A DNA stretch of 64,000 bases, from contig CAIMPI010000042.1 of NCBI GenBank assembly GCA_903843305.1, positions 4,920 through 68,919 of the forward strand, given 5' to 3'. Within the stretch, counting starts at the first letter, position 1, and each line of letters begins with the position of its first letter. The stretch comes from an uncultured Chlorobiaceae bacterium (GTDB lineage: Bacteria > Bacteroidota > Chlorobiia > Chlorobiales > Chlorobiaceae). Position numbers and translations under genes: made by a program. This document shows, piece by piece, positions 1 through 64,000 of the stretch. The notes beneath the pieces were generated by a model. The model worked only from the letters and a program-made list of their open reading frames with translations, did not search any database and had not been told where the DNA came from.

Positions 1-217
1 CGGTGAGATCAGGGAAGGAAAGGCCGCCATCGGGGTAAAACGGATTCCTCTCGCCAGCCCTATAGCCGGCCTCAGTGGATCAGAAAATATGGTGGTTTTT
101 ACGACAGAACGCTATCGGGTAACTCCTCTTGTTGTACGTGGTCCCGGCGCAGGCGGAGAGGTCACAGCAGGCGGTGTTTTTGCTGATATCCTGCGCATTG
201 CAAGTTATCTTGTTTGA
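1..217 (+). CDS. thrA: 3' end of bifunctional aspartokinase/homoserine dehydrogenase (partial, starts before the window)
   Basis: Hand translation from nt 2: ...PLVVRGPGAGGEVTAGGVFADILRIASYLV*. This is the typical homoserine dehydrogenase C-terminus. Confidence 0.85.
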   Translation, partial: GEIREGKAAIGVKRIPLASPIAGLSGSENMVVFTTERYRVTPLVVRGPGAGGEVTAGGVFADILRIASYLV

Positions 218-229
218 GGAAAATAATCT

Positions 230-1486
230 ATGCGTGCAGAAATTGTTTCAGTAGGTGATGAGCTGCTTAAAGGGCAACGGGTCAATACCAACGCGGCGTT
301 TATCTCCAGTGCTCTTGCAGGTATAGGAGTTCCCGTTGGAAGAGTTGTTGCATGCTCAGATCTTGAAGATGAGATCATTGCAGCGTTCGCTGAATCGCTT
401 GAGCGGGCCGACATTGTTCTGGTGACAGGAGGCCTCGGTCCTACCAAAGATGACCGCACTAAAAAAGCCGTTCAGAAGCTTCTTGAAAAAGGGATTGAGC
501 TCCATAAAGATACGTATCAGAATCTCGTTGAGCGGATAAAAAAACGGGGCCAGGATATGTCGGCTTCACTTCGCGATCAGGCTATGGTCATTGAAGGCTC
601 CCTTGTTATTCCGAATACCAGGGGAACGGCTGCCGGAATGATTATTCCCTGCGGAGAGCGTTTTCACCACCACTATCTGGTGTTGATGCCCGGCGTCCCG
701 TCCGAAATGAAGGCCATGATGGAACTCACGGTTATTCCTTATTTTGCAGCACTTTCCACTACAGTTATTCGTCATACACCAGTCAAAACACTTGGCATTG
801 GTGAATCAATGCTTGCAGAGATGATTGTTGACATAGAAGATCGTCTTCCCGAGGGAACAACTCTTGCCTATCTTCCCCATGCAGCAGGCGTCAGCCTGAT
901 GATCAGTACTCTCGGCTGCGAGCGGGAAGCCGTTGATCGTGATAATCGCAACGTTGTTGATGCCATTGTCCAGCGAGCTGGCAAGCATATCTATGCGACC
1001 AGCGAGGTAACACTTGAAGAAACAGTTGGTCAGATGCTTTCTGCCAGAGGACTGACGGTTGCTGTTGCTGAATCCTGTACCGGTGGTCTTATTGCAAGCC
1101 GCTTTACCGATGTCCCGGGTTCATCGTCTTACTTCCTTCAGGGTTTTGTGGTGTACAGTAACCAGGCAAAACACAGCGCACTTGGAGTGCCGGAAGAGAC
1201 CATAAAAATATTTGGTGCGGTGAGCGAAGAAGTTGCCCGTGCCATGGCTACAGGATGCCTTGAAAAAAGCGGTGCTGATTTTGCTGTCTCCACAACAGGT
1301 ATTGCCGGGCCCTCCGGAGGATCTCCCGAAAAACCTGTCGGGACTCTCTGTCTTGCAATTGCAAAAAAAAATTCAGCTGATGTGCTTTCCCGAAGGCTTG
1401 TTATGCAGGGGGATCGTGAACAGAACAAGCTTCGTTTCAGCGAAGCCGCTCTTCGTGAACTTTGGCAGTGCCTCCGTCAGGGTTGA
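230..1486 (+). CDS. cinA: Competence/damage-inducible protein CinA (MoCF-binding domain plus NMN deamidase domain)
   Basis: N-terminal SVGDELLKG..VNTNA and VTGGLGPT.DD motifs; C-terminal AVAESCTGG and STTGIAGP motifs. Confidence 0.95.
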   Translation: MRAEIVSVGDELLKGQRVNTNAAFISSALAGIGVPVGRVVACSDLEDEIIAAFAESLERADIVLVTGGLGPTKDDRTKKAVQKLLEKGIELHKDTYQNLVERIKKRGQDMSASLRDQAMVIEGSLVIPNTRGTAAGMIIPCGERFHHHYLVLMPGVPSEMKAMMELTVIPYFAALSTTVIRHTPVKTLGIGESMLAEMIVDIEDRLPEGTTLAYLPHAAGVSLMISTLGCEREAVDRDNRNVVDAIVQRAGKHIYATSEVTLEETVGQMLSARGLTVAVAESCTGGLIASRFTDVPGSSSYFLQGFVVYSNQAKHSALGVPEETIKIFGAVSEEVARAMATGCLEKSGADFAVSTTGIAGPSGGSPEKPVGTLCLAIAKKNSADVLSRRLVMQGDREQNKLRFSEAALRELWQCLRQG

Positions 1487-1713
1487 CCATGATTACGGTG
1501 GAAGGGGCAGTTCAGCGCCACCCCTCCGGGGTTTGAAAACAATGAGCATTTTCTTAAATGCCGCAGGCATGGCCTATTGGTAGAAATTTATTTTACAGAA
1601 AAGAAGGGATTTCCTGAATTGTTATAAATAAAGAGGCTGATTTATCGATAAATTGCAGGATAGCTGAAATGTTGTGGCCTTTTATGAAAAGAGTATTGTT
1701 CTCCTGTTAGCCT

Positions 1714-3561
1714 ATGCCAAGAATTGCGAGATTACCTGATATAGTTGCGAACAAAATTTCTGCAGGTGAGGTAGTGCAGCGTCCAGCCTCGGTGGTCAAG
1801 GAGCTTCTTGAAAACTCCATTGATGCAGGTGCCGATAAAATAACTGTTTCTATAAAGGATGCCGGAAAGGAGCTGATACGGATTGTGGACAATGGCGCCG
1901 GGATGTTGCGGGAAGACGCTCTTTTATGTGTTGAACGTTTTGCAACCAGCAAGATTACCAGCGTTGAGGATCTGGATTCACTCCAAAGCCTCGGCTTCCG
2001 GGGAGAGGCTCTGGCAAGTATCTCTTCAGTCTCTCATTTCGAACTGAAAACACGTACGGCGGCAGAGACCCTTGGGATGAAGTTTCGGTACGAGGGAGGA
2101 GTCCTGGCTGAAGAATCAGGGGTGCAGGGCGAGCAGGGTACAACCATCAGCGTCAGGAACCTTTTCTACAATGTTCCAGCCCGTCGGAAGTTTCTGAAAT
2201 CTAACGCTACCGAGTATCATCATATTTTCGAGATAGTCAAGTCTTTCGTTCTGGCATATCCGGAAATCGAGTGGCGAATGTTTAGCGATGATGATGAGCT
2301 TTTTCATGTAAAAAGTCCAGACATTCTTGAACGGCTCAATGTCTTTTATGGTAATGATTTTTCTGCCAGTATGATTGAGCTTTCCGAGGAAAATGATTAC
2401 CTCTCCATCAAGGGTTTTCTCGGCAAGCCTGCAATGCAGAAGAGACGGAAACTTGATCAGTATTTTTTTATCAATCGACGTCTTGTCCAGAACCGGATGC
2501 TCTCACAGGCAGTTCAGCAGGCTTATGGCGACTTGCTTGTTGAGCGTCAGGCTCCTTTCGTACTGCTTTTTCTTGGTATCGATCCATCCCGTATCGATGT
2601 GAACGTCCATCCTTCAAAGCTTGAGATCAAGTTTGATGACGAGCGCAGTGTCCGCAACATGTTCTATCCCGTTATCAAGCGGAGCATCCAGTTGCACGAT
2701 TTCTCTCCGGACTTGGCAGCGCCAGAAAACGAGTCCTCAGCACCCAGAAAATTTTCTTTCCCGGATATTCCTCATCGTGTAACTACTACGGACGACCTCT
2801 ACCGGAATTATCGTGAAGGCGCATTTCATGAACCAGCGGCGTCACGTGTTTCTCCCTGGCATCAGCCCGAAATTTTTCCCCCTCCGCCAGTAGCAGGAAA
2901 GGCGCGTGAGTTGCAGGAAGGTGATGAACAGCTTGCATCGGTTCTGCTCGCCCCAATCTATGAAGATGACGTCGTTCCAAACCCGAAAGATACCGAACCA
3001 AAAATCTGGCAGTTGCATAACAAGTACCTGATATGCCAGATCAAGACAGGGTTGATGATTATTGATCAGCATGTGGCGCATGAACGGGTGTTGTACGAAC
3101 GTGCCGTTGAAGTGATGCAGCAGAATGTTCCAAACTCCCAGCAACTGCTTTTTCCCCAGAAAGTCGAATTCCGTCCATGGGAGTACGAGGTTTTTGAGGA
3201 GATTCGTGACGATTTGTACCGGCTTGGTTTTAATTTGAGATTGTTTGGTAACAGAACTGTCATGATTGAAGGGGTTCCCCAAGATGTCAAGCCGGGTACT
3301 GAAGTGACGATTTTGCAGGATATGATTGCTGAATATCAGGATAACGCCTCAAAGCTCAAGCTCGACAGGCGAGATAACCTTGCAAAGTCATATTCGTGCC
3401 GTAATGCTATCATGGCAGGCCAGAAGCTCTCCCTTGAAGAGATGCGCTCACTCATCGACAACCTCTTTGCTACCCGTGAGCCCTACTCATGCCCTCACGG
3501 CAGACCGGTTATAATCAAACTCTCCCTTGACCAGCTCGACAAGATGTTCGGGAGAAAATAA
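1714..3561 (+). CDS. mutL: DNA mismatch repair endonuclease MutL
   Basis: AGEVVQRPASVVKELLENSIDAG and GFRGEALASI motifs; endonuclease motif DQHVAHERVLYE; CPHGRP. Confidence 0.98.
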   Translation: MPRIARLPDIVANKISAGEVVQRPASVVKELLENSIDAGADKITVSIKDAGKELIRIVDNGAGMLREDALLCVERFATSKITSVEDLDSLQSLGFRGEALASISSVSHFELKTRTAAETLGMKFRYEGGVLAEESGVQGEQGTTISVRNLFYNVPARRKFLKSNATEYHHIFEIVKSFVLAYPEIEWRMFSDDDELFHVKSPDILERLNVFYGNDFSASMIELSEENDYLSIKGFLGKPAMQKRRKLDQYFFINRRLVQNRMLSQAVQQAYGDLLVERQAPFVLLFLGIDPSRIDVNVHPSKLEIKFDDERSVRNMFYPVIKRSIQLHDFSPDLAAPENESSAPRKFSFPDIPHRVTTTDDLYRNYREGAFHEPAASRVSPWHQPEIFPPPPVAGKARELQEGDEQLASVLLAPIYEDDVVPNPKDTEPKIWQLHNKYLICQIKTGLMIIDQHVAHERVLYERAVEVMQQNVPNSQQLLFPQKVEFRPWEYEVFEEIRDDLYRLGFNLRLFGNRTVMIEGVPQDVKPGTEVTILQDMIAEYQDNASKLKLDRRDNLAKSYSCRNAIMAGQKLSLEEMRSLIDNLFATREPYSCPHGRPVIIKLSLDQLDKMFGRK

Positions 3562-3607
3562 GATGTGTGGTTGCAAGTTTGATCAAAAGTACTAAATTCC
3601 CCACTAT

Positions 3608-3680
3608 GCCCTTGTAGCTCAGTGGATAGAGCAACAGTTTCCTAAACTGTAGGTCGGCGGTTCGAGTCTGCCCGAGGGCA
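3608..3680 (+). tRNA. tRNA-Arg (anticodon CCT); CCA not encoded
   Basis: Acceptor stem GCCCTTG/CGAGGGC+A; D-arm GCTCAGTGGATAGAGC; anticodon arm ACAGT-TTCCTAA-ACTGT; T-arm GGCGG-TTCGAGT-CTGCC. Confidence 0.95.
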
Positions 3681-3720
3681 CTTTTCTTTTACTCGCATTA
3701 CAACGGCGCAATCCAGAAGT

Positions 3721-4626
3721 ATGAAGCTTTTCAGAATTATTTCCATCGTTCTGTTGCTGCTGTTTGCTGCCGATGTCGGACGCTATTTTTTTTATCCCAA
3801 TGTTGAGCTGCTGGTGGATAAGAATCCTGCCAAAACAGCGTTTATGGAGTACCGTGAGGCCGAGTGGCGGCGGGAAGGGCTCCTCGATAAAAAAATAGAA
3901 CAAAAATGGGTGCCGTTGCGCAAGGTTTCCCAGAACCTCATCAAGGCGGTTCTGATAGGAGAGGACGACAAGTTCTGGAAACATGAGGGCTTTGATTATC
4001 AGGCTATTGAGCGGGCACTCGAAAAAAACATTCTTGCCAAAAAATTCAAAATGGGTGGCAGTACAATCAGCCAGCAGCTTGCCAAGAATCTTTTTCTCTC
4101 TCCCTCCAAAAATCCGGTACGAAAAATCAAGGAAGCTATTCTTACCTGGAGACTCGAAAAAACACTCTCCAAACGTCGCATTCTTGAGCTGTATGTGAAT
4201 ATTGCCGAATGGGGTGATGGTATTTTCGGTATTGGAGAAGCGGCCCGTCACTACTACGGTGTCAGTCCGGCAAAACTGTCAGCAAAACAGGCATCAAAAC
4301 TTGCCGCCATACTCCCAAACCCGATTCTTTTTTCACCTACAGGTTCTTCACGCTATGTCCGCAATCGATCAAATCTCATCTATGCCATTATGAGGAAGCG
4401 CGGGATCGTTGTTCAAGACTATAAAGAGGTGATAACGTTAACACCTGATACCACTGCAGTAGATTCGGTAGTGATCGGGGTGCCGCAGTATATGCTTGAT
4501 CAGGCAATTACTGCAGACAGCACCGCCGGAAATGCCACGCAACATGATGGCGCTGTTCCAGAAAAAAAGACTCAAGGCACTCCTTCTGAAACGACACCAG
4601 TGAAGGGAAGCACCGGTGCGCCCTGA
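3721..4626 (+). CDS. mtgA: Monofunctional biosynthetic peptidoglycan transglycosylase
   Basis: GT51 motifs EDDKFWKHEGFD, GGSTISQQLAKNLFL, RKIKE and LELYVNIAEWG; low-complexity C-terminal tail. Confidence 0.92.
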   Translation: MKLFRIISIVLLLLFAADVGRYFFYPNVELLVDKNPAKTAFMEYREAEWRREGLLDKKIEQKWVPLRKVSQNLIKAVLIGEDDKFWKHEGFDYQAIERALEKNILAKKFKMGGSTISQQLAKNLFLSPSKNPVRKIKEAILTWRLEKTLSKRRILELYVNIAEWGDGIFGIGEAARHYYGVSPAKLSAKQASKLAAILPNPILFSPTGSSRYVRNRSNLIYAIMRKRGIVVQDYKEVITLTPDTTAVDSVVIGVPQYMLDQAITADSTAGNATQHDGAVPEKKTQGTPSETTPVKGSTGAP

Positions 4627-4669
4627 AGCCAGGCAATCAGTGGCGCACCGCACTTTATTGCAGCATCGT

Positions 4670-4831
4670 TTACTCTTCTTTCTCAAACAATGACTTGTCC
4701 ACTCCGCAGACCGGGCAGACCCAGTCATCAGGGATGTCTTCAAAAGGAGTTCCGGGTGCGACACCACCGTCAGGATCGCCAACTTCAGGATCATAGACAT
4801 AGCCGCATGGTACACAGACCCATTTTTCCAT
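4670..4831 (-). CDS. Rubredoxin (53 aa; absent from the ORF track)
   Basis: Hand translation: [53 protein letters not shown]. Two CxxCG knuckles. Confidence 0.95.
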
Positions 4832-4892
4832 GGTATAATTTTCGTTTAATTAATAAAGCTGTCCAAGTTACCATTAATGATACAGAAAATTC

Positions 4893-6749
4893 GTGAAATC
4901 AGCGGACAAGATTTTTAATCTGATGTCAGACGCCCGCCTTTACGACACCCTCCGCAAAGTTTTCGGCTTTCGTGCGTTCCGGCCTAATCAGGAACAAGTT
5001 GTCCGGGCAATTCTTGCCAGTCAAGATGTTTTTGCCGTTATGCCTACTGGCGGCGGTAAATCACTCTGCTATCAACTTCCTGCCGTACTGCTGCCTGGCA
5101 CCTGTATAGTCATCAGTCCGCTTATTGCCCTTATGAAAGACCAAGTTGACGGTGCACGGGCCAACGGTATTCGTGCAGCCTTCCTCAACAGCTCTCTTTT
5201 GTCCGACGATCGGGAAGCAGTGATGCGTGATCTGCTTTCAAATTCACTCGACCTGCTCTACGTTGCACCCGAGCGCTTTACTCTCGACCACTTCAGGGAG
5301 ATACTCGGCAGGGTGAAGATCAGTATGGCGGTGATTGACGAAGCTCACTGCATCTCAGAGTGGGGGCACGACTTTCGCCCCGACTATCTGTCGCTCTCCG
5401 CTCTTGTCAAGCTTTTTCCAGGTCTTCCGGTTGCAGCGTTTACCGCAACGGCAACCCACCGGGTGCAGCAGGATATTCTTGACAAACTTGCCCTGCGCAA
5501 CCCTCTTGTTGTCAGGGCCTCATTCGATCGTCCCAATCTTGGCTATGATGTTCGTTTCAAAGACAACCCCGAAGCCCAGCTCGTTTCGCTTCTGAAAAGC
5601 AATCCCGGTAAAGCTGGTATCATCTACCGTACAAGCCGCAAAAGCGTCAGCGACACTGCGGCCATGTTGCAGGCAAAAGGGTTTCGTGCACTTCCCTATC
5701 ATGCAGGCCTCAGTGATGCCGACCGTAAAAGCAACCAGGAGGCATTTATCCGCGACGAAGCGGACGTTATCGTAGCTACCATCGCATTCGGCATGGGCAT
5801 CGACAAATCCAATATCCGGTTTGTCATTCATGCTGACCTGCCGAAAAGCATCGAAAACTATTATCAGGAAACCGGCAGGGCAGGTCGGGACGGCGAACCA
5901 GCGCAATGCACACTTCTTTTCGCACAGAGTGATATTCCCAAAGTGCGCTTCTATATTGACTCAATGCCTGACGACACTGAGCGGGCAAGGGCGCTTGGAG
6001 CCTTGACGAAGGTGATCGCTTTTGCCGGCAACTCAGTCTGCCGGCGCAGAACCCTGCTCGACTATTTCGGAGAGAGCTATCCACACAGCAACTGTAACTC
6101 CTGCGACATCTGTCTCGGCACCCGCGAAGTGGTGGACTGTACCCGTGAAGCACAAATGCTGCTCTCCGCCATGGTTCGCACCGAAGAGAGGTTTGGCGCC
6201 ATGCATATTGTGGATATTGTTATGGGCAGTGACAATAAAAAAATCCGTGATTTTGGTCACGATCGCCTGAAAACGTTCGGAGTGGGCAAAGAGCATGAAA
6301 AAAAATACTGGCGGCAGCTCATTGATGATCTTCTTGCGCAAAAAGTCATTGAGAAATCAGAGGGGCTCTATCCAACGCTCTTTCTTCTCCCAAAGGCAGT
6401 TCAGCTCTTGAAGGGTGAAGAGCGCATTGAAATTGTCCGGATACAGGAAAAGAAAAAAGCAAAAGCACCATTGCTTAAGTCTGATGTTTCTTCATCACCA
6501 TATAACCAGGAGCTTTTCGACCTTCTCAGAACCCTCCGCAAGCAGATTGCTGATGAGGGGGGGATTCCTCCCTATGTCGTTTTCTCAGACCGCACCCTGC
6601 ACGATATGGCCGCACAATACCCCCGTACCGCCGAAACCATGCTCACGGTTTCAGGTGTCGGAGAAGTAAAGCTCGAACGCTATGGGCGCCAGTTCCTCCG
6701 CCTCATTGATCGTTTTTGCAGCGACCGCCTCCACAGCCCATCTCCGTGA
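4893..6749 (+). CDS. recQ: ATP-dependent DNA helicase RecQ
   Basis: MPTGGGKSLCYQ, IDEAHCISEWGHDFRP and QETGRAGRDG motifs; Zn-binding, RQC and HRDC regions. Confidence 0.97.
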   Translation: MKSADKIFNLMSDARLYDTLRKVFGFRAFRPNQEQVVRAILASQDVFAVMPTGGGKSLCYQLPAVLLPGTCIVISPLIALMKDQVDGARANGIRAAFLNSSLLSDDREAVMRDLLSNSLDLLYVAPERFTLDHFREILGRVKISMAVIDEAHCISEWGHDFRPDYLSLSALVKLFPGLPVAAFTATATHRVQQDILDKLALRNPLVVRASFDRPNLGYDVRFKDNPEAQLVSLLKSNPGKAGIIYRTSRKSVSDTAAMLQAKGFRALPYHAGLSDADRKSNQEAFIRDEADVIVATIAFGMGIDKSNIRFVIHADLPKSIENYYQETGRAGRDGEPAQCTLLFAQSDIPKVRFYIDSMPDDTERARALGALTKVIAFAGNSVCRRRTLLDYFGESYPHSNCNSCDICLGTREVVDCTREAQMLLSAMVRTEERFGAMHIVDIVMGSDNKKIRDFGHDRLKTFGVGKEHEKKYWRQLIDDLLAQKVIEKSEGLYPTLFLLPKAVQLLKGEERIEIVRIQEKKKAKAPLLKSDVSSSPYNQELFDLLRTLRKQIADEGGIPPYVVFSDRTLHDMAAQYPRTAETMLTVSGVGEVKLERYGRQFLRLIDRFCSDRLHSPSP

Positions 6750-6888
6750 TCACTTTGGACAGATGGAACGTTCAATGTTGGTATCACACTTAATTAGGAA
6801 TTTTTTTCTATATTGAACACTACACTGTTTATAAGCAAGTCTTTTACGGCTATTCAACGTAGTGAAAGGTTATATAGTTTCATTGATT

Positions 6889-6919
6889 CTATCCTTCAGA
6901 TGTGACTGAAGGTAGCGCA
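6889..6919 (+). promoter_or_regulatory. Stem-loop plus ops-like motif in the leader of the polysaccharide operon (JUMPstart-like, putative)
   Basis: CTA(T)CCTTCAG-ATGTGA-CTGAAGGTAG hairpin whose 3' arm continues as GAAGGTAGCGCA. Compare the enterobacterial ops GGCGGTAGnnTG. Confidence 0.35.
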
Positions 6920-6954
6920 GCTTTATATAATAACGAGTAAATATTGTAAGGTTT

Positions 6955-8841
6955 ATGCGTTACACCATTCTTCTTATTGCTGCAATTATATTCGTTTCAT
7001 TTCCGCTACGTACTCAAGCAGCAGATAATTCTGCTTCCAGCTCAGCGTCAGCTCTCTCTACAGCAGTTTATTCTTCCCCATCATCTGCAATGGGCCAGAT
7101 ATCAATTACTGATGCACCGTCCAACGACAATCAGTCCGCTGTTCGAGAAACAAAAACTACGCAAGGAGAGCGTGATTCCAGGATATCAGGTGAGAAATTA
7201 TCAAAAAGCAACTTTCAGACATTCGTAGCAACGTCAACGGGAGACAATCTTGATGTCTTCGGGCAAGAGCTGTTCAGAAACGTTCCTTCTACCTACGCAC
7301 CATTGGGTGCCGTACAGGTCAATCCTGATTATGTGATCGGTATGGGAGATCTTTTGCAGGTAAGAGGCTGGGGGATGATTGATATAAATGTAAACGTCAT
7401 GGTTAACCGGAGTGGCGAAATCTATTTGCCACGGGTTGGTTCAATACAAGTTGCTGGTGTCAAATATCGTGACCTTCAGGGTTATCTTAAAAAAGCGGTT
7501 GGCAGAATATTCACCCACTTCGATCTGAGCGCCAGCATTGCTCAAACCAGAAGCGTACAGATCTACGTGGTTGGCCATGCCCAGCGTCCAGGTACCTATA
7601 CACTCAGTGCCATGAGCACGCTTCTCAACGCTCTATTTGCTTCCGGAGGCCCTTCGGTTACCGGCAGTATGCGTAATATAAAGCTCAAACGGAGTGGTGA
7701 GGCAGACATATCATTTGACCTTTACGACATTCTTCTTCGTGGTGATAAATCTTCGGATGTCGCTCTCAGAGATGGAGATGTTCTTTACATACCCTCGGTT
7801 GGCGCTCTTGCTGCGATTCTCGGTGATGTTAAAAAACCTGCTATTTTTGAGCTGAAGCAAAAGACCTCTCTTGCCGATATGGTCGATTGGGCTGGTGGTT
7901 TTGAATCTGTGGCAGGTTTACAGAAAGTGATTGTCGAAAAGAGTGTCGACAGCCGCTACCAGACAGTTGCGGAACTGCCAGTAGAGTTGAGTGCGATTGA
8001 AAAGAATCTTGCGCAACTTGTCGTAGAACCAACTACAATTATCAGGGTTACTGCGCCAGGCTCTGTGCCTCTTGAAGTAAAGCTGGAACGTGATTTTGTT
8101 CGAGTTGATGGCGAAGTGAAACAGAGCGGAATGTATGAACTGCAAAAGGGAGAGACCTTAAAGGCTCTCATATCCCGCATCGGTGGTACGACAGATAAGG
8201 CGTATGTATTTGGTACCAAGCTTACTCGTGCAAGTGTCAAGCGCGAGCAGCAGTTGAAGATTGATGAAGCGATTGACAGGTATGAAAAAGATATTGAAAC
8301 AAATGCTAAACAGCGAGTTTCAGGTCAGAGTGATCCAACACAAGCAGCAGCTATCGCGGCAGAACTCGAAGCACAACGCAGTTTGGTCAAGAAACTGCGT
8401 CAGGTAAAGTCTGAAGGACGAATAATCCTGAACCTCAATGATTTCAAGGCTGTAGTCAGTGACCTCCCTGATTTTCCCCTGAAGGATGGTGATATCGTTT
8501 ACATACCGCAATACATGGCTACCGTTGATATCATTGGTGCCGTGTACCAGCAGAATACTTTTATTTATCGACCTGAGCGGCGTGTTGACGATTATATTCT
8601 GTTGGCTGGTGGGGTAACTCCTACTGGCGATCAATCTGAGTTGTATCGTATTTGCGCTGATGGAACGGTTCGAAGCAAACGCCATAGCTGGTCAGGTGGA
8701 GCAGTGAATCCAGGTGATGCCATTGTGGTGCCTGAAAAAATTCAGCGAGGTGCAAGTTTGATGCAGAACATTAAAGATATTACGACAATACTGTATCAAT
8801 TTGGGCTCGGAGCTGCTGGTCTGAAGACTCTTAAAAATTGA
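6955..8841 (+). CDS. Polysaccharide export protein with multiple SLBB domains (Wza/KpsD/OtnA-like)
   Basis: Signal peptide; Poly_export motif PDYVIGMGDLLQVRGWG; repeated SLBB motifs (V.G.V..PG.Y.L, L.DGD.LYIP). Confidence 0.9.
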   Translation: MRYTILLIAAIIFVSFPLRTQAADNSASSSASALSTAVYSSPSSAMGQISITDAPSNDNQSAVRETKTTQGERDSRISGEKLSKSNFQTFVATSTGDNLDVFGQELFRNVPSTYAPLGAVQVNPDYVIGMGDLLQVRGWGMIDINVNVMVNRSGEIYLPRVGSIQVAGVKYRDLQGYLKKAVGRIFTHFDLSASIAQTRSVQIYVVGHAQRPGTYTLSAMSTLLNALFASGGPSVTGSMRNIKLKRSGEADISFDLYDILLRGDKSSDVALRDGDVLYIPSVGALAAILGDVKKPAIFELKQKTSLADMVDWAGGFESVAGLQKVIVEKSVDSRYQTVAELPVELSAIEKNLAQLVVEPTTIIRVTAPGSVPLEVKLERDFVRVDGEVKQSGMYELQKGETLKALISRIGGTTDKAYVFGTKLTRASVKREQQLKIDEAIDRYEKDIETNAKQRVSGQSDPTQAAAIAAELEAQRSLVKKLRQVKSEGRIILNLNDFKAVVSDLPDFPLKDGDIVYIPQYMATVDIIGAVYQQNTFIYRPERRVDDYILLAGGVTPTGDQSELYRICADGTVRSKRHSWSGGAVNPGDAIVVPEKIQRGASLMQNIKDITTILYQFGLGAAGLKTLKN

Positions 8842-10035
8842 ATGTGTAAAGATATGCCTGAGCAAACGTCCCAGCATCTCACCCGCGAAGAGTCAATGGA
8901 AGATGAGATAAGCCTTCTTGATCTTGCCATAACGCTTGCCAAACATAAAAAGCTTATACTTGGTGCTCCACTCATCGCTGCGGTTTTAGTTGCAATTGTT
9001 ACTCTCTTTATGCCAAGTATTTATACGGCGGACACACAGATTTTACCGCCACAGCAGCAACAATCCGGTGCAGCCGCAATGCTCAATCAGCTTGGCGCGC
9101 TCAGCGGCATGGGAAGCGCTACAGGGATAAAAAATCCTAATGATGTTTATATCGCTATGCTTAAAAGTCGGACACTGCAGGACAATTTGATCCGACGATT
9201 TAAACTACAGGCGGTTTACGAAACAACGTCTCCCGAAAAAACTCGCAAACAACTTACCGCAGTGACAAAAGTTACTTCCGGCAAAGATGGTCTCATTACC
9301 GTTCAGGTTGATGACAAGAACCCACAAAGGGCTGCAATGCTTGCCAATGGTTATGTAGAGGCGTTGCAGCAGATGACACAGGTTTTTGCTGTCACTGAAG
9401 CCTCGAAGCGCCGACTCTTTTTCGAAAAGCAGCTTCTGCAGGCAAAAGAGGCCCTCAGCGATGCGGAAATTGCTCTGAAACAGTTACAGGAGAAAACCGG
9501 CATTATCCAGCTTGACGCCCAGGCTCAGCTCATTATCAGCACAGCTGCAGGACTCAAAGGGCAGATTGCCATGAGAGAAGTTGAGCTTGGTGCCATGCGT
9601 ACTTTTGCTACCGGCAATAATCCCGATTATATCCGTACGCAGCAGGTATTGGCGGGTTTACGTGAGCAGCTTGCCAAGGTTGAAACCGGGACAGTCACCA
9701 CCAGTAAAGTGCCCGAAACAGGTCTTGAATACATTCGGAAGGTACGTGATCTGAAGTATGCTGAAACCATTTACGAGATGCTTGCCAAGCAGTTTGAAAT
9801 GGCTAAAATCGATGAAGCTAAGGAGAGTTCAGTCATCCAGGTGCTCGACAAGGCTGTGGTGCCCGAACAAAAGTCGAAGCCGAAGCGTAGCACGACGGTT
9901 CTTCTTGCTGCCGTTGCCACAGGATTTTTGGCTATCCTTTGGGCTTTCATCAACGAAGCCCTACAGAATGCCAAAAAAGAGAGCGAAACCGCAGCTCAGC
10001 TCAACAAGCTCAAACAAAATCTGCGCTGGAATTGA
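8842..10035 (+). CDS. Wzz/GNVR-type polysaccharide chain-length determinant (no kinase domain)
   Basis: EDEISLLDL N-terminus, two TM segments, coiled-coil middle, VLDKAVVPEQKSKPKR. Confidence 0.88.
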   Translation: MCKDMPEQTSQHLTREESMEDEISLLDLAITLAKHKKLILGAPLIAAVLVAIVTLFMPSIYTADTQILPPQQQQSGAAAMLNQLGALSGMGSATGIKNPNDVYIAMLKSRTLQDNLIRRFKLQAVYETTSPEKTRKQLTAVTKVTSGKDGLITVQVDDKNPQRAAMLANGYVEALQQMTQVFAVTEASKRRLFFEKQLLQAKEALSDAEIALKQLQEKTGIIQLDAQAQLIISTAAGLKGQIAMREVELGAMRTFATGNNPDYIRTQQVLAGLREQLAKVETGTVTTSKVPETGLEYIRKVRDLKYAETIYEMLAKQFEMAKIDEAKESSVIQVLDKAVVPEQKSKPKRSTTVLLAAVATGFLAILWAFINEALQNAKKESETAAQLNKLKQNLRWN

Positions 10036-10087
10036 CTCTTGTCTGCATGACGTGGATCAGTCGCTTCTTTTTTCCGGAAATTAAAGA

Positions 10088-10399
10088 ATGATCGAAAAAA
10101 TAAAATCTGCTGTTATCAAAGGCAGGATCGAGTGGCAGAAGCACGCTCTTGAAAGAATGCTGGAAAGAAAAATAGCCCGAAGTAGTGTGAAAGAAGTATT
10201 GCTTACAGGTGAACTCATTGAGAGTTATTCGAACGATAAACCTTATGCAAGTTATCTTGTGTCAGGTAAAGACGGTTCAGAAGTATACCATATTGTGGTA
10301 TCGTACGATGAAAAAAATGAGACTTGTTTTATTATTACCGTGTACAGGCCTGACTTGAAGTATTTCGAATCTGATTTAAAAACTAGAAAAAGGAAATGA
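10088..10399 (+). CDS. DUF4258-family protein (putative toxin)
   Basis: HALERMLER motif, GELIESY..DKPY.SYLV, IITVYRPD; overlaps the next gene by ATGA. Confidence 0.75.
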   Translation: MIEKIKSAVIKGRIEWQKHALERMLERKIARSSVKEVLLTGELIESYSNDKPYASYLVSGKDGSEVYHIVVSYDEKNETCFIITVYRPDLKYFESDLKTRKRK

Positions 10400-10641
10400 A
10401 TACGAATACCGCAATCTCTTCCTGTCCTTTATGCGGAGGCGAGAAAACAGGGGGAAAAACAACAATAACAGTCGATCTTGGCTACGGGTTAGTGGTTATC
10501 AGAGATGTTCCTGCTACAGTCTGTGCGCTTTGTGGTGCAGACTGGATTGGTGATGCTATTGCTGACAAGATTGAACGTATTGTTGAGGAAGCTCGCCAAA
10601 AGCATAGTCAGATGGAAGTTATCAGCTTAAAAGCAAGTTAA
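10396..10641 (+). CDS. YgiT-type zinc finger protein (MqsA-like putative antitoxin)
   Basis: CPLCGG...VIRDVPATVCALCG pattern. Confidence 0.8.
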   Translation: MNTNTAISSCPLCGGEKTGGKTTITVDLGYGLVVIRDVPATVCALCGADWIGDAIADKIERIVEEARQKHSQMEVISLKAS

Positions 10642-10657
10642 ACTATCTGTTTTATTA

Positions 10658-11740
10658 GTGAATCAACCTTTTTCATTTTCAATAGAGCATCTTGTTCCTG
10701 GAATCATCTCGTTCGTGGTGTCGGTGCTTCTGGTGGTGTCAAAAAAATGGCACGGCAAGCATTCGCTGGATACAACCGATGGTGTCCAAAAATTTCATGT
10801 TGCTCCTACTCCTCGTATTGGTGGTGTTGCTATTTTTCTCGGGTTGATTTGTGCTTGGTGCTTAGCTTCTGGTTCGACCGCTCAACTTTTCGGACAAATG
10901 CTAATTGCCAGTTTACCGGCATTTGCTGCTGGTTTGCTTGAAGATGTGACCAAAAAAGTTGGTGTTCGCGATCGTCTTGTTGCAACAATGCTTAGCGCGG
11001 TGGCTGCGTGGTGGCTTACTGGCTACAGCCTTACTCGTGTTGATGTGTGGGGTGTTGATGTGTTGCTCGCTTATGCGCCGATTTCAATAGCGTTTACTGC
11101 GTTTGCCATTGCTGGAGTAGCAAACGCGACAAACATTATTGATGGTTTTAATGGGTTAGCTTCGGGCACGGTAATGATCTGCTTTACTGCTCTTGGGTTG
11201 ATTGCGTGGCAGGTTGGCGACTTTCAGTTGCTTCAATTGTGTGTCATCATGACCGTCGTTACCGGCGGTTTTTTTGTTGTTAATTTTCCTTTTGGGAAAT
11301 TGTTTATGGGTGATGGCGGAGCGTACCTGCTGGGGTTTCTGCTTGCATGGGTTGCCGTTATGCTGCCGATGCGCAATCCGCAAGTTTCAGTATGGGCGCC
11401 CTTGTTGGTGTGTGGCTATCCTGTTATTGAAACCATTTTCAGTATGGGCCGTCGTTACTGGAATAAAACTCATGCAGGTCAACCTGATAGCGCTCATCTG
11501 CATAGTCTTATAAAAGTTAACGTTGTCAACCGTCGTGTCCCGCATTTACCTCAACCTATACGTAATAGCTTAGTCGCACCATTTTGCTGGGTATTTACAG
11601 GCTTGCTCTCAGGTTTTGCTGTTTGGCAGTACAATCGTATCGATTTTCTTGTTGCAGCATGGTTCGGTGGTTTTATTGTTTATGCCATGCTCTATGATCG
11701 GGTTAGACGAGGTGTAACTTTTTCTGTACATCAAATGTGA
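10658..11740 (+). CDS. Polyprenyl-phosphate HexNAc-1-phosphate transferase (WecA/MraY-like)
   Basis: PTPRIGGVAIF, NATNIIDGFNGLA and FMGDGGAY motifs; polytopic membrane protein. Confidence 0.9.
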   Translation: MNQPFSFSIEHLVPGIISFVVSVLLVVSKKWHGKHSLDTTDGVQKFHVAPTPRIGGVAIFLGLICAWCLASGSTAQLFGQMLIASLPAFAAGLLEDVTKKVGVRDRLVATMLSAVAAWWLTGYSLTRVDVWGVDVLLAYAPISIAFTAFAIAGVANATNIIDGFNGLASGTVMICFTALGLIAWQVGDFQLLQLCVIMTVVTGGFFVVNFPFGKLFMGDGGAYLLGFLLAWVAVMLPMRNPQVSVWAPLLVCGYPVIETIFSMGRRYWNKTHAGQPDSAHLHSLIKVNVVNRRVPHLPQPIRNSLVAPFCWVFTGLLSGFAVWQYNRIDFLVAAWFGGFIVYAMLYDRVRRGVTFSVHQM

Positions 11741-11809
11741 AGCCATGAGTCAGCAATTCACACCCTTAATCTATTTGGCAGTGATTAACCCCCAACCGAA
11801 TTTAAAGCA

Positions 11810-12835
11810 ATGAATATAGGTCAACATATGAAAGTACTAGTTACTGGTTCTGCGGGTTTTATTGGCTCTACCTTGGTTTTTCGGCTTTTGGAGCGTGGCG
11901 ATTCAGTCATTGGTATTGACAACCACAACAACTACTACGATCCCGCGATAAAAGAAGCCCGGCTGGCGCGTTTTGTCAACCATCCCAATTACACACACCT
12001 TCGTATCGACCTGGCAGATCGACAAGCAATATATGATTGCTTTGCAAAGCATAAGCCCCAGCGTGTCGTGAATCTTGCGGCGCAAGCTGGTGTGCGTTAC
12101 TCCATCGATAACCCGCTCGCCTACATCGACAGCAACATCGTCGGCTTTGCTCACATCCTCGAAGGTTGCCGCCACAACGGGGTCGAGCATCTTGTCTACG
12201 CCAGCAGCTCCAGTGTCTATGGTGCCAACACCGCCATGCCGTTCTCAATCCATCAGAACGTCGATCACCCGCTGAGCCTTTACGCCGCGAGCAAAAAGGC
12301 TAACGAATTAATGGCGCATACCTACAGTCATCTCTACAACCTGCCGACCACTGGGTTGCGTTTCTTCACCGTCTATGGCCCTTGGGGTCGGCCGGACATG
12401 GCCCTATTCAAGTTCACCAAGGCCATTCTTGCTGGCGAAGCCATTCAGGTATTTAACTACGGCAAGCATCGGCGCGACTTCACTTATATCGACGACATCG
12501 TCGAGGGTGTCATCCGTGTCCTAGCTCGTCCGGCTCGATCCAACCCGGACTGGAACGGCGACCAGCCTGACCCCGGTACCAGCAAGGCGCCATGGCGCGT
12601 TTACAATATCGGTAATAACAGCCCGGTGGAACTCATGGACTATATCGGTGCCCTCGAAAAAGCTTTGGGAAAGAGGGCCAAGATGGAGCTGTTGCCTTTG
12701 CAGGCTGGCGATGTGCCCGACACATACGCCAACGTCGAGGACTTGGTCGAGCAATTCCACTATAAACCTGCCACGACCGTTGCGGACGGCATCGCCCGTT
12801 TTATCGTCTGGTATCGCAACTACTTCAAAGTCTAA
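11810..12835 (+). CDS. NAD-dependent UDP-uronate 4-epimerase (Uge/CapI-like)
   Basis: [28 protein letters not shown] and [15 protein letters not shown] motifs. Confidence 0.92.
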
Positions 12836-12846
12836 AGAGAGAGTAA

Positions 12847-14121
12847 ATGCAATTACAAGACATCAAGCTTGCCATCTTGGGACTAGGTTATGTTGGTTTG
12901 CCACTCGCTGTTGAGTTCGGACAAAAACGATCTGTTATTGGTTTCGATATCAATCAGCGTCGGATCCATGAATTGCAGGACGGAAATGATTTAACTCTGG
13001 AAACTACTCCGGAAGAACTCGCAGCGGCTAAAAAGCTCACCTACACCACAAACCTTGACGACCTACGAGCATGCAACTGCTACATCGTTACCGTCCCAAC
13101 CCCGATAGACGAACACAAGCGTCCTGATCTGACCCCGCTAATCAAAGCCAGCGAAACCGTTGGCAAGGTACTTACATCGGGTGATATCATCATTTACGAA
13201 TCCACTGTTTACCCTGGCTGCACCGAAGAAGACTGCGTGCCCGTGCTGGAAAAACATTCTGGTCTCAAGTTCAACCAAGACTTCTATTGCGGCTACAGCC
13301 CGGAACGCATCAACCCCGGCGACAAGGAACACCGCGTCACAACCATAAAGAAGGTCACTTCCGGTTCCACCCCTGAAATCGCCGATTTAGTTGACACACT
13401 GTACAACGAGATCATCACCGCAGGCACCCACAAGGCCGAAAGCATCAAGGTCGCTGAAGCCGCCAAGGTCATCGAAAACACCCAGCGTGATTTGAACATC
13501 GCACTCATGAACGAACTCGCACTTATTTTCAATAAGTTGGGTATCGATACCGAAGCAGTGCTCAAGGCTGCGGGCAGTAAATGGAACTTTTTGCCATTTC
13601 GCCCCGGTTTGGTAGGGGGGCACTGCATCGGTGTTGATCCATATTACCTGACACACAAAGCCCAATCCATCGGCTATCACCCGGAAATCATTCTGGCGGG
13701 TCGCCGTCTGAATGACAGCATGGGCACATATGCGGTGGCCCAACTGGTGAAAGCCATGACCAAGCGTCGCATACAGGTCGAAGGAGCTAAAGTCCTCGTA
13801 ATGGGCCTCACCTTCAAGGAAAACTGCCCAGACCTCCGCAATACCCGCGTGGTGGATATAGTGAAAGAATTGCAAGATTACAACTGCGAAGTGGATGTGT
13901 ATGAACCCTGGGGTGATGTGGTCGAGGCGCAGCGCGAATACGGCATTATCCCCATCACCGAACCTAATCCGGATACCTACGACAGCATTATTCTCGCCGT
14001 GGCACATCATCAGTTCAAGCAAATGGGCGCAGCTGGCATTCGCAAATTCGGCAAGCCAGAGCATGTGTTGTATGACCTGAAATATGTGCTCAAGGCTGAT
14101 GAATCGGACTTGCGGTTGTAA
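12847..14121 (+). CDS. UDP-N-acetylhexosamine C-6 dehydrogenase (TviB/WbpO/CapL-like)
   Basis: [35 protein letters not shown] and [10 protein letters not shown] motifs. Confidence 0.93.
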
Positions 14122-14184
14122 CCACGATCAATTTGACTCATTGCCAAAAATTAAAGCGATTTTTTATCACAAAAGACTTCATTC

Positions 14185-14727
14185 ATGAAACTCCACCTAG
14201 GCTGTGGCAAACGGCATATTCCCGGTTTTATTCATATCGACGCGATTGACTATCCCCATGTCGATCATGTCGCGACCATCGACAATCTCTCATTCCTTGG
14301 TGACGACACGGTCGACCTTATCTACAACTGTCACGTGCTCGAACATTTCAAGCGGCGGGAAGTTGCCAAGGTACTATCCGAGTGGAAACGGGTGTTGAAA
14401 CCGGGCGGCATATTGCGCATCTCAGTACCTGATTTCAGCAGTTTGTGCGAGGTTTATAAGCGTAATGGCAAACTTGAAGAAGTTGTAGGCGCCTTGTTTG
14501 GTCGTCAGGATTACCTCTACAACATCCATTACAACGTTTTCGATTACGCATCTCTGTCGAAAGCTCTCGAAGATCTTGGTTTAGAAAATGTGCGTCGCTA
14601 CGACTGGCGTGAAACCGAACATACTGAGATCGATGACTACTCTCAAGCCTATATTCCACACATGGACAAAGAGCACGGCCTACTCATCAGCCTGAACATT
14701 GAGTGTACCAAGCCCCTTCATCCGTGA
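14185..14727 (+). CDS. Class I SAM-dependent methyltransferase (type 11-like)
   Basis: KLHLGCG motif I, HVLEH, RVLKPGGILRISVPD. Confidence 0.85.
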   Translation: MKLHLGCGKRHIPGFIHIDAIDYPHVDHVATIDNLSFLGDDTVDLIYNCHVLEHFKRREVAKVLSEWKRVLKPGGILRISVPDFSSLCEVYKRNGKLEEVVGALFGRQDYLYNIHYNVFDYASLSKALEDLGLENVRRYDWRETEHTEIDDYSQAYIPHMDKEHGLLISLNIECTKPLHP

Positions 14728-16055
14728 GTGACGTCCGTGAGATGTTGTTGCATTCGCGCACGCGTACCATATTGACCTCGGCAGCTACATTCAGTGCCTT
14801 GTCGCTGCTACCCAAACTATTGGTGGTAGCCAAGGATGTGGCGGCCGCGTTCTATTTTGGTACCGGACAGGCGCTCGATGTCTATCTCATGGCCTTGGTG
14901 CTGATCGGTATGCCGGTTTCGATCATTGTTGTTGCGCTACAGACCACCCTGATCCCGGCGCTGGTGGGCAAGGACGTAGATACTGCGGCGGGCCTTCTTG
15001 GAAGCGCCCTAAAGTTTTCACTGCTTGCCCTGCTGATCGTGCTCCCTGTCTGGCTGTTAATGCTTCCTTCCGCACTAAATGTGCTTTACCCAGGGGCGAC
15101 AGATTCGACGAAGTCAAATTTGCAGGAGGCCTGCTATTGGATGATCCCATACTATTTCCTTAATGGTATAAATCTACTCATGTATGGCGCACTGCAAGCG
15201 CGCAAGGTGTTCTGGCTCAATGCCCTATTGCCCAGTATGTTCCCAATCGCTATCCTTGCTGCGCTCTGGTTTACGCAAGAAGCTGATATTCACGCCCTCC
15301 TGATAGGTACAGCTACCGGCAGTTTGCTCGAATGCTTGGTACTCTTTGGAATGCTTATGCGTAGCGGTTGGTTTAAATGGAGATCGACCGCAGGGTACGG
15401 GCTACGTTCGGTCTTGCAAAAGTCACTACCGCTCATGTTTGGCGGAATACTCGGTTCCTTGGCGCCCCTCGTGGAACAGATTATTTCGTTCAGCTTGGGA
15501 CCGGGGGCAGTGTCGTTGTTAAGTTATGGTAACAAAGTGCCAGCAGCAGTGAACACCCTACTCGTAACGGCTATTGGTATAGTAATTTTGCCGCATTTCG
15601 CAGATCTGATAGCCGCACGGCAATGGCGGGAATGTCGTGAACTGCATTTACGGCTTTCGCTCATCATTATGGCAATCGGGGCCACTGTCACAGCGGGCGG
15701 GTTCGCATTTGCCAACGACATCATCCGGCTGCTGTTCGAACGTGGTGCCTTCACCCCTACTGACAGTGGTGAAGCCGCCAATGTCATGCGTGCTTACTTG
15801 TTGCAGTTACCGTTCCTCTTGGCAGCCATGGTGTCACTACGAACACTGGCGGCGATGGGTAAGACAACAGCCATGACAGCTATCGTCGCCACACAACTGA
15901 TCTTCGGCAGTAGTCTCGCCTATCTATTTAGTGGTTATTTCGGAGTCACGGGCGTGGCTATAGGGACTGCCGTTGGCACATTAATCAGTATGTGCCTTCT
16001 TGCTTGGGCGGCACGGCGTGGAATTAAAGAACAACTCAGTAGAGAACCGACATGA
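14724..16055 (+). CDS. MurJ/MviN-like MOP-family flippase
   Basis: FGTGQALDVY, VILPHF and RLLFERGAFT motifs typical of MviN. The GTG start overlaps the upstream stop; the ORF track starts at 14703. Confidence 0.85.
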   Translation: MSDVREMLLHSRTRTILTSAATFSALSLLPKLLVVAKDVAAAFYFGTGQALDVYLMALVLIGMPVSIIVVALQTTLIPALVGKDVDTAAGLLGSALKFSLLALLIVLPVWLLMLPSALNVLYPGATDSTKSNLQEACYWMIPYYFLNGINLLMYGALQARKVFWLNALLPSMFPIAILAALWFTQEADIHALLIGTATGSLLECLVLFGMLMRSGWFKWRSTAGYGLRSVLQKSLPLMFGGILGSLAPLVEQIISFSLGPGAVSLLSYGNKVPAAVNTLLVTAIGIVILPHFADLIAARQWRECRELHLRLSLIIMAIGATVTAGGFAFANDIIRLLFERGAFTPTDSGEAANVMRAYLLQLPFLLAAMVSLRTLAAMGKTTAMTAIVATQLIFGSSLAYLFSGYFGVTGVAIGTAVGTLISMCLLAWAARRGIKEQLSREPT

Positions 16056-17176
16056 AACGCGTCTGCTTGTTCAACTTTCCTCCAATGGAAAATTTCAACG
16101 GCTATCAAATCGAAACTTTCGATCCGCTGGCCTATTTTTCCAAAGGATCATGCTGGTCAATATCGGACCTAATCGTAGGTGGGCTGAATGGTTGGGACAA
16201 GCGCCGCGCTCTCTTCTCTGGTGCCGCCGGGGTAGACCGGCTTTATCGTGAGCGCGATCCCGACTACATGCGCATGGTGGGTGATTTTATCGACCGCTTC
16301 CGTAACTTCGACCTTATTCTATTTTTGAATTACACGTTCATTCACCCAGAGATACTGGCACGCGAATTCAGAAAGCCAATTAAGGTACTTGGGTTTGGCG
16401 ATGACCCTCTGTCTACTTACGTGCGTGGCATCCCCTATCTTTGGGCGTTCGATGGGGCATTTTTCATTTCACCCAGTTATATCGACAACCTTCCATTTGA
16501 GATGGCAATAAAACGCTGGGGTGACAAGCCAACGACTTGGTGGCCGCTGGTAATGTCGTCTTTTCAGAAGCCAGAACGTGATGATGACGCATTTTTCGGT
16601 TACAGGGATATTGATTTGGTCTATGTGGGCAACCACTACGGACCAAAAGTTGACCGTCTCATCCGTCTAAAACGGCACTTCGGCTCCCGTATGCGAGTGC
16701 ACGGCCGTTGGTCGCTCAATGGATACGCGGGTTTTGTCCGCGGTTTGCTGGGTAAACCGGTGTTTCCGTACCGTGTGACGAGTCTCAGCCAGGCGGCGCG
16801 TACCGCGCTTTATTGGCGCGCAAAAATTGGCTTCAACATGCATTTTTCGGATATTCCAAGCGAATGCGGCAACATGCGCACCTACGAGACGCCAGCGCAT
16901 GGCATGCTGATGGTCTGCGATAAGGCCAGCGCAAACGCTCATGCGCGCATCTTTGAGCCTGATAAGGAAGCCGTTTATTACGATACCATCGATCAGGCGA
17001 TTGAATTAATCGAACACTATCTGAACAACAAGGAAGATCGCGTTCGTATTGCAAAAGCAGGGTTTGAACGCTATTGGCAGGATTATGAGGCAGAGGGCAA
17101 TCTACTTAACCTGCTCAACTGGGCAGTCGGACTTCAAAAAAAAAATTCACAGGATCGCAATGATGGCGAGCAATGA
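16052..17176 (+). CDS. Glycosyltransferase, CgeB/Glyco_trans_1_2-like
   Basis: KIGFNMH, NMRTYETPAHG and EAVYYDTIDQAIELIEHYL motifs. Confidence 0.8.
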   Translation: MKRVCLFNFPPMENFNGYQIETFDPLAYFSKGSCWSISDLIVGGLNGWDKRRALFSGAAGVDRLYRERDPDYMRMVGDFIDRFRNFDLILFLNYTFIHPEILAREFRKPIKVLGFGDDPLSTYVRGIPYLWAFDGAFFISPSYIDNLPFEMAIKRWGDKPTTWWPLVMSSFQKPERDDDAFFGYRDIDLVYVGNHYGPKVDRLIRLKRHFGSRMRVHGRWSLNGYAGFVRGLLGKPVFPYRVTSLSQAARTALYWRAKIGFNMHFSDIPSECGNMRTYETPAHGMLMVCDKASANAHARIFEPDKEAVYYDTIDQAIELIEHYLNNKEDRVRIAKAGFERYWQDYEAEGNLLNLLNWAVGLQKKNSQDRNDGEQ

Positions 17177-18006
17177 AGAAAATCAAGACAAAGCGGGACA
17201 GAATTATTGGAACCAAACATGGGAAGGATACCCTTTGCCTAGTGTATGGGATGTAGACTCCAAAAACTTATCAAAATATGTTGAGCACGAGTTTTTTAAT
17301 TTTATTGCGAAGACTCTTGAAAAGCTGGGAAAAACTTCACCGAATGTAAAACTTATTGAGGTTGGTTGCGCTAGGTACGCAAGTACTTCCTGTTTTAGCC
17401 AAGCGCTTGGGAGTGTCGGTTGCAGGTATCGATTACTCACCAAATGGTTGCGAGCAAACTCGGGCCATGTTTAAACGAGAAAGAGTTGCGGGTGACATTT
17501 ATTGCTTGGATATCTTCACTATTCCGCACGAACTTAAAGAACAGTTTGATGTCGTTGTTTCATTTGGTTTAATCGAACATTTTACAGCCACTAATGAAAT
17601 TGTTTCAGCATTGGCGGCTTTATTAAAGCCCGGTGGTGTGGTGATTACCTTTATTCCAAATATGCGAGGTACTACAGGGTTAGCACAAAAAATTCTGAAT
17701 CGTGAAATATTCGATATCCATATACCACTAACACTACACCAAGTGGAAATGGCGCACAAATCGGCCGGTCTACATGTAGTCACAACCACATATTTCCTAT
17801 CGACAAACTTTGGAGTAGTCAATATAGGGGAACCGAATTGGAAGAGTCTTGGTTGGTTCATTAAGAAAATCGTATCAGTGGTAATGACTCGCTTTTCAAT
17901 GGCCGCTTGGTTTTTAGAGCGTGTGCTAGGTAAATTGCCGAAAACACAACTTTTCTCGCCTTATGTAAATTGCGTTGCAGTGCGACCGAATAAAAATAAA
18001 TCGTGA
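17163..18006 (+). pseudogene. Class I SAM methyltransferase split by a +1 frameshift near 17377
   Basis: Frame 1 reads MASNEE...KLIEVGCAR. Frame 2 continues QVLPVLAKRLGVSVAGIDYS...FDVVVSFGLIEHF...LKPGG. Removing one base from AGGTACGCAA gives a continuous GCARSQVLP. Confidence 0.8.
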
Positions 18007-18228
18007 ATCACTTTGTCATTCTCCTGCACAAATTAAGGTCTTGCGGCTCAGAGACGCAGTTTAAAGTGCTAAGCGCTTAGCAACAAGTCGCACGGCAATC
18101 TTGCCCAAAACGAACCAAGATTATGTAGTCAGCTTCTTCGAGGGTTTTGGCATTTATGTCTTGATTTACAGGTGCATCTGTATAAAGTTTAGCCTTTTTA
18201 TTACCGAATCAATTCTTGTGGAGCGCTT

Positions 18229-19392
18229 ATGAAAAATCAGCAGCGCATGCAAGTTCCTCGCATCGCGATATTCCTACCTTCCCTCAACGGCGGTGGTGCC
18301 GAGCGTGTGATGGTGACGCTGGCAAACGCATTTGCTGCCCGTGGTTACGCGGTGGATTTGGTACTGGCTGTAGCGCAAGGGCCTTACTTGGTGAATGTAG
18401 CTGCAGCAGTGCGCATCGTCGATCTTAAGGCCGGACGGGTGATCAAGGCTCTGCCGCCGCTGGTGCGCTACCTTTGGCAAGAGCGGCCATTAGCCATGCT
18501 GTCGGCGATGACGCATGCCAATGTAGTCGCCATCTTGGCACGCATGCTGGCATGTGCGTCGGTTCGTCTGGTTGTTAGCGAGCGGTCAACGATCAGTGTG
18601 GAAGCCAGTCGCGCACAGGGTTTCGTCGAACGCAGCATTTACGCCTTAGTTCCAAAGCTATACACCTGTGCCGATGGCATCGTGGCAGTTTCGCAAGATG
18701 CAGCAGCAGATCTGGTTTGTTTTACTCACTTGCCTGCTTCCGCCGTCGAGTTCATCTACAACCCTTTTGATCTCGAACTCATCCAAAGGCGCGCTGCTGA
18801 AATTATCGATCATCCTTGGTTCGAACCTGGGCAGCTTCCTGTTGTGCTGGCAGTTGGCCGCTTGAATCAGGCTAAGGATTATCCTATACTAATTCGCGCA
18901 TTTGCCCGTTTGCGCAGTGAGGGACGTCTCTTCCGCCTGATGATTCTGGGCGAGGGGGAACTGCGAGATACTCTCGAAGCGCTGGTGGCCGAATGTGGTT
19001 TGAGCGTCAACGAGGTGCAACTGCCTGGTTTTTTTTCCAACCCGTTTGCCTATTTGGCACGGTGTGCGGTATTCGTTCTATCCTCACACTATGAGGGCTT
19101 GCCTGGCGCATTGATTGAGGCCATGGCCTGCGGTGCGCCAGTGGTAAGCACGGATTGCCCGAGCGGACCGTGCGAGATATTGGAAGGCGGTCGCTGGGGG
19201 AAACTGGTGTCGGTTGGCGATTTGGATGCATTGTCTAAGGCGATAGATACCGTACTTTCCACACTGCCTGCGCAGTTGCCGGATGTGCGCCAACGCGCTG
19301 CCGATTTTGAGGAGAGTAAGGCCGTTGATGCCTACCTGAAGGCCTTGGGGTTCGAGGTGCCCCAAAGAGCATTGGGGTTGGCTTTAGGTTAG
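18229..19392 (+). CDS. Glycosyltransferase family 4
   Basis: GGGAERV, VGRL..AKDY, SHYEGLPGALIEAMACGAPVVSTDCPSGP motifs. Confidence 0.92.
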   Translation: MKNQQRMQVPRIAIFLPSLNGGGAERVMVTLANAFAARGYAVDLVLAVAQGPYLVNVAAAVRIVDLKAGRVIKALPPLVRYLWQERPLAMLSAMTHANVVAILARMLACASVRLVVSERSTISVEASRAQGFVERSIYALVPKLYTCADGIVAVSQDAAADLVCFTHLPASAVEFIYNPFDLELIQRRAAEIIDHPWFEPGQLPVVLAVGRLNQAKDYPILIRAFARLRSEGRLFRLMILGEGELRDTLEALVAECGLSVNEVQLPGFFSNPFAYLARCAVFVLSSHYEGLPGALIEAMACGAPVVSTDCPSGPCEILEGGRWGKLVSVGDLDALSKAIDTVLSTLPAQLPDVRQRAADFEESKAVDAYLKALGFEVPQRALGLALG

Positions 19393-19518
19393 CTGCGACG
19401 AGGAAATAAGCCCCCGGCTCAGCAAAAAGTCGCTCCCGGAGAGCACCTGTAGCACATCATGACTATATTTTTTGAGTTTTAAGAGGCTCCACAAAAACAT
19501 CGTATGAGGTAACTGTAA

Positions 19519-20364
19519 ATGAAATTTCCTATAAAACTTAATCGCCTCTATTGGGGTAAAGTTTTGACACATATTTTTCCTTCTTCGGTTGATCCGCGTG
19601 TCTTATGCTCTGGAAAAATTGATGCCGTTTCTTTCACATCGGCGGTATCCGTACTAAAGTTTGGTACAACTCTTAAGACAACAAATAAAAAGCGATTTAC
19701 TCAAACGATTCAGGAGCTTGCAAACTTGAAATTTCAGGGGCTTCCCGTTGTTTTAGATGTTGGTGCTTCTGATGGTAGCGCATCAATCGATGTTATAAGA
19801 AATATTGAATTTAATAAGTACTATTTAACTGATTTAAATATTGAAATATTTTATAATATTTCAGGTGGTGCAACCTATTTTTATGATGAAAAAGGCGTTA
19901 ATATTTTAATGGTCAGTGATAAATGGGTTGTTTATTTCGATGCGGATGGGGCGATTTTTCCGTTCAATAAAATCTTAAATTTAATCAAGAGGCGCATTCC
20001 AAAATTAGTTGGTGGCAATAAAAAAATAGTTCTTATTAATCCAGAATTGCAAGCCCTTGTTAGTAGTAAAGTGGCTATTTGTAAATACAATATGTTTGAA
20101 GCGTGGAATCATGAGAAGGTGGATTTGATTGTCGCTGGAAATATTCTTAATCAGTGTTATTTCTCTGATTTTGAGATTTTAAATGTATTAAAAAATCTTA
20201 TTTCAGCGTTGAAAGAAAATGGGCGAATCGTCATTGTTGATAATCGCCCCCATGAGAAATCTAGTATTTTTAAATTTGTCAAAGGAGTTGTCAAACTTGA
20301 AAAAAGAATAAATGGAGGTACTGATATTGAAAGCTTAGTGTTAAACAACGATACATGGGAATAA
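19519..20364 (+). CDS. Putative SAM-dependent methyltransferase-fold protein, AT-rich gene
   Basis: VVLDVGASDG motif-I-like segment, VDLIVAGNILN, LKENGRIVIVD. Confidence 0.6.
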   Translation: MKFPIKLNRLYWGKVLTHIFPSSVDPRVLCSGKIDAVSFTSAVSVLKFGTTLKTTNKKRFTQTIQELANLKFQGLPVVLDVGASDGSASIDVIRNIEFNKYYLTDLNIEIFYNISGGATYFYDEKGVNILMVSDKWVVYFDADGAIFPFNKILNLIKRRIPKLVGGNKKIVLINPELQALVSSKVAICKYNMFEAWNHEKVDLIVAGNILNQCYFSDFEILNVLKNLISALKENGRIVIVDNRPHEKSSIFKFVKGVVKLEKRINGGTDIESLVLNNDTWE

Positions 20365-20383
20365 GCCGTATGAGGTATCGATA

Positions 20384-21460
20384 ATGTGGCCCTATTCTCT
20401 GTTATTTGGAATAACGCTTTGGATGGCCATAACCCACATGAAGCCACAGCTAGCCGGTATTCCTACGCCGTCCCTTGGTGTGGCGTGGCCGGTTTTTTTT
20501 ATGCTTCTGGCGCTTATGATCGGGTTCAGGCACGAGGTTGGAGCTGATTGGGGAGCATACCTTTTCCACGTAGAAGACATGCAAGGGGAGGAACTCCAAG
20601 CTGTCCTTTCAAAAGCTGATCCCGCTTATGAGTTACTCAATTGGCTTGGTGCCAATATTGGCGGCGGTGTGTACTTTGTTAATTTTGTATGTGCCTGTTT
20701 GTTTTGTTGGGGCCTGATTGCTTTTTGCCGGGCCCAACCGAGACCTTGGTTGGCATTATTCGTGGCAACCCCCTATTTGATTACAGTGGTCGCCATGGGA
20801 TATACGCGCCAAGGGGTGGCGCTTGGGTTGGCAATGCTGGCTCTGACAAAGTTGTTGAATCACAGTGTCATTCGGTTTGGGTTCTGGATTACGCTTGCCG
20901 CTTTATTTCATACATCCGCAGTTATCTTGGTACCGTTCGCACTGTTTGCTGGGTCGAAGCACCGCGTATTGCTCATAGGCGGTGTTGGAATTTCTGCGGC
21001 ACTTTTGTTTGCTCTACTCTTGCAGGAGCACCTGGGTTATTTTCATCAAAATTACATTGAAGCCGAATACGCATCATCCGGTGCGGCCATTCGAATTGCG
21101 ATGAATGCAATTCCGGCGGCAGTGTTTATCATCTTTAATAAATCGTTTTCGATTGACTCAAAAAATCGTGGCTTATGGTTATGGATGGCATGGAGTGCGC
21201 TTTTATTTGTCCCGGTCTTGGTTGTATCGCCTTCTTCCACCGCAGTAGACCGCGTCGCACTCTACTGGATTCCGTTGCAGTTGGTGATCTTTAGTCGACT
21301 GCCGGATGCTTTTGGCGTGGTTGGCCGCAGAAACCAATTGTGGATTTATTTGCTTGTTGCCTATAGCGCTACGATCATGTTTGCATGGCTATTTTTTGCC
21401 GATAATGCCCATGCATGGCTTCCATATCGGTTTTATCCTTGGGAGGCGTTTTGGATATGA
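20384..21460 (+). CDS. EpsG-family polysaccharide polymerase (Wzy-like)
   Basis: Polytopic membrane protein; GFRHEVGADW, RQGVALG and FHTSA motifs. Confidence 0.82.
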   Translation: MWPYSLLFGITLWMAITHMKPQLAGIPTPSLGVAWPVFFMLLALMIGFRHEVGADWGAYLFHVEDMQGEELQAVLSKADPAYELLNWLGANIGGGVYFVNFVCACLFCWGLIAFCRAQPRPWLALFVATPYLITVVAMGYTRQGVALGLAMLALTKLLNHSVIRFGFWITLAALFHTSAVILVPFALFAGSKHRVLLIGGVGISAALLFALLLQEHLGYFHQNYIEAEYASSGAAIRIAMNAIPAAVFIIFNKSFSIDSKNRGLWLWMAWSALLFVPVLVVSPSSTAVDRVALYWIPLQLVIFSRLPDAFGVVGRRNQLWIYLLVAYSATIMFAWLFFADNAHAWLPYRFYPWEAFWI

Positions 21461-21476
21461 CGGTTTTGGCGCACTT

Positions 21477-22625
21477 ATGAAAATTGTTTTTATCACCACT
21501 ACCCTTACCACCGGTGGTGCTGAGATGATGTTGCTTAAGCTGTTGCAGCATCTGGATCGCTGTCGTTTCGATCCGTATGTGATTTCACTTCGAACCAAAG
21601 GCGAGGTGGGGCCGCGCATCGAAGCTTTGGGGATTCCTGTTCTGGCCTTGGGTATGAACCCGGGGCTGCCTTCTCCCTTTGAGTTTTTGAAGTTGGTCAG
21701 ACACCTGCGAAAGATCAAGCCTGATCTAGTGCAGACTTGGATGTACCATGCTGACCTCCTCGGCGGGGTGGCTTCGCATTTGTCTGGCTGCAAGCGGGTA
21801 GTCTGGGGGCTGCGCAACAGTAATCTTGATAAGCAGATGACAAAGCGTTCTACCTTGATAGTGGTGAAGGTTTGTGCATTCCTTTCATCTCGGTTGCCCG
21901 TGCAAATTCTCTCATGCTCAATACGCGCCAAAGCAGTACATGCGGCGATAGGCTATCAAGCTGACAAAATCCATGTAATTTCAAACGGATTCGATCTGGG
22001 TCGATTCCAGCCCGATGCTGAGGCGCGTGTGGTCGTGCGGGAGGAACTTGGCTTGTCGCCCAAAAGCCCCTTAGTCGGTTTGATGGCGCGTTATGATCCG
22101 CAAAAAAACCATGCAGGATTCATTGCCGCTGCAGCCATGGTCCAAAAAGAAATACCAGAAGTTCATTTCGTGCTGGCGGGCGGGAAAATTTATAGCAATA
22201 ATGAACCGCTATGGCGGTTGATCGAGGCCGCTGGTCTTGGCGGGTGTATGCATCTGTTGGGTCGGCGGGATGATATGCCGCGCCTGATGGCAGCATTGGA
22301 TGTGTTGGCTTCTTCTTCTTACGGTGAAGCGTTTCCGAACGTGCTAGGCGAAGCGATGGCCTGTGCTGTTCCCTGTGTGGTGACGGATGTCGGAGATTCG
22401 GCAGAAATTGTGGGCGAATCTGGCCGTGTTGTTCAGACCGGGGTGATGCGTGATCTCGCTGCATACATTGTGGCGTTGTTGCGTTTGTCACACGAAGAGA
22501 AATCCGCGCTCGGAAGAAAGGCTAGGGTTCGGGTGGAGACACATTATGAGATAGGTCATGTTGCAAAACTCTATGAGTCTTTTTACGAACGGATCGCTGA
22601 AATGAAGTTCAAGGGGAATGTTTGA
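21477..22625 (+). CDS. Glycosyltransferase family 4
   Basis: MKIVFITTTLTTGGAE start (re-called from the 21306 ORF), QTWMYHADL, GEAFPNVLGEAMAC. Confidence 0.92.
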   Translation: MKIVFITTTLTTGGAEMMLLKLLQHLDRCRFDPYVISLRTKGEVGPRIEALGIPVLALGMNPGLPSPFEFLKLVRHLRKIKPDLVQTWMYHADLLGGVASHLSGCKRVVWGLRNSNLDKQMTKRSTLIVVKVCAFLSSRLPVQILSCSIRAKAVHAAIGYQADKIHVISNGFDLGRFQPDAEARVVVREELGLSPKSPLVGLMARYDPQKNHAGFIAAAAMVQKEIPEVHFVLAGGKIYSNNEPLWRLIEAAGLGGCMHLLGRRDDMPRLMAALDVLASSSYGEAFPNVLGEAMACAVPCVVTDVGDSAEIVGESGRVVQTGVMRDLAAYIVALLRLSHEEKSALGRKARVRVETHYEIGHVAKLYESFYERIAEMKFKGNV

Positions 22626-24574
22626 TGTGTGGCTTTGTGGGATTTCTTGGGGGTAGTAGTAAGGAGGAGGCGCCCGTCGTGCTGGAGCGCATGGCTGATA
22701 CGATCTTGTCGCGAGGGCCGGATGATTCTGGTGTTTGGGCTGAAGATACTGGTATCGGTCTTGCCCACCGACGTCTCTCAATTCTTGATCTGTCTCCTGC
22801 AGGGCATCAGCCGATGGTATCTGCAAGCGGGCGATATGTGATTGCGTTCAATGGTGAAATTTATAACCATCTCGATTTGCGCACCGCATTGAAGAAATTT
22901 GGCTCTGGCGGGACGCTAGGCTTTGGCTGGCGTGGGCATTCGGATACGGAAACCTTGCTCGCTGGCTTTGTCGCCTGGGGGATCAAAGCGACTGTCGAGC
23001 GCTGTATTGGCATGTTTGCCTTTGCCGTGTGGGACCGAAAAGAGCATGTTCTGACACTGGGGCGTGATCGTCTAGGTGAGAAGCCGCTTTATTACGGCTG
23101 GCAGGGATCGGGGGGCGGTGCAAGTTTCCTCTTTGGTTCTGAAATCAAGGCGCTTAAGGCCCACCCGTCTTTTGCTGCGGAGATCAATCGCGATGCGCTG
23201 TGCCTGCTCATGCGACATAACTACATTCCGGCGCCTCACTCGATTTACCGTGGTGTATTTAAATTGCCCGCTGGAAGTTTGCTTGCGGTTTCGTTGGACA
23301 GGCGTGATCCTGTCATTGAAAGCTATTGGTCGCTCATGGATGTGGCTATCTCCGGCAATCGTTCGCTGCTTGAGGGATCCCCGGAAGAGATTGTTGACGA
23401 ATTGGAGATCTTGCTCAAATCCGCCGTGCGCCAACAAATGATGGCGGATGTGCCGCTGGGGGCGTTTCTATCCGGGGGTATCGATTCCTCTACGGTTGTG
23501 GCCCTAATGCAAGTGCAATCTGAACGTCCGGTAAAAACCTTCACCATCGGTTTCAATGAAAAGGGTTATAACGAAGCGGTGCATGCCAAAGCGGTAGCTC
23601 ATCATTTAGGGACGGACCACACCGAGTTGTATGTCACACCGCAACAGGCGCTGGATGTTATACCGAAGCTGCCGAAACTCTATAGTGAACCATTTGCTGA
23701 CTCCTCGCAAATCCCAACGTATCTCGTATCGCAACTGGCACGTCAAAAGGTAACGGTGTCTCTTTCGGGGGATGCGGGTGATGAGTTGTTCGGCGGATAC
23801 AACCGCTATGTAATCACCCAAAAACGGTGGAATGCGATTTCACGTGTGCCTCGCGGTATTCGATCTTTAGCGGCATCTGCCATTCGTTCAATGTCACCAT
23901 CGGCATGGAACAATCTATTGGGGCTGCTGCAACCCAGGGGGATCGACATTGGCGAAAAGTTGCAAAAAGGGGCGGGCGTAATGGCTGCACAGAGCGTTGA
24001 TGATTTGTATCTGGGTTTGGTAACGCATTGGGAGCCAGCAAGATTGGTTATCGGGGGTTGGGAACCGGCGACCTGCTTGCGCGGCAATCGGTTGTCACTT
24101 ATGGGGCTAAACGATGTGCAGCGCATGATGGCGCTGGATACAATCACTTATTTGCCAGATGACATTCTGGTTAAGATGGATCGGGCGTCAATGGGGGTAT
24201 CGCTGGAAGGGCGTGTGCCATTTCTGGATCACCGCGTGGTCGAGTTTGCTTGGCGCGTGCCGCAGTCAATGAAGTTGCATGATGGCATCGGCAAATGGAT
24301 CTTGCGCAAGGTGCTGTACAGGCATGTACCGAAAGAGCTAATTGAGCGACCAAAAATGGGCTTTGGCGTTCCGATTGATTCCTGGCTTCGTGGCCCGCTG
24401 CGCGATTGGGCGGAAAGTTTGCTGGATGAATCGCGCTTGCATCGGGAAGGTTACTTTCATCCCGCCCCCATCCGGCAAAAGTGGGCAGAGCATTTGTCTG
24501 GTGCGCGCAATTGGCAGTACCACTTGTGGGATGTGTTGATGTTTCAGGCTTGGCTGGCTGAGAACGAGGTCTGA
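22622..24574 (+). CDS. asnB: Asparagine synthase (glutamine-hydrolysing)-like amidotransferase
   Basis: N-terminal MCG Ntn cysteine; HRRLSILDLS, FNGEIYNH, LSGGIDSS, SGDAGDELFGGY and RVPFLDH motifs. Confidence 0.95.
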   Translation: MMCGFVGFLGGSSKEEAPVVLERMADTILSRGPDDSGVWAEDTGIGLAHRRLSILDLSPAGHQPMVSASGRYVIAFNGEIYNHLDLRTALKKFGSGGTLGFGWRGHSDTETLLAGFVAWGIKATVERCIGMFAFAVWDRKEHVLTLGRDRLGEKPLYYGWQGSGGGASFLFGSEIKALKAHPSFAAEINRDALCLLMRHNYIPAPHSIYRGVFKLPAGSLLAVSLDRRDPVIESYWSLMDVAISGNRSLLEGSPEEIVDELEILLKSAVRQQMMADVPLGAFLSGGIDSSTVVALMQVQSERPVKTFTIGFNEKGYNEAVHAKAVAHHLGTDHTELYVTPQQALDVIPKLPKLYSEPFADSSQIPTYLVSQLARQKVTVSLSGDAGDELFGGYNRYVITQKRWNAISRVPRGIRSLAASAIRSMSPSAWNNLLGLLQPRGIDIGEKLQKGAGVMAAQSVDDLYLGLVTHWEPARLVIGGWEPATCLRGNRLSLMGLNDVQRMMALDTITYLPDDILVKMDRASMGVSLEGRVPFLDHRVVEFAWRVPQSMKLHDGIGKWILRKVLYRHVPKELIERPKMGFGVPIDSWLRGPLRDWAESLLDESRLHREGYFHPAPIRQKWAEHLSGARNWQYHLWDVLMFQAWLAENEV

Positions 24575-24575
24575 G

Positions 24576-25745
24576 TTGATGAAAGTCGTCATTTGTCTGA
24601 ACACGGCTTGGAATCTGGTGAATTTTCGTGCGGGGTTGATTCGCGCCCTGGCGGCGGCTGGTTATGAGGTCGTAGCTGTGGCTCCATACGATAAATATGC
24701 CGCTGGTTTGAAAGCGCTGGGTTGTCGGTTTGTACCGTTGCACATGGAAAACGGGGGTACTAACCCAGTGCAGGATGCCTTGTTGACTTGGCGGTTTGTG
24801 CGCTTGTTTGCCCACGAGCGGCCAGATGTCTATTTGGGCTACACGGTCAAGCCCAATGTGTATGGTTCACTGGCTGCTCACATTTTTGGGATACCGGTGA
24901 TCAACAATATTGCCGGGCTAGGTGTTGTATTTGGCAAAAGTGGTTTGTTGGTGAAAGTGGTTCGTACTTTGTATCGACTGGCGCTGGGATGTTCAGTAAA
25001 GGTTTTTTTTCAAAACGGGGATGATCGGCAGATGTTCGTTGCCGGTGCGTTGGTACACCCAGAGGTAACCGACCTGTTGCCGGGGTCAGGGGTTGATCTG
25101 AGCCGCTTTATGATAACGGCTTTGCCAAGCGCAGTCACTGGGGTAAAAAAGTTTCGATTTTTGCTTATTTCTCGCATGTTATGGGAAAAGGGCGTGGGCG
25201 AGTTTGCAGAGGCAGCCAAGTTGATCAGGTCTCGTTGGCCGCAGGCAGAGTGCTGCTTGTTGGGTTTTTTGGATGTGCAAAATCCAGGGGCTGTAAGCCG
25301 GGCACAAATGGATATTTTGGTTGCAACAGGTGTGACCTATATAGGAACAAGCGATGATGTTCGTGCCGAAATAGCCCAAGCCGACTGCATTGTTCTACCT
25401 TCGTATTACCGTGAAGGAACCCCGCGTACGCTTCTGGAAGCAGCGGCCATGGCGCGCCCCATCATCACCTCTGATGCCGTAGGCTGTCGTGAAGTGGTGG
25501 TGGATGGCGTAAATGGTTATCTGTGCAAAGTGCGCAATGCGGGGGACTTGGCTGAAAAAATGGAACGGATGTTGTCGATGTCACCACAACAACTTACAGA
25601 AATGGGCCTACGAGGCCGGACCAAGATGGAAGCCGAGTTTGACGAGCAGATTGTGATTGGTAAGTATCTTGATGCAATTAATGCTGTCAAGCAATTGAAG
25701 TCTAATCAGCCAAGAGAGCTTTTCCATAAGTCATCGAAAATTTAA
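24576..25745 (+). CDS. Glycosyltransferase family 4
   Basis: LVNFRAGLI, YTVKPNVYG, LPSYYREGTPRTLLEAAAM motifs. Confidence 0.92.
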   Translation: MMKVVICLNTAWNLVNFRAGLIRALAAAGYEVVAVAPYDKYAAGLKALGCRFVPLHMENGGTNPVQDALLTWRFVRLFAHERPDVYLGYTVKPNVYGSLAAHIFGIPVINNIAGLGVVFGKSGLLVKVVRTLYRLALGCSVKVFFQNGDDRQMFVAGALVHPEVTDLLPGSGVDLSRFMITALPSAVTGVKKFRFLLISRMLWEKGVGEFAEAAKLIRSRWPQAECCLLGFLDVQNPGAVSRAQMDILVATGVTYIGTSDDVRAEIAQADCIVLPSYYREGTPRTLLEAAAMARPIITSDAVGCREVVVDGVNGYLCKVRNAGDLAEKMERMLSMSPQQLTEMGLRGRTKMEAEFDEQIVIGKYLDAINAVKQLKSNQPRELFHKSSKI

Positions 25746-25753
25746 AAAAGAGA

Positions 25754-26455
25754 ATGAAGTTGCGACAACGAACGCGGCGGGCTGGGCTCATTATACTTGT
25801 TACTGCTATTGTTTCTTTTGTGTTACTTGCTATTTATACCAATGTTCCAACCAATTATACAGCACAGGACGAGGCGGTGTTTGAGGATACTCTGCATCTC
25901 AAACCGTTAAGGCATCCTCAGACTTTTGCACAGGAGATTGAAGCAATAAAATTTATTCAGCAGGGAACATTTTTCATAGTTCCGAAAAATACTTCTAAAA
26001 ACGATCATACAGTGCGGGAGCCTGCTGAGTTCTTGGGGATGCGTGAGGGTATTTGTTATGACAGAAGTCGATTGACAGACAAAGCAATTGCGTATATTGG
26101 GCTGCCCTCACGTCATGTTTATCTTTTTTTTCGTAAAGGGGAGAGAGGATTTTTTAGCTCATTGTTTCGCCTTAAAAATCCATCACATGCGGTTACTGAG
26201 GTTAAAACCAGTGAGGGATGGATGCTTGTTGATTCAGCTTCCGATTGGATTGCTCTGACTCGTGATGGTCAGGTTGTCAACGCTGATGATGTATTGCAAA
26301 GGAGCAAAGAGTTTAACGTTATCCCTCCATATTTAGTCGGCCCTTCGTGGGCCATACGAGGCATGTACTCCCGGCATGGCCAACTCTATCCTCCTTATAT
26401 CTTCTTCCCTGATTTCAATTGGCCTGATTTTTTCAGTTGGCTTATTTTTGGATGA
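25754..26455 (+). CDS. Membrane-anchored transglutaminase-like (Cys-His-Asp) protein
   Basis: N-terminal TM helix; GICYDRS...SHAVTEVKTSEGWMLVDS matches the transglutaminase-core pattern. Confidence 0.7.
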   Translation: MKLRQRTRRAGLIILVTAIVSFVLLAIYTNVPTNYTAQDEAVFEDTLHLKPLRHPQTFAQEIEAIKFIQQGTFFIVPKNTSKNDHTVREPAEFLGMREGICYDRSRLTDKAIAYIGLPSRHVYLFFRKGERGFFSSLFRLKNPSHAVTEVKTSEGWMLVDSASDWIALTRDGQVVNADDVLQRSKEFNVIPPYLVGPSWAIRGMYSRHGQLYPPYIFFPDFNWPDFFSWLIFG

Positions 26456-26530
26456 AACTTTTTAAGGGTACCGGGAAATCTATTGAAATCGGTTAGAAAT
26501 CGTAACTATTGGCTGGTACGGTAAATGGGA

Positions 26531-27118
26531 TCAACGCATTGACTGCCAAGCGTATGAAGCTGAGCGCAAAAATGAATTATTCAACAACAAGAGATGCTTT
26601 GCTTCTGGATAAACCCTATATCTGGGAACACAAGGATAATCGACCGATAGTCTTGGTTCTGCTACAAGTCGCCTTCCGGTAAAATCATAAGCACGCCAAT
26701 GATTATTTACTTTCACTTCTACGATCGTATGATGACTTTTCCTTGTCTGTTTGTGCAATAGATCTACTAATCGCGTCTCATAGCCAAGTCGTTGTGAAAG
26801 CACAGCAATAGCGATTGCTCCCTCATCACACCAAAGCCAGTTTTTTCCCGCTGACATCAGACTCCTAAATGATTGTCCTGGGTGCACTGGTGAGCCGAGT
26901 GGTGCCTGCAGTTTTTGGTTAATAACAAAATGAAATGCTTCATCTGGATTGGAGATTTTATGCTTCAAGATCAGTTCATCTGCGTAGTGGTTGTCGCTAT
27001 ACACATAGCCAATGGCAATCACGAGAAATGCAGCAAATGAAATCACGATACCTAAAAAGCGTCGAATAGAGATTAGATCATGACCTTGATGGTACGGGGT
27101 TGCTGATTTTTTCCGCAT
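26531..27118 (-). CDS. Membrane-anchored transglutaminase-like (Cys-His-Asp) protein
   Basis: N-terminal TM helix; LWCDEGA...LGYETRLV...HHTIVEVKVNNHWRAYDFT. ATG start at 27118; the ORF track starts at 27157. Confidence 0.65.
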   Translation of the reverse strand: MRKKSATPYHQGHDLISIRRFLGIVISFAAFLVIAIGYVYSDNHYADELILKHKISNPDEAFHFVINQKLQAPLGSPVHPGQSFRSLMSAGKNWLWCDEGAIAIAVLSQRLGYETRLVDLLHKQTRKSHHTIVEVKVNNHWRAYDFTGRRLVAEPRLSVDYPCVPRYRVYPEAKHLLLLNNSFLRSASYAWQSMR

Positions 27119-27330
27119 CTTATTTTTTAATCTCCAAATACACAGGGCAACGGTCAATTAGAATAAGCACACGACTTCTCATCACGCGGTCCGTTTTAAG
27201 TGTGTTGCGTTGAGGCACTGAAAGCTAATGTACAAAAAAAAATAGAGACACTTTAAGATTTAACAAGTCATGTCCACGGGCTTGGTTTTGCATTTGAAGT
27301 AAACTTGGACTGTAGTGTCTTGTTAAAATA

Positions 27331-27633
27331 ATGCCAGTTAGTAACATCCGTTATGAAGTGCAAAAGCGGGCGACCATCATTGAGAGTATGGTCTACCTGG
27401 CCGATCGAAGCGGCTTTTATCTGCATCCCCCTTCAACGAAATCGCACATTCGCAACACGCTCTTAGCCGATAAGGTCGACAACAAAACCGTGCAAGCACT
27501 CAAAGATAAGGGGCACACCATTGAGTCCATGCGGCAAGAGGCTATGGCAGATAAGCGAGAGCAACTCCTGCAGCTCGACCAGCAAATCGCGTTGCAAACC
27601 AAAATCCTCGCTGGCCTGGCAGGTCTCCTATGA
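27331..27633 (+). CDS. Hypothetical protein with a helical/coiled-coil C-terminus
   Basis: 100-aa ORF that ends 1 nt before the next gene's GTG; no family recognised. Confidence 0.45.
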   Translation: MPVSNIRYEVQKRATIIESMVYLADRSGFYLHPPSTKSHIRNTLLADKVDNKTVQALKDKGHTIESMRQEAMADKREQLLQLDQQIALQTKILAGLAGLL

Positions 27634-27634
27634 A

Positions 27635-28027
27635 GTGGCGTTTAACCGCAAGACGAATGTGGAGCGCTAACGCTACACAGCAAATCAGCGTAACGCCCAG
27701 CGCTCGTCAGGGTCCAGAACAGACCAGGGCAAAAGGCGATCTTCCGTTAACGCCATGCAGCACGGCCTCACAATACCGGTCGAAAGCTCAGCATGGGCGC
27801 CTCTCTTGCAGTCGCTCGCAACACTGCTTGAGTTCGAGGGCATGGAAACGTCTCATGCCGGAACCCTTGCCTTATGTATCCTCAACTATGAGCGCAACCT
27901 CCACGACCAGCGTGAACGTTACCTTGGTTCGCAGAGAGGTACACAGTACAAGCCCGGTCATGCGTCCAGGTATCTGAAACGCGCAGCCAACCAACTGATC
28001 AAGCAATGCAACGGCTTGAAAAACTGA
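27635..28027 (+). pseudogene. 'ANxRNAQxSTGPRTxEGK...HGL' family protein (HGGxSTG/small-terminase-like) with an in-frame TAA at 27668-27670
   Basis: Reading frame: VAFNRKTNVER*RYTANQRNAQRSSGSRTDQGKRRSSVNAMQHGLTIPV..., continuing into the 27755..28027 ORF. Confidence 0.55.
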
Positions 28028-28036
28028 TGCGCTCCA

Positions 28037-29217
<1,181 letters not shown>

Positions 29218-29224
29218 CATATCC

Positions 29225-29291
29225 GGGAACGCCGAGCTCCAGCTCGGCACATTCTCCTCTTTTTCTGCAGAGCTGGGCCTCCGGCGTTCCC
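29225..29291. repeat. Inverted REP doublet (REPIN-like)
   Basis: GGGAACGCCGAGCTCCAGCTCGGCA (29225-29249) and a degenerate inverted copy whose reverse complement is GGGAACGCCGGAGGCCCAGCTCTGCA (29266-29291), separated by a 16-nt pyrimidine-rich spacer. Confidence 0.65.
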
Positions 29292-29446
29292 AGGTCTCTT
29301 GCACACGTTGTCCTTTTGATCATTAAATGTGTTTTGAAAGTATTTTGTTTTTACAGTCATCCCATATATATTTGAAACTGCGGAGACTGATCATGGTTTG
29401 ACATGAAAGCTATTGGGTGTCCTGAAATTGATCTTGCCTGAATAAA

Positions 29447-30427
29447 ATGCCAAATATGGATATTTCGAACGATCAATACGACAGCCCGTGGAAAGAGGTC
29501 ATTGAACGCTATTTTCCGGAGTTTATGGCGTTTTATTTCCCTGATGCTCATGCCGAAATTGATTGGTCAAAAGAGCATGTTTTTCTCGATCAGGAGCTGC
29601 GGGCAGTGGTGCAGGATGCTGAGTTGGGAAAGCGCTTTGTAGACCGGCTGGTCAGGGTGAATGTGCTGAATGGCGGCGAAAGCTGGATCTACATCCACGT
29701 TGAGGTGCAAGGCACAAAGCAAGCTGAATTTGCCGAACGGATGTTTATCTACAACTACCGTCTTTTCGATCGATACAAAAGGCCTGTAGCGAGTTTGGCT
29801 GTGCTTGCTGATGAAAACAAGGAGTGGAAACCAGCCTCTTATGGCTTTGCCGTGCTTGGGTGCCGCCATACCCTTGAATTTCCTGTTGCCAAGCTGACCG
29901 ATTATGCGGAGAAGGTGGATGAACTGCTGGAGTCGGATAATGCTTTTGGATTGATTACGGTGGCGCATATCCTGACACAACAAACCCGAAAACAGCATCA
30001 GGAACGGTATGAAGCGAAACTGCGTTTGGTACGACTACTGTATCAACGGCAGTGGAATAAACAGCGTGTCATCGATTTGTTTAGTGTTTTGGATTGGTTA
30101 ATGCAACTGCCAGAATGGTTAAATAGTCAGGTTTGGCAAGAACTTGAAACGATAGAGGAGAGTAATAAAGTGCAATATATCACAAGTGTAGAAAGAATTG
30201 GCATAGCTAAAGGTTTAGCCAAAGGTCGAGTAGAGGGCCGAGTAGAGGGCCGAGTAGAGGGCCGAGTAGAAGGCGAATCCCGGTTTCTGAGACGGCTGCT
30301 TGAACGCCGCTTTGGAGTTTTACCTCAATGGGCATCAGACCAGTTAACGAGCGCTTCCGAAAAACAGTTAGAAGCGTGGGGAGAGGCGCTTCTGACTGCG
30401 CCGACGCTGGAGGCTGTTTTCAACTGA
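29447..30427 (+). CDS. Rpn-family recombination-promoting nuclease/putative transposase (PD-(D/E)xK, DUF4351-like C-terminus)
   Basis: YDSPWKEVIERYFPEF, FVDRLVRV, IHVEVQG, MFIYNYRLFDRY and PVASLAVLAD motifs; C-terminal EG repeats followed by LERRFG.LP. Confidence 0.85.
   Translation: MPNMDISNDQYDSPWKEVIERYFPEFMAFYFPDAHAEIDWSKEHVFLDQELRAVVQDAELGKRFVDRLVRVNVLNGGESWIYIHVEVQGTKQAEFAERMFIYNYRLFDRYKRPVASLAVLADENKEWKPASYGFAVLGCRHTLEFPVAKLTDYAEKVDELLESDNAFGLITVAHILTQQTRKQHQERYEAKLRLVRLLYQRQWNKQRVIDLFSVLDWLMQLPEWLNSQVWQELETIEESNKVQYITSVERIGIAKGLAKGRVEGRVEGRVEGRVEGESRFLRRLLERRFGVLPQWASDQLTSASEKQLEAWGEALLTAPTLEAVFN
30224..30271 (+). repeat. Four tandem 12-bp units (GGYCGAGTAGAR) encoding GRVE x4 inside the Rpn gene
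   Basis: GGTCGAGTAGAG GGCCGAGTAGAG GGCCGAGTAGAG GGCCGAGTAGAA. Confidence 0.9.
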
Positions 30428-30464
30428 CCAACCAGTCGTCGGGAATTTCTCTTGCCTGAATAAA

Positions 30465-30644
30465 ATGCCAAGTATGGATACTTCGAACGATCAATACGAC
30501 AGCCCATGGAAAGAGGTCATTGAACGCTATTTTCCGGAGTTTATGGCGTTTTATTTCCCTGATGCTTATGCCGAAATTGATTGGTCAAAAGAGCATGTTT
30601 TTCTCGATCAGGAGCTGCGGGCAGTGGTGCCGGTCACTGAGTAG
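30465..30644 (+). pseudogene. Truncated second copy of the Rpn gene (59 aa)
   Basis: MPSMDTSNDQYDSPWKEVIERYFPEFMAFYFPDAYAEIDWSKEHVFLDQELRAVV, then the repeat-derived PVTE*. Confidence 0.88.
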
Positions 30645-30699
30645 GCCGACAGCTACTTCTCTCGGTCACTGAGTAGGGCGAAGCCCGTATCGAAGTGCC
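30632..30699 (+). repeat. Second tandem pair of REP-like GGTCACTGAGTAG units
   Basis: GGTCACTGAGTAGGCCGACAGCTAC (30632-30656) and GGTCACTGAGTAGGGCGAAGCCCGTATCGAAGTGCC (30664-30699). Confidence 0.8.
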
Positions 30700-30798
30700 T
30701 ATATCGCAATGCTTGTCAGGGTTAATGCGCCGACTGATGAAAATCGCAAAATTCATAGTATAATACTTGCAGATTAACATTTTGAAAATTATGATGAT

Positions 30799-31023
30799 AT
30801 GGAAACCATTATTACTATTCATATAGAAAAGCTTCCAGAAGGTTTTTATTTAGCGACCTCCGATACTTTGCAGGGACTTGTGGCTCAGGGAAGAACTATA
30901 AGTGAAACTCTTGAGATAGCTCGTGATGTTGCTAAAATGCTTCTTGAAGCGGGCCAAAAACCTGAAAAAGACTATCTTCTGGCACAAGAATCCTTTGATT
31001 ACCCCTTAGTTGTAGGCTTATAA
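30799..31023 (+). CDS. hicB: HicB-like antitoxin
   Basis: EKLPEGFYLATSDTLQGLVAQGRTISETLEIARD, a partial RNase H-like HicB pattern. Confidence 0.8.
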   Translation: METIITIHIEKLPEGFYLATSDTLQGLVAQGRTISETLEIARDVAKMLLEAGQKPEKDYLLAQESFDYPLVVGL

Positions 31024-31247
31024 TGGGGAGGCTTGCTAATCATTCATACCGGCAGATTATCAGGAAACTGAAAACTTTCGGTTTTGAATTTTACAGGCAA
31101 GCTGCCGGGAGTCATGAACTCTGGTTTCATCCTGGCAGAAAGATATTTACGACAATCCCGAATCATCCGGGAGATATGCCTGAGGGAACATTAAGAGCCA
31201 TCTTGAAACAGGCACAAATATCAGTTGATGATTTTCTTAAAGCCTGA
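31023..31247 (+). CDS. hicA: HicA-family mRNA interferase toxin
   Basis: GFEFYRQAAGSHELW..., TIPNH and EGTLRAILKQA motifs. Confidence 0.88.
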   Translation: MGRLANHSYRQIIRKLKTFGFEFYRQAAGSHELWFHPGRKIFTTIPNHPGDMPEGTLRAILKQAQISVDDFLKA

Positions 31248-31254
31248 ATGTAAC

Positions 31255-31421
31255 TGGGATGAGGCAGTTATGACTTCGCTAACTCTGGAAGCTGTTTTCA
31301 AGCAAACGAACTGCTGGCGCCGGATAATGCTTTTGGATTGATTACGGTGGCACATATCCTGACACAACAAACCCGATGGTACATCGAGAAAGCTGATGGA
31401 TAGCTCTCTCCTGAATAATCT
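31255..31421 (+). pseudogene. Chimeric scar: Rpn 3' fragment, Rpn internal fragment and fcl fragment
   Basis: 31255-31301 resembles the Rpn C-terminus (WDEAVMTSLTLEAVF). 31308-31376 matches 29921-29989 at 66/69. 31369-31421 matches 37248-37300 at 49/53. Confidence 0.85.
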
Positions 31422-31497
31422 TGTATTCCGTATAATAGTGTTAGATAGTTTTATATTAAGGGAAGTGAAAAAAGTAGAACTATTATTGAACAATAGA

Positions 31498-31725
31498 ATG
31501 AGAGAAGCAGTAATTTATCCGGGTGAAGATGGCTACTGGGTTGCAGAATGCCCAAGCCTTCCTGGTTGTGTATCACAGGGTACTTCGCGAGAAGATGCCA
31601 TAGTTAATATTCGTGAAGCAATTCATGCTTATGTCTTGGCTTTAGAGGAAGATGGATTGCCTGTTCCCTTTTTGGTAAAGAATATCTTTCTTGGTAAGGT
31701 ATCCTTACATCATTACGATCTCTAA
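31498..31725 (+). CDS. hicB: HicB-family antitoxin, orphan
   Basis: MREAVIYPGEDGYWVAECPSLPGCVSQGTSREDAIVNIREAI; no adjacent HicA downstream. Confidence 0.82.
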   Translation: MREAVIYPGEDGYWVAECPSLPGCVSQGTSREDAIVNIREAIHAYVLALEEDGLPVPFLVKNIFLGKVSLHHYDL

Positions 31726-31962
31726 ATGAATGCCATGTTAGCCAGAATTACCAGCAAGAATCAATTGACCTTGCCAAAATCTATAGTAACCTCACTTCCT
31801 AAAACAGATTATTTTGAGGTGGAAGTTGAGAATGGCCGAATCATGCTTACGCCTGTGCGTGTGCAGCAGGCAGATGCCGTGCGTTCCAAATTAGAAGCTT
31901 TGGGTATTAATGACCAGGATGTTCTGGATGCGATAGATTGGGCAAGAAAAAGTCAGCCGTGA
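31726..31962 (+). CDS. AbrB/MazE/SpoVT-family antitoxin
   Basis: LARITSKNQLTLPKSI...YFEVEVENGRIMLTPV. Confidence 0.88.
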   Translation: MNAMLARITSKNQLTLPKSIVTSLPKTDYFEVEVENGRIMLTPVRVQQADAVRSKLEALGINDQDVLDAIDWARKSQP

Positions 31963-32381
31963 GCTATCGCATAGTGCTTGATACGAACTGCATTATTTCT
32001 GCCTTGATATTTTCACGCCAGAAGATGGCATGGCTTCGTCAGAGCTGGCAGTCTGGGGCTATCATCCCATTAGTCAGCAAGGAAACGGCCAGTGAACTAT
32101 TGAAAGTGTTGTCCTATCCAAAATTCAAGCTCACAAACAGAGAGCGATTGATATTGCTGGCTGATTTTATGCCTTACGTCGAAACGGTCACTTTGCTTGA
32201 GGTGCCACCTGACTTACCTGTAATCAGAGATAAAGCCGATCAAATATTTATAACGTTAGCTGTAGTTGGCAACGCGGATGCCTTGGTTACTGGCGATAAC
32301 GACCTGCTTGTTCTTAAGGATAGCTTTAAGACTCCCCCAATAATGTCGCTCAGTGAATTTGAGCAATGGCACAAAAGCTGA
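31959..32381 (+). CDS. PIN-domain (VapC-like) toxin
   Basis: RIVLDTNCIISAL and RDKADQIFITLA..GNADALVTGDNDLL motifs; the GTG start overlaps the antitoxin stop. Confidence 0.88.
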   Translation: MSYRIVLDTNCIISALIFSRQKMAWLRQSWQSGAIIPLVSKETASELLKVLSYPKFKLTNRERLILLADFMPYVETVTLLEVPPDLPVIRDKADQIFITLAVVGNADALVTGDNDLLVLKDSFKTPPIMSLSEFEQWHKS

Positions 32382-32390
32382 AGGATATTT

Positions 32391-34262
32391 TTGATGACTG
32401 ACCTTCTGCGTTTCATGACCGCCGGTAGCGTCGATGATGGTAAATCAACCATGATCGGCAGACTTCTCTATGACGCTGACGCCCTCTATGACGACCATAT
32501 TGAAGCCTTGAGCAAAGGTGTGCGTTGCAAAGACGGCAGTATGGATTTTTCTCTGGTGACCGACGGTTTAAGGGCTGAACGTGAACAGGGAATTACCATT
32601 GATGTCGCTTACCGTTATTTTGCAACTCCACATCGTCGTTTTATTATTGCTGATGCGCCGGGTCATGAGCAGTATACCCGTAACATGGCTACTGCGGCAT
32701 CAAATGCCGATCTGGCGGTGCTGTTGATTGATGCCCGGTTGGGAGTGCAAACCCAGTCGAAGCGCCATGCGTTTATCTGCTCTCTGCTCGGCGTGCCAAG
32801 ATTGGTCGTTGCAGTAAATAAAATGGATTTGGTCGGGTTCAGTGAGTCTCGCTTTCGGGAGATTGAAGAGGAGTATCGCCAGTTTGCGCTGCGGCTTGGC
32901 TTAAAAAATCTCCAGTTTATCCCGGTTTGTGCGGTGGATGGTGATAATTTGCTGCATCGGAGCGAAAGAATGCCCTGGTATGCCGGGCCCTGCCTGCTCT
33001 CTTATCTTGAGCATGTCTATGTTGCTGGCGATCGCAATCTGGTCGATTTTCGTATGCCCGTGCAGCGGGTTGTCAGGCCCTCTTCGGCTTTTCGTGGTTA
33101 CAGTGGTACTGTCGCTTCAGGAGTGCTGCGCATGGGTGACGATGTGGTTGCTTTGCCCTCAGGGTTTCGTTCTCGGATTACCGGTATTTATCTTGGTGCA
33201 GCAGCCTTGACGCAGGCCGTTGCAGGGCAGTCGGTCACCGTCACGCTTGATGATGAGCTGGATATAGGAAGAGGTGATTTGCTGGCGCATCCCGGCAATA
33301 TTCCCCATGAGTACAAAGAGCTTGAGGTCATGGTGGTCTGGACCGGTGATGAACCACTGGTGCAGGGAAGTGTGGTGCAATTGAAACATGCCTGCCAATG
33401 GGTTAAGGCTCGTTGCGAGGCTATCTGCTATCGGGTAGATCCCGATACGCTGCGTCAGGAGCAGGCAGATGCACTCAATCTGAACGATATTGCCCGGTTG
33501 CGCCTTACCCTTTATCGCCCCATATTTGCCGATGCTTACAGTCGTAACCGCTCTATGGGGGCTTTGGTACTGGTCTCTGCCACGAGCAACGATACCCTGG
33601 GAGCTGCAACTATCCTGGAAAGAATCGATTATGATGCGGTCTTGAAGAGCGACCGTTCAGTGACTGAGCAACGCGAGATCGTCTGGCACCAGGGGCAGGT
33701 GACTCCTGCTGAACGTCAAGCGTTGCCTGGATTCAGGCATCAACCCGTGGTATTATGGTTAACCGGTTTGTCGGGTTCAGGAAAATCAACCATTGCTTTT
33801 GCCCTGGAACGGCGGCTCATCAGTAGGGGAACGCCCTGTTGCGTCTTGGACGGAGATAATATTCGTCATGGTTTGAACCGTGATCTTGGCTTTTCACCCC
33901 TTGACCGAACGGAAAATATCCGTCGTGTGGCCGAGGTTGCCCGACTCATGATGGATGCAGGGCTGATTGTTATAACCTCTTTTATCTCGCCGTTCCGGGA
34001 TGATCGTGCAATGGCTCGCTCAATCATCGGAACAGAGCAGTTTGTGGAGGTCTACTTGAACGCATCTCTTGAAGTCTGCGAGAAACGCGACACAAAAGGG
34101 CTTTACCAAAAAGCCCGAGCAGGGGAGCTTCCCGGTTTTACAGGTATCTCCTCCCCTTATGAACCCCCCGAAAATCCGTCATTAACCATCGATACCAGTT
34201 CTCTCACTATCGACACCTGCGTCAACTCTTTGCTTGCAAAAGTAACCTCTTTAAGTAAATAG
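32391..34262 (+). CDS. cysNC: Bifunctional sulfate adenylyltransferase subunit 1/adenylylsulfate kinase (CysNC/NodQ-like)
   Basis: [31 protein letters not shown] and VNKMD motifs; APS-kinase [22 protein letters not shown] and SFISP motifs. Confidence 0.95.
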
Positions 34263-34274
34263 ACAGGCAAACCT

Positions 34275-34634
34275 TTATCCAATGATTATGATTTTGTCGT
34301 TAGCTACCTTTGGCAAGAACTTTTCACTATTACGTCCGTAAATATGTGGTCTGGTGCGTTCGAGAAACCATGCGCTGGCGCGCCAGTTCTTTTTTCCCGC
34401 ATTCATTATGTTTTGGAGGTGTGTCTGTTCGCAACGTGCCCGAGCCGCCGGTATCCCGTCATACAGTTTTCGCTGTAGGCTCTCTGTTTCATTCTTTGCA
34501 TCCTCTTCTCCCTTATTGAACCATAAGTAGTAAGTTTTTTCGCTGATACCCGCTACATAACAGGCATTTTCGACGCTCATACCTTGGGAAATATAGTCGA
34601 GAATTTTGTTGATGTACATTTTGCTGAGTTTCAT
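34275..34634 (-). CDS. HTH protein resembling a phage terminase small subunit
   Basis: ISQGMSVENACYVAGISEKTYYLW HTH and the C-terminal WRASAWFLERTRPHIYG motif; start re-called to the ATG at 34634. Confidence 0.6.
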   Translation of the reverse strand: MKLSKMYINKILDYISQGMSVENACYVAGISEKTYYLWFNKGEEDAKNETESLQRKLYDGIPAARARCEQTHLQNIMNAGKKNWRASAWFLERTRPHIYGRNSEKFLPKVANDKIIIIG

Positions 34635-34899
34635 AATTGAGGAATGTTTTTTCCTTAAAAAAAAGCTGAAAACAGAAAAACTGATTATATTGATGGCCAT
34701 AATCCCTGATAATATACCGCATATCTCCCTGAAAACCGCCATCGAGGCTGTAATTCCTGTAATTTTTGCATAAAAGATATGCGTTATAGGTATTGTTTAT
34801 AACGAGCAGTAGTATTTTTTTTCGCGATCATCCCCTATATATTTAATCCAAACAAATCCCCACTTTAGGCTTTTTGTCAACAGCTTCTCTGGAAATACT

Positions 34900-36405
34900 A
34901 TGATGCGGAAACGTACGTTTGCCCTTATTATACTGCTCTTGACCATTTCCTTTCCCGCTTATGCAGAGTCATTGCTCACTACAGATGCCCTGAAAGCCAG
35001 CTATGAAGAGTTAACCCTTCCCGGCAAAGAACGAATGGGAATGGTCGAACTGGGGATCATGCACGATTTTACCGACAACATCTCTTTAGGATTCGGTTCC
35101 TGGATGGCCGTTAACGGGGAGCGAGGCGGATTTATAACGATTGGTCTTGACGGCGGCCTCCACTATCCTGTCACTGAAGTGATTGACCTCGACACCGGAC
35201 TCTCTGTCGGTGCAGGTGGTGGTCGTGGGGGATATACCCTCAGTGGAGGGGGGCTGATGTTGCGTACTTATGCCGGGTTGCGCTATAACATGGGTTCGTG
35301 GGGTTGGTTGGGAGCAGGGGTAAGCTATGTCGATTTTCCAAATGGCGGTGCCATTCACTCTACGCAGCCTTTTTTGACCTATACACTGCCCTTTACCTCA
35401 TTCATTGAAAATGGCTGGGGCAAGAGTCAGCAATCTCTTGGCGATAAGCAATACAACAGGTTATCACCAAAGGTACATTCGTTGGAGCTGGTTACTCGTA
35501 AACTGTTTATGGCCTCAACATCAAGAACCGATACGGGTGGAGAGCAGGGTGATCTTACAATCCTTGGTATAGAGTGGCGTACATACCTCGGCGACAACTG
35601 GTATGCAAAACTCGAAACTGAAGGTGCAGCGGGAGGCAGTGCAGGGTATATGCAGATTCTTGCTGGCGCTGGTTACCGGATCGCGTTGACCGACAAGCTT
35701 TTTGCTGATACCGATCTATCCCTTGGCGCAGGTGGGGGCGGTGGCGTTGATAGCGGAGGAGGTCTGCTTCTCAATGGCTCAGCAGGAATGCAATACTTCC
35801 TTACCCCTCATTTTTTTGCCGCTCTTTCAGCCGCTCATCTAAAAGCCACAGGCGGAAGCTTTCAAGCCAACACTCTTGCCTTCAAGCTTGGCTACCAGAC
35901 AGGTGTTCACACCCCTGAATCCGCTGGGCTGGCGCCTGCCTGTATGCAAATTCGAGTGGCCAACCAGACGTATCAACAGGCATCTGACCTTTGGCGCTCC
36001 CATCACGCTAATAAGAGCATCGAAAATTTGGGGTTGCAGATTGATTATTTTATCAAGCCCGACTGGTACATCACTGGTCAGGCTTTTGCTGCCTATCAAG
36101 GAGACGCCGGAGCTTATATGACCGGTCTTGTCGGCCCCGGGTTCCGAAAAAACTTTTATGGCAATTTCTATCTCAACGCTGAAGCTCTTGCAGGAGCAGC
36201 CGGTGGTGGTGGCTTGGCCATGGGTTCGGGAGTTGTCTGGCAGGGAAATGCAGGAGTCGGGTATGAGATCACTCCGTCACTTTCTGCACTCGCAACACTT
36301 GGCAGAATGGAAGCCGTTAACGGTGATTTTAAAGCCAACGTGAAAGGTTTATCCCTTGCTTGGAAATTTAAAGCAAATGAACACAGTAACAAGGCTTTCC
36401 AGTAA
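34900..36405 (+). CDS. Predicted outer-membrane beta-barrel protein with three internal repeats
   Basis: Signal peptide (...FPAYA); alternating beta-strand pattern; three GAGGG-containing repeats. Confidence 0.65.
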
Positions 36406-36419
36406 TCATTTCCATTTCA

Positions 36420-37385
36420 GTGAAGAACAAAATATACATAGCAGGACACCGGGGCATGGCAGGATCAGCGATTTTCCGTCATCTTCAGGCTAAAGGGTTT
36501 GACATGCGGGATGTAGTTGTCAGAACACACAAGGAGCTTGATCTGACCAGTCAGATTGCGGTTCGTGCATTTTTTGAACAAGAAAAGCCGGATCAAGTTT
36601 ATTTGGCGGCAGCCAAAGTTGGCGGCATACATGCCAACAACACCTACCCTGCAGAGTTTATCTACCAGAACCTCATGATAGAGACGAATGTTATCCATGA
36701 GGCTTGGCAGGTTGGCGTACAAAAACTTTTGTTTCTTGGTTCAAGCTGCATCTACCCCAAACAGGCGCCACAGCCTATGAACGAAAGTGCCCTGTTGACA
36801 GGTCCACTTGAATCGACTAATGAACCTTATGCCATAGCAAAAATTGCGGGCATCAAACTGTGTGAAAGCTACAATCGTCAATACGGCACAGACTACCGTA
36901 GCGTCATGCCAACCAACCTTTACGGAATCGGAGACAACTATCACCCGCAAAACAGCCACGTCATTCCTGCCCTGATACGTCGAATTCATGAAGCCGGAAT
37001 TAATGGCGCATCAGTGGTTACCATCTGGGGTACCGGTACTCCACGTCGGGAATTTCTCTATAGTGACGATATGGCAGCAGCGTGTGTCCATGTCATGAAT
37101 CTTGACCAGGCCACTTACAAAGCCTGTACCACGCCGATGCAGGGTCACCTTAACATAGGCTCAGGTGAAGACATCACCATTAAAGAGCTTGCATTGACCA
37201 TAGCAAAGGTAATCGAGTACAAGGGAGCTATAGAATTTGATCCCGCGAAACCCGATGGTACCCCGAGAAAGCTGATGGACAGTTCTCTCCTGAATAATCT
37301 CGGCTGGCAAGCTGACGTGCCGCTTGAAAAAGGGTTAAAGCTTGCATACAGCGATTTTTTACAAAACAATACTAATTTCCCATGA
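36420..37385 (+). CDS. fcl: GDP-L-fucose synthase, copy 2
   Basis: Same motif set as copy 1; overlaps the gmd start (ATGA). Confidence 0.95.
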
Positions 37386-38500
37386 ACGTTGCTCTCATCA
37401 CCGGAATTACCGGTCAGGACGGATCCTACTTGGCCGAATTTCTTCTCAAAAAAGGTTACGAAGTACATGGGATTAAGCGCAGAGCCAGTAGCTTGAATAC
37501 GCAGCGGATAGATCACCTTTACCAGGATCCCCACATTAATCATCGTAACTTTGTGCTCCATTACGGCGACCTGACCGATAGCAGTAACCTGACCCGCATC
37601 ATTGCCGAGGTACAGCCTGATGAAGTCTACAATCTCGGTGCACAAAGCCATGTGGCGGTGAGTTTTGAGGCGCCTGAATACACTGCTGACGTTGATGGCA
37701 TGGGCACATTGCGCCTGCTCGAAGCCATCCGTTTTCTTGGTCTCGAAAAGAAAACCAAATTCTATCAGGCATCAACCTCTGAACTCTATGGCTTGGTACA
37801 AGAGATCCCGCAACGGGAAACAACCCCATTTTATCCACGCAGTCCTTATGCCGTTGCCAAGCTTTACGCTTACTGGATCACGGTAAACTATCGTGAAGCT
37901 TATGGCATGTATGCCTGTAATGGTATTCTTTTTAACCACGAATCCCCTCGGCGCGGCGAAACTTTTGTGACCCGTAAAATCACTCGAAGTCTCGCCAACA
38001 TCTCTCAGGGACTTGAAGAATGTCTCTACATTGGCAACATTAACGCTCTTCGCGACTGGGGCCATGCCAGGGACTATGTCCGGATGCAATGGATGATGCT
38101 TCAGCAGGATGAACCCAAAGACTATGTCATAGCCACCGGTGTACAATATTCTGTGCGGCAATTCATTGAAAAAGCGGCACAACAGCTCGGTATAACAATC
38201 CGCTGGCAAGGATCTGGTGTCAATGAAGTCGGCATCATTGAGGCAATAAATCCTTCGCATGATCATGTATCGCTGACGACTGAGCAAGTTATCGTTCGAA
38301 TTGATTCCCGTTATTTCCGTCCTGCAGAGGTCGAGACCCTGCTCGGTGATCCCGCTAAAGCTAAAACTGATTTGAGTTGGGTCCCGGAAATAACGCTCGA
38401 TGAAATGATTACAGAAATGGTAAACCACGATCTCGATCTCGCAAAACAACACGCCCTCCTCAAAGCAAACGGCTACAACGTCGACGTGAGTAAAGAGTAG
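37382..38500 (+). CDS. gmd: GDP-mannose 4,6-dehydratase
   Basis: [41 protein letters not shown] and RDWGHA motifs. Confidence 0.97.
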
Positions 38501-38539
38501 CAGGCGAAAGAGGGAAGGTATGAATCATCCATTGATGTT

Positions 38540-39289
38540 ATGCTTTTAATCAATAAAATTCTTCCAATACTGGTTCTGCCGTTGGGGTTTGCTCTTTTGT
38601 GTTTGCTCGCGGGTCTGGTTTTGCGCAAAAGGCTTTTGTTGTGGTATGCTGCGCTTTTCCTTTGGGCGTTCAGTATGCCTGTGGTGTGTAATGGTTTGAT
38701 GCGTTTTGTTGAGGGTGGTACCAGGCGTATTCCCGTGAGTGCGGTGAGCAGGGTCGATGCTATTGTGGTCTTGAGCGGCATGATTCGTCAGGTTGATGGT
38801 GCTCCGTTAGGTGAATGGGATGATGCCGCTGATAGGTTTGAAGGTGGTATCGACCTTTTCAAGGCACGAAAAGCGCCTCTGCTTGTGTTTACCAGAGGGC
38901 AGATGCCATGGCAACCGGACGCGATACCTGAAGGTGAGTTGCTCTCCAAACGGGCAGTGCTGCTCGGGGTTCCCCAATCATCAATTCGTTTGACTGCGAA
39001 GGTTGGTAATACTGCAGATGAAGCGGTTGCAGCGGCTAAATTGCTTGGTGACCGGAAAAAAATTATTTTGGTCACCAGCGCTTACCACATGCGGCGAGCT
39101 CTTTTTTTGTTTGAACATGCTGGTTTTGAGGTCGTGCCGTTTCGGGTGGATTATCAGGTGGATGATAACTCCGGTTTGACGGTATTGCGTTTTTTGCCAA
39201 GTGCTGAAGCACTTGCGCAGTCGGAGAAAGCTTTGCGTGAGATGATTGGATTGCTTTTTTATTGGGCTCGGTCGCAATTTGCAAAATAG
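38540..39289 (+). CDS. YdcF/DUF218 (ElyC/SanA-like) membrane protein
   Basis: AIVVLSG, GNTADEA, LVTSAYHMRRA motifs. Confidence 0.85.
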   Translation: MLLINKILPILVLPLGFALLCLLAGLVLRKRLLLWYAALFLWAFSMPVVCNGLMRFVEGGTRRIPVSAVSRVDAIVVLSGMIRQVDGAPLGEWDDAADRFEGGIDLFKARKAPLLVFTRGQMPWQPDAIPEGELLSKRAVLLGVPQSSIRLTAKVGNTADEAVAAAKLLGDRKKIILVTSAYHMRRALFLFEHAGFEVVPFRVDYQVDDNSGLTVLRFLPSAEALAQSEKALREMIGLLFYWARSQFAK

Positions 39290-39369
39290 TCTCTTGTTAT
39301 TACTTTTTTTTACAAAATTGCGTTCTTTTTGTTCAATGAATGGTTTTCAAATTTTGCAATCGACAATGA

Positions 39370-39960
39370 ATGGATGATGTTGTCTCTTTACGGTGGTATG
39401 CTGTCTATATTCGCTCCAGGTATGAAAAAAAAGTGCATCAACTCTTGCTTGAGCAGGAAGTGGTGAGTTTTCTTCCGTTGCTTGAAACCTGGAGGCAATG
39501 GAGTGACAGGAAAAAAAAGGTCTCTGAGCCGTTGTTTAGAGGTTATTTGTTTGTCAACATTGATATACACAAAGACAATATCAATGTGCTCGACACGGAA
39601 GGTGTTGTGAAGTTTGTCGGGATTGGCAAAAACCCTTCTGTGATCAGTGAAAAAGATATTGACTGGCTTAAAAAGCTGGTCAGGGAGCCTGATGTTGTTA
39701 AGCGGACAGTCTCTTCTCTTCCAGTGGGTCATAAGGTCAAGGTTCTTGCTGGCCCGTTCAAGGATTTTGAAGGGGTTGTGGTAAAACAGGGTCGGGAGAC
39801 CAGGCTTGTGGTTTTTTTTGACACTATCATGCAGGGTGTTGAGGTCAGCATTTTTCCGGATTTGCTTGTACCAATTACAGGCACCACTCAGCCTCTTAAT
39901 TTGGAATTATCAGCGCATAGTGAGCTGATAGCTGTGGAAAAGCATTTTCTTCGTCTATGA
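39370..39960 (+). CDS. upxY: UpxY/RfaH-type NusG-paralog transcription antiterminator
   Basis: WYAVYIRSRYEKKV, QWSDRKKKVSEPLFRGYLFV, KOW motif VKVLAGPFKDFEG. Confidence 0.88.
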   Translation: MDDVVSLRWYAVYIRSRYEKKVHQLLLEQEVVSFLPLLETWRQWSDRKKKVSEPLFRGYLFVNIDIHKDNINVLDTEGVVKFVGIGKNPSVISEKDIDWLKKLVREPDVVKRTVSSLPVGHKVKVLAGPFKDFEGVVVKQGRETRLVVFFDTIMQGVEVSIFPDLLVPITGTTQPLNLELSAHSELIAVEKHFLRL

Positions 39961-41204
39961 GTATTGTGAAGAGAGAGTATGCATCGGTTCGGGATATTTT
40001 CAGTTTGCCGGTGATTGTGGCTGCGCTGGGTTATTTTGTCGACATCTATGATCTGGTGCTGTTCAGCATTGTCAGGGTGCCGAGTCTGAAATCGTTCGGG
40101 CTTTCCGGCAAGGAGTTGATCGATTACGGGGTCTATCTGCTTAATATGCAGATGATTGGTATGCTGGCAGGCGGCATTCTCTGGGGTTGGCTTGGCGACA
40201 AAAAGGGGCGTTTGAAAATTATGTTTGCCTCTATTTTGCTCTATTCTCTGGCTAATATTGCCAATGGCTTCGTCTCTTCGCTTCCGGCGTATGCTGTACT
40301 GCGATTTATTGCAGGTGTGGGTCTTGCCGGAGAACTTGGCGCTGGTATCACGCTGGTGTCGGAGGTGCTGCATACAAAGATACGTGGTTACGGCACCATG
40401 CTTGTTGCCTCTATCGGTGTTTCAGGCGCTATTCTTGCCAACATGGTTGCGAACACTTATGAGTGGCATAATGCCTTTTTTATTGGAGGATGTCTCGGAC
40501 TTTTATTGCTGATAGCCCGTCTTAAAGTCGCAGAGTCGGGGATGTTTAAGGCCATGGAGGAAAAAACCGGAGTCAGCCGGGGTAACATGTTTGCGCTCTT
40601 TACTGATCGCAGTCGTTTTTTCCGCTATCTCAACTCGATTATGATCGGGGTACCCATCTGGTTTATTGTCGGTGTACTCATTACTTTTTCGCCTGAATTT
40701 GGTGTTGTGCTGGGGATTACCGGACCCGTGTCTGCCGGAAATGCAGTGATGTACTGTTATCTTGGTCTTGTGTTTGGTGATCTTTCCAGTGGTCTGCTGA
40801 GCCAGTTATTGCAGAGCAGAAAGAGGGTTATTCTGTTGTTCATGTTTCTTGCAGTAGGATCGGTTGCACTCTATTTTCTGCAGGGAAGACAGAGTCCACA
40901 ATTCTTTTATGTTGTTTGTGCCCTTCTTGGTTTTTCAGGCGGATACTGGGCTATTTTTGTCACGGTTGCCGCAGAACAGTTCGGGACAAACCTTCGAGCA
41001 ACTGTTGCAACCACAGTGCCCAACCTTGTTCGCGGCATGGTTGTGCCGATTACTATGCTTTTTCAGTTTTTCCGGGGAATGTTTGGTATGGAATCAGGGG
41101 CAGTACTGGTTGGCGCTCTCTGCATGACAGCCGCCTTTTTATCCCTCAGAGCTCTTGAGGAGACTTTCCATAAGGATCTTGATTATTATGAAGAGTTCCT
41201 GTGA
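39957..41204 (+). CDS. MFS transporter
   Basis: LGYFVDIYDL, GWLGDKKGR and EQFGTNLRAT motifs; about 12 TM segments. Confidence 0.9.
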   Translation: MSIVKREYASVRDIFSLPVIVAALGYFVDIYDLVLFSIVRVPSLKSFGLSGKELIDYGVYLLNMQMIGMLAGGILWGWLGDKKGRLKIMFASILLYSLANIANGFVSSLPAYAVLRFIAGVGLAGELGAGITLVSEVLHTKIRGYGTMLVASIGVSGAILANMVANTYEWHNAFFIGGCLGLLLLIARLKVAESGMFKAMEEKTGVSRGNMFALFTDRSRFFRYLNSIMIGVPIWFIVGVLITFSPEFGVVLGITGPVSAGNAVMYCYLGLVFGDLSSGLLSQLLQSRKRVILLFMFLAVGSVALYFLQGRQSPQFFYVVCALLGFSGGYWAIFVTVAAEQFGTNLRATVATTVPNLVRGMVVPITMLFQFFRGMFGMESGAVLVGALCMTAAFLSLRALEETFHKDLDYYEEFL

Positions 41205-41242
41205 CTTTACCAATATCCCGCCTCTCTGGTGCTTGTCTTTCT

Positions 41243-44080
41243 TCAGCCCCCCAGCTCCGTTTTCAAAAACATCCCGGTATAAGAGTGTTCCATCAGGGCA
41301 ATCTCTTCGGGAGTGCCTTCGGCAATAACCTTTCCTCCCTCGTAGCCTCCTTCAGGCCCAATATCAATAATCCAGTCGCTGTTTTTTATAATATCAAGAT
41401 TGTGCTCAATGATAATGACGCTGTTGCCTTTGTCAACGAGTTTTCGCAGAACTTCGAGCAGGTGCTGAATGTCCTGGAAGTGTAGTCCGGTCGTTGGTTC
41501 ATCAAGAATGTAGAGGGTTTTGCCTGTCTGTATTTTGGCCAGTTCGGCTGACAGCTTGATTCGCTGAGCTTCGCCGCCCGAAAGCATAGGAGAGGGCTGG
41601 CCAAGCTTGAGGTAGCCAAGACCAACACTCTGCATGGTTTTGAGGATTCTGAGAATTCGGGGAAAGTCGACAAAGAATTCTGCAGCTTCGGTGATGGTCA
41701 TTTCAAGTACATCTGCAATTGATTTCCCGCGGTATTTGACCAACAGTGTTTCACGGTTGTATCGTTCTCCCTTGCAGTTTTCACAGCGAACATAGACGTC
41801 GGGCAGAAAGTTCATCTCAATTTTTCTTGTGCCCGATCCCTGGCAGACCTCGCATCGTCCACCCTTGACGTTGAAGCTGAATCTTCCGGCTTTATAACCC
41901 CTGATTTGTGCTTCGGGCATACGGGTAAAGAAGTCGCGGATAAAGGTGAAGGCGCCAGTATAGGTTGCCGGGTTTGAGCGAGGTGTACGGCCAATTGGCG
42001 ACTGGTCAACATTGACGACCTTGTCGATATGCTGAATTCCCTCAATGCTCTCATAAGGGTAGGTGAGCAGCTTGGAGCGGTAGAAGTGGCGTGCAAGGAT
42101 CGGAAAAAGCGTCTCGTTGATGATGGTGGATTTACCGGAGCCACTGACGCCAGTAATGCTCACGAGAGAGCTGAGGGGAATGCTGACATCAATGTTTTGG
42201 AGGTTGTTGCCTTTGCATCCTTTCAGTCGGAGGAATTGTTGTTCGTCTGTAGTTTTCTTTCCTTCGCCCTTGAAATAAACCTGCCGGGTCCCGGAGAGAT
42301 ATTCTGCTGTCAACGATTTGGGGTCAAGGGAAGCGGCAGCTCCCTGGGCGACAATTTCTCCGCCGTACTCTCCTGCTCCTGGTCCAAGATCAATGATTTC
42401 ATCAGCTTCAAGCATGGTGTCTTTATCGTGCTCTACGACCAGCACGGTGTTGCCCAGGTCTCTGAGGCGTTTCAGCGATGCAATCAGCTTGTGGTTGTCC
42501 CGCTGGTGCAGTCCGATGCTTGGCTCGTCAAGCACATACAGTACTCCACTGAGTTGCGAGCCGAGCTGAGAGGCAAGTCTGATGCGCTGTGCTTCGCCGC
42601 CTGAAAGAGTTTGTGAGCTGCGATCAAGCGAAAGGTAACCAAGTCCGACATTCAAGAGAAATTCAAGTCGCTTGACGATTTCATGTAAAACCGGTGTTGC
42701 AACAAGACGCTCTTTTGCAGTCAGTTTGTCGGGCAGTGTTTTGAAAAAGTTGAGAGCTTCCGGTAAAGGCAGCGCTTCTGATTCAGCAATATTGAGGTCA
42801 TTTATTTTTACCAGCAGACTCTCTTTGCGTAGTCGGGCTCCGTTGCATGCCGGGCAGGGTTGATGGATCATGTAGCTTTCTGCCCACTCCCGTATTTTGG
42901 CAGAACTCGCATGTTTCCGTATTTCTTCAACGTAAGGAACCATTCCGGGAAAGGGTTGCGGGTAGAGTGTATCGCGGCCGGAGTAGGTATAGCTGACGTC
43001 AAAGGTGCGACTGCCCGATCCTTCCAGCAAAATTTTCATTGCCTCTTTTGGAATATCTCCTGCAGGCGTATCAAGAGTGAATTTAAATTCTCTGGCGATT
43101 GCCCTGATTATCTGCCAGAGATTTCGCTTTCCGGATTTCCCGAATGGATCGAGGCCACCTTCGTTGAGAGAGAGCGATAGATCAGGAACCATCAAGTCTC
43201 CCGAAAGCTGCATGAGCTCTCCGAGACCGTTGCACTCAGGGCAGGCGCCGTAAGGGGAGTTGAAGCTGAAGTGGTTCGGCGCAAGTGTATCAACGGGGAC
43301 GGAACCGTCAGAGTAGGCGTAACGTGTACTGAAGGTGAGCTCTTTCAGTTTACTCTCACTCGGATCACAGATAACTGATGATTTGTGCTCCGACATGCCG
43401 ACGGCAAGGCTGATGGCCTGTTTCAGGCGCTCTTCGCAGTCTGGAGAGATAACCAGGCGATCTACTACCAGTTCAATGGAGTGGCTTTTATAGCGTTCAA
43501 TCTGCATTGCTTTCTCCATTTCCTGATATTTTCCGTCAATGCGGACCCGGAGAAATCCCTTGAGGAGCAGCCGTTCGAAGAGTTCACGGTAATGGCCTTT
43601 ACGTCCTGTGACAAGGGGAGAAAGGATCTGCACTTTCGTACCGTGCGGTAGTGAGAGAATAGTTTCGACTATGCTTTCTTCACTTTGTTGACGCAGCATA
43701 TCGCCGGTTACAGGGTCATAGCGTCTGCCAGCCTTGGCGTAGAGCAGGCGGATAAAGTCATGAATTTCGGTGATGGTGCCAACCGTTGAGCGTGGCGAAC
43801 GGTTGGTGCTTTTCTGGTCGATGGAAATGACTGGCGAGAGCCCTTCAATAAAATCCACGTCCGGGCGTTCAATACTGCCGATATATTGCCGGGCATAGGA
43901 TGAAAGAGTTTCCATAAAGCGGCGCTGTCCTTCTGCATAAATAGTGTCGAAGGCAAGGCTGGACTTTCCCGAACCTGACAGGCCGGTGATAACAACAAAC
44001 TTGTTGCGTGGGATATCAAGAGAGATGTTTTTGAGGTTGTGTACTCTGGCTCCCCTGATGTTAATATGACTGAATTCCAT
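41243..44080 (-). CDS. uvrA: Excinuclease ABC subunit A
   Basis: Two ABC ATPase domains ([18 protein letters not shown] x2) and zinc fingers. Confidence 0.98.
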
Positions 44081-44222
44081 GTGTTTTTGTTTGCTCTGCG
44101 TAAAAAAAACTTTGTAAAAAAAGTTTCTGTTTTATATTTGGCTCATTCGTCAGGTTGATTCAAAACAGGATGGACACTATTTCTTTGATTATAAATAACG
44201 CAACATAAAAGCAATATTCAAT

Positions 44223-44387
44223 ATGGAAATTATTTACCAGAAGCAAGCTGAAAAAGGCAAACAGTGTCAGGATTGCCAAAGCTATACCCCAAAGGATACC
44301 GACCCGGTTGTCGGCACCTGTTTTGGCAAGGATGTTGTCGCCGAAGGTGGCTGCATGTTTTTCAAGAAAAAAGAGGCGCAATCCTAA
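44223..44387 (+). CDS. Small 4-Cys HiPIP-like putative iron-sulfur protein (54 aa; absent from the ORF track)
   Basis: MEIIYQKQAEKGKQCQDCQSYTPKDTDPVVGTCFGKDVVAEGGCMFFKKKEAQS*; Cx2Cx14Cx10C; followed by a terminator. Confidence 0.65.
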   Translation: MEIIYQKQAEKGKQCQDCQSYTPKDTDPVVGTCFGKDVVAEGGCMFFKKKEAQS

Positions 44388-44406
44388 GGTTATTACTATA
44401 TCGAAC

Positions 44407-44450
44407 TATCAATGAAAAAGGCGGCCTTGAGGCCGCCTTTTTCATTGATA
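44407..44450. terminator. Bidirectional intrinsic terminator with a perfect 20-bp stem
   Basis: TATCAATGAAAAAGGCGGCC-TTGA-GGCCGCCTTTTTCATTGATA, between the converging HiPIP-like gene and ppdK. Confidence 0.85.
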
Positions 44451-44469
44451 CCATGTTGTATCGAACGGG

Positions 44470-47220
44470 TCAGCCTCGCAGTGCGGCTCTTGCTGCAGCA
44501 AGGCGTGCAATCGGCACCCTGAACGGACTGCAAGAGACGTAGTTAAGCCCTAACTGGTGACAGAACTCGACGGTTGAAGGATCGCCTCCATGTTCGCCGC
44601 AGATGCCAAGTTTGAGATCTGGTTTTACAGCACGTCCCTCTTTTGCTGAGATGCTCATCAACCTTCCTACGCCATCAATGTCAATGGATTCAAAGGGGTT
44701 GCGTGGAAAGATATCCTGCTGCTGGTAGACCGGCAGGAACTGTCCGGAGTCGTCGCGGCTCATGCCAAGACCCATCTGGGTCAGGTCATTGGTACCGTAA
44801 CTGAAGAAATCGGCAGCGGTGGCAATCTGGTCGGAGGTAATTGCGGCACGTGGTACCTCAATCATAGTGCCTACAAGGTATTTAACTCCAGTACCCTGTT
44901 CCGCAAAGACGCTGCGTGCTGTTTTGTGAATGATTTCGCTGGTGATTTCAAGCTCTTTAACGGTACTGATCAGTGGTACCATGATTTCAGGTACAACGTC
45001 AAAGCCCTCTTTCTTAAGCTGGCAGGCGGCTTCGATAATTGCTCTGACCTGCATAACGGTTATCTCGGGATGAAGGATGCCGAGGCGACAGCCGCGGAGT
45101 CCAAGCATGGGGTTGAATTCGTGCAGATCGCCGATACGTGCTTTTACTGCTTCAAACGATTTGCCCATTTTGCTGGCCAGAGCATTGATTTCACTGTCGG
45201 TGTGTGGCAGGAACTCATGAAGCGGAGGATCGAGAAGCCTGATGGTGACCGGACGAGCGCCCATGGCTTTGAAGAGGCCATAGAAATCATCACGCTGGTA
45301 AGGGAGGAGTTTTTCAAGAGCCTTTTTGCGACCGTCAACATCGTCGGCCAGAATCATCTCTCTCATCGAATCAATACGTTCGCCGCCGAAGAACATGTGC
45401 TCGGTACGGCAGAGACCTATACCTTCTGCGCCGAAGGTAATGGCGATTTCTGCTTGGTCTGGCTGGTCAGCATTCGTGCGGATATTGAGTTTACGGTATT
45501 TATCAGCCCACTCCATAAGCTGTTTGTAGATAGGCCAGGTCTCTGCATCTTCCGGTTTGAGAGTCTTATCAACCAGCACCTCAATAATTTCAGAGTTTTT
45601 GGTCGGAATTTTGCCGGCAATGACTTCACCGGTGCTTCCATCAATGGAGATATAATCGCCTTCTAAAAGGACGGTATCTTTTCCGGCTACTCGCATTTCG
45701 CCTTTCTGGTAGTCGATATTGAGAGCACCGCATCCTACAACACAGACCTTGCCCATCTGACGGGCTACCAGTGCTGCGTGCGAGGTCATGCCGCCACGCT
45801 GGGTGAGAATGCCTTCAGAGGCGGCCATACCCTTGATATCTTCAGGAGATGTTTCGATGCGGACGAGAATGACCGCTTCGCCACGCTTGCCAGCTTCGTA
45901 GGCATCAACGGCATTAAAGTAGATTTTGCCGGTTGCGGCACCTGGGCCGGCATTCAGCCCTGTTGCAAGGAGTCTTCCAGAAGTAACGGCTGCCTTTTTC
46001 TCTTTCATGTCAAAGACAGGGCGGAGCAACTGGTTGAGCTGTTCAGGTTCAATGCGCATCAGCGCCTCTTTTTCATCGATCAGTTTTTCGTTGAACATGT
46101 CAACGGCGATTTTTACTGCGGCCATTCCGGTTCTCTTGCCTACCCGGCACTGCAGCATGAAGAGTTTGTCGTTCTCGATGGTGAACTCAATGTCCATCAT
46201 GTCGCGGTAGTGGTGTTCGAGAATTGAGCGGATCTCATCGAGCTGGTTGTAAATGCGGGGATTTTCTGCCTTGAGCTGTTCAATTTTCAGTGGGGTTCTT
46301 GTGCCGGCCACAACGTCTTCGCCTTGGGCGTTCATGAGAAACTCGCCGTAGAAGATGTTGTCGCCAGTTGCGGCATCGCGGGTGAAAGCTACACCCGTTC
46401 CGCAATCTTCACCCATGTTTCCAAAAACCATAGCCTGAACGTTGCAGGCGGTTCCCCAGTAACCGGGAATATGGTTCAGTTTGCGATAAACAATGGCGCG
46501 TTCGTTGTTCCAACTGTTGAAAACGGCACCGATTGCACCAATAAGCTGTTCGTGCGGATCTTCAGGAAATGTTCTGCCGGTTTTTTCAAGAATGGCCGCC
46601 TTGTATTTGGCAACGATATCCTGGAGGTCTTCAACGCTGAATTCGGTGTCAAGTGTGATGCCGAGTTCGTGTTTTTTTGCTTCAAGGATTTTTTCAAAAG
46701 GGTCAATCTGTTTTTTATCGGTCGGCTTGAGGTCAAGCACGACATCGCCATACATCTGCACAAAGCGGCGGTAGCAGTCCCATGCAAAGCGGGGGTTTCC
46801 TGATTTTCTGGCCAGACCGTCTACGGTTGCGCTGTTCAGGCCAAGATTAAGAATGGTGTCCATCATGCCGGGCATTGAGGCTCTTGCACCTGAACGAACC
46901 GAGACGAGTAGCGGATTTTCCGGGTCACCGAATTTTTTACCTAACGCATCTTCAACTTTTTTGAGCGCATCCGGAATTTCTTTCTCAAAAAGATTCTGCG
47001 GGTAGTTTTTTTGATTGTCATAATAATAGGTACAAACTTCGGTTGAAATGGTGAATCCCGGAGGAACCGGTAATCCGATGTTTGCCATTTCAGCAAGGTT
47101 TGCACCTTTGCCTCCAAGCAGGTTTTTCATGGACGCATCACCTTCAGACGAACCGCCCGAGAAACTGTAAATGTATTGTTTACCGGCAGTCGATTTGTTT
47201 GTAATCTCAGATTTTGGCAT
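44470..47220 (-). CDS. ppdK: Pyruvate, phosphate dikinase
   Basis: [46 protein letters not shown] and [10 protein letters not shown] motifs. Confidence 0.98.
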
Positions 47221-47369
47221 GATTTTGAGGAGTAATTATGTTTGTTTCACCCAAAAAAACTGGAGCGGATGGTGATAAAACAGGTGAAGTTGACTACTTT
47301 TAATAGAATTCTAATTTAATAAAAACCGGATGGAAAAACTACCGGAAAGGATATTCATTCTTATCTATT

Positions 47370-48251
47370 ATGGGAATTGAGCCGCTTGTTATTCTTCTGC
47401 AAATTGTACGTCTTGCTGTGCCATACATTCTTACTTCTGTTGGGGCGACATTTTCGGAACGGGGTGGGGTGGTCAATCTTGCTCTTGAAGGCATGATGCT
47501 TGTCGGTGCATTCGGCGCGGCTTTTGGTCAGTATCGGACAGGCTCTGCCTTGGCAGGAATATTTCTGGCTGTTCTTTGTGGTCTGGGTGTTGCGTTACTT
47601 TTTGCTTTTATTACGGTTTCTTTGAAGGCTGACCAGATTGTTGCTGGTATTGCCATCAATATTCTTGTTATGGGTGCGACTCGTTTCGGGCTCAGCCTGC
47701 TCTTCGGAAGTTCGATGAATTCGGAGCGGATTGCTGGTGTTGAAGTTCTCTCTCTTTTGGTCGATCCACTTTTTCTTGCAGCAGTTGTTTCAGTTCTGGC
47801 AGGCCATCTGCTGCTATTCAAGACACCTTATGGCTTGAGGCTTCGTGCAACTGGCGAAAGTGCTGAAGCTGCTGACAGTGCAGGTATCAATGTTGATCGC
47901 ATGCGCTATTCTGGAGTGCTTGTGTCTGGAGCACTCGCGGCTCTTGCAGGAGCGTTTCTTGTCTTTCAGCAACACACTTTCACCGATAATATGTCGGCTG
48001 GTAGAGGATATATCGCTCTTGCTGCCATGATTATCGGCAAGTGGACCCCGGCTGGTGCTGCCCTTGCCAGTTTATTGTTTGCTGCCACCGAATCGATGGA
48101 AATCTGGCTCCAGACAGGATGGATTCCTTCGCAGTTGGTGCAGTCAATGCCCTATATTATAACGCTTTTGGTGCTTGCCGGGTTTGTCGGCAGGGCTTCA
48201 GCTCCCCGTGATGCAGGTATTCCCTTTGAGAAAAACCGCAGATCAGAATAG
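47370..48251 (+). CDS. ABC transporter permease (nucleoside/sugar type)
   Basis: SERGGVVNLALEG, GLRLRATGE and GRGYIALAAMIIGKW motifs. Confidence 0.88.
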   Translation: MGIEPLVILLQIVRLAVPYILTSVGATFSERGGVVNLALEGMMLVGAFGAAFGQYRTGSALAGIFLAVLCGLGVALLFAFITVSLKADQIVAGIAINILVMGATRFGLSLLFGSSMNSERIAGVEVLSLLVDPLFLAAVVSVLAGHLLLFKTPYGLRLRATGESAEAADSAGINVDRMRYSGVLVSGALAALAGAFLVFQQHTFTDNMSAGRGYIALAAMIIGKWTPAGAALASLLFAATESMEIWLQTGWIPSQLVQSMPYIITLLVLAGFVGRASAPRDAGIPFEKNRRSE

Positions 48252-48338
48252 GTTGAGCCGGTCAATGACAAGTTTTTCAATACCTTTGGTCACTACATGG
48301 ATTTCCGATCTGATTTTTCCATTGAATGAATTCTTACT

Positions 48339-48881
48339 ATGATTACTCCTGAAAAAACACTCCTGTTGATTATTGATGTGCAGGGCAGGCTTGCAAAGGC
48401 TGTATTTCAGCCGGAGGTTGTGGAAAAAAATATAAATAAGTTGCTCAGAGCTTGCATGATTTTGGATATGCCGGTTCTTGTGACTGAACAGTATCCGAAG
48501 GGTCTTGGTCGTACAGTTGATTCTTTGCTGGAGCTGATGCCCGGCAATCTTCCTGTGGAAAAAATTTCATTTAGTTGTTGTGGAAGCCTGGGGTTCATGA
48601 GTCAGCTTCGTTCATTCAACCGTAATGATATTCTTGTTGCAGGCATCGAAACCCATGTCTGTGTTTATCAGACCGCAGTGGAGCTTCTCGAGTTTGGTTG
48701 CAATGTTCATCTGGTGACAGACTGTGTTTCGTCGAGAACTGAAGAAAACAAACTTCTCGGAATTCGTTGTATTGAAAAAGCCGGGGCCTCTCTGACCAGT
48801 ACTGAAATGGCTGTTTTTGAACTATTGCGCGTGGCTGAGGGAGAGCGGTTCAAGGCGATATCCACTATTGTGAAGGAGTAG
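48339..48881 (+). CDS. Isochorismatase-family hydrolase
   Basis: IIDVQ, TEQYPKGLG, GIETHVCVYQT motifs. Confidence 0.9.
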   Translation: MITPEKTLLLIIDVQGRLAKAVFQPEVVEKNINKLLRACMILDMPVLVTEQYPKGLGRTVDSLLELMPGNLPVEKISFSCCGSLGFMSQLRSFNRNDILVAGIETHVCVYQTAVELLEFGCNVHLVTDCVSSRTEENKLLGIRCIEKAGASLTSTEMAVFELLRVAEGERFKAISTIVKE

Positions 48882-48894
48882 AAAGGGGTGCTTG

Positions 48895-49962
48895 TTATTT
48901 TCCGATAACCGCGTTCAGCATTGACTGTATTGTTTCTTTGCCTTCAAAAATATCAGTTTCGATTTTGAGATAGTAACAGGGTCTTGTGGTAATGATGCGG
49001 ATGAGCTCGGGACGTCCGAGCATCCGGAAGTAGTCTTTTTCTGTGGTGATAAGACTCAGTCCTTTTTCTTCGGCTTCCCGTCGCACAGATTCCAGCTTTT
49101 TTGCGCTATAAGGCTCATGGTCCTGGAAAAAGCGGTGTGCAGAAACAGTTATTCCTTGTTCTGTGAGGCTTTCGATAAAGCTTTCGGGAGAGGCGATACC
49201 TGCAAATGCAAGAACATTAAGGTTTTCGGCTGACAATGCTTCATCTGAAGTTTTAAATTCTCCCGAGAAACAGATCAGCTCTCCAATTTTAACTTGTGAT
49301 TTAATAACAGGTTTTCCGTTTTTTTGTAGTTCATTCATTATTCGGTCGGCGGTTTCTCTATCGGTTATCTTGTTCAGAACAATCAGATCAGCTCTTGAGA
49401 GATTTTTCAGCGGTTCTCTCAGTCGGCCTTCAGGCAGCATTTTTGCCTTGAAATAAGGTTCAGAGGCATTGATAACGGCGATGTTGAGCGCCCTATCAAT
49501 CTGGCGGTGCTGGAAAGCGTCGTCAAGAATGATGACAGAGGGGGCTCTTTTGGCAAAGTGCTTGGCGATCCAGGTTACAGCATCCTCTCTTTTTTTTGCA
49601 ACCATGACAATGGCGTCAGGGTTGTTCCAGGCGAGCATTGCTGTTTCGTCGCCAGCCTCCCTGCTGCTGAGAAAGATCCTTTGACCGTCAGAGACAAGTT
49701 GTATTCCTTTTGACTCCCTCAGGTACCCGCGCGACACAATTGCCGGTTTGCAGCCGATTGAGAGATAGTATTTGACGATCCAGTCCACCAGAGGAGTTTT
49801 CCCTGTACCGCCCGCTGAAAGGTTGCCTATTGAGACAACAGGAATAGGAGATTTCCACGGCTTGAAAAGCTGCCGGTCAAAAAGTGTATTGCGCAACTGG
49901 ATGACACCGCTATAAAGCAGCGCGGCGGGTCTGAAAAGAATAGAACGTATTTTATTCTGCAT
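48895..49962 (-). CDS. lpxK: Tetraacyldisaccharide 4'-kinase
   Basis: VSIGNLSAGGTGKTP, VSRGY and LDDAFQHR motifs; start re-called to the ATG at 49962. Confidence 0.93.
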   Translation of the reverse strand: MQNKIRSILFRPAALLYSGVIQLRNTLFDRQLFKPWKSPIPVVSIGNLSAGGTGKTPLVDWIVKYYLSIGCKPAIVSRGYLRESKGIQLVSDGQRIFLSSREAGDETAMLAWNNPDAIVMVAKKREDAVTWIAKHFAKRAPSVIILDDAFQHRQIDRALNIAVINASEPYFKAKMLPEGRLREPLKNLSRADLIVLNKITDRETADRIMNELQKNGKPVIKSQVKIGELICFSGEFKTSDEALSAENLNVLAFAGIASPESFIESLTEQGITVSAHRFFQDHEPYSAKKLESVRREAEEKGLSLITTEKDYFRMLGRPELIRIITTRPCYYLKIETDIFEGKETIQSMLNAVIGK

Positions 49963-50566
49963 GGTTGAGACGGTCAGAAAGGTTTTTTGTATAGATTTGA
50001 AGCTCTTTTTCGCTCTTGAATTCAGGAAGCTCGATAAAATGAAGCTTGACGTAGGTTTTACTGAACGGTTTTGGAATTTCAAAACAGTCCCAACTGTTAA
50101 GTGTCCATTTCTTTGTATAGTGTATTTCTGCAAACACAACAGGATAGTGGTTGTGTGAGGCCAGCCGCAAGGCCCCATATTTGAACTGATTGACCGGTCC
50201 TCGTGGCCCGTCTGGTGTAAGGACGACCAGCCACCCTTTCTGAAGGACTTCTTGCATGGCACGCTTGACCTCATCGCCCTTTTTTGAACTTGAACCTCGA
50301 ATCAGTAAAAAACCAAGCTGCTCAAGAGTGTGGGCAAGAGCTCGACCATCTTCAGAAAGGCTGACGACAGCGGCAATTTTTTTTTTGGGATAAAGGGTTC
50401 GGGCAAGCAGCCATCCAGTAATCATTTTTCCGTGCCAGAAGGCAATGATGCTCCCTTTCTCGGGCAACTGTATTTCTCGAGGTGTTATCGATATACGGAG
50501 GCTTGCATAGAGAAGCTTTAGCGCAATGGGAAGTATATAACGAGAAATCACCGGAGAGATTGACAT
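49952..50566 (-). CDS. DUF374/lysophospholipid acyltransferase-like protein
   Basis: IAFWHG, SLSEDG, IRGSS and LTPDGPRGP motifs. Confidence 0.85.
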   Translation of the reverse strand: MSISPVISRYILPIALKLLYASLRISITPREIQLPEKGSIIAFWHGKMITGWLLARTLYPKKKIAAVVSLSEDGRALAHTLEQLGFLLIRGSSSKKGDEVKRAMQEVLQKGWLVVLTPDGPRGPVNQFKYGALRLASHNHYPVVFAEIHYTKKWTLNSWDCFEIPKPFSKTYVKLHFIELPEFKSEKELQIYTKNLSDRLNHAE

Positions 50567-50747
50567 TGTGCTTAAAAATAATTAGCAGTCGGGGAATACG
50601 AGTGCACAGGAATAAATTTTTTAATTGTTTATTTTGTTTCCCATGCTTTACAGAGATGCTTTTTGTTTGTAAGTAATGAAAGCAATTTAACAAACCATGT
50701 TGATAAACTTACATGGTGAAATACGGTCAATGTCCCCAGTGAAAGCC

Positions 50748-52034
50748 ATGAATGTTTTAATTGTCGGAAGTGGTGCGCGTGAACATGCACTCTGTTGGGC
50801 CGTCGCACAGAGTGATCGTGTGCAGAGTGTTTTTGTAGCGCCAGGGAACGGTGGCACAGCCATGATGGGCGGCAAGGTACGTAATGTACTGTTAAAAGCT
50901 ACAGCGCTTGATGATCTGCTTGGGTTTGCCGTTGATAATGATATTGATCTGACAGTTGTTGGTTCGGAGGTCCCGCTTGAATTGGGCATTGTGGATATTT
51001 TTCGCGCCGCACAGAAGCTGGTAGTTGGTCCCACACAGGCGGCAGCTCGTCTTGAGTCAAGCAAGGTCTTTTCAAAAGAGTTCATGCTGCGTCATGGTAT
51101 TCCTACGGCCGATTATCATGTTTTTCGGGATGCTCATGCGGCCAGCAGCTATATCGGGTCACCAGAGACCTTGTTTCCTCTGGTGATCAAGGCAAGCGGT
51201 TTATGTGCAGGAAAAGGGGTTTTTATTGTCTCGGGCAAAGAGCCAGCGCTGATGGTAATCAGGGAACTATTTGAAGATCGTATTTTTGGTGATGCTGGAA
51301 ATGAGGTGGTCATCGAGGAGTTTCTTCAGGGTCAGGAGGCAAGTGTCTTTGCTTTGACTGACGGAACCCGCTATCGTCTTTTTCTGCCAGCCCAGGACCA
51401 CAAGCGTATCGGTGACGGAGATACCGGCAAGAATACCGGTGGCATGGGAGCATACTGCCCTGCACCGATTGTTACCCCGGAGGTGATGCAGAAAGTAGAG
51501 GAGCGGATTATCAAGCCTACTTTGAAAGGCATGGCTGAAGAGGGTTTTCCGTATACCGGTTTTTTGTATGTCGGACTGATGATCGACGGCGGAGAGCCTT
51601 TCGTTGTTGAGTACAATGCACGATTGGGTGATCCTGAAACTCAGGTGGTGCTTCCTCTGTTAAAAAGTGACTTTATTGCCGCCCTTCAGGCCAGTGTTGA
51701 TGGAACGCTTGATGAGGTATCGTTTGAGATGCACCGGAAATCGGCGGCTACGGTTGTGATTGCTTCTGGCGGTTATCCCGACCATTATGAAACTGGCAAG
51801 ACGATTTCTCTTTCCGATGATATTGCTGAGATGGAGGATTGTATGGTGTTTCATGCTGGAACGGCCTGCGAAGGCGGGCAGCTTGTTACTGCCGGTGGAA
51901 GGGTTTTTTCGGTTACAGCACTTGGTCAGACCCTAAAGGAGAGCATTGACCATGCTTATAGTATTGTTGAAAAAATCAGCTTTGAAGGTGCATATTACCG
52001 TACAGACATTGGTACCAAGGGGCTTTCAATATGA
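50748..52034 (+). CDS. purD: Phosphoribosylamine-glycine ligase
   Basis: VLIVGSGAREHA, LESSKVFSK, DHKRIGDGDTG.NTGGMGAY and EYNARLGDPE motifs. Confidence 0.97.
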   Translation: MNVLIVGSGAREHALCWAVAQSDRVQSVFVAPGNGGTAMMGGKVRNVLLKATALDDLLGFAVDNDIDLTVVGSEVPLELGIVDIFRAAQKLVVGPTQAAARLESSKVFSKEFMLRHGIPTADYHVFRDAHAASSYIGSPETLFPLVIKASGLCAGKGVFIVSGKEPALMVIRELFEDRIFGDAGNEVVIEEFLQGQEASVFALTDGTRYRLFLPAQDHKRIGDGDTGKNTGGMGAYCPAPIVTPEVMQKVEERIIKPTLKGMAEEGFPYTGFLYVGLMIDGGEPFVVEYNARLGDPETQVVLPLLKSDFIAALQASVDGTLDEVSFEMHRKSAATVVIASGGYPDHYETGKTISLSDDIAEMEDCMVFHAGTACEGGQLVTAGGRVFSVTALGQTLKESIDHAYSIVEKISFEGAYYRTDIGTKGLSI

Positions 52035-52462
52035 AACTATTCCGGCGTAAATTCGAAATTATTCAGGAGCAGGCTTTTCGGGAGTTGCCCTACGAATGTT
52101 GCGGTCTGCTTGTTGGAATAAGGCAAAAAGATCACAAGGGAAATATAGAAAACATTGTTTATGAGGTGGCCCCCTGTCGAAACTGTCTCTATTTTGGCAA
52201 AGAGCAGGGTTTTGAGATCTCTCATCAGGATTATCTTGATATAGAACGGGAGGCAGCAAGACATGGTTTCGATATTATTGGCTCCTATCATTCTCATATC
52301 AATTCTCCAGCAATTCCTTCACTTCATGACGTTGATTTTGCTCGTGCGGGTCATACGTTGCTGATCATAGCATTGATAAATGGGCGACCAAAGGAGGTTA
52401 CCGCATGGTTGAGACGGGAGTCGGGAGGGTTTCACCAGGAGCAGATCCGTGTGGTCGAGTAG
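52031..52462 (+). CDS. Mov34/MPN/JAB (JAMM) metalloprotease-family protein
   Basis: ECCGLLVG and YHSH...PS..D JAMM motif. Confidence 0.88.
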   Translation: MKLFRRKFEIIQEQAFRELPYECCGLLVGIRQKDHKGNIENIVYEVAPCRNCLYFGKEQGFEISHQDYLDIEREAARHGFDIIGSYHSHINSPAIPSLHDVDFARAGHTLLIIALINGRPKEVTAWLRRESGGFHQEQIRVVE

Positions 52463-52550
52463 TTTGCCACCGCATGGGCGGACAAAACTCGTTAAATATT
52501 TTGTACATTACTTTTCGTAAAGCTTACCAAGTCTTAAACCCGAAAAAAAC

Positions 52551-54029
52551 GTGCCAAAGCGGGAAGATATAAAGTCGATTTTAGTGATTGGTGCCGGTCC
52601 TATCGTGATCGGTCAGGCCTGTGAATTTGATTATTCCGGTACCCAGGCGTGTCGTGCTCTCAAGGAGGATGGTTACCGTGTTGTGCTGGTCAACAGCAAT
52701 CCGGCGACCATTATGACTGATATAGAGTTTGCTGATGCGACCTATATTGAGCCGATTACTCCGGAGTATGTACAGAAAATTATCGAACGTGAAAAACCTG
52801 ATGCCTTACTGCCAACCATGGGTGGCCAGACAGCCCTGAATATTGCCGTCAGTCTTGCCGAGTCAGGCATTCTTGAACGCAACGGCGTTGAACTGATCGG
52901 CGCAAAACTTCGTGCAATCAGAAAAGCTGAAAATCGTGAGTTTTTCAGTGATGCCATGAAAAAAATCGGCCTTGAAATGGCGAAAGGTTTTTTTGTTCGC
53001 AACGAAAAAGAGGCGAAAGAGGCGCTTGAAGAGATCGGCCTGCCGCTTGTTATTCGTCCCTCCTTTACTCTTGGCGGGACAGGTGGTGGTTTTGCCCAGT
53101 CGAAAGCAGACTATTATGAAGCCGTGCGGAGAGGTCTGACGGAAAGTCCTATCAGTGAAGTACTTGTTGAGGAGTGCCTGATCGGTTGGAAGGAGTATGA
53201 ACTTGAGGTTATCCGTGATCTGGCTGATAACGTTATTATCGTCTGCTCTATTGAGAATGTCGATCCAATGGGTGTGCATACTGGCGACAGCATTACCGTA
53301 GCGCCAGCCCAGACACTTACTGACCGCCAGTATCAGGAACTTCGTGATGCCTCGATAAGAATTATTCGCGAGATTGGTGTTGAGACAGGTGGCAGCAATA
53401 TCCAGTTTGCCATTAATCCTCTTGATGGCCGTATTGTGGTTATTGAAATGAATCCCCGCGTATCGCGCAGTTCAGCGTTGGCTTCAAAGGCAACCGGTTT
53501 TCCGATCGCCAAAGTTGCAGCAAAACTTGCTGTTGGATACAGGCTTGATGAGATTATTAATGACATTACAAAAACAACGCCAGCCAGTTTTGAGCCAGCT
53601 ATTGACTATTGTGTCGTCAAGATTCCGCGGTGGGATTTTGAAAAGTTCAAGAATGTTGATGCTCGTCTTGGTGTGCAGATGAAGTCAGTTGGTGAGGTGA
53701 TGGCCTTTGGCCGAAACTTCAGGGAAGCGTTGCAGAAATCGCTTCGTGGTCTTGAGATTGGTCGTGCCGGGCTTGGTTCAGACGGCAAGGATGTTATGAA
53801 TGTTCTTGATATGACTCCGCAACAGAAAAAGTTTGCTAAAGAGGACATTCTCGAAAAAATCAAGATACCGAAAGCCGACCGGGTGTTTTATCTCCGTTAT
53901 GCTTTCCAGGCAGGTGCTACCATTGATGAGGTGCATCAGTCAACAGGCATTGATCCCTGGTTTCTTGATAATATCCTTCAGATTGTTGAGCTCGAAGATG
54001 AGCTTCGTGAACTTGCTGCCGCTGACTGA
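52551..54029 (+). CDS. carB: Carbamoyl-phosphate synthase large subunit, N-terminal half only
   Basis: [27 protein letters not shown] and [19 protein letters not shown] motifs; ends at 492 aa within the oligomerisation region. Confidence 0.9.
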
Positions 54030-54035
54030 CCTGCC

Positions 54036-54812
54036 ATGACCTATCTTGCCAGGATTTTAGAGGAGAAAAAGCGTGAGGTGGCGGAGCTTGAAAGGGAGAA
54101 ACCCGCGCAGCGTTATCAGGAGCTGCAGAGTTCTCTGGAGGCGACACGTGACTTTGGTGCAGCAATCGCTCGAAGAGGTGGAGGGTTGCGACTTATCGCC
54201 GAGATTAAAAAAGCATCTCCCTCGCGAGGTCTTATCGTTCAGGATTTCGATCCAGTCACCATGGCCCATGGTTATGCTGAACTTGGCGCTGCAGCCTTTT
54301 CAGTGCTTACTGATCGTCTTTTTTTTCAGGGCTCCATCGACTATCTTCAACAGGTGAGCCGCTCATTTCCGTTGCCAGTCCTGCGCAAAGATTTTATTAT
54401 TGATGAGTTACAGATATTTGAGTCACGCCTGATTGGCGCTGATGCCATTCTGCTGATTGTGGCCGCGCTCGATCCAACCCAACTTGGAGATTATCTGCAG
54501 CTTGCTGATGCTCTTGGCCTGTATGCGCTTGTGGAAGTGCATGACGGTCATGAGCTTGCTATTGCCATTGAAAAAGGCGCAGCAATTATCGGGATCAACA
54601 ACCGCAATCTGAAAGATTTTTCGGTTGATCTTCATGCTTCGGTTGCACTTCGCCCCCTGATTCCTTCGGCTGTTGTCGCTGTAGCTGAAAGCGGCATGAA
54701 AACAGCCATGGACATTGCACTTATTGAGCGGGCATCATTTGATGCTGTGCTGATAGGAGAGGGACTGCATACGAGCCCCGAGCTTCACGAAATTATCTGG
54801 TCAAAGCCCTGA
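54036..54812 (+). CDS. trpC: Indole-3-glycerol phosphate synthase
   Basis: [33 protein letters not shown] and VAESG motifs. Confidence 0.96.
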
Positions 54813-55458
54813 TTTTAGCCGCAGTGCGTGCCGGATCTGCCGATTTAAAGAATGCTGTGCCTGCAATCAGCGCATCAGCTCCAGCTGTTACCAGATCCTG
54901 GGCATTCTCTTCGGTTATGCCTCCGTCAACGGCGATAACCATCTTTGGATTTACCTTCAGGCGTATGTTATGAAGCTGCAAAATTTTACCAATTGAAGAG
55001 GGAATAAACTTCTGTCCACCAAAACCGGGGTTAACCGACATCAGCAGAACGAGATCAAGATCCGGCAGAATCGATTCGAGCGTCGATAATGGGGTTCCTG
55101 GATTGATTGACACGCCAGCTTTTGCGCCGAGGCTCTTAATAAACTGAATGGTGCGGTGCAGATGCGGGCAGGCTTCCTGATGAACGGTAATCTGATGCGA
55201 ACCTGCTTTGACAAAATCCTCGATGTAACGGTCTGGATCTGCAATCATCAGATGCGTGTCAATAATCATCGGAGTACATGCAGCAATAGCCTGTACAACA
55301 AATGGCCCAAAAGTAATATTGGGAACAAAGTTTCCGTCCATGATATCGCAGTGCATCCAGTCTGCGCTTGCTTTTGTGGCTATTTCTATTGAGTCTTTAA
55401 GGCGGGTAAAGTCGGCCGAAAGAATGGATGGTGCAAGTAGTGTGGATGGTACAGGCAT
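54793..55458 (-). CDS. rpe: Ribulose-phosphate 3-epimerase
   Basis: [21 protein letters not shown] and [10 protein letters not shown] motifs; start re-called to the ATG at 55458. Confidence 0.96.
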
Positions 55459-55504
55459 TGAGATATGTCCTTGATCGTGAAAAAAAATTAATTTGGGCAA
55501 ATAA

Positions 55505-57703
55505 TTAAAAAGCTTCACCAATTCCAAAATTGAAAGTGTATTTACCTAGGCTCAATGTTGAAATACGCCAGGGGTTTGCTTCTGTCGGATCGTGGAGTTT
55601 ATAGGCGAAATCAAAACGGAAGGGACCGATTGGTGAGCCAAGTCGAAGCCCTATTCCTGAATCCCAGGCGAAATCTCGCGTTAGAGAACCAATGTTGAAT
55701 GCGTATGGGCCAGTTCTGTCCCAAATATTTCCAATATCAGTAAAAAAGGTTACTCCTGAAGACTGGTTGAGGAATCTGAAAAATTTCATGCGATATTCCA
55801 GGCCGAGTTCGAGCTTTATATCAGCGCCAAAATTAGCAGCAGCTTTGCTTACACTGTTGCCGGGCCCGAGAGTATTGAAAAGCCAGCCTCTCATGCTGTT
55901 TGCTCCTCCCGCATAGAAACGGCGTTCTTCAGGTGTTGCGTCCGCTTTTCCGTAAGGTGCCATCCATCCCGCATGCCATTTACCGGCAAGTTGGCTGTGT
56001 GGCGATAAGTTTTTTGAGAAATTTGCTCCGGATTCAAGTTTAATATATTGCGAATAGGTGGTGCCAAATATCTGTGGGTCTTTATCTGTGAAATTGCTGT
56101 ACTTTTTAGTGTCAATATATTTATCCACAAGCCATGCAAGGCTTCCGGATTCTTCAACAAGAAGGTCGTAGTTCCAGATTGTGTTTTCCGGAAGTACGCT
56201 TTGACGGTTTGTGGAGTTGAAGCGAAGACGGAATGTCTGGTTGACATGAGTGTTAAGAAGACTGTCAATTCCCGTGTTAACCGCAGCTTCATTGGAAGGG
56301 TTTATGCCGATATTTTTGGCAAGATCGGTTTTAAATAGCTGTTTGAATCCTCTAAGAGAGTCTTTCTTTACCCATTCAACTTCAAAAAAATCAAAATTCA
56401 GACGCGATGATGGATTCAGTCGGGCGTTGTAACTTCCCCGTATCAGGCCATTTTTACTCGAGAGCAGCACCGGCTGCTTTGTGGTTGCGTATTCAATTGT
56501 TGTCGAATAGAAGTTGCCGTTTTTTTTCAGAACCGGCATGATCAGAGTGCTTTTTAGACTGAATTCATAAGGAATTATCTTGGAATATTGATTAGCGTCA
56601 AGATTTGCAAGCAGTTTGTTGTTGGAACTGGCCTGTGTGCCGTATTCGGTTGATGTAAGGAACTGTTCACCTCCACCAAAGAGGTTTTTGTTTTCATAAG
56701 CCAGAGAAGTTCCTAAAAAGAGGGGGCCGTAACGGTTATCGACAAGAATTTTTGGTTCAATCTGGTGCTTGGGTGCTGTTTCAAGGTTGATGGTTGTATA
56801 GAGTTTGCCAGCCCGCACCGAGTCTGGAGTGATGTAAATCGACGAGAAAACATTGGTTGCGCCAAGATTCCGTAACGTATTTTGTTCGAGAGTCTGGCGG
56901 GTAAAGTTTCCTGGGCGAAATTCGATAGATGAGGTAATCAGATTTGGTGAGATCCACTGCTTTCCGAGAATTCGGCCATTAATGCCTTCCTGAGAAAATT
57001 TTTTTTCTTTAGCAGTATTGTTTTTCAGTGAATTATCGACTACGGCATTAATTGTGCCGTATTTAAGTCTTTCTGGAAGGTTGAGCCTGAACAGGATTCC
57101 GGCATGAGTGCCTACGGTATCAACCTTGATGCGAATACTGTCTTCGTGAAAAAAAGCGAAACCGTATTCCCTGAAAAATGCGATGGTTCGGTCCCTTTCT
57201 TCGATAAGGCGTTCTACGGAAAAAACATCATTGATCTTCAGTCGTTTTTTCCTTAGATACTCTGTTCTAAGTTCTTCAGGAATATTGTTAAGTCCTTCGT
57301 AATGAAGTGCATCGACTATTGATGGTTGATTTTCATGGATCAGGATATTCAGATTAACTTTTTTGCCGTTATTTTTCCGGACAATTGTGGTGTCTACGTC
57401 GGCGAAAAAATATCCTTTATAGGTATAGAGCTTTTTGATCAGGAAGATGTCTTTGGCAAACTCTTCCGAATTAAAAGGTTTACGTGCGCCACCGAAAAGG
57501 CCAAGCCCAAGCAAGGATCTATTTTCAGTGGTGACTATGATCAGGCGAAGTTCTTCCTCACTGATTGACGTATTGCCCTCGAAGTTAATTTTGCCTACAT
57601 AAGCAGGCAAAGTAGAACTCTTTTCATCTCTGCTGTCAGGTTTACCATGAACAGGGAAGGCACAGAGCAGTAAAAGGGCGATAAGAGCAAGCGCTTTTGC
57701 CAA
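55505..57703 (-). CDS. BamA/TamA (Omp85)-family outer-membrane protein
   Basis: Signal peptide, POTRA-like domain, RFYAGGANSMRGW, GSPIGPFRFD and C-terminal FGIGEAF. Confidence 0.9.
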   Translation of the reverse strand: MAKALALIALLLLCAFPVHGKPDSRDEKSSTLPAYVGKINFEGNTSISEEELRLIIVTTENRSLLGLGLFGGARKPFNSEEFAKDIFLIKKLYTYKGYFFADVDTTIVRKNNGKKVNLNILIHENQPSIVDALHYEGLNNIPEELRTEYLRKKRLKINDVFSVERLIEERDRTIAFFREYGFAFFHEDSIRIKVDTVGTHAGILFRLNLPERLKYGTINAVVDNSLKNNTAKEKKFSQEGINGRILGKQWISPNLITSSIEFRPGNFTRQTLEQNTLRNLGATNVFSSIYITPDSVRAGKLYTTINLETAPKHQIEPKILVDNRYGPLFLGTSLAYENKNLFGGGEQFLTSTEYGTQASSNNKLLANLDANQYSKIIPYEFSLKSTLIMPVLKKNGNFYSTTIEYATTKQPVLLSSKNGLIRGSYNARLNPSSRLNFDFFEVEWVKKDSLRGFKQLFKTDLAKNIGINPSNEAAVNTGIDSLLNTHVNQTFRLRFNSTNRQSVLPENTIWNYDLLVEESGSLAWLVDKYIDTKKYSNFTDKDPQIFGTTYSQYIKLESGANFSKNLSPHSQLAGKWHAGWMAPYGKADATPEERRFYAGGANSMRGWLFNTLGPGNSVSKAAANFGADIKLELGLEYRMKFFRFLNQSSGVTFFTDIGNIWDRTGPYAFNIGSLTRDFAWDSGIGLRLGSPIGPFRFDFAYKLHDPTEANPWRISTLSLGKYTFNFGIGEAF

Positions 57704-57722
57704 ATATGAATTCCGTTTTGTT

Positions 57723-57950
57723 CTATGTCAATGGCTCTTCATCTCCGTAGCCAAAGTCTTCGTCAGTCGGGTAATCAGGCCATATTTCATCAAGGCTTTC
57801 ATACATTTCATCACTTTCTGGAAGATCTATCAGGTTCTCAATAACCTGTTGAGGCGCTCCAGTTCTGTTAGCGTAATTGATCAGCTCATCTTTTGTTACA
57901 GGCCATGGAGCATCTGCAATATAACGGGCAAGGTCTAAATTCCAGTACAT
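57723..57950 (-). CDS. DUF2795-family protein
   Basis: MYWNLDLARYIADAPWPVTKDEL...IWPDYPTDEDF. Confidence 0.8.
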   Translation of the reverse strand: MYWNLDLARYIADAPWPVTKDELINYANRTGAPQQVIENLIDLPESDEMYESLDEIWPDYPTDEDFGYGDEEPLT

Positions 57951-57974
57951 ACTACGTTAGTTGAGTTTTTTCAG

Positions 57975-58748
57975 TTAAGAATTATTGCTACTCTGTTCCG
58001 GCATAGTTTTTTGTATTGTGATAAACTTGTCAGAGTTAGTTTCATTAAAGAAATAAGCTGTTGGATCCACTCTTATGTTATCTTTCAGGACTTCGTAGTG
58101 TAGATGCGGACCTGTAGATACGCCGGTATTTCCAGAAAGTGCAATGATTTCACCTCGCTTAATTTTCTGTCCTTGGCGTACAAGAGATTTTGACAGATGT
58201 GCATAGATGGTTTTATAGCCGTATCCGTGATTGATGGTTATTCGTTGTCCATAACCTTTGTCATATCCTGAAAAAGCAACAATTCCGTCACCTGTTGCCT
58301 GTACCTTTGTTCCTTCGGATGCCGATATATCAATGCCTGAGTGAAAAAGAGAAACATTGAAGACTGGATGGAGGCGAACGCCGAATGAACTGGTAATTAA
58401 TCCACTGAGGGGTTTAATATTGGGTATACTGGTGAAAAAGGCCGTTGGATTCGGGTTTTCAGGAAGTTCATTTGATTCTGTAGTAGTTTCTTTCTGGAAG
58501 TCTATCTTCATGATCATTTGTTCAATCATCTGTTCTGTACTTGCCAAGAGTTCTTCAGCCGTTTTTGCTGCAGTTTCGTTTTTTGGGGTGTTAGTTGGCT
58601 GTTTTTCTTCAGCCAGAAGAGTTGCTGGCGAACAGGGAAGAAAGATAAAAAGAAGAACAAAAACAATTGTGGAAAGGTTCGTAGTCAGATTGTTTAACAA
58701 TATTATACCGTCTTCAGACAGAGTTACAAACCGATTTTGCGAAGTCAT
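57975..58748 (-). CDS. M23-family metallopeptidase
   Basis: HSGID, YAHL and STGPHLHYEV motifs. Confidence 0.9.
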   Translation of the reverse strand: MTSQNRFVTLSEDGIILLNNLTTNLSTIVFVLLFIFLPCSPATLLAEEKQPTNTPKNETAAKTAEELLASTEQMIEQMIMKIDFQKETTTESNELPENPNPTAFFTSIPNIKPLSGLITSSFGVRLHPVFNVSLFHSGIDISASEGTKVQATGDGIVAFSGYDKGYGQRITINHGYGYKTIYAHLSKSLVRQGQKIKRGEIIALSGNTGVSTGPHLHYEVLKDNIRVDPTAYFFNETNSDKFITIQKTMPEQSSNNS

Positions 58749-58828
58749 GCTGTATCTTGGTTGTTTTGTCTGAAAGGCTAAAATTTCTCATAGCTGAGTA
58801 TAGGGAAATTTTCCCTATAAGTCAATGA

Positions 58829-61663
58829 TTAGTGGGCTTCCAGCCAGTTTTTTCCAATCCCTGTATCAACCTCGACCGGTACATTTTTAAGTCCACAAGT
58901 GATTGCAGCATCAATCATTGCGTGCTCAATCATAATTGAAAGCGGTTCTTTTTCATCGTCAGTGGTTTCAAAGAGCAGTTCGTCATGAACTTGCAGCAGC
59001 ATGACGGAGTTCATCTGCTTTTCGCTCATGCGAGAACTGCATAGGTTCATGGCGCATTTTATAATGTCGGCGGCTGTTCCCTGAATCGGGGTATTCATTG
59101 CGGCTCTTTCAGCAGCCTTCTGCACATTTGTATTCCGGCTGTTGAGATCGGCGATGTACCGGCGCCGTCCGAGAAGAGTTGAGACGTACCCGTTTTTTTT
59201 CCCCGTTTCGATAATGCTCTGCAATGCCTCGAAGAGGCCAGGGTATTTGGTTTTATAGGTGTCGATGATGATTTTGGCCTCTTTCTGTGGGATATTGAGT
59301 CGTTTGGCGAGACCGAAAGGCATGATACCATAAAGTACCCCGAAATTCACCTCTTTTGCCTTGCGTCGCATATCGCTGGTAATTTCATCAAGACCAAAAA
59401 TCACCTTGGCTGTGGCAGTGTGGATATCTTCATGGTTGCGGAATGCTTCAATAAGCTGAATGTCTCCCGATATTTCCGCAGCAATCCTCAGTTCAATCTG
59501 CGAATAGTCAGCCGAAAGCAACCATTTGTCGGGTGATGACGGTATGAATGCCCGGCGGATCTCTTTGCCGAGAGGAGTACGAATAGGGATGTTCTGCAGG
59601 TTCGGATTGGAGGATGAGAGCCGGCCCGTTGCTGTAATAAACTGGTTGAACGACGTATGTACTCTTCCGGTTGCAGCATTGACCATCTTAGGCAATGCGT
59701 CGATATAGGTGCCCTTGAGTTTCTGAAGGCTCCGGTATTCGAGGAGATCGCTGGCAACGGGATGCGCGGCAGAAAGCTCCTCAAGCACCTCAAAATTTGT
59801 TGAAAAGCCTGTTTTTGTCGCTTTTCTTGTTGGGAGTCCAAGGACGTTGAAGAGGATATGTGAAAGCTGTTTTGGCGAATCGATGTTGAAAGAAGAGCCC
59901 GCAGCTCCATAAATTTTTTCAGTCAGAAGCTCAAGCTCTTTTTGAGCGGTTGCAGAGGTTTTTGCAAGATGTGCCACATCGATACTTATACCAGCATACT
60001 CCATGGCAGCCAGAATGGATACCAGCGGAAATTCTATATTTTCGCAGAGCCAGAGCAGCTCTTTTTCTTTTTCGAGCTTTTTACGGAACACGTTTTCAAG
60101 CTGAAGGGCAAGATCGGCATCCTGACAAGCATAGTCAGAGAGTTTTTCAGGTTCAATGTCAAAAATATGCAGCTTCGCTTTTCCTGTGCCGACCAGTTCT
60201 TCAAAGGTCGTTGTCTGGTAGTCCAGATACTGAGCAGCTAAGTCATCAAGATTGTGTTTTTCTTCAGGGTTGAGCACATAGCTCGCGAGCATGGTGTCAA
60301 ATCCAACTGGTGAAAGCTCTATGCCATACTTTTTCAGGACGAGGATATCGTATTTGAGGTTCTGGCCGCTTTTTGGAAGTGCCGGATCTTCAAGCAGGGG
60401 TCTGAGAAGTTCCAAAGCCTTTTTTTTGTCAATGGAACTTTTCGAAAAAGAAATAAAATAGGCTTTCCCTGCTTCAACAGAGATTGAGATACCTGCCAGT
60501 TCGGCTTCAAAGGTATCAAGACTAGTTGTTTCTGTATCAACAGCGATTCGCGAACCTCCTTGCAGCGATGCTATCAGTTTTATCAACTTTTCTGTCGTGT
60601 CAACGAGTGTATACTCAGCGCCACTTTGTGGCCAGCGGAGTGAGAGTTCTGCTTCCATGGGTGGATGAACCGGAAGTGTATTAGGCAGCTCTTCTTTGTA
60701 AGGATTCTGCAAAAGAGCCTCGAAAACAGTCGGTATTCTTGACACAATCGATTTAAACCCGAGTTTTTGCAGCAGCGGAATAAGTTTTGTCCGATCGGGC
60801 AATCCACAGGCAAGATCATTCAGGGTAAAGTCAATCTTCAGATCGGTGCGTATGGTGACTAATTTTGTTACCAGATTGAGGCGAGATCGAAATTCTTCAA
60901 GACTCTGCCGGGTTTTCGGAGCAATATGCTCAAGATTGTTATAGATATTTTGCAGTGAATGGTATTTGCAAAGCAAGGAAGATGCTGTTTTTGGACCGAT
61001 TCCTTTGGCTCCAGGAATATTGTCCGATGTGTCTCCAGTCAGGGTCAGAAACTGTGTGAAGAGTTCAGGAGGAACTCCAAAGTATTCAGCGATCTCAGTT
61101 TTTCCAAGCAGCTCCAGCTCATTCTGGTTTTTCCCCGGCTTGAGGATTTTTACTCCGTCGTGGACAAGCTGAGCAAGATCCTTATCTGGAGTAACAATGT
61201 AGATTTGGCATGTCTTTTCGAATTTGTTTGAAGCAGTACCGATAAGATCATCAGCTTCATATCCTGCTGTTTTGATTATCGGGATGTTGAAGACATCAAG
61301 CAATTCGAACACCGCATTGAGCTGTATGATAAGATCTTCTGGTGGCGCTGGACGATTAGCTTTGTATTCGGGATAAAGGTCATGTCGAAACGTTTTCTCC
61401 TTGCTGTCAAAGACTGCTGCCAGGTAGTTTGGCTTATACGTTTCAAAGATTTTCAGGAGAGCTGTTGCAAATCCATAGACTGCTCCGGTTGGAATTCCGT
61501 CAGGACTTGTCATCCCTGCCCGTTGCAGTGCAAAAAAGGCACGGTAAACCATTGCCATGCCGTCGATCAGGAAAAGCGAAGGTTTTTCACCCACAGGCAT
61601 AGCAACGGATGTTTCTTTTCCCATTTCATCATGATGGAAAAAATCAAGTTGTCTCTTGTTCAT
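58829..61663 (-). CDS. polA: DNA polymerase I
   Basis: 5'-exonuclease LIDG and EADD motifs, 3'-exonuclease DTE motif, polymerase motifs ADYSQIELR, KEVNFGVLYG and QVHDEL. Confidence 0.98.
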   Translation of the reverse strand: MNKRQLDFFHHDEMGKETSVAMPVGEKPSLFLIDGMAMVYRAFFALQRAGMTSPDGIPTGAVYGFATALLKIFETYKPNYLAAVFDSKEKTFRHDLYPEYKANRPAPPEDLIIQLNAVFELLDVFNIPIIKTAGYEADDLIGTASNKFEKTCQIYIVTPDKDLAQLVHDGVKILKPGKNQNELELLGKTEIAEYFGVPPELFTQFLTLTGDTSDNIPGAKGIGPKTASSLLCKYHSLQNIYNNLEHIAPKTRQSLEEFRSRLNLVTKLVTIRTDLKIDFTLNDLACGLPDRTKLIPLLQKLGFKSIVSRIPTVFEALLQNPYKEELPNTLPVHPPMEAELSLRWPQSGAEYTLVDTTEKLIKLIASLQGGSRIAVDTETTSLDTFEAELAGISISVEAGKAYFISFSKSSIDKKKALELLRPLLEDPALPKSGQNLKYDILVLKKYGIELSPVGFDTMLASYVLNPEEKHNLDDLAAQYLDYQTTTFEELVGTGKAKLHIFDIEPEKLSDYACQDADLALQLENVFRKKLEKEKELLWLCENIEFPLVSILAAMEYAGISIDVAHLAKTSATAQKELELLTEKIYGAAGSSFNIDSPKQLSHILFNVLGLPTRKATKTGFSTNFEVLEELSAAHPVASDLLEYRSLQKLKGTYIDALPKMVNAATGRVHTSFNQFITATGRLSSSNPNLQNIPIRTPLGKEIRRAFIPSSPDKWLLSADYSQIELRIAAEISGDIQLIEAFRNHEDIHTATAKVIFGLDEITSDMRRKAKEVNFGVLYGIMPFGLAKRLNIPQKEAKIIIDTYKTKYPGLFEALQSIIETGKKNGYVSTLLGRRRYIADLNSRNTNVQKAAERAAMNTPIQGTAADIIKCAMNLCSSRMSEKQMNSVMLLQVHDELLFETTDDEKEPLSIMIEHAMIDAAITCGLKNVPVEVDTGIGKNWLEAH

Positions 61664-62511
61664 TCTGCAACAACGCCATAACTTCCGAGTATATAGACCA
61701 TAGTAGCGAATTCTCTGAGATGGTTGAGAGCATTGATAATATTCGGGTCGTTCTGGTGCCCGATAAAATCGACATAAAAAAGGTACTCAAACGCTTTTTT
61801 CCTGAAAGGTCTCGATTCGATTTTTGTGAGGTCGATATTGCGCATAGCAAATGTGGCCAGTGCCTTGAAAAGCGATCCCTGTTCGTTGGGAAGCGCAAAT
61901 GCAATGGAAGTTTTATACTGAGATGTATCCAGTTTTTTTGTCAGTTTCTGTAGATAATGAGGTTCAGGATTTACGGCATGAGTGATACAGAAAAACCGGG
62001 TAATGTTCCACTCTTCATCGGCCAGGTTTTCACGCAGTATTTCAAGTCCATAGAGTTCGCCAGCCCGTTTTGATGCTATAGCAAGCTTTGTTGGATCTTT
62101 TTCGGCGGCGATTATTTTTGCGCTGCCAGCAGTGTCATAAGCCACCTCGGCTTTGAGTCCCTTGTGGGCGGCAAAAAAATTTCGGCACTGAGCCAATGCC
62201 TGGGGGTGCGAGAGGACTTTCACTGCCGTTTCTATTGATGACCCGTGGATACCGAGCAGACAGTGTTCGACCTTGACAAAGGTTTCGGCTACAATAGTGA
62301 CTGGATGCTGGAGTAGAAGATCATAGTTTTGATGGATACTTCCGCCGAGTGAGTTTTCTATAGGAATTATCGCATAAGTGACCTTACGGCTTTCAACGGA
62401 CGTAAATACCTCTTCAAAGGATTCAAACGGTTCTGGCTTTCCGATCCTGAGCGCGGCGATTTCACTGTATGCTCCTGGTTCTCCCTGATAGGCAATCATC
62501 AAGTTTGTCAT
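61660..62511 (-). CDS. pheA: Prephenate dehydratase
   Basis: AYQGEPGAYSE, PIENSLGG, NITRFF and LTKIESRP motifs. Confidence 0.93.
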   Translation of the reverse strand: MTNLMIAYQGEPGAYSEIAALRIGKPEPFESFEEVFTSVESRKVTYAIIPIENSLGGSIHQNYDLLLQHPVTIVAETFVKVEHCLLGIHGSSIETAVKVLSHPQALAQCRNFFAAHKGLKAEVAYDTAGSAKIIAAEKDPTKLAIASKRAGELYGLEILRENLADEEWNITRFFCITHAVNPEPHYLQKLTKKLDTSQYKTSIAFALPNEQGSLFKALATFAMRNIDLTKIESRPFRKKAFEYLFYVDFIGHQNDPNIINALNHLREFATMVYILGSYGVVAE

Positions 62512-62628
62512 TGTTTTTTCTTGTTAGTAACTTGCACGAATGCAGTTGGATTTGATTTTATTTAAAGAAAATAAATCTATTATCATAGGCAGGGTGATTC
62601 AGGAATAATAATTTCAGCAGTTTTTGTT

Positions 62629-63381
62629 ATGTCAGGACATAGTAAATGGGCAACCATCAAAAGAAAAAAAGCCGTAACTGATCAAAAAAGAGGCAGTTTA
62701 TTTACCAAGCTGGTCAAGGAGATTACGATTGCCGCGAAAATGGGTGGAGGTGATCCATCCGGCAATCCTCGTCTCAGGCTTGCCATTGATACGGCAAGAG
62801 ACAACTCCATGCCGATGGATAATATCCAGCGTGCGGTCAAGAAGGGAACAGGTGAGCTTGAGGGTGTCATCTGGGATGAGATTACTTATGAAGGGTATGG
62901 TCCTGCAGGGATAGCTCTTATTATTGAGACTGCAACGGACAATCGTAACCGGACTGTTGCTGATCTCCGTCACATTATGAGTCGAAATAATGGTTCGTTA
63001 GGTGAAAGTGGTAGTGTTGCCTGGATGTTTCAGCGCAAGGGCTCCTTTGAAGTATCCAGGTCGGCTGCTAGTGAGGATCTTCTGATGGAGCTGCTGTTGG
63101 ATGCTGGTCTTGAAGCTCTTAACGGCGATGATGAGAACTATTTTACTGTCATAACTGATATAAAGGATCTTGAAACGGCAAAGAGAGTACTTGATGAGGC
63201 TGGTATAGATTATGAGAATGCAAAGATTGATCTTGTCCCGGAGAATTATATTGTGCTTGAAGCAGATGATGCACGGAAAGTGATCAAGCTCATAGATGCG
63301 CTTGAGAGTAATGATGATGTGCAGGTGGTCTACAGTAATATGGAGATCAGTGAAAGTGCTATGAACAGCTTAAACGAGTAG
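62629..63381 (+). CDS. yebC: YebC/PmpR-family protein
   Basis: [20 protein letters not shown] and TDNRNRT motifs. Confidence 0.96.
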
Positions 63382-63384
63382 AGT

Positions 63385-63951
63385 ATGGTTGTTCTCGGGA
63401 TTGATCCGGGAAGTCTTAATACCGGCTATGGTGTCATCCGTCATGACTCTCAAGGTTTTTGTGTTCTGGTATGCGGTATTATCCGGCTTCATTCTGGTAA
63501 AAGTCACCCGGAGCGAATCGGCGAGATATGTCGTGAGCTTGAGCAGGTGATTGTTGACTTTCAGCCTGAACGGGTGGCTCTTGAAACTGCTTTTTTAAGC
63601 AGAAATGTGCAGTCGGCACTGAAGCTTGGGCAGGTACGGGGTGCTGTTATTGCGCTTGCAATGAGGCGATGCCTTCCCTTACATGAATATGCGCCCCGCG
63701 AGGTGAAATCGGCGATAACAGGGGTGGGGGCGGCAAGAAAGGAGCAGGTTGCGTTTATGGTTGCAAGAATGCTTTGTCTTAACTCGGAGCCAAAACCTTA
63801 TGATGTTACCGATGCTCTTGGTATTGCGCTGTGTGATTTACTCAGGGGCGATAGTCGGAAGCAGTTCCTGTCTGTGAGGAAGGGTAAAAAGGGAGGAAGG
63901 AGCTGGTCTCAGTTTGTCAGCGCCTCGCCATCCGATATGGTCATTAAGTAG
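63385..63951 (+). CDS. ruvC: Holliday junction resolvase RuvC
   Basis: [20 protein letters not shown] and DVTDALGIA motifs. Confidence 0.95.
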
Positions 63952-64000
63952 TTTTGGGCAGCGAAAGAAGTAATTGCTTGTTTTACAAAGAGCTGGATCT

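Follow-up and report, generated by a model that had tools for sequence, protein, structure and literature searches.

Does the 326-codon reading frame at positions 29447-30427 of a 64,000-nucleotide stretch of DNA from an uncultured Chlorobiaceae bacterium (the whole of the stretch that we analysed, referred to below as the window) encode one protein or two, and if two, would the shorter one restrain the longer? Genes with such a double coding capacity are known from E. coli RpnA-E, the plasmid-encoded RpnP2 and C. difficile Rpn, which are gene-within-gene toxin-antitoxin systems of the RpnL/RpnS type (Zhong et al., PNAS 2023, PMC10400941). By analogy with these systems, and taking the statement as a whole, we consider it likely that the frame represents a divergent member of the Rpn family with the same organization. 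The features on which the argument depends are the following:

29447-30427, + strand: rpnL-like ORF, 326 aa, 38.2 kDa (from the ORF list)
29642-29710, + strand: putative catalytic core with the motif WIYIHVEVQG (from invariance and alignment to RpnA/RpnE)
30155-30160, + strand: internal Shine-Dalgarno GAGGAG, 9 nt 5' of the internal GTG
30170-30427, + strand: candidate rpnS-like internal ORF, GTG to TGA, 85 aa, 9.52 kDa
30203-30274, + strand: hypervariable tetrad tract of 12-bp units (Tandem Repeats Finder)
30257-30400, + strand: DUF4351 (PF14261) match, residues 271-318 (Pfam)
30444-30645, + strand: second copy of the rpn unit, tandem and shortened, 95% identical, period 1018 nt

The rpnL-like ORF is composed of an N-terminal PD-(D/E)XK nuclease-like domain, a helical middle region and a C-terminal DUF4351 domain. 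The GTG at 30170-30172 is codon 242 of the 326-aa ORF and is in frame with its first codon ((30170-29447)/3 = 241). Re-reading of the sequence confirmed what the original prediction had described, namely GAGGAG at 30155-30160, located 9 nt before the in-frame GTG at 30170, and an 85-aa product that carries the four-residue repeats (RVEG)x4 and has a mass of about 9.5 kDa. The 9-nt spacer between GAGGAG and GTG is AGTAATAAA, and with Met as initiator the predicted short product reads MQYITSVERIGIAKGLAKG(RVEG)x4ESRFLRRLLERRFG...

Pairing of the GAGGAG to the 3' end of the 16S rRNA amounts to -9.5 kcal/mol, a value of anti-Shine-Dalgarno pairing attained (<= -9.5 kcal/mol) by just 0.6% of the ATG/GTG/TTG trinucleotides in the whole window, and codon 242 is by far the best among the 21 in-frame candidate starts of the rpnL-like gene. 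Judged from the window sequence alone, the odds of finding such a site by chance among 21 candidates are about 1 in 8, which makes a moderate case; it is because of the comparative data, and not because of the single sequence, that the internal start stands far above chance. We compared 80 homologous loci from named genomes (51-89% identity), together with two full copies in the window's genome. The 80 loci span Chlorobiaceae, Methylococcales, Rhodocyclales/Accumulibacter, a cyanobacterial MAG and others, and they are phylogenetically related, so that the locus counts given here overstate the number of independent events. At all 78 loci that cover the site codon 242 is a start codon, ATG in 55 and GTG in 23, and other Val codons do not occur there; GTG thus accounts for 23 of 23 valine codons at this position, compared with 28% of the remaining Val codons in the homologous genes. 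When 66 full-length genes were examined column by column, column 242 was the sole one with a start codon in 100% of the genes and also the one with the strongest mean anti-Shine-Dalgarno pairing (-8.7 kcal/mol versus a gene mean of -2.2, sd 1.6; z=-4.0).

Codon 238 is GAG in 47, AGG in 13, GGG in three, GGA in two and CAG in one of the homologues, encoding E, R, G or Q, and is never GAA; elsewhere in the homologous genes 61% of the Glu codons are GAA. Relative synonymous entropy, calculated in 9-codon windows, is lowest gene-wide at codons 234-242 (0.48 versus a mean of 0.82, sd 0.08). Because the residue at codon 238 varies while its G-rich or purine-rich bases are kept, the constraint upstream of codon 242 falls on the RNA and not on the protein. 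In addition, no candidate Shine-Dalgarno sequence at the N-terminal start is as strong as the internal one in 62 of the 65 homologues compared, and the window gene's own ATG (+0.4 kcal/mol) is without one, which fits a short product that would be made in excess over the long one. Taken together, these sequence comparisons argue that translation very probably initiates internally at GTG 30170. When the gene was scanned for sigma-70 promoters, none was recognized 5' of the internal start; the single match overlaps the start codon itself. A methionine further upstream, M219 (MQLPEWL), was also considered as an internal start and rejected: a Shine-Dalgarno sequence is absent (-3.3 kcal/mol in the window, -2.1 on average), and a start codon is found at this position in 91% of the genes. 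M219 is frequently chosen by gene callers for fragments of the gene (37 among the 120 small proteins listed).

In the AF2 model of the full-length protein (pLDDT 82.4), an alpha/beta core at residues 63-149 is followed by helices. Codon 242 is placed inside a loop (241-246) where model confidence is low, and past this loop the model shows a long helix (247-289) and short helices at 294-302, 305-314 and 321-325. The 85-aa tail modelled alone (pLDDT 85.4) has helices at its residues 6-48, 53-61, 64-76 and 80-84. Since the loop at 241-246 directly precedes these helices, the 85-aa product would, according to the models, constitute one complete structural domain. RpnA-S, the structure of which has been solved (PDB 7TH0), forms a compact bundle of helices, the first of them long (PMC10400941). 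Foldseek searches of the PDB gave no match with E<2 for the 85-aa model and no significant match for the full-length model, the top weak matches of the latter being mostly PD-(D/E)XK nucleases (E>=0.03); 7TH0 was recovered with neither model.

Further evidence comes from copies in which the short frame stands by itself. A search with the 85-aa sequence yielded 524 small homologues, and 29 of the 120 listed begin exactly at the codon-242 Met. At one locus (L090; P0164, a 46-kb contig) a free-standing short copy is located 21 nt past the stop codon of a PIN gene and retains, of the rpn upstream sequence, solely ACAATCGAGGAGAGAGAAAAA-GTG, that is, GAGGAG, 9 nt and GTG. An in-frame TAA is found eight codons 5' of this GTG, which must for this reason be the start of the copy. 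At another locus (L093) the long frame is frameshifted, and Shine-Dalgarno sequence, ATG and short frame are intact. In the window's genome itself we found no free-standing DUF4351 gene, and in the window the S frame is internal only; a paralogue in this genome (L002, G000:C44; 79% identical) has ATG at codon 242, with the GAGGAG and the 9-nt spacing unchanged relative to the window gene. The tract of this paralogue is IAKG-RVEG, i.e. two tetrads versus six in the window gene.

The assignment of the N-terminal domain is less straightforward. The window protein scores 18.0 bits against PF04754 (Pfam Transposase_31; cut-off 21) and 18.9 bits against TIGR01784, the NCBIfam model for Rpn (cut-off 52.1). 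Among 55 homologues, 52 match PF04754 at E<0.1 (best 3.4e-6), always over one core, and D66, E86 and Q88 (29642-29644, 29702-29704 and 29708-29710, respectively) are invariant in all 55; these residues align with E. coli RpnA D63/E82/Q84 (YIYCLIEHQS) and with the corresponding residues of RpnE. Profile comparison using hhalign aligned the family collinearly with RpnE (E=8e-5; residues 43-300 versus 49-294, 215 columns) and, over the catalytic core, with RpnA (E=0.0044). Judged from these alignments, the N-terminal domain is probably a PD-(D/E)XK nuclease domain distantly related to Rpn/YhgA. The earlier designation as an Rpn nuclease gene is supported with respect to distant Rpn homology (by the RpnE alignment) and has to be qualified with respect to formal family membership, as the protein remains below both the Pfam and the NCBIfam cut-offs.

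The C-terminal domain is recognized by Pfam: DUF4351 is matched by the window tail at about 34-37 bits (Pfam cut-off 25) and by 54 of 55 homologues. Separately encoded RpnS proteins are annotated as DUF4351 in some species (PMC10400941). E. coli RpnA-S, when searched for DUF4351, gave no match, and its alignment with the tail profile by hhalign is restricted to 18 columns (E=0.04) and uninformative; the family profile aligned with YpaA at E=1e-4 over 29 columns, which cover the repeat and the helix behind it. Searched in six frames, the whole E. coli K-12 chromosome yielded matches to the family profile at two places only, the rpnE C-terminus and the adjacent ypaA, with E values (0.6 and 1.5) that are individually non-significant. 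PDB sequence searches with the protein and both family profiles returned only spurious low-complexity or ribosomal matches and did not recover 7TH0.

The first helix of the short product includes the repeat tract. Tandem Repeats Finder detected 4.0 copies of CGAGTAGAGGGC at 30227-30274, which encode (RVEG)x4, and 1.9 copies of a further 12-bp unit at 30204-30226, which encode IAKG/LAKG; the order of the tract is IAKG-LAKG (30203-30226), then (RVEG)x4, with tetrads beginning at residues 12 (IAKG) and 20 (RVEG) of the short product. Each tetrad combines a single hydrophobic residue with charged residues or Gly. The same composition has been described for the repeats of known RpnS proteins, which begin 8-20 residues past the initiator Met (PMC10400941). 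In the 120 closest full-length homologues, the segment from ...VER to LLxRLLERRFG measures 13, 17, 21, 25, 29, 33 or 41 aa, and homologues therefore differ by whole tetrads only. Alleles 94-98% identical to the window protein have one or two RVEG units versus four, and a homologue with 89% identity (L005) has six.

The most direct comparison is offered by the same locus in another environmental metagenome assembly (L100), which has the gene order of the window (fcl, gmd', rpn, rpn', hicB-like, hicA, hicB-like, AbrB, PIN, cysNC) and is identical to window positions 26447-33427 (6,981 aligned columns) except for one indel. This indel, 24 bp at 30227-30250, comprises exactly two repeat units, leaving two RVEG tetrads in the other assembly versus four in the window. 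Collapse of the repeat during assembly is unlikely, because the 48-bp array is shorter than the assembler k-mer (k141 in the contig name). With one repeat indel versus zero substitutions in 7 kb, the tract resembles a fast-mutating contingency locus, and the comparison of two environmental populations is an exceptionally clear case from nature of a tetrad tract with a mutation rate far above that of the sequence around it. Repeat number, which the original prediction had supposed to be tunable by slippage, indeed varies between strains, among near-identical alleles, between the two assemblies and between paralogues; slippage is a plausible cause of these changes, which the data do not separate from recombination.

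The rpn gene is part of a toxin-antitoxin cluster that includes HicA, two HicB-like genes and a MazE/AbrB-PIN pair and is bounded by a broken fcl-gmd' and an intact fcl-gmd; PADLOC, run on the neighbours of the rpn locus, assigned none of them to a defence system. The region has been rearranged. Two copies of the rpn unit (29426-30443) follow each other in tandem with a period of 1018 nt, and the window gene is flanked by a truncated gmd and the truncated second rpn copy, which is cut at 30632 by a pair of GGTCACTGAGTAG units. Rpn scraps occur further downstream, one of 26 nt (30711-30736) and one of 69 nt (31308-31376), the latter fused to a fcl fragment. Arrays of rpn genes formed by tandem duplication, with truncated copies, have likewise been described by Zhong et al. 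(PMC10400941). Of the 61 genomes sampled within the taxonomic family, 12 contain the gene; the number of matches per genome is 0-14, fragments making up many of these, and many relatives contain rpn fragments or copies broken by stop codons.

A reading of the unit as an IS element or transposase gene was rejected because of the absence of terminal inverted repeats: neither these nor target duplications were found around the rpn unit, and the sole inverted-repeat pair (14 nt, 86% complementary) joins the leader at 29244-29257 with 29656-29669 inside the ORF. No PD-(D/E)XK protein is known as an autonomous transposase (PMC10400941). Direct GGTCACTGAGTAG units flank the rpn region and also interrupt copy 2 and gmd. 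GGTCACTGAGTAGGGC units mark two truncation points, four of the five exact copies in the genome are located at the rpn locus, and the units resemble the coding repeat GGTCGAGTAGAGGGC. Rpn pieces at the rearrangement joints, the near-confinement of the GGTCACTGAGTAGGGC units to the locus and their likeness to GGTCGAGTAGAGGGC are observations that point to the nuclease as a possible agent of these rearrangements. That Rpn itself shaped the locus and its own repeat tract is unlikely in our opinion; if RpnL did cut or recombine at GAGTAG-like sites, the locus would preserve the natural traces of illegitimate recombination promoted by Rpn and of self-targeted repeat expansion, an idea put forward by Zhong et al. 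as speculation only (PMC10400941).

How might the two products act together? The full-length 326-aa RpnL-like protein would be translated from a start without a Shine-Dalgarno sequence, and ribosomes would also initiate at the GAGGAG-9 nt-GTG at 30170 and produce an 85-aa RpnS-like protein that has exactly the extent of the helical DUF4351 domain at the C-terminus, the tetrad-repeat helix being part of it. Judged by homology, the RpnL-like protein might be a toxic DNA endonuclease. The RpnS-like protein would bind the identical domain of RpnL via its long, repeat-bearing first helix and inhibit the endonuclease, thus acting as an antitoxin, probably in excess, by analogy with RpnA/B/C and C. 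difficile Rpn. In the published Rpn model a difference in repeat number bars cross-inhibition. Tetrad number might accordingly decide which S pairs with which L; gain or loss of 12-bp units would re-code this pairing, and six versus two tetrads would stop cross-inhibition of the two paralogues in the genome. Some trigger, possibly phage infection, might free RpnL. Synthesis of the short product, toxicity, neutralization and an anti-phage role are inferred here from E. coli and C. difficile, on whose experimental analysis the toxicity, neutralization and phage defence of Rpn rest (PMC10400941). At the level of sequence, the gene-in-gene toxin-antitoxin that had been proposed for this locus is well supported, as nearly all features expected of an RpnL/RpnS gene are present: a kept internal start with its ribosome-binding site, a DUF4351 tail, tetrads from residue 12 and repeat variation, and furthermore free-standing S copies, patchy copy number and toxin-antitoxin neighbours.

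The short protein might, alternatively, be made internally and yet serve as something other than an antitoxin, i.e. as a positive subunit or cofactor (like Cas11d), as an HTH-like autoregulator, or as a dominant-negative inhibitor of a recombinase or of mobility. All evidence for internal initiation serves this explanation equally; RpnS has been related to HTH motifs by HHpred, and Cas11d, which arises from an internal start in cas10d, has been cited as a complementary example (PMC10400941). The locus is also full of rearrangement scars that hold rpn pieces. We regard such a role as unlikely, though, because the tail is homologous to RpnE-S/YpaA and the tetrad-repeat helix is a hallmark of the inhibitory RpnS. 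Moreover, the short frame persists where the long one is frameshifted (L093) or absent (L090), which is more in keeping with an antidote than with an obligate cofactor.

It is still less probable, and in our opinion very unlikely, that a separate product is absent altogether and that the Met/Val and the purine-rich codons reflect a constraint on the full-length protein, in the form of an E-E...M linker motif. GAGGAG does encode Glu-Glu within a conserved ETIEE motif, and Met would be plausible as a conserved residue. Constraint on the protein, however, would not account for the exclusive use of GTG wherever codon 242 is Val (23/23 versus 28% elsewhere), nor for the changes between E, R, G and Q at codon 238 with G-rich bases kept, at the very place where synonymous variation is lowest. 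Codon 242 is, in addition, placed in a loop of low model confidence, and free-standing genes begin exactly at this codon with the same Shine-Dalgarno sequence. Least credible is the idea of gene decay in a scarred region, by which the gene would have kept the anatomy of a functional ancestor and lost its toxin-antitoxin function at the window locus, since despite the truncated gmd and second rpn copy on either side, the scraps downstream and the fragments or stop-interrupted copies in many relatives, the ORF is intact with invariant residues, Shine-Dalgarno sequence and start all present, and is identical in a second environmental assembly save for an in-frame repeat change.

A divergent Rpn-family toxin-antitoxin of the RpnL/RpnS type is therefore the reading that we prefer. 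The mechanism itself was already published in 2023 for E. coli, and the window gene would be a further example that adds nothing mechanistically new; its particular features are a divergent subfamily of DUF4351 type, GTG as start codon in the Chlorobiaceae clade, two tetrad types in series and, between two environmental populations, a polymorphism confined to the repeats. The RpnL/RpnS principle would thus be extended to a subfamily that is widespread in Chlorobiaceae, Methylococcales, Rhodocyclales/Accumulibacter and others, and whose genes are currently annotated merely as 'DUF4351 domain-containing' or 'cytosolic' protein. For annotators, the analysis provides a precise candidate for an internal CDS (30170-30427, 85 aa, GTG start).

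Among known systems, the proposed arrangement is similar to Tn5 Inh in that a shorter in-frame product shares the oligomerization region of an enzyme and would block it; unlike Tn5 Inh-type genes of mobile elements, the window rpn unit is without terminal inverted repeats or target duplications. The two places in E. coli that the family profile matched correspond to the small proteins RpnE-S and RpnE-Ss (YpaA), which were detected by Zhong et al. (PMC10400941). Like YpaA and DUF4351-only proteins, many small proteins of the window family are free-standing and are made up of the Rpn tail. YpaA differs from RpnE-S by one additional tetrad (KLEG), and the paralogues in the window's genome differ likewise in tetrads; unlike YpaA, the S reading frame in the window is solely internal.

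Several characteristics set the window gene apart from E. coli Rpn. Its nuclease domain is very divergent, falling under the PF04754 and TIGR01784 cut-offs, and its tail, with 85 aa, exceeds RpnA-S, which has 49 aa and does not match DUF4351 as the window tail does. GTG is the internal start codon of the Chlorobiaceae clade, the tract combines two types of tetrad, [IML]AKG followed by RVEG, and the distance from the internal Met to the conserved E-R is seven residues in the window family versus four in RpnE. An internal sigma-70-like promoter has been reported for E. coli rpn genes, whereas none was recognized in the window gene. With E. coli and C. difficile Rpn it has in common the predicted D...E-x-Q PD-(D/E)XK domain, an internal start that lies in frame at about residue 242-244 and is preceded by a separate ribosome-binding site, a predicted short product that corresponds to the C-terminal helical domain, and strain-variable xxxG-type tetrads in the first helix, 8-20 residues past the Met. 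Both groups also include S copies that stand alone and gene units duplicated in tandem, their copy number is patchy, and their neighbours are toxin-antitoxin or defence genes.

Two paired units and one composite stretch mark the surroundings of the rpn gene in the window:

29142-29224 and 30626-30707: paired ~33-nt units containing GGTCACTGAGTAG(GGC...GCCCGTATCGAAGTGCC)
31308-31421: rpn-fcl chimera, 69-nt rpn piece + AAACCCGA + 53-nt fcl piece

The ~33-nt unit pairs coincide exactly with the points at which gmd', the truncated gmd upstream of rpn, and the second, tandem copy of rpn are cut off, the former after codon 31. A genome-wide REP element can be ruled out for these units, because their exact 13-mer occurs only five times in the 2.59-Mb genome, with four of the five copies located at the rpn locus. 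Past the right-hand unit pair a diverged 26-nt rpn piece resumes (30711-30736, the counterpart of 29647-29672), so that this pair looks like an insertion into the second rpn copy. Rpn sequence was also involved in a chimeric scar at 31308-31421, where an internal rpn piece (96% identity with 29921-29989) meets the fcl piece (92% identity with 37248-37300) at the junction AAACCCGA.

The context of the coding 12-bp repeat (GGTCGAGTAGAGGGC, 30224-30238) is similar to the flanking unit GGTCACTGAGTAGGGC (29148-29163), GGTC, GAGTAG and GGC being common to both. This likeness could be due to chance, or it could reflect a motif for recombination or cleavage that the two share.

In the complete 3.0-Mb genome of a relative from the same genus (G055), rpn and its tail domain have undergone a large expansion: there are 14 matches, some of them clustered at 1.46-1.47 Mb and at 2.42-2.46 Mb, and at 0.58-0.60 Mb several ORFs (192-448 aa) contain matches to the tail alone. 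Two further loci, that of a small homologue (L090) and the rpn paralogue of the window's own genome (L002), contain the following genes:

L090 2033-2761 (ENA ERZ27313426:k141_427375): free-standing 86-aa DUF4351 gene
L002 2583-2801 (G000:C44): 72-aa ORF (MQNTIEIKHLSREEKLRVMEAI...) downstream of the paralogous rpn copy

The L090 gene, in which the Shine-Dalgarno sequence and the GTG are all that is left of rpn, lies immediately downstream of a DUF2281-PIN toxin-antitoxin pair and is an RpnS-like orphan embedded in another toxin-antitoxin operon. The 72-aa ORF looks like a putative addiction-module antitoxin component; if so, the paralogous rpn copy also adjoins toxin-antitoxin genes. Finally, four small homologues of ~105 aa (P0165, P0168, P0170, P0225) carry an N-terminus of another kind (MSETEQLAYVRYQDDLRYQASLVESNYG...) ahead of the same tetrad-repeat/DUF4351 tail; the tail thus has further fusion partners, which probably represent other Rpn-like subfamilies.
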